A stretch of 16,007 nucleotides of DNA, from assembly GCA_034717975.1 (NCBI GenBank), contig JAYEMF010000038.1:1-16007 (forward strand), read 5' to 3'. Under the pieces are notes generated by a model. It was not told the DNA's origin, did not search any database, and saw only the letters and a list, made by a program, of their open reading frames with translations. Every line of letters begins with the position of its first letter. Positions within the stretch are counted from its first letter, which is position 1. The position numbers were made by a program, and so were the translations under genes. This DNA is from Campylobacterota bacterium. GTDB taxonomy: Bacteria; Campylobacterota; Campylobacteria; Campylobacterales; Sulfurimonadaceae. Shown here piece after piece: positions 1 to 16,007 of the stretch.

Positions 1-585
1 TCTCTCTTCTGTCTGGTTCTGGGTGAAAAAGGCACCGCCAATATGTTCAAAGCCCATAGCCTGAAAATCTGTTTTCAACTGCTGTTCATGGACATTGGAA
101 GCGAGGAGTGTAACAGGGTGCTGTTTGAGGGTTTTCAGCATAGGTTCGATCGCTTTTCGCTCTACCTTTTCAGCATCGATAATGAAGTAGTCAAGAAAAG
201 GGAGGATGGAGGTCAGTTTGTCGAGGTCGTTATTTTCCTCGTTAGTGTGGAAGAGGGCAAAACGAAAATGGTTGCTTTTGAGTTCATTGATACGCTGTAT
301 GATCTCTGTTCCGAAAGCCTGCCTGTCATCAAGCCCTAAAACAATCAGTTCACTTGGATAGGTGTGAACCGAACTATCCATGAGCATCTTTTGATTGAGT
401 TTAAGGATACCGGGTTTACCATCGGTCAGGTTCTTTAAACCGATCTGGTAGAGCGAATCAATAAACCCTTCTGTATGATTGTCATTGGCATCCTCTTCAT
501 ACGGTGTGTAGTAAAAGATGAAGGCTTCGATCTGATCATCTCTGTTTAATACCGGCTGTTTACTGATAAACAAGGGTGCTGCCAA
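1..585 (-). CDS. Partial EAL-domain protein (EAL-HDOD / YuxH-PdeH-like N-terminal half) with degenerate catalytic motifs; 3' end outside the window
   Basis: Not in the ORF track. Manual translation from TTG at 585, with an AAGGAAG SD just upstream, is open for 195 codons to position 1: MAAPLFISKQPVLNRDDQIEAFIFYY...IGLKNLTDGKP...FRFALFHT...FLDYFIID...LLASNVH...MGFEHIGGAFF. This matches the layout of EAL domains (xxRQPI, G+xxLT, FALDDF, DYIKID, LLAEKVE, GFDYFQGYFF). Confidence 0.8.
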   Translation of the reverse strand, partial: MAAPLFISKQPVLNRDDQIEAFIFYYTPYEEDANDNHTEGFIDSLYQIGLKNLTDGKPGILKLNQKMLMDSSVHTYPSELIVLGLDDRQAFGTEIIQRINELKSNHFRFALFHTNEENNDLDKLTSILPFLDYFIIDAEKVERKAIEPMLKTLKQHPVTLLASNVHEQQLKTDFQAMGFEHIGGAFFTQNQTEER

Positions 586-616
586 CCAAACTTCCTTATT
601 AGGATTTTATGATTAA

Positions 617-625
617 ATGATAGCA
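617..625 (-). promoter_or_regulatory. Putative extended -10 box (TGCTATCAT) for the EAL-domain gene
   Basis: TGnTAnnAT on the minus strand about 30 nt upstream of the TTG start, in AT-rich context. Confidence 0.5.
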
Positions 626-663
626 AAAAAACTTTAGAGAAAAATTGTGACTTGATGTTAATT

Positions 664-1695
664 TTAAATAATGAGCATGGCGTCACCGTATGAGTAGAAA
701 CGATACTGCTTTTTAATGGCTTCGTCATAAAGTCTGTGGGTTATTTCGATTCCAACGAATGACGCCACCAGCATCAGCAGGGTTGACTGAGGAAGATGAA
801 AATTTGTCAGTAGGTAATTGACCCGTTGAGGAGGATTGTTCGGATGTAAAAAGAGATTGGCCTCTCCGGAACGTTCATGCGTACGGACATAATACTCTAC
901 CGTACGGGTCGAGGTGGTGCCTACACAGAGCAGGGGCTGTTTACTTCCAATAATCTCAAGGGCACTCTCAGAGATATCATAGTACTCCGAGTGCATCGGA
1001 TGATCGGTTATAATCTCGCTCTCGACAGGTTTGAAGGTGCCTGCACCGACATGAAGCGTTAAGAAAGCGTGTTTATGATGATCGCAGACACGTTGAAAGA
1101 GCTCATCGCTAAAGTGCAAGGAAGCTGTCGGAGCGGCCACTGCCCCTTCGTGTCTGGCAAAGACCGTCTGATAATCTGTACTGTCGGATTCACCATCTTC
1201 GCGTTCCATGTAGGGGGGCAGAGGGATATGGCCGATTCTGTCGATGATGCCAAGCAGGGCTTCAAAACGTATCTGCTCATCATCCAGTGAAAAGATGACA
1301 TCACGGCTGCCATCTTCATGGAGTGCCCTGACTTCTGCTTCTAACCCTTGGCCGAAAGCGAGGATCGTACCGCTCTTAACCCTGCCGCGGATATAGACAT
1401 TGACTCTGAAGGCATCAAGCGGACGGTTGATCAGCAGTTCGATTTTTCCGCCACTCTTTTTTTGGCCGTAAAGTCTCGCTTTGATCACTTTGGTATCGTT
1501 GAAAAGTATGGCGCAGTCATCAGGCAGATACTTCTCTATCTCATAAAAATGGGTATGGGTGATGGTGTTACTCTTGCGATCGTAGACCAGGAGCCTGGCA
1601 TGATCGCGAGGCTCGGCAGGATGCGTGGCGATCAGCTCGGAGGGAAGGTGGAAGTGGTAACTACTTGTCTGTAGTGGATCCAACCGTAACTTCAC
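664..1695 (-). CDS. queA: S-adenosylmethionine:tRNA ribosyltransferase-isomerase QueA
   Basis: Motifs LPSELIA.HP, FNDTKVIKARL, GHIPLPPY, YQTVFA, GAVAAPTASLHF, TLHVGAGTFKPV, VGTTSTR, LTNFHLPQSTLLMLV, YRFYSYGDAM. Alternative TTG start at 1683. Overlaps the tatC 3' end. Confidence 0.97.
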   Translation of the reverse strand: MKLRLDPLQTSSYHFHLPSELIATHPAEPRDHARLLVYDRKSNTITHTHFYEIEKYLPDDCAILFNDTKVIKARLYGQKKSGGKIELLINRPLDAFRVNVYIRGRVKSGTILAFGQGLEAEVRALHEDGSRDVIFSLDDEQIRFEALLGIIDRIGHIPLPPYMEREDGESDSTDYQTVFARHEGAVAAPTASLHFSDELFQRVCDHHKHAFLTLHVGAGTFKPVESEIITDHPMHSEYYDISESALEIIGSKQPLLCVGTTSTRTVEYYVRTHERSGEANLFLHPNNPPQRVNYLLTNFHLPQSTLLMLVASFVGIEITHRLYDEAIKKQYRFYSYGDAMLII

Positions 1696-2473
1696 TTTCT
1701 TCGGGAGCTTCTTCCATATCGAACTCCTCTTCCTCTTCCGGAGCCGGATTGACCGCTTTGACGATCAGGATAGAGAGCGCGTAGAGAAGAATCAGCGGAC
1801 CGGCCATCAGCATCTGGGTCAGAACATCCGGCGGTGTCAGCATAGCGGCAACTACAAAGATAATGATGATGGCATATTTGAAAAAGGCGGCCATCTGTTT
1901 ATTGTCAATAAGTCCAAGCAGGGCTAAGAAGTAAGCAAATACCGGGAGTTCAAAGGCGATACCGAAACCGAACATGATCTTGGTAAAGAAGCCGACATAA
2001 TCTTCAATATTGATCAGCGGGGTAAAGGTAAAACTACCAAAGGTGATCAGAAAGTCAAAACCAAACGGGGTGACGACGTAGTAGGCGAAGGAGACACCGA
2101 TAGCGAACATAATAGTTCCACCGACGACAAAAGGGATCAGCATCTTCTTCTCATTGGCATAGAGCCCCGGAGCGATAAAGAGCCAGATCTGAGAAAGGAT
2201 GATAGGCAGTGCTCCGAGCAGACCGGCGAAGAAAGAGACTTTCAGTGCGACGAAAAAGGCACCGCCGACCTGGTTGGTCGTTACCATACCTTCAGCGGCC
2301 TTGAGAGACTTTTTACCTACTTCATTCAATGCCTCATTCAGCGGAGCGATCATCCACTCCAGTAGGATTTCGTGGAAATAGAACATAACAAAAAAGGCAA
2401 TGATTACGCTGAGAACGGAAATACCAAGGCGTTTACGAAGTTCGATGAGGTGGGGACGAAGGTCTTCAAACAT
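1661..2473 (-). CDS. tatC: Twin-arginine translocase subunit TatC
   Basis: HLIELRKRL, QIWLFIAPGLYANEKK, FGIAFELPV, AAMLTPPD, six hydrophobic segments; coupled to tatB by TAATG overlap. Confidence 0.97.
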   Translation of the reverse strand: MFEDLRPHLIELRKRLGISVLSVIIAFFVMFYFHEILLEWMIAPLNEALNEVGKKSLKAAEGMVTTNQVGGAFFVALKVSFFAGLLGALPIILSQIWLFIAPGLYANEKKMLIPFVVGGTIMFAIGVSFAYYVVTPFGFDFLITFGSFTFTPLINIEDYVGFFTKIMFGFGIAFELPVFAYFLALLGLIDNKQMAAFFKYAIIIIFVVAAMLTPPDVLTQMLMAGPLILLYALSILIVKAVNPAPEEEEEFDMEEAPEESEVTVGSTTDK

Positions 2474-2889
2474 TAACTATTACTCTCTTCATCGGTAGAT
2501 GGTTTGGGTGTTTTCTTCTTTTCAAAGGTGACGACTTCGGGTTTGGCCGGGGCGGCAGGTTTCTCTTTTGGTTCTTCAATATCATCGGCAGTGACTTTAG
2601 CGGCTTTTTTGACATCATCAAACTCATCACTGAGATCGTGCATGTTCGTCATACGGTTGAGTTCACTGCTGGCTGAGGTAAGCTCTTTTTTATAGTTCAT
2701 CGCCTCTTCACGCATCTCGGAAATATGCAGCTCTTCATCCAGTGAAGCTTTGGCGGAAGCGACGGTCTTTTTGACACTTCTAAAAAATTTGGCGATCTCG
2801 ATCATTGCCTGAGGCAGTTTATCCGGCCCCAGAAACAAGATAGCAATGATACCAATAATAAGTATTTCGGTAAAACCCATACCAAACAT
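2473..2889 (-). CDS. tatB: Twin-arginine translocase subunit TatB
   Basis: MFGMGFTEILIIGIIAILFLGPDKLP N-terminus, amphipathic helix and charged tail; directly upstream of tatC. Confidence 0.95.
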   Translation of the reverse strand: MFGMGFTEILIIGIIAILFLGPDKLPQAMIEIAKFFRSVKKTVASAKASLDEELHISEMREEAMNYKKELTSASSELNRMTNMHDLSDEFDDVKKAAKVTADDIEEPKEKPAAPAKPEVVTFEKKKTPKPSTDEESNS

Positions 2890-2921
2890 CGTTTAATCCC
2901 ACAGTTCAAAATTAATAGAGG

Positions 2922-2929
2922 ATTCTAGC
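2922..2929 (-). promoter_or_regulatory. Putative -10 box (gcTAGAAT) for tatB-tatC-queA
   Basis: TAGAAT about 32 nt upstream of the tatB ATG. Confidence 0.5.
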
Positions 2930-2990
2930 TAAAGTTGGTTTAAAGCATCTTCAAACAGAGTATGGGAAAGGGGAAAGTTGAAAGGCTGAG

Positions 2991-4046
2991 TCAAGTGGTG
3001 ATAAATAGGGCCAGTTCATCACTAAGCAAAAAATCATCATTATAGTAGCGGCCCTGTTTAAATCTCACTCTCTTTTCACTGACGAGAAGGTCAGCCCGTT
3101 GTTTCTCATCCATTGATAAAATATCGAGATCAACACCGACAGTGCTGCGAAGTCCCAGAAAGATTTTTTCCATCTTGATTTCTTCATCATCAAGCAGTTC
3201 GGTGCTAATCTCAAGCGGATTGGTAATGTAAGCTTCGACACTGCTCGTCGGATATAAACGTCTATCCTTCAGGAAACCCACAGCTCCGCTGCCAAGACCG
3301 ATGTAATCTTTATATTGCCAATAGCCTAGATTATGTTTGGATTGGTAGGTACCGAAATTGGAGATCTCATACTGATCGAATCCCCGTGATTTGATCGCTT
3401 CGATAAACCAGGTAGTAAGGGAGAGTTTTTCATTGGCAACTTCGGGTGTAGTCGCGAATGGTGTTCCCTCTTCAATGGTGAGAGCATAGGCACTCAGGTG
3501 ATCGATGGGCAGGGAAAATGCCACATCAAGATCATGTTCAAGAAGCTCCTTCGTATCCATCGCAGTAGCATAGATGAGGTCGAGAGAGAGATGATTGAAC
3601 CCTATCTGCCTGGCCGTCTTTATCGCTTTGACGGCATCACTGCTCTTGTGGGCTCTGGCCAGAAATTTAAGCTTTTCGTCATTGAAACTCTGCACGCCGA
3701 AACTGATACGATTCACGCCAAGGTCATACATCCCTTGAAGCCATTGTGGTGTGGCACTGTTCGGGTTGGCTTCGGAGGTGATCTCCGCATCATCACTCAA
3801 ATAGGGTTGCAGTAGTGAAAAGATCGGTTGGTAAAGCTCAGGAGCTACTGTTGAGGGCGTCCCTCCGCCGATAAAGAGCGTCTCGATACATTTGGGTGTG
3901 GCATTGAAACGCTCAAGTTCGTAAGTCAGCTGTTTTTGCAGAGCCAGCATATAGTCGGTTTTGAGATGAAACCTATCGACATAGGAGTTGAAGCTGCAGT
4001 AGGAGCATTTGCTGTCACAAAAAGGGATATGGATATATAAAAGCAT
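2991..4046 (-). CDS. hemW: Radical SAM heme chaperone HemW (HemN-like)
   Basis: LYIHIPFCDSKCSYCSF (CxxxCxxC), FIGGGTPS, EANP, RISFGVQSF, YEISNF, HNLGYW (HNxxYW typical of HemW). Start reassigned to ATG 4046 (MLLYIHIPF). Confidence 0.92.
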   Translation of the reverse strand: MLLYIHIPFCDSKCSYCSFNSYVDRFHLKTDYMLALQKQLTYELERFNATPKCIETLFIGGGTPSTVAPELYQPIFSLLQPYLSDDAEITSEANPNSATPQWLQGMYDLGVNRISFGVQSFNDEKLKFLARAHKSSDAVKAIKTARQIGFNHLSLDLIYATAMDTKELLEHDLDVAFSLPIDHLSAYALTIEEGTPFATTPEVANEKLSLTTWFIEAIKSRGFDQYEISNFGTYQSKHNLGYWQYKDYIGLGSGAVGFLKDRRLYPTSSVEAYITNPLEISTELLDDEEIKMEKIFLGLRSTVGVDLDILSMDEKQRADLLVSEKRVRFKQGRYYNDDFLLSDELALFITT

Positions 4047-4052
4047 GATAGA

Positions 4053-4061
4053 AGTATAGCA
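4053..4061 (-). promoter_or_regulatory. Extended -10 (TGCTATACT) 6 nt before the hemW ATG; probable leaderless transcript
   Basis: Minus strand reads TGCTATACT-TCTATC-ATG with no SD. Confidence 0.55.
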
Positions 4062-4089
4062 TTTCATGATTTTTTGAGTTGGATTTTAC

Positions 4090-4095
4090 TATAAT
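4090..4095 (+). promoter_or_regulatory. -10 box TATAAT for the rppH operon, divergent from hemW
   Basis: Perfect TATAAT with upstream T-tracts. Confidence 0.65.
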
Positions 4096-4105
4096 ACGCG
4101 CATTA

Positions 4106-4313
4106 AATCTAAAGATTGTTTTCATCTATAGTTTATGAAAACATACTCTGTCTCATCAGAGACAAGCTTTCACTAGAAATCATTTAGTGATTTCTAGTAT
4201 CGTGCTTTAGCACAGAAGTGCCACGTGTGTTCAGTGCCATTGGTTAGCACTGGATGTAGCGGCTAGCGTAGCCAAAGGGATTTGATTCCTTTGGCGTTCA
4301 ACATAAAGTATGT
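4106..4313 (+). other. Array of about nine adjacent short inverted repeats (highly structured leader or stacked palindromic elements) upstream of rppH
   Basis: Stems at 4106-4117, 4117-4143, 4149-4164, 4172-4198, 4202-4213, 4230-4254, 4261-4273, 4271-4295, 4301-4313. Confidence 0.8.
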
Positions 4314-4317
4314 GATT

Positions 4318-4788
4318 ATGAGCAATGTAAAACCTTACCGTCCCAATGTCGCAGCGATTATTCTTTCGCCGGAATATCCGAAAAAGAAGCGGATCATGCT
4401 GGCTGAACGCAGTGATATCGATGCTGTCTGGCAGTTTCCGCAAGGCGGAATCGATCGCGGCGAATCAGCCAAAGAGGCCCTTTTTCGTGAGTTGGAAGAG
4501 GAGATAGGAACAGATAAGGTGGAGGTCATTGCGGAGTATCCGGAGTGGATCGCCTATGATTACCCGAAAAATGTGGCTAAGAAGATGCAGCCGTATGCCG
4601 GGCAGACACAGCGCTATTTTCTGGTTCGCCTGAAAAAGAGTGCCAAGATCAACCTTGATACCAAACATCCGGAGTTCAGCAGTTACAAGTTTGTCAAGAT
4701 CAAAGATCTTTTTCATGACATTACCCACTTTAAAAAACCGGTTTACAAACAGGTGATCAACTATTTTAAAAACGAGGGGTACCTCTAA
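4318..4788 (+). CDS. rppH: RNA pyrophosphohydrolase RppH (NudH, Nudix family)
   Basis: YRPNVAAII, WQFPQGGIDRGESAKEALFRELEEEIG (Nudix box), GQTQRYFL, PEF, FKKPVY. Start reassigned to ATG 4318. Confidence 0.95.
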   Translation: MSNVKPYRPNVAAIILSPEYPKKKRIMLAERSDIDAVWQFPQGGIDRGESAKEALFRELEEEIGTDKVEVIAEYPEWIAYDYPKNVAKKMQPYAGQTQRYFLVRLKKSAKINLDTKHPEFSSYKFVKIKDLFHDITHFKKPVYKQVINYFKNEGYL

Positions 4789-5999
4789 TGGTAATCATAC
4801 AGAAATTTGGCGGAACCAGTGTCGGTGATCTGGACCGTATCCAGAATGTTGCCAATCGTGTCGCCCAAACAGTCAAAGAGGGGCATCAGGTCGTTGTAGT
4901 CGTCTCTGCGATGAGCGGTGAGACAAACAAGCTTGTCGGTTATGCCGAACATTTCAGTGCCTCCCCGGCCCGTGCTGAAATCGATATGCTTTTAAGTTCG
5001 GGTGAACGTGTCACATCGGCACTGTTGTCAATCGCCCTCAATGAGATGGGCCATCCGGCACGTTCGATGACGGGTCGCAGAGCAGGGATCGTAACCGATA
5101 CAGTTCATACCAAAGCACGGATTGAGCGTATCGATCCGGCACCGATGCGTGAAGCGCTTGCTGATGGTAAAATCGTCGTTGTAGCCGGTTTTCAAGGGGT
5201 GAGTGAGCATGGTGAAGTGACCACGCTTGGCCGTGGGGGAAGTGACCTCTCTGCTGTCGCGATCGCCGGTGCACTCGAAGCAGATCTGTGTGAGATCTAT
5301 ACGGATGTTGAGGGGATCTACACGACAGACCCGCGCATTGAGCCAAAAGCGAAAAAACTTGACCGGATATCATACGATGAGATGCTGGAACTCGCATCGC
5401 TAGGTGCTAAAGTACTGCAGAACCGTTCGGTTGAAATGGCCAAAAAATTAAATGTCAGTCTTGTTACCCGTTCAAGTTTCAGCGATGCTGAGGGAACACT
5501 GATAACGAAGGAAGAGAATATCATGGAAGCACCATTAGTAAGCGGTATTGCCCTGGACCGTAATCAGGCACGAATCTCACTGAGTGGCGTAGTAGACCGT
5601 CCGGGTATTGCATCAGATATCTTTGGACGCCTGGCGCAGAACAGTGTCAATATCGATATGATCATCCAGACATCAAGCCACGATGGCACGACCAATATGG
5701 ACTTCACTGTTCCGATGAATGAACTGAGTGACGCAAAGCGTATTATGGATACTTTTATTGCTGATAAGGAGATTACAGATGCCGGCTATGATGAGTCTAT
5801 CTGTAAAGTCTCTATCGTCGGTGTAGGGATGAAGTCACATACCGGCGTTGCCGCGAAAGCCTTTTCAACGATGGCCAATGAGAATATCAACATCATGATG
5901 ATCTCGACTTCCGAGATCAAGGTCTCTATGGTGATCGCAGAAAAATATGCCGAGCTGGCCGTCAGAAGCCTGCATAACGCTTATGAACTGGATCAGTAG
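4788..5999 (+). CDS. lysC: Aspartate kinase
   Basis: QKFGGTSVG, VVVSAM, SSGERV, TTLGRGGSD, IYTDVEGIYTTDPR, GAKVL, two C-terminal ACT domains (STSEIK); TAATG coupling to rppH. Confidence 0.97.
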   Translation: MVIIQKFGGTSVGDLDRIQNVANRVAQTVKEGHQVVVVVSAMSGETNKLVGYAEHFSASPARAEIDMLLSSGERVTSALLSIALNEMGHPARSMTGRRAGIVTDTVHTKARIERIDPAPMREALADGKIVVVAGFQGVSEHGEVTTLGRGGSDLSAVAIAGALEADLCEIYTDVEGIYTTDPRIEPKAKKLDRISYDEMLELASLGAKVLQNRSVEMAKKLNVSLVTRSSFSDAEGTLITKEENIMEAPLVSGIALDRNQARISLSGVVDRPGIASDIFGRLAQNSVNIDMIIQTSSHDGTTNMDFTVPMNELSDAKRIMDTFIADKEITDAGYDESICKVSIVGVGMKSHTGVAAKAFSTMANENINIMMISTSEIKVSMVIAEKYAELAVRSLHNAYELDQ

Positions 6000-6005
6000 T
6001 TTTTA

Positions 6006-6120
6006 GGAAAGGGGAAAGTGTGAAGAGGGAAGAGAATAAAAACATGAGAAAATCAGCTATTTATAACTCTCTACCACCCTTTCTTTTCCTCTTTTCCCTT
6101 TCCTCTTCCCCCGCCGGAGG
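6006..6120. repeat. Heptamer-periodic purine tract and complementary pyrimidine tract (imperfect inverted repeat) between lysC and hobA
   Basis: aaagggg-aaagtgt-gaagagg-gaaga (6008-6033) versus ttcctct-tttccct-ttcctct-tcccc (6086-6111). Confidence 0.6.
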
Positions 6121-6127
6121 TATCTAA
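6044..6127 (+). CDS. Candidate 27-aa small ORF (MRKSAIYNSLPPFLFLFSLSSSPAGGI) whose stop overlaps the hobA start
   Basis: ATG 6044 after a purine-rich stretch; TAA 6125-6127 shares its A with the hobA ATG (TAATG). No homology evidence. Confidence 0.3.
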   Translation: MRKSAIYNSLPPFLFLFSLSSSPAGGI

Positions 6128-6675
6128 TGCAGCAGTTTACAAAATGGACACTTGAAACCATGCGCTCCGAGGGGGCGATGTTAAGCTGGCTTGAAGAGTC
6201 ACGGTTCGAGTGGACCACAACGGTAGCGCAGGCTGTTCGCCAGATCATCGAAGGCAAAACGCTTGTCCTCATCACCGACAGTGAACGTAAATGGTTCGCC
6301 CGTTATATCACCACCTCCTTTAACCGTCCCTCGATGGAGCGTCCGATGATCCCGATGATCAGGCTGGAGCAGATGTACCCGGCCTATGATGAGATCACCG
6401 GCGGCAAGATGATCGATATGCTTGACGATATGCTTGATCTTGCCTTTAGCGAGGGGTACTTCTTCTGGTATATCGGAAAAGGGGATGACCGCCGTTCGGA
6501 TATTGCCAAACGCAGTGACGAGAGTCTTCTCTGGTTGATGGATGAAGATTTTCAAAATGCGCTGACGCTCCGCTCGTATGATCCTATTGTCGATATTAAA
6601 CTGCTGCAGCTCTACAGGCTCTTTGATATTACCCTCAACAGTGCCCTGTTCGGGGAGATCGATGTCGACGCCTGA
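6127..6675 (+). CDS. hobA: HobA family DNA replication regulator (DnaA-binding, DiaA analogue)
   Basis: MQQFTKWTLETMR, SWLEESRFEW, ITDSERKWF, FFWYIGK, DIKLLQLYRLF, LFGEI; GGAGG SD; conserved lysC-hobA-holB order in Campylobacterota. Confidence 0.9.
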   Translation: MQQFTKWTLETMRSEGAMLSWLEESRFEWTTTVAQAVRQIIEGKTLVLITDSERKWFARYITTSFNRPSMERPMIPMIRLEQMYPAYDEITGGKMIDMLDDMLDLAFSEGYFFWYIGKGDDRRSDIAKRSDESLLWLMDEDFQNALTLRSYDPIVDIKLLQLYRLFDITLNSALFGEIDVDA

Positions 6676-7291
6676 GCGCAGTCATATCCTCATCACCGAT
6701 GAGATAGAAGAGGCCGCCGAAAAGATTAAAGAGCGGCTTCATCCCGAACGCATCGTCAACTTTATCCCTGAAAGCCTTGATTTTAAAATTGAAGACAGCC
6801 GTACGGTTATCAAAGAGGCCTACATCAGTGAAGAGCGGGTTAAATACCTGATCTTAGGGGGAAAAAGTTTTACGCCCGAGGCACAAAATGCACTGCTTAA
6901 AGTGCTCGAGGAGCCTCCGAGAAATATCGAGTTTATTCTAATCGCCCCATCCAAATCTGTTATTTTGCCGACTATCCGTTCACGCCTGCCGATGCAGAAA
7001 GAGAAGTCGGTTCATGAGGTCAAGAGCATCGATTTACGCCTTTCTGCCCTTGACCTTGGTTCCCTTTTCTCATTTGTCAAAGCGCATGAACGGCTGAAAA
7101 AACATGAGGCTAAAGAGCTGATCGAAGCGATCTTTCATCAGGCTACGGTCAATGAACAGTTGATCCTGACCCGGTCACAGCTTGATGCTTTCGACAAAAG
7201 TTACCGTCTGATCGAACTGAACGGGCGAATGCAGAGCATCTTATCTATGCTGCTGATGAGTTTTTTACCGGAGACCCGCCGTGTTGGTTGA
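6662..7291 (+). CDS. holB: DNA polymerase III subunit delta' (short Campylobacterota type)
   Basis: FKIED...VIKEAYISE, AQNALLKVLEEPP, LPTIRSRL. Start reassigned to ATG 6662 with GGGGAG SD. Confidence 0.88.
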   Translation: MSTPERSHILITDEIEEAAEKIKERLHPERIVNFIPESLDFKIEDSRTVIKEAYISEERVKYLILGGKSFTPEAQNALLKVLEEPPRNIEFILIAPSKSVILPTIRSRLPMQKEKSVHEVKSIDLRLSALDLGSLFSFVKAHERLKKHEAKELIEAIFHQATVNEQLILTRSQLDAFDKSYRLIELNGRMQSILSMLLMSFLPETRRVG

Positions 7292-8423
7292 GAAGATCAG
7301 CAGTGCGATCGATGCCAAGCGTTATCTTAATAGACTTGGTGTCGATGGCGGCGGCGTAAGCATCCTCTCCTCGAAGATCAAACAGCATCTTTTTCAGATC
7401 AAAGGGCTTCATGTCGGAGCCGCCAATATTTTAAAACAGGATGCCCTCTCCATCGGTGCAGACCTGGCAGTTCCAAGAGGAACGGTTACGGCACAGACAA
7501 CTCATGTAGATGCCATTCTTATCGCCACGCATCAACAGCTGCGTGAGCTGAGTCGCAAAGAGCTTGCGCAGCCGTTTGGCCTGAAAGAGCTGGCCCATCA
7601 ACTGGCCCTCTACACTAAAGCGCACACTCCGGGCAAGACGAAGATCATGGGTGTGATCAATGCCAATGATGACAGTTTTTACGAGGGGAGCCGTTTTACT
7701 GACAAAGCTGCCGTTGAAGCGATAGAGAAGATGATCGAAGAGGGTGCAGATATCATCGATATCGGAGCTGTCTCAAGCCGTCCGGGAAGTGCTTCGGTGA
7801 GTGAAGCCGAGGAGCTTGAACGGATCAGACCGATTATCGATACCCTTTATGCACGCAAGAGCTATGAGCAGACTGTTTTAAGTGTAGACACTTTTATGCC
7901 CGCTGTGGCGGCTTATGCTCTTGAACACGGTTTTAAGATCGTGAATGATATCACCGGATTTAGCAATGATGAGCTTTGCCGTCTTACGGCCCAGTCAGAT
8001 GCGACAGGTATTATAATGCATATGCAGGGTACACCGCAGACGATGCAACACGATCCTGACTACGATAATTTACTTAGTGATGTGACCGCTTTTTTTGAAG
8101 CACGTCTGGAAAAAGCCAAAAGTTTTGGGATGAAAGAGATCGTATTGGATGTCGGTATCGGTTTTGGAAAGAGACTTGAGCATAATCTCCAGCTCATTAC
8201 CCATCTCGAACACTTCTTAAAACTTGGACACCCCATGCTTATCGGGGCAAGCCGTAAGTCGATGATAGACAAGATTATTCCGACACTGACCGAAGAACGT
8301 CTGCCTGGAACCTTGGCTATTCACTTAAAAGCAGTGGAACATGGAGCAGAAATTGTTCGCACCCATGATGTCAAAGCGCACAAGCAGGCATTGGCGGTAG
8401 CCAATGCGATTCGATCGATCTGA
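7281..8423 (+). CDS. folP: Dihydropteroate synthase with Campylobacterota-type N-terminal extension
   Basis: ANILKQDALSIGADLA N-domain; IMGVINANDDSFY, DIGAVSSRPG, SVDT, NDITG, MHMQG, LDVGIGFGK, GASRKS, RTHDV. Confidence 0.96.
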   Translation: MLVEKISSAIDAKRYLNRLGVDGGGVSILSSKIKQHLFQIKGLHVGAANILKQDALSIGADLAVPRGTVTAQTTHVDAILIATHQQLRELSRKELAQPFGLKELAHQLALYTKAHTPGKTKIMGVINANDDSFYEGSRFTDKAAVEAIEKMIEEGADIIDIGAVSSRPGSASVSEAEELERIRPIIDTLYARKSYEQTVLSVDTFMPAVAAYALEHGFKIVNDITGFSNDELCRLTAQSDATGIIMHMQGTPQTMQHDPDYDNLLSDVTAFFEARLEKAKSFGMKEIVLDVGIGFGKRLEHNLQLITHLEHFLKLGHPMLIGASRKSMIDKIIPTLTEERLPGTLAIHLKAVEHGAEIVRTHDVKAHKQALAVANAIRSI

Positions 8424-9335
8424 TTACTGCAGTATCTCTTTGGCAATTTTGAACTGATTGGCCGTCATCAGGTGAATCTTCGGATGGGTGGCTTTCAGTT
8501 CGTCAAAAAGATTTTTACTCAGTTCAAACCCCACTTTATACTCCTCTTCCACAGAGATCTCATTGGCTTTTCGAAGCGCTTCTATCCAATGTGAGGGTAC
8601 ATGTATCCCTGGTACATGAGATGCCAGAAACTGGGCGGTACGAAGTTTGGTAATAGGGAATATACCCAGGATAAGCTCTGTCTCTTTTCCCTCTCCATTG
8701 CTCTCTTGTTTGGCAGACTCCAGCAGGTCAAGCAGTACCTTGGCATTTTCAAGATCATAAACAGGCTGGGTGATGATACCCAGTGCTCCATGCCTGATCT
8801 TCTTTTGCATCTTCTTCTGCAGGGTTTTTGGATTTTTGGCAAAAGAGTTGATAACGGCGAACGGGTAGATCGGCTCAGGTTTTAGCGCTAATGGTTTACC
8901 GGCATAGTCGATACCGCTGTTAAAACAGGAGACCATATCCAGGAGGAGGGTGCTGTCGCTCTCAAAAACACCTTTGGTATGGGGCTGATCGGAGATCTTG
9001 GCCGGGTCGCCGGTCAGGGCAAGAACAGCACGCACATCGACTTCGTTAGCTCCAAGCAGGTCAGATTGCAGGGCGATGCGGTTACGGTCGCGCATACTCA
9101 TGGTGGCAATTACCGGCTTCTCAAAGCGATCTTGCAGCATTTTGGCGGCAAAGAGGGCATTATATTTGAGTTTGGCCAGTGGGTTGTCTGTCGTGCTGAA
9201 GCCGTCGACATAGCGGTCGAGCTTTAAATCAGCGATTTTTTCGACAATTGGTGAAAATTTTGGTGAGTGAGACGGGGTGGTCTCTAAAGTAATATAAGTA
9301 CCGTTTTGCAGTTTATTTATCAGTGATTCAAACAA
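8424..9335 (-). CDS. metF: Methylenetetrahydrofolate reductase family protein (MetF-like)
   Basis: TDNPLA, MRDRNRIALQSDLLG, LALTGDP, IITQPVYD, GIFPI, VPGIHVP, HLMT. Likely TTG start at 9335 (MFESLINKL); the ORF track start is 9347. Confidence 0.85.
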   Translation of the reverse strand: MFESLINKLQNGTYITLETTPSHSPKFSPIVEKIADLKLDRYVDGFSTTDNPLAKLKYNALFAAKMLQDRFEKPVIATMSMRDRNRIALQSDLLGANEVDVRAVLALTGDPAKISDQPHTKGVFESDSTLLLDMVSCFNSGIDYAGKPLALKPEPIYPFAVINSFAKNPKTLQKKMQKKIRHGALGIITQPVYDLENAKVLLDLLESAKQESNGEGKETELILGIFPITKLRTAQFLASHVPGIHVPSHWIEALRKANEISVEEEYKVGFELSKNLFDELKATHPKIHLMTANQFKIAKEILQ

Positions 9336-9367
9336 GGAGCCATCCATTAATGCGATATAATGCCGGA

Positions 9368-9373
9368 ATTATA
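9368..9373 (-). promoter_or_regulatory. -10 box TATAAT for the metF-like gene
   Basis: gtTATAAT on the minus strand about 32 nt upstream of the TTG. Confidence 0.6.
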
Positions 9374-9384
9374 ACTAAAGATAT

Positions 9385-9419
9385 CTCATTAAAATTATGC
9401 TGAGCATGATTTTGATGAG
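9385..9419. promoter_or_regulatory. 16-bp imperfect inverted repeat (possible operator or hairpin) in the metF/serB divergent region
   Basis: ctcattaaaattatgc-tga-gcatgattttgatgag; 14/16 Watson-Crick pairs, the other two are T:G on the + strand. Confidence 0.5.
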
Positions 9420-9433
9420 TAATTTGGCATTAA

Positions 9434-9700
9434 GGGCACCTCTAAAAACCCTGGATATCATCAGCGTTACATACATTTTCGTGATCAAGGCAGGTTCTTG
9501 TCAGCGTAGCAGAGCTACGTGGGCAAGGTTCTAACGCAGACTCACGGACATGTATGTAACGCCCTTCGGGAGGGCAAATAAGGCGCAAGCTTCCGTCCTA
9601 AAGTTTCTTGAATTACCTATGAGTAGTCCTGCAAAACCTTAGAACAAAATCTTACACCTTCTTTGCCCTCTGATGATATACAGGGTTTTTAGAGGTGCCC
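9434..9700. mobile_element. MITE-like non-autonomous element (267 bp) with terminal inverted repeats and flanking TTAA
   Basis: 9429-9464 and 9670-9705 are inverted repeats matching 35/36 (GGGCACCTCTAAAAACCCTG...); TTAA at 9430-9433 and 9701-9704; no transposase ORF; two internal long hairpins. Confidence 0.8.
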
Positions 9701-9743
9701 TTAATAGAGAATTCATGGACTTGTTTAAAAAGGAATTTAATTA

Positions 9744-10367
9744 ATGAAACTATGTGTATTTGATTTTGATTCAACGTTAATGGATGGTGAGACCATCGAT
9801 TTTTTCGCTGAAGAGTTGGGCATCGGTCCGAAAGTGGCTGCCATTACGGAACGTGCTATGAATGGTGAACTCGATTTTTTTGAGAGTATCCAGGAGCGTG
9901 TAGGCCTCTTGAAAGGTTTGGAGTACTCGAAGGTAGAAGCGATCAGCCATGCCTTGCCTTACATGCCGGGTGCCAAAGAGACAATAGCCGAGCTCAAACG
10001 TGCGGGCTTGAGTGTTGTCTGTTTCAGCGGGGGGTTCCGAACCGCTACAGCTTATGCCAAAGATATTTTGGGGTATGACGCAGACTTTTCCAATGCCCTG
10101 CACCATAAAGATGGTCTATTGACCGGACTGGTCGGTGGTGATATGATGTTCAACTGGTCAAAAGGGGATATGCTGGTACGCCTTCAAAATATTTTAGGCG
10201 TGAGTGAAGAGGAGACTATGGTTTGTGGTGACGGTGCCAATGACCTCTCCATGTTCGCTCATGCAGGAACCCGTGTCGCTTTCTGTGCGAAAGAGGTACT
10301 CAAAAAAGAGGCAAATATTATTATTGAACAAAAAGATTTGACAGAGATTCTTGGGAGGATTTTTTAA
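9744..10367 (+). CDS. serB: Phosphoserine phosphatase SerB (HAD family)
   Basis: VFDFDSTLMDGETID, ITERAMNGELDF, SGGF, GDGANDLSM; AAGGA SD. Confidence 0.95.
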   Translation: MKLCVFDFDSTLMDGETIDFFAEELGIGPKVAAITERAMNGELDFFESIQERVGLLKGLEYSKVEAISHALPYMPGAKETIAELKRAGLSVVCFSGGFRTATAYAKDILGYDADFSNALHHKDGLLTGLVGGDMMFNWSKGDMLVRLQNILGVSEEETMVCGDGANDLSMFAHAGTRVAFCAKEVLKKEANIIIEQKDLTEILGRIF

Positions 10368-10693
10368 TGTTGGAAAACTCGATTTGGCAGCAGTATCACA
10401 GTGATCAGACGATCCGTGAGACATTGGCCGGCGTATATGGATGTGCTGCCGTACAGATCAGCAGTGATGAAGCAGAACTCTATGCCATCCTCAAACGTCA
10501 TCTGACTAAAAAAGAGCTGCGCCTGTTTATTATGAGTGAAGCAGGTGTTGAATCATCAAAGATCATAGCTGAGCTGAAACTCGATGAGGCGGATTTTGAT
10601 AAGGCTAAACATAAAACCTATAGCAAGCTCAAAGGAAACAAAATACACAAAGAGATACGATTATCGCCTAAAAGAGAAAACGAGATAGATTAA
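10367..10693 (+). CDS. Hypothetical protein with a sigma70-region-4/LuxR-like HTH pattern
   Basis: TAATG coupling to serB; LTKKELRLFIM..AGVESSKIIAELKLDEADFDKAKHKTYSKLK resembles the LTxRE...G.s..eIA..L......v......a..KL pattern. Confidence 0.7.
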   Translation: MLENSIWQQYHSDQTIRETLAGVYGCAAVQISSDEAELYAILKRHLTKKELRLFIMSEAGVESSKIIAELKLDEADFDKAKHKTYSKLKGNKIHKEIRLSPKRENEID

Positions 10694-10719
10694 TTAATTT
10701 TATATTTAGGGTTTTACTG

Positions 10720-10725
10720 TAGAAT
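10720..10725 (+). promoter_or_regulatory. -10 box TAGAAT for the cytochrome c gene
   Basis: About 25 nt upstream of the ATG; AAGGGA SD follows. Confidence 0.5.
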
Positions 10726-10749
10726 TGTCGCATAAGGGAAAGTAATAAT

Positions 10750-11085
10750 ATGAAAAAATCTACATCACTACTTTTGAGTGCGCTTGTAGCACTTGGCATA
10801 TTGAGTACAGCTGCTTCTGCAGACATTAAAAAAGGGCAAAAAGCCTACCTTAAGCAGTGTAAGAAATGTCATGGTAACAGTACCAAAGGTGCTGCTATGA
10901 AAAGGCAGGACGAGTGGGAAGAGGCATTTGAAGATGATGCGGCTGTTTTCATTGAGTGGCATGAGGGTGAAGAAAAAGGTAAAAAATACGCTAACAGTAA
11001 AAAATTCAAAAAATCTGCTCCACACCTGAAAGATTTCCTGTATGAGTACGCAAACGACTCAGGCAACGTCCCTTCTTGTGGTTAA
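10750..11085 (+). CDS. Periplasmic monoheme c-type cytochrome
   Basis: Sec signal peptide (MKKSTSLLLSALVALGILSTAASA), single CKKCH heme motif, C-terminal YANDSGNVPSCG. Confidence 0.88.
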   Translation: MKKSTSLLLSALVALGILSTAASADIKKGQKAYLKQCKKCHGNSTKGAAMKRQDEWEEAFEDDAAVFIEWHEGEEKGKKYANSKKFKKSAPHLKDFLYEYANDSGNVPSCG

Positions 11086-11098
11086 TCTTTAAATCATT

Positions 11099-11131
11099 AT
11101 GAAGTCCTGTTCTTTGGGCTTCATCTGCTTT
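11099..11131 (+). terminator. Possible intrinsic terminator after the cytochrome c gene
   Basis: atgaagtcc-tgttcttt-gggcttcat stem-loop with only a weak T-tract. Confidence 0.4.
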
Positions 11132-11383
11132 AACCTTTTAATGGGTCTCCGTTCAGGTCACCTGAGTTACTTCTAAAGACTGTTTTTTCAATGATTTTTC
11201 CATCACTTCTATATTGTAATCCCACTCTATTAGGCCTCTTAAACCACTCGAACTGCTTCTGAAGAGTTCCAAATATTCCAGACAGCTAATGCCTAACGCA
11301 TGTTTTAGTGCAATCTATTTGGATGATCTACCTCTTGCCTATCTTTTTTTTTATATGATCATGCTGAATTTGAATGGATATTT

Positions 11384-11392
11384 TGCTATAAT
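11384..11392 (+). promoter_or_regulatory. Extended -10 TGCTATAAT for the lipoprotein gene
   Basis: Perfect TGnTATAAT; AAGGAGG SD at 11416-11422. Confidence 0.7.
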
Positions 11393-11430
11393 GAAGCAAT
11401 TGAAGTTCTATCCATAAGGAGGTGGATTTC

Positions 11431-12585
11431 ATGATATCTATCAAAAGTTTTTTAATACTTTTCATCACCATTCTTACATTTACAGGTTGCGGAAGCGGGG
11501 AGAGTGAGAGTTCTGCTGACTCCTCTGATTTTGCCACTCAGTCAGATACTGCAGATCAGTTATTAGCGCTAATACCACTGTGTGAAAATGGTCCAGCCAG
11601 CATAAACGGTCAAGTTACAGACAGCAAGACAAGCGAAGGCATAGCTAATGTTGTAGTCAGTTACGGCTCTTGCACTGCTTCAACGGATTCAGAAGGATAC
11701 TATACCCTCTCCAATGTCGTCACAAGTGAGAGGGCTGTTCTTAACTTCTCACATCAAGGCTATTATCGCAATAGCTCTATTATTCAAATAGATCACTACT
11801 TGGAGGATACAACCACATTATCGCCAAATTATCTGGAGTATGCCTTTGATGCATTTGACGCTCAGTCAATCTACAACACGCAAGAGAGCACAATTATTGA
11901 TGCTACAAACGCTGCTACAATAACGCTCTCTGCCGCAGAGTACAGGACCGCTGGAGGTGACAACTATATAGGTGATGTCATTGCCGAAGCAGCCTATCTG
12001 AATGTGACTACCGACATAGACAGGGAAGCTTTTCCAGGCGCATACGAAGGGATAACCTCTGCAGATTCAATTGTTCCTTTTGTCTCCTACGGTGCCATAG
12101 CGCTGGAGCTGAAAGACAATAACGGCAATACATTGGATTTTTCAGGCAATGCCATCTTGACATTTCCATCACTTGGCCTGAGTGAACACAATATCATTCC
12201 TCTTTGGTTCTATGACTACAATCAAGGGGTATGGATAGAAGAGGGTTTTGCTGAGCTGCAACAAGATGGCACATACAAGGGCGAGGTGTCTCATATAGGA
12301 ACCTGGAGCTTGAACGTTCCCGTTGAGAATGCTCCGGGCACCTATCTGGCCCGCATTGTTTACGGAGACGGAACGCCTGTGAAAGATGCGAGGGTCCATA
12401 CTATCGGAACCAATTGGATTAGAACCTGTCTCTCTACCGATGCAGATGGAATGTTTCAGATCGAAGTGATTCCAGAGAGCAGTTTTCAGCTAAAAGCCTA
12501 TAACTATAAAGATAAGTATGAAGCTGTATATGATGGTACGATACCGGCGATCGCGTCCGGTGAGATTGTCGAGGATAGAATGTAA
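11431..12585 (+). CDS. Lipoprotein with carboxypeptidase-regulatory-like beta-sandwich domains
   Basis: ATG 11431 lies 8 nt after AAGGAGG; lipobox FTGC followed by a Ser-rich linker; INGQVTD...GIANVVV...TDSEGYYTL and DGTPVKDARV...TDADGMFQIEV repeats; central IPLWFYD...W.EEG domain. Confidence 0.8.
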   Translation: MISIKSFLILFITILTFTGCGSGESESSADSSDFATQSDTADQLLALIPLCENGPASINGQVTDSKTSEGIANVVVSYGSCTASTDSEGYYTLSNVVTSERAVLNFSHQGYYRNSSIIQIDHYLEDTTTLSPNYLEYAFDAFDAQSIYNTQESTIIDATNAATITLSAAEYRTAGGDNYIGDVIAEAAYLNVTTDIDREAFPGAYEGITSADSIVPFVSYGAIALELKDNNGNTLDFSGNAILTFPSLGLSEHNIIPLWFYDYNQGVWIEEGFAELQQDGTYKGEVSHIGTWSLNVPVENAPGTYLARIVYGDGTPVKDARVHTIGTNWIRTCLSTDADGMFQIEVIPESSFQLKAYNYKDKYEAVYDGTIPAIASGEIVEDRM

Positions 12586-12641
12586 TAAACTGTAAGAGGA
12601 GTATTGTTAAAATTGGCATCGACGCATTATCCTGTCAGTTT

Positions 12642-14381
12642 TTACCTCTTTTTCTGATCCACCTGTTTCACTTCTATTTTAAATGTTACACGTCGCGATA
12701 AAACGGCATCTTCATCCGGTTTTTTGATGAGTTTTGAAAAAGCGTATCCCTCATTTGTAAGGATATCCGATAGCCACTGTTGGTGTTTTTTCGTCCCTGT
12801 TTGGGTAAATATATCGGAGAGTACACTGTAGGCTCGCTGTGTTGAAAGTTTTGCATTGTTGAGATAACGGTGGGTAAAATCTGCACCTCGCCATTCGCTT
12901 GAAGTATGGCCATTGATGCGAAGTGCATTGATATTCGGCTTATAGGCACTGAGTGTTTTCAGGAGTTTTGGCGCAAACTGATTGAGAAATGTTTTCTGCT
13001 CAGCTGTCAGTTCATAGATGCCTGTTTTGAAAAGCAGAGCAGGGTGGACAAGCGTGATAGTGAGGTCTCTTGTGATGGTGATCTTACCCTCTGCAATCTC
13101 ATTGGAAAAGGTGTCATATAGATTGTCGTAAAGAGAACGCGCACTCTGCCGAAGCGATATAATACTGCCATCATCGCCCAGTTTCACGATCCACATATTG
13201 GTCACTTCACTGTGTGGTGCGACAGTCTCACCGGCAGCGACATAGCTGCCATCACGCAAGATCGTGACACTGCGAAAGAGGTTTCGGTTTGTATTGCCGT
13301 AGTTGTACTGCCAGATCGGCTTTAGCAGGGGGTCGAAACTGATGGCAAAGGCATCGGTATTGATATGGCGTTTATCTGTTGTGTAACCGACCCCGATAAT
13401 CTTGCCGTCACTCTGCTCCTTGATACTGTAGAGGGCACTGCTTTTAGCAGTAGAGATATTATGCTCTGCAAGCAGGTTTTGCTGAAGGTCAAACTTTAGC
13501 AAGCGGATCTGCTCACCTTTCAGTGGGTCTTTGTAGCTGAGCGATGCCAGAAAATGATCATCACGCAGGGTGATAAGGTCATAGACATTGAAAACACCAC
13601 TTTTCGTGTACTGTTTTAGCCAGATTTTATCGCCATTTTCCGTAATACGCATGAGAGTGATACCGCGGTCTTTTCCTATGTCTGTTGTCGCAGCGACAAG
13701 GATAGTACCGTCATACGCTTCGGTAGCGTCGATACCCCGGTCATCATAGATGGTACCGTATTTTTTGCTCCAGAGACGCCGTCCCTCTTTGGAAAAACGG
13801 GTGAGGTAGATGTCATTGAGTCCAAGTCCCTGTTCATACAAGGCATCACTGAAATCACGGGAAGTGATGGAGGAGCCAACCGCCAGAACACCGCCATCGC
13901 GCAAGAGAACAAGCTTATGCATGCGGTCAAAGTTTTTTGTACCGAACTGCTGAGAAAATTTGATCGTACCATGGCTGTCCATTCGTATAACCAGCAGTTG
14001 GCCTTCCTGGGTGTCACCGCCAATATAGTAGCCGTTCTGAGGGGTCTTAATTAATGAAGAAGCACGGTTGAAGGCTTTGAAATTCATGGAACGGTCGAGT
14101 GTGATATTGGCCTGTGAATCCAGACGTACCAGACGTATCTGTTCGCCTCGGGCACTGTTAAGTGATGAAAGATACTCAAAGGCATCGGTGTAGGTCTCGG
14201 GTTCGGTATTGGTCGTTTTGAAATTTTGAGAATACCCGACAGCACTGATCTGGCCATCATGATCCTGGGTGATGTCGTATAAGCTGTCTTCGAATGTTCC
14301 ACCGATAACGATTGAGTAGCTGTTTTCTGTCTGGGAATAAAGTAGGCCGAAAAGGCTTATAAAGAGGATGAAAATTCGCAT
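12642..14381 (-). CDS. Secreted beta-propeller protein with a C-terminal OmpA/MotB-like (ZorB-like) peptidoglycan-binding domain
   Basis: Signal peptide MRIFILFISLFGLLYS; repeated blades (DG.y.a.G...d.w+.++d..G...W.k.yG); C-terminal LLFKTG..EL, RINGHTSSEW, N..LS..RA.SV, SRRVTFKI. Confidence 0.85.
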   Translation of the reverse strand: MRIFILFISLFGLLYSQTENSYSIVIGGTFEDSLYDITQDHDGQISAVGYSQNFKTTNTEPETYTDAFEYLSSLNSARGEQIRLVRLDSQANITLDRSMNFKAFNRASSLIKTPQNGYYIGGDTQEGQLLVIRMDSHGTIKFSQQFGTKNFDRMHKLVLLRDGGVLAVGSSITSRDFSDALYEQGLGLNDIYLTRFSKEGRRLWSKKYGTIYDDRGIDATEAYDGTILVAATTDIGKDRGITLMRITENGDKIWLKQYTKSGVFNVYDLITLRDDHFLASLSYKDPLKGEQIRLLKFDLQQNLLAEHNISTAKSSALYSIKEQSDGKIIGVGYTTDKRHINTDAFAISFDPLLKPIWQYNYGNTNRNLFRSVTILRDGSYVAAGETVAPHSEVTNMWIVKLGDDGSIISLRQSARSLYDNLYDTFSNEIAEGKITITRDLTITLVHPALLFKTGIYELTAEQKTFLNQFAPKLLKTLSAYKPNINALRINGHTSSEWRGADFTHRYLNNAKLSTQRAYSVLSDIFTQTGTKKHQQWLSDILTNEGYAFSKLIKKPDEDAVLSRRVTFKIEVKQVDQKKR

Positions 14382-14409
14382 AGCTCTGCTTTAGTGTTAA
14401 TATGAGTAG

Positions 14410-14418
14410 GTTATAGCA
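14410..14418 (-). promoter_or_regulatory. Possible extended -10 (TGCTATAAC) for the propeller/OmpA gene
   Basis: Near-consensus box in the 41-bp gap after the ankyrin gene stop; lacks the final T. Confidence 0.35.
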
Positions 14419-14422
14419 AAAA

Positions 14423-15823
14423 TTATTCCCGGTTTTCACCCTTGGTAATGGCACCATAATCGAGCAGAAGTTCAATAAGCAGTTTATGCTGATGCTGCAT
14501 GGCAATCTTGAGTGCATTTAGGCCGCGTTCCGACGTTATATTGACGTCCGTTCCATACTCAAGCAGCATATGAACAATACGGTGGTGATTGTAATAGACG
14601 CCAAACATTAACGCACTCCAGCCAAAGTTGTCAAGCTTGTTGCTATCGGCATAGTTATCAAGCAGTTTTTCTACGGCAAAGGTGCGTCCGGTTGAGCAGG
14701 CTAGCATAAGTGCCGTTCTTCCATTACTGTCTGCGTAGTTGACCTCACTTCCCAAATGCAACAGTAACTCCATATGCTCCTGCGTCCGGTGATCTTGCTG
14801 ACGGGTACACAGATGGATCAAGGGTGTCCAGCCAAGTTTGTTGATCCTTATATCTACACTGGCACCTTTGATCAGAAGCGTTGTCTCAATGGTCCTGAAT
14901 TTTTTGGCTTCTTGCGGGTATTTTTTCAGTGCATTATGTGTCAGGGTCAAAGGCGTATAGAGGCCGTCAAATGTATTGATATTGGCACCGTTATCCAACA
15001 AAAGTTCGACATAATCGGCATATCCGTACGTGATTGCAAGGGTGAGTGCAGAACTTCCGGCACTATTTTTATGATCAATAGTCGCATGGCGTTTAAGCAG
15101 GTAGCTGAGCATCTCATATTGATTTTGATATCGTACAACTATGGTCAGCGCTGTATCGCCCTGTTGGTCCACAGCGTCTATATCAAGACCTTTGTTAAGC
15201 AGATAGGCAACCAGTTTAATATTGCCGCTTGGTATGGCCAGATGTAAAAGTGTCTGGCCCTTTTTATTGTATTCAAATAGTTTATCTGACGAAAACTGCT
15301 GTAAGACAATGGCATGAAGGTCTCCTGCCGCTGCTGCATGGAATGGTGAGATATGGTTCTCTTGGAGTGCCTGGGTATGGGTAATGATACGCATGAGAGA
15401 CTTTTCACCAATTTTTTTAGCCAGTTGCAGCGGCGTCATACCATTTTCGTCTTCAAAGAGTGCATCTGCTCCATAGCGCATTAACAGATGGATGGTCTCA
15501 GCTGCTTTCATCTTCAGCGCAGCATGAAGAGGTGTCTGCCGGTGATGGTCGTAGAGTGTTGGATTGGCACCATATATCAATAAGATCTGAACGATAGAAG
15601 AACGTTCATGCATAATAGCATGAATAAGAGGTGGTGTATGACCGGCTTCTGCATTGTCGACATCAAAACCATTCAATACCATTCCGATGACACCCTCTTC
15701 ATTGCCGGTTTGGATCAACTCAAGAAAGGCTTTATAGGGATGCTCGACAATGTGCGCTTCGAGCGGATGGTGCATAGGCGTTTTTAAAATGATGGCACTT
15801 TGCAGACGTTCCATAAAAGACAT
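14423..15823 (-). CDS. Ankyrin repeat protein (about 11-12 repeats), no signal peptide
   Basis: Repeated G.TPL/TALH.A...G....V..LL..GA.+N motifs. True start is likely ATG 15823 (or 15814/15775); the ORF-track N-terminus runs through a non-coding repeat. Confidence 0.9.
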   Translation of the reverse strand: MSFMERLQSAIILKTPMHHPLEAHIVEHPYKAFLELIQTGNEEGVIGMVLNGFDVDNAEAGHTPPLIHAIMHERSSIVQILLIYGANPTLYDHHRQTPLHAALKMKAAETIHLLMRYGADALFEDENGMTPLQLAKKIGEKSLMRIITHTQALQENHISPFHAAAAGDLHAIVLQQFSSDKLFEYNKKGQTLLHLAIPSGNIKLVAYLLNKGLDIDAVDQQGDTALTIVVRYQNQYEMLSYLLKRHATIDHKNSAGSSALTLAITYGYADYVELLLDNGANINTFDGLYTPLTLTHNALKKYPQEAKKFRTIETTLLIKGASVDIRINKLGWTPLIHLCTRQQDHRTQEHMELLLHLGSEVNYADSNGRTALMLACSTGRTFAVEKLLDNYADSNKLDNFGWSALMFGVYYNHHRIVHMLLEYGTDVNITSERGLNALKIAMQHQHKLLIELLLDYGAITKGENRE

Positions 15824-15879
15824 AATAGCTATGCTATCGGATTTTAGTGAATATGTAAAGTGAGAAGCGTAAAGAAAAT

Positions 15880-16007
15880 GCCAATTTCTTGGCATTTTTA
15901 GCTTCGAAACCGGAGTGTTGTCGAGCTTATGCGAGACCACGGAGGCTTAAGATAAATAGCCAATTTCTTGGCATTTTTAGCTTCGAAACCGGAGTGTTGT
16001 CGAGCTT
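15880..16007. repeat. Direct repeat with 79-bp period; two identical 49-bp segments, the second cut by the window end; each unit is palindromic
   Basis: 15880-15928 equals 15959-16007 (gccaatttcttggcatttttagcttcgaaaccggagtgttgtcgagctt). Confidence 0.85.

Follow-up and report, generated by a model that had tools for sequence, protein, structure and literature searches.

A beta-propeller protein bearing a type II ZorB-like peptidoglycan-binding domain, apart from any Zorya motor, in Sulfurimonadaceae

A 16,007-nucleotide stretch of a Sulfurimonadaceae genome (contig JAYEMF010000038.1, assembly GCA_034717975.1; the whole stretch is referred to as the window) contains a gene whose product appears to join a beta-propeller to the wall-binding half of a Zorya motor subunit, raising the question of what such a domain does when the motor is missing. 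An earlier note, made from the sequence alone, had read the product as a secreted propeller tethered to peptidoglycan (PG) by a domain resembling that of type II ZorB. The gene is a single ORF of 579 amino acids with an ATG start in the ORF list, in a genome that is 99.9% complete, and all of the motifs quoted in support of that reading are present in its translation, with GHTSSEW at the claimed position together with LYDNLYDTFSNEI, HQQW and SRRVTFK (Table 1). Of 8000 candidates scored, 732 were homologues at E<=0.001, the best 120 of which are mostly of ~570 amino acids, and the AF2 model of the whole protein reached a pLDDT of 88.4 and a pTM of 0.83. Among the sequencing runs listed as sharing this DNA none is of RNA, and four DNA runs of a single study contain 80-97% of the sampled words, one of them being a possible source of the stretch. 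The protein carries a propeller, predicted to be exported, and a ZorB2-type domain in one chain, and a literature search, with subscription journals and supplements outside its scope, returned no description of a ZorB-type domain fused to a propeller.

Table 1. Features of the fusion gene and of its upstream neighbour (positions in the window)
Feature	Position	Strand	Basis
Whole gene: signal peptide, propeller and ZorB2-like PG-binding module	12642..14381	-	ORF list, homologues, AF2 model
Putative Sec-type signal peptide, aa 1-~19, without lipobox Cys	14325..14381	-	h-region, AF2 helix, homologues
Seven-bladed beta-propeller, aa ~20-405, SBBP/DUF5122/delta-60-repeat type	13167..14324	-	AF2 strands, Foldseek, weak HMMs
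ZorB2-type periplasmic module, aa 411-573: alpha1 helix and compact OmpA-like PG-binding domain	12663..13151	-	PADLOC ZorB2, 8vvi_A
Alpha1 helix 'LYDNLYDTFSNEI...', aa 412-430	13092..13148	-	AF2 helices H412-424, H426-430
GHTSSEW motif, aa 491-497, ZorB2-family variant of OmpA 'GHTD'	12891..12911	-	alignment
N509-x2-L512-S-x2-R516, predicted PG-contact residues	12834..12857	-	invariance, EcZorB equivalence
41-nt spacer, ankyrin gene to fusion gene	14382..14422	-	sequence
Ankyrin-repeat gene, upstream, likely 466 aa, start MSFMERLQ, ORF open to 15940	14423..15823	-	Pfam Ank_2, 227.9 bits

The C-terminal domain is of the ZorB2 type, the type being assigned from HMM scores and PDB matches. The PADLOC ZorB2 model (PDLC00641) matched with 126.8 bits (E 2.6e-37), aligning residues 411-573 to positions 57-226 of its 238, that is, everything after the transmembrane (TM) helix, and a genome search with this model placed the domain at 12660-13151. 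NCBIfam ZorB2 gave 86 bits against at most 24.6 for MotB models and 28.8 for TssL; the PADLOC models of ZorB1 (PDLC00609, which is cross-reacting) and ZorB3 scored 87.3 and 15.5, and Pfam OmpA was borderline (26.2 bits in hmmscan with a cut-off of 27.2, and 29.7 in the genome search). The best PDB sequence match was 8vvi_A (E 5.7e-14, with MotS as runner-up at E 1e-3), a chain of the type II ZorB structure from Sulfuricurvum kujiense ZorAB (PMC11890865). The same chain was the best fold match (TM 0.85, rmsd 2.2 A, 28% identity), ahead of type I ZorB chains (0.68-0.74), MotS (0.67-0.69) and MotB/Pal-like domains (<=0.62). The fold search returned 115 PDB matches at E<=0.001, those listed being OmpA-like, MotB, PomB and Pal-type domains, and the domain, modelled alone with a pLDDT of 94.5 and a pTM of 0.89, has the OmpA-like alpha/beta fold of the PF00691 superfamily. 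Against the ZorB2 model the genome's own MotB scored just 37 bits, and neither this MotB nor the genome's own Pal was detected by phmmer at E<=10. HMMs, PDB sequence, fold and trees thus bear out the proposed resemblance: the protein ends in a ZorB-type PG-binding domain that is type II ZorB-like rather than generic OmpA, MotB or Pal.

The likeness extends to individual elements. In ZorB an alpha1 helix joins the TM helix to the PG-binding domain (PGBD), and its counterpart in the fusion aligns with the 'LYxxLxxEFxxDL' helix of B subunits. The GHTSSEW motif is common to 8vvi_A and B subunits in our alignments; it is found exactly in 113 of 136 homologues, none of which has GHTD, and all 60 aligned fusions keep its G491, S494 and W497. 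Where classical OmpA domains have the Asp of 'GHTD', the fusion has Ser, as throughout the ZorB2-like family. N509, L512 and R516 are invariant both in the 60 fusions and in a 61-row alignment with B subunits, and the N..L[ST]..R pattern is kept in 134/136 homologues. Their spacing equals that of N152/L155/R159 in E. coli ZorB, whose reported mutation together with Y151 lowered PG binding and abolished defence (PMC11946911); the position of Y151 is N508 in the fusion, and the PG pull-downs considered here used type I EcZorB, not type II. As the PG-contact residues are retained, the wall tether proposed in the earlier note is plausible on sequence grounds. The fusion domain would accordingly be predicted to bind PG and, by analogy with ZorB and MotB, may do so as a dimer.

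At its other end the protein carries an apparent export signal in place of a stator helix. Following M-R is an 11-residue h-region (Kyte-Doolittle, KD, 2.92), modelled by AF2 as a helix at residues 2-14 followed by a low-pLDDT stretch at 14-18; a crude signal-peptide test was passed by 116 of 136 fusion-length homologues, none of which has a lipobox. These features point to a Sec signal peptide and hence to export of the fusion protein. No 19-residue window within the 579 amino acids reaches a KD value of 1.6, the maximum beyond the first 30 residues is 1.09, and the sole hydrophobic stretch is the N-terminal h-region of 11-12 residues, so that the N-terminal TM helix with an ion-binding Asp which characterises ZorB is absent. 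The solved ZorB structures have this residue as D21, D24 or D26, and the fusion has no equivalent. A stator motif, a TM helix with Asp, occurs in 0/136 fusion homologues, and a TM helix with Asp of the 'SDLMSGLM...FLFIA' type was found by regular expression in 76/150 best representatives of the domain search; the architecture classes of these relatives follow crude regex and length rules, the latter wrongly classing an ankyrin lipoprotein (P0244, 653 aa) as a fusion. Replacement of the stator helix and its Asp by a signal peptide and a propeller is therefore as the earlier note described it.

The usual partner of ZorB, the adjacent ZorA, a MotA-like channel whose cytoplasmic tail is long, is likewise missing. 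Pfam and PADLOC scans of the window ORFs identified no MotA/ZorA-like gene, in agreement with the note's claim of no ZorA nearby, and a genome-wide search for zorA also found none. The genome holds four MotA_ExbB matches in frames of 150-254 amino acids, none of which was matched by ZorA models at E<=1e-5, and it has no ZorA-sized MotA gene; its only matches to the ZorB2 model are the fusion gene and MotB. No Zor match, including to the effectors ZorE, ZorC/D and ZorF/G, was obtained in a PADLOC scan of 17 window ORFs. No neighbour gene matches a specific defence model, the window's only PADLOC matches being to generic folds (Nudix, ankyrin). Lacking a TM helix, a proton-carrying Asp and any MotA/ZorA partner, the fusion is neither a motor nor an ion conductor, and in the absence of a motor it is most likely a wall-tethered binding protein rather than a component of phage defence.

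The note's multi-bladed propeller was recovered in the model, in which the N-terminal ~380 amino acids form 28 strands between residues 23 and 401, arranged with high pLDDT as seven four-stranded blades. The fold is therefore that of a propeller, with all family HMM matches below cut-off (DUF5122 16.8 against 27, delta_60_rpt 45.4 against 76.5, LipL53 SBBP 27.6 against 400). The top Foldseek match was the propeller of CylK (E 1e-22, 17% identity), followed by seven-bladed lectins and scaffolds, and its Atlas neighbours are generic seven-bladed propellers, some with SBBP or DUF5122. No TolB family HMM matched the propeller and no TolB chain was present among the Foldseek matches listed, nor was any Pfam or NCBIfam enzyme family matched. 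A strongly conserved patch at residues 160-225 contains G185, G187 and D190, invariant in 60 fusions, and the near-invariant R175, R195, K206, K207, D213, D214, E221 and D224. The propeller offers no functional hints beyond its fold, the top match being to an enzyme and the following ones to lectins; we suggest that it acts as a binding platform.

Orthologue-level matches were present in 55 of 120 sampled Sulfurimonadaceae genomes, and in a class-wide sample full-length fusions were found in 15/23 genomes of this family and in no other family of the 14. Source names of the fusion homologues point to Sulfurimonadaceae, the family to which S. kujiense also belongs, and the carriers are sulfur-oxidising Campylobacterota. 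Housekeeping flanks (HAD-hyp108-cytochrome c-MTHFR) were conserved at 13/19 loci. The patchy distribution, which includes propeller-only forms, indicates that many relatives can do without the protein and without its anchor. At 12/19 loci the gene immediately upstream, on the same strand, is an ankyrin-repeat gene; in the window no terminator-like site was found in the spacer between the two genes, which may therefore be co-transcribed. Ankyrin orthologues start MPFMERLQSAMILKT with no signal peptide seen, which would place the ankyrin protein in a different compartment from the fusion protein. Ankyrin without fusion was found in genera g5, g8, g10, g11 and g14 and fusion without ankyrin in g2, g4, g13, g19 and g23. 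Given these independent genus distributions and the lack of a signal peptide, the ankyrin protein was rejected as an obligate partner; its gene is a syntenic neighbour of the fusion.

The fusion is monophyletic in a 135-row quick tree (SH-aLRT 97) and in a careful 58-row tree, comprising 11 fusions, 34 representatives, 10 context-verified rows and 3 outgroups chosen before the AU test, where the clade received 94/98 (UFBoot/SH-aLRT) and was present in 95% of bootstrap trees. The fusion clade is nested among context-verified Campylobacterota B subunits in a subclade of 31 rows (92/90), although a sister position, with the 44 non-fusion rows as one clade, was not rejected by the AU test on the 58 rows (p 0.279). 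These trees hold no real ZorB1 or ZorB3 sequences, and very long branches set apart their outgroups, which are the MotB and Pal of this genome and one further OmpA domain from it. The closest non-fusion relatives found in Sulfurimonadaceae are ZorB2-like B subunits of 5:2 stator pairs outside Zorya, which are 38-39% identical to the fusion over residues 409-576, have open frames of 221 amino acids (called ORFs of 211-214) and share the 31-row subclade, but keep the TM helix with its Asp and an adjoining ZorA-like gene. Their ZorA-like partners comprise a 378-aa form with ZorE, a 314-aa form, tail-less forms of 210-211 aa, HHH_3-fused forms of 193-197 aa, and forms of 662-873 aa with no ZorE match among the adjacent ORFs scanned. 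Several such B subunits outside Zorya are paired with tail-less or HHH-fused ZorA-like proteins, and both HHH-fused pairs examined sit in polysaccharide clusters. The source was thus a stator of the ZorB2 type, whether or not it served in defence. Of the proposal that a defence-motor domain was repurposed, the nesting among stator B subunits supports the repurposing, but with the AU result and a source that need not have been defensive it is only moderately supported as a whole. Propeller-only orthologues of 405-410 amino acids stop at the junction and retain nothing of the PGBD; one of these occupies the same hyp108-HAD-MTHFR locus. The domain was probably transferred from stator to fusion. 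The ZorB2-like periplasmic module also occurs in two other settings, Asp-less membrane proteins and ankyrin-repeat lipoproteins (P0149, P0233, P0260, P0244).

These data are, in our judgement, probably best explained by a Sec-exported, soluble periplasmic propeller that is tethered to PG by a co-opted stator-type domain and serves as a binding platform. The signal peptide would export the protein to the periplasm, where its C-terminal module, corresponding to the complete periplasmic part of a type II ZorB-like stator B subunit, would bind PG via N509/L512/R516, probably as a dimer as in ZorB and MotB, thereby holding one or two SBBP-type propellers at the wall as a platform for some envelope ligand, glycan or protein. 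The anchor most likely derives from a ZorB2-like subunit of a 5:2 stator within Campylobacterota and was most likely acquired once, at a single junction (residues ~405-410), in the ancestor of several Sulfurimonadaceae genera.

The propeller could instead be an enzyme, for example lyase-, lactonase- or alkyl-transferase-like, acting on an envelope or periplasmic substrate, with the ZorB2-like domain merely localising it to the wall. Its best structural match is to a catalytic protein and its invariant glycines and aspartate lie in a conserved patch; however identity to CylK is just 17%, SBBP-type repeat motifs account for part of the conservation, and the next fold matches are lectins and scaffolds with no enzyme family matched. 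The CylK active site also depends on another, N-terminal domain, which the fusion lacks; this counts against an enzyme, and we regard this explanation as unlikely. In Vibrio, stators are stabilised by MotY, which is exported and ends in an OmpA/MotB-like domain, and by analogy the fusion could be a periplasmic scaffold of the flagellar motor built from a stator-type PGBD. The domain does come from the stator superfamily, one source labels homologues 'flagellar motor protein MotB' (an automatic label), and FlhA is present in 55/55 orthologue-carrying genomes compared with 35/65 genomes without an orthologue, three largely non-flagellate genera lacking the orthologue altogether (orthologue in 0/15 for g8, 0/10 for g10 and 0/2 for g14). 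This association is weak, since flagella are the rule among the sampled genomes (three quarters) and genomes that are related do not count as independent, and there are flagellate genera without the fusion (g17, FlhA 14/15 and fusion 0/15; g5, 5/6 and 0/6) or with it in part (g21, 12/12 and 5/12); the fusion gene moreover is not in a flagellar cluster, and we regard a flagellar scaffold as improbable. A broader proposal is that the ZorB2-like periplasmic half is a self-sufficient, portable wall-engagement cassette that left 5:2 motors more than once, whose Sulfurimonadaceae descendant may keep the conditional, perturbation-dependent PG engagement proposed for ZorB and so act as an envelope-state sensor or, like MotY, as a scaffold for the stator ring in the polar flagellar motor; we consider this speculative, ranking it below the enzyme and a little above the simple flagellar scaffold.

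An anti-phage function, either as a motor-less Zorya derivative or as an envelope sensor working with neighbours such as the ankyrin protein, is less probable than any of these. It draws on the ZorB2-like domain, on the frequent upstream position of the ankyrin gene (12/19 loci) and on the matches of its product to the PADLOC candidate models PDC-M72A (181.6 bits) and 'Ankyrin', but the repeats themselves explain those matches, the ankyrin gene and the fusion gene occur independently of each other by genus, and neither ZorA nor ZorE was found among the window ORFs, nor ZorA in the genome. The gene is inherited in a vertical-looking manner within one family at a fixed housekeeping locus, and a family-restricted fusion in housekeeping synteny does not support a defence module. 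The suggestion of an undescribed defence module is not supported, and no neighbour matches a specific defence model; as the earlier note had foreseen, a conserved core gene with no defence association removes the defence idea and leaves exaptation unrefuted.

Our findings show that a Zorya-type motor subunit has a wall-binding half that can function, or can at any rate be maintained by selection, when no motor is present. The domain is conserved with its PG-contact residues intact, on an unrelated protein, across fusion-carrying genera of one family. The findings also bear on annotation, as ZorB2 models flag non-defence genes and, in Sulfurimonadaceae, even several full ZorB2-like subunits outside Zorya. 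For the evolution of 5:2 motors, of which a preprint on stator evolution left out ZorAB (10.1101/2024.07.22.604496), the fusion indicates a periplasmic module that is separable at a defined junction. It further provides a natural soluble, TM-free PGBD of the ZorB2 type, with no Cys in residues 405-579, that is usable for studying how such domains recognise peptidoglycan.

Among known systems the closest is type II ZorB (S. kujiense 8VVI; PADLOC ZorB2, NCBIfam NF041787), whose whole periplasmic part matches that of the fusion. Both have alpha1, the compact OmpA-like fold, GHTSSxW, N..LS..R, W-L and SRRVxF[KR], whereas the fusion lacks the N-terminal cytoplasmic stub, TM helix, Asp, ZorA and ZorE, has a signal peptide and a 385-aa propeller instead, and is encoded by a core chromosomal gene rather than a defence-island gene. 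Secreted SBBP/DUF5122 propellers and the CylK propeller (7FH8) are likewise built of seven-bladed four-stranded repeats typical of secreted proteins and lipoproteins, but none of those listed has a ZorB-type domain. TolB-Pal offers an analogy only, in that a periplasmic propeller and an OmpA-like PG binder are there two proteins that bind each other whereas the fusion is one chain; a separate Pal is encoded in the genome next to TolQ-like genes. OmpA_C-like anchors share the fold of the fusion domain (TMq 0.5-0.62) but score <=29 bits with their HMMs, the fusion belonging to the ZorB2 lineage. Pal, MotY, YiaD, YfiB, Tp0624 and TssL follow the same logic, in which a C-terminal OmpA-like domain keeps a protein that is exported or lipid-anchored at the sacculus, and the fusion is a new architecture of a known kind.

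The gene joining a propeller to a ZorB-like domain was modelled with AlphaFold2 from an alignment of 60 homologues (pLDDT 88.4, pTM 0.83). Residues 23-401 form 28 strands arranged as seven four-stranded blades; after these come a helix at 412-430 and, at 434-571, an alpha/beta domain. The first ~19 residues consist of M-R and an 11-12-residue hydrophobic core, and no 19-residue window in the whole protein reaches TM-grade hydrophobicity (maximum beyond the first 30 residues 1.09), so the N-terminus is predicted to be a Sec signal peptide without a lipobox. The top Foldseek match was the propeller of CylK (E 1e-22, 17% identity); lectins with seven blades and generic propellers ranked behind it. 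HMMs for DUF5122, the delta-60 repeat and SBBP lipoproteins of the LipL53 type matched only below their cut-offs, and the propeller's Atlas neighbours were SBBP/DUF5122 propellers, secreted or lipoprotein. Propeller conservation was strongest at aa 160-225.

Coordinates of the fusion, its neighbours and related loci (positions without a locus or genome prefix are those of the window)
Feature	Position	Strand	Description
Fusion gene	12642-14381	minus	single ORF, 579 aa
Ankyrin-repeat gene	14423-15940	minus	Ank_2 227.9 bits; ORF open from GTG at 15940
Promoter-like site	15859-15822		by the ankyrin gene
CarboxypepD_reg gene	11422-12585	plus	predicted lipoprotein (LTFTGC lipobox), convergent to the fusion
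hobA ORF	6127-6675	plus	
holB-like ORF	6578-7291	plus	~98 nt overlap with hobA as listed
Housekeeping neighbours in the window			queA, tatBC, radical-SAM, Nudix, aspartokinase, hobA, holB, folP, MTHFR, HAD phosphatase, cytochrome c
OmpA domain, own genome	G000:C98:6784-7068 (L037)		canonical, 77.7 bits; ends a large protein (open frame 624 aa)
Insertion-bearing orthologues, genus g7	G104:C49:7194-9014; G062:C55:2482-4290		open frames 652 and 748 aa
Complete type II Zorya	genome G101		ZorA2 378 aa, 481.7 bits; ZorB2 302.9 bits; ZorE 118.7 bits
HHH_3 pairs	L029:5337-6561 (G013); L028:5534-6758 (G016)		two genes each
Tail-less pairs	L034:5793-7054 (G059); L035:5005-6265 (G103)		ZorA2-like 210-211 aa, 128-136 bits; ZorB2-like 225-230 bits
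Long-ZorA2 pairs, family f2 (same order)	L042:3732-7144; L043:5960-8680; L044:4543-7337		ZorA2-like 662-873 aa; ZorB2-like 262-267 bits

The C-terminal domain had been likened to ZorB in the earlier note, and four independent computations (HMMs, PDB sequence, fold and exhaustive search) confirm this. The match to the PADLOC ZorB2 model (126.8 bits, E 2.6e-37) pairs aa 411-573 with profile positions 57-226 of 238, that is, all beyond the TM helix; PDLC00609, a ZorB1 model that cross-reacts, scored 87.3 and ZorB3 15.5. NCBIfam type II ZorB reached 86 bits, TssL 28.8 and MotB models at most 24.6, and Pfam OmpA (26.2 bits) lay below its cut-off of 27.2. The top PDB chain by sequence was 8vvi_A (E 5.7e-14) and the second MotS (E 1e-3); PMC11890865 describes 8VVI as a type II ZorAB complex from Sulfuricurvum kujiense. 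This species belongs to the Sulfurimonadaceae. For the fold comparison aa 405-579 were modelled on their own (pLDDT 94.5), and this model was again closest to 8vvi_A (TMq 0.85, rmsd 2.2 A, identity 28%), with type I ZorB chains at 0.68-0.74, MotS at 0.67-0.69 and MotB, TssL and OmpA-like domains at 0.62 or less. When aa 405-579 were searched exhaustively, without a profile, against 1.84 billion representatives, 853 proteins matched at E<=0.001. Beyond fusion relatives and fragments these were proteins of ~220-260 aa with N-termini of the form 'W.S.SDLMSGLM..FLFIA', the Asp-bearing stator TM helix, a motif found by regex in 76 of the 150 best matches listed. Aligned with these B subunits, the fusion matches along the alpha1 helix ('LYxxLxxEF'), GHTSSEW, N..LS..R, W-L and SRRVxF[KR].

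No MotA/ZorA-like gene is present in the window. In the genome, which is 99.9% complete, the four matches to MotA_ExbB lie in 150-254-aa frames and none of them matches any ZorA model at E<=1e-5, while the only ZorB2 matches are the fusion and flagellar MotB (33-37 bits); the earlier observation of no ZorA nearby extends to the genome. Of 19 loci examined in other genomes, 13 have HAD, hyp108, cytochrome c or MTHFR genes flanking the fusion and 12 have an ankyrin gene immediately upstream in the same orientation. The locus is a fixed chromosomal site, not a defence island. With this housekeeping setting and no Zor match among the window's 17 ORFs, the suggestion of an undescribed defence module was not borne out.

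Orthologues of the ankyrin gene begin MPFMERLQSAMILKT, equivalent to window position 15823, so the gene most likely starts there and would encode 466 aa. The protein has no signal peptide, and the 41-nt spacer to the fusion holds no terminator-like site. A 181.6-bit match to PDC-M72A, one of PADLOC's candidate models, is probably due to the ankyrin repeats alone. The ankyrin protein was considered as a partner and rejected: its gene occurs without the fusion in genera g5, g8, g10, g11 and g14, and the fusion without it in g2, g4, g13, g19 and g23. We treat it as a syntenic neighbour because the two genus distributions are independent. In the loci examined from other genera cytochrome c or hyp108 directly adjoins the fusion, and the CarboxypepD_reg gene therefore looks like a lineage-specific insertion. 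The true start of holB is probably further downstream than listed.

Among 8000 scored candidates 732 fusion homologues were found at E<=0.001, the best 120 mostly ~570 aa; those that carry a source name are called Sulfurimonas, Sulfurimonadaceae or Campylobacterota. Orthologue-level matches (best E<=1e-60, read off a table of 120 family genomes) occurred in 55 of the 120; 45 were full-length and uninterrupted, the others propeller-only or broken by contig ends or insertions. Some g7 orthologues carry ~40-50 aa inserted between propeller and PGBD. In a class-wide sample of 300 genomes the full-length fusion was restricted to its own family (15/23 genomes); other families had only ~240-270-aa proteins matching aa ~414-573 (26/90 genomes in f2), and f10 a single propeller-only paralogue. 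Orthologues of 405-410 aa, one at the same hyp108-HAD-MTHFR locus, end exactly at the propeller-PGBD junction with no PGBD remnant, which shows that the module is separable.

The earlier note's proposal that the domain was repurposed from a defence motor is moderately supported. In a quick 135-row tree the fusion PGBDs formed one clade (SH-aLRT 97) within a radiation of ZorB2-like B subunits whose branching was unresolved, and MotB, Pal and a further OmpA domain from the same genome were very long outgroups; phmmer did not detect these three even at E<=10. The OmpA domain of G000:C98 served as a tree outgroup only. In a careful 58-row tree (supports UFBoot/SH-aLRT) the fusion clade (94/98, in 95% of bootstrap trees) fell inside a 31-row subclade (92/90, not starred) that also contains two ankyrin-PGBD fusions and context-verified B subunits of this family and its class, separate from the B subunit of G101's complete Zorya. 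This nesting, and the confinement of the fusion to one family against the wide range of B subunits, lead us to favour exaptation from a stator, although it is not proven: an AU test did not reject a tree that groups the 44 non-fusion rows together as a single clade (p 0.279, lnL difference 6.9).

The donor lineage would be a ZorB2-type stator but not necessarily a defence system, because several ZorB2-like subunits lie outside Zorya systems. Other such subunits in the family score 225-280 bits, one adjoining a 314-aa ZorA-like gene. Two loci within polysaccharide-synthesis clusters (GDP-mannose dehydratase, epimerases, glycosyltransferases, UDP-glucose dehydrogenase) pair a 193-197-aa protein, in which an N-terminal ComEA-like HHH_3 domain precedes a MotA/ZorA2-like channel core without a tail, with a 211-214-aa ZorB2-like B subunit (256-258 bits), and look like minimal 5:2 stators. 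ZorE matches were absent from the ORFs scanned at the tail-less pairs and from the adjacent ORFs scanned at the f2 pairs. Judged by domain matches the f2 pairs are nearly genus-wide (6/6 sampled species in g24, 13/14 in g25), and such near-universal presence is unusual for a defence system. Signal-peptide or lipoprotein ankyrin-repeat proteins joined to the same periplasmic module (P0149, P0233, P0260, P0244) are a second motor-less architecture. A further architecture, that of P0228, combines a cytoplasmic domain, a TM helix, an acidic coiled coil and the PGBD, and others are Asp-less TM families with N-termini '...FGQ...' and '...HRRG..GLTMAEV...'.

The earlier picture of a motor-less exported propeller that bears a ZorB2-type wall anchor, and in which a signal peptide and propeller replace the stator TM helix, holds. 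In the mechanism that we favour, the protein would be exported by Sec to the periplasm, where, probably as a dimer, it would be tethered to peptidoglycan by its PGBD and would present the propeller as an envelope binding platform; we consider this architecture and anchoring likely. A flagellar link is a lead only: FlhA was present in 55/55 family genomes with an orthologue versus 35/65 without (read off two tables, the related genomes not being independent), and some whole flagellate genera lack the fusion. The literature searched contained no description of such a fusion. The combination is a new domain architecture of a known kind. It is a warning for Zorya annotation and a useful natural soluble ZorB2-type PGBD.

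The putative peptidoglycan site can be compared with known ZorB proteins. N509, L512 and R516 do not vary among 60 fusion proteins or in a 61-row alignment with B subunits; across 136 fusion-length homologues N..L[ST]..R is retained in 134, exact GHTSSEW in 113 and GHTD in none. N509, L512 and R516 are spaced like N152, L155 and R159 in E. coli ZorB. PMC11946911 reports that mutating the E. coli residues together with Y151 abolished defence, and that peptidoglycan-binding-site mutants bound less peptidoglycan. The position of E. coli Y151 is occupied by N508 in the fusion. Type II ZorB (8VVI) shares the whole periplasmic module with the fusion, but only ZorB has the TM helix and its Asp.
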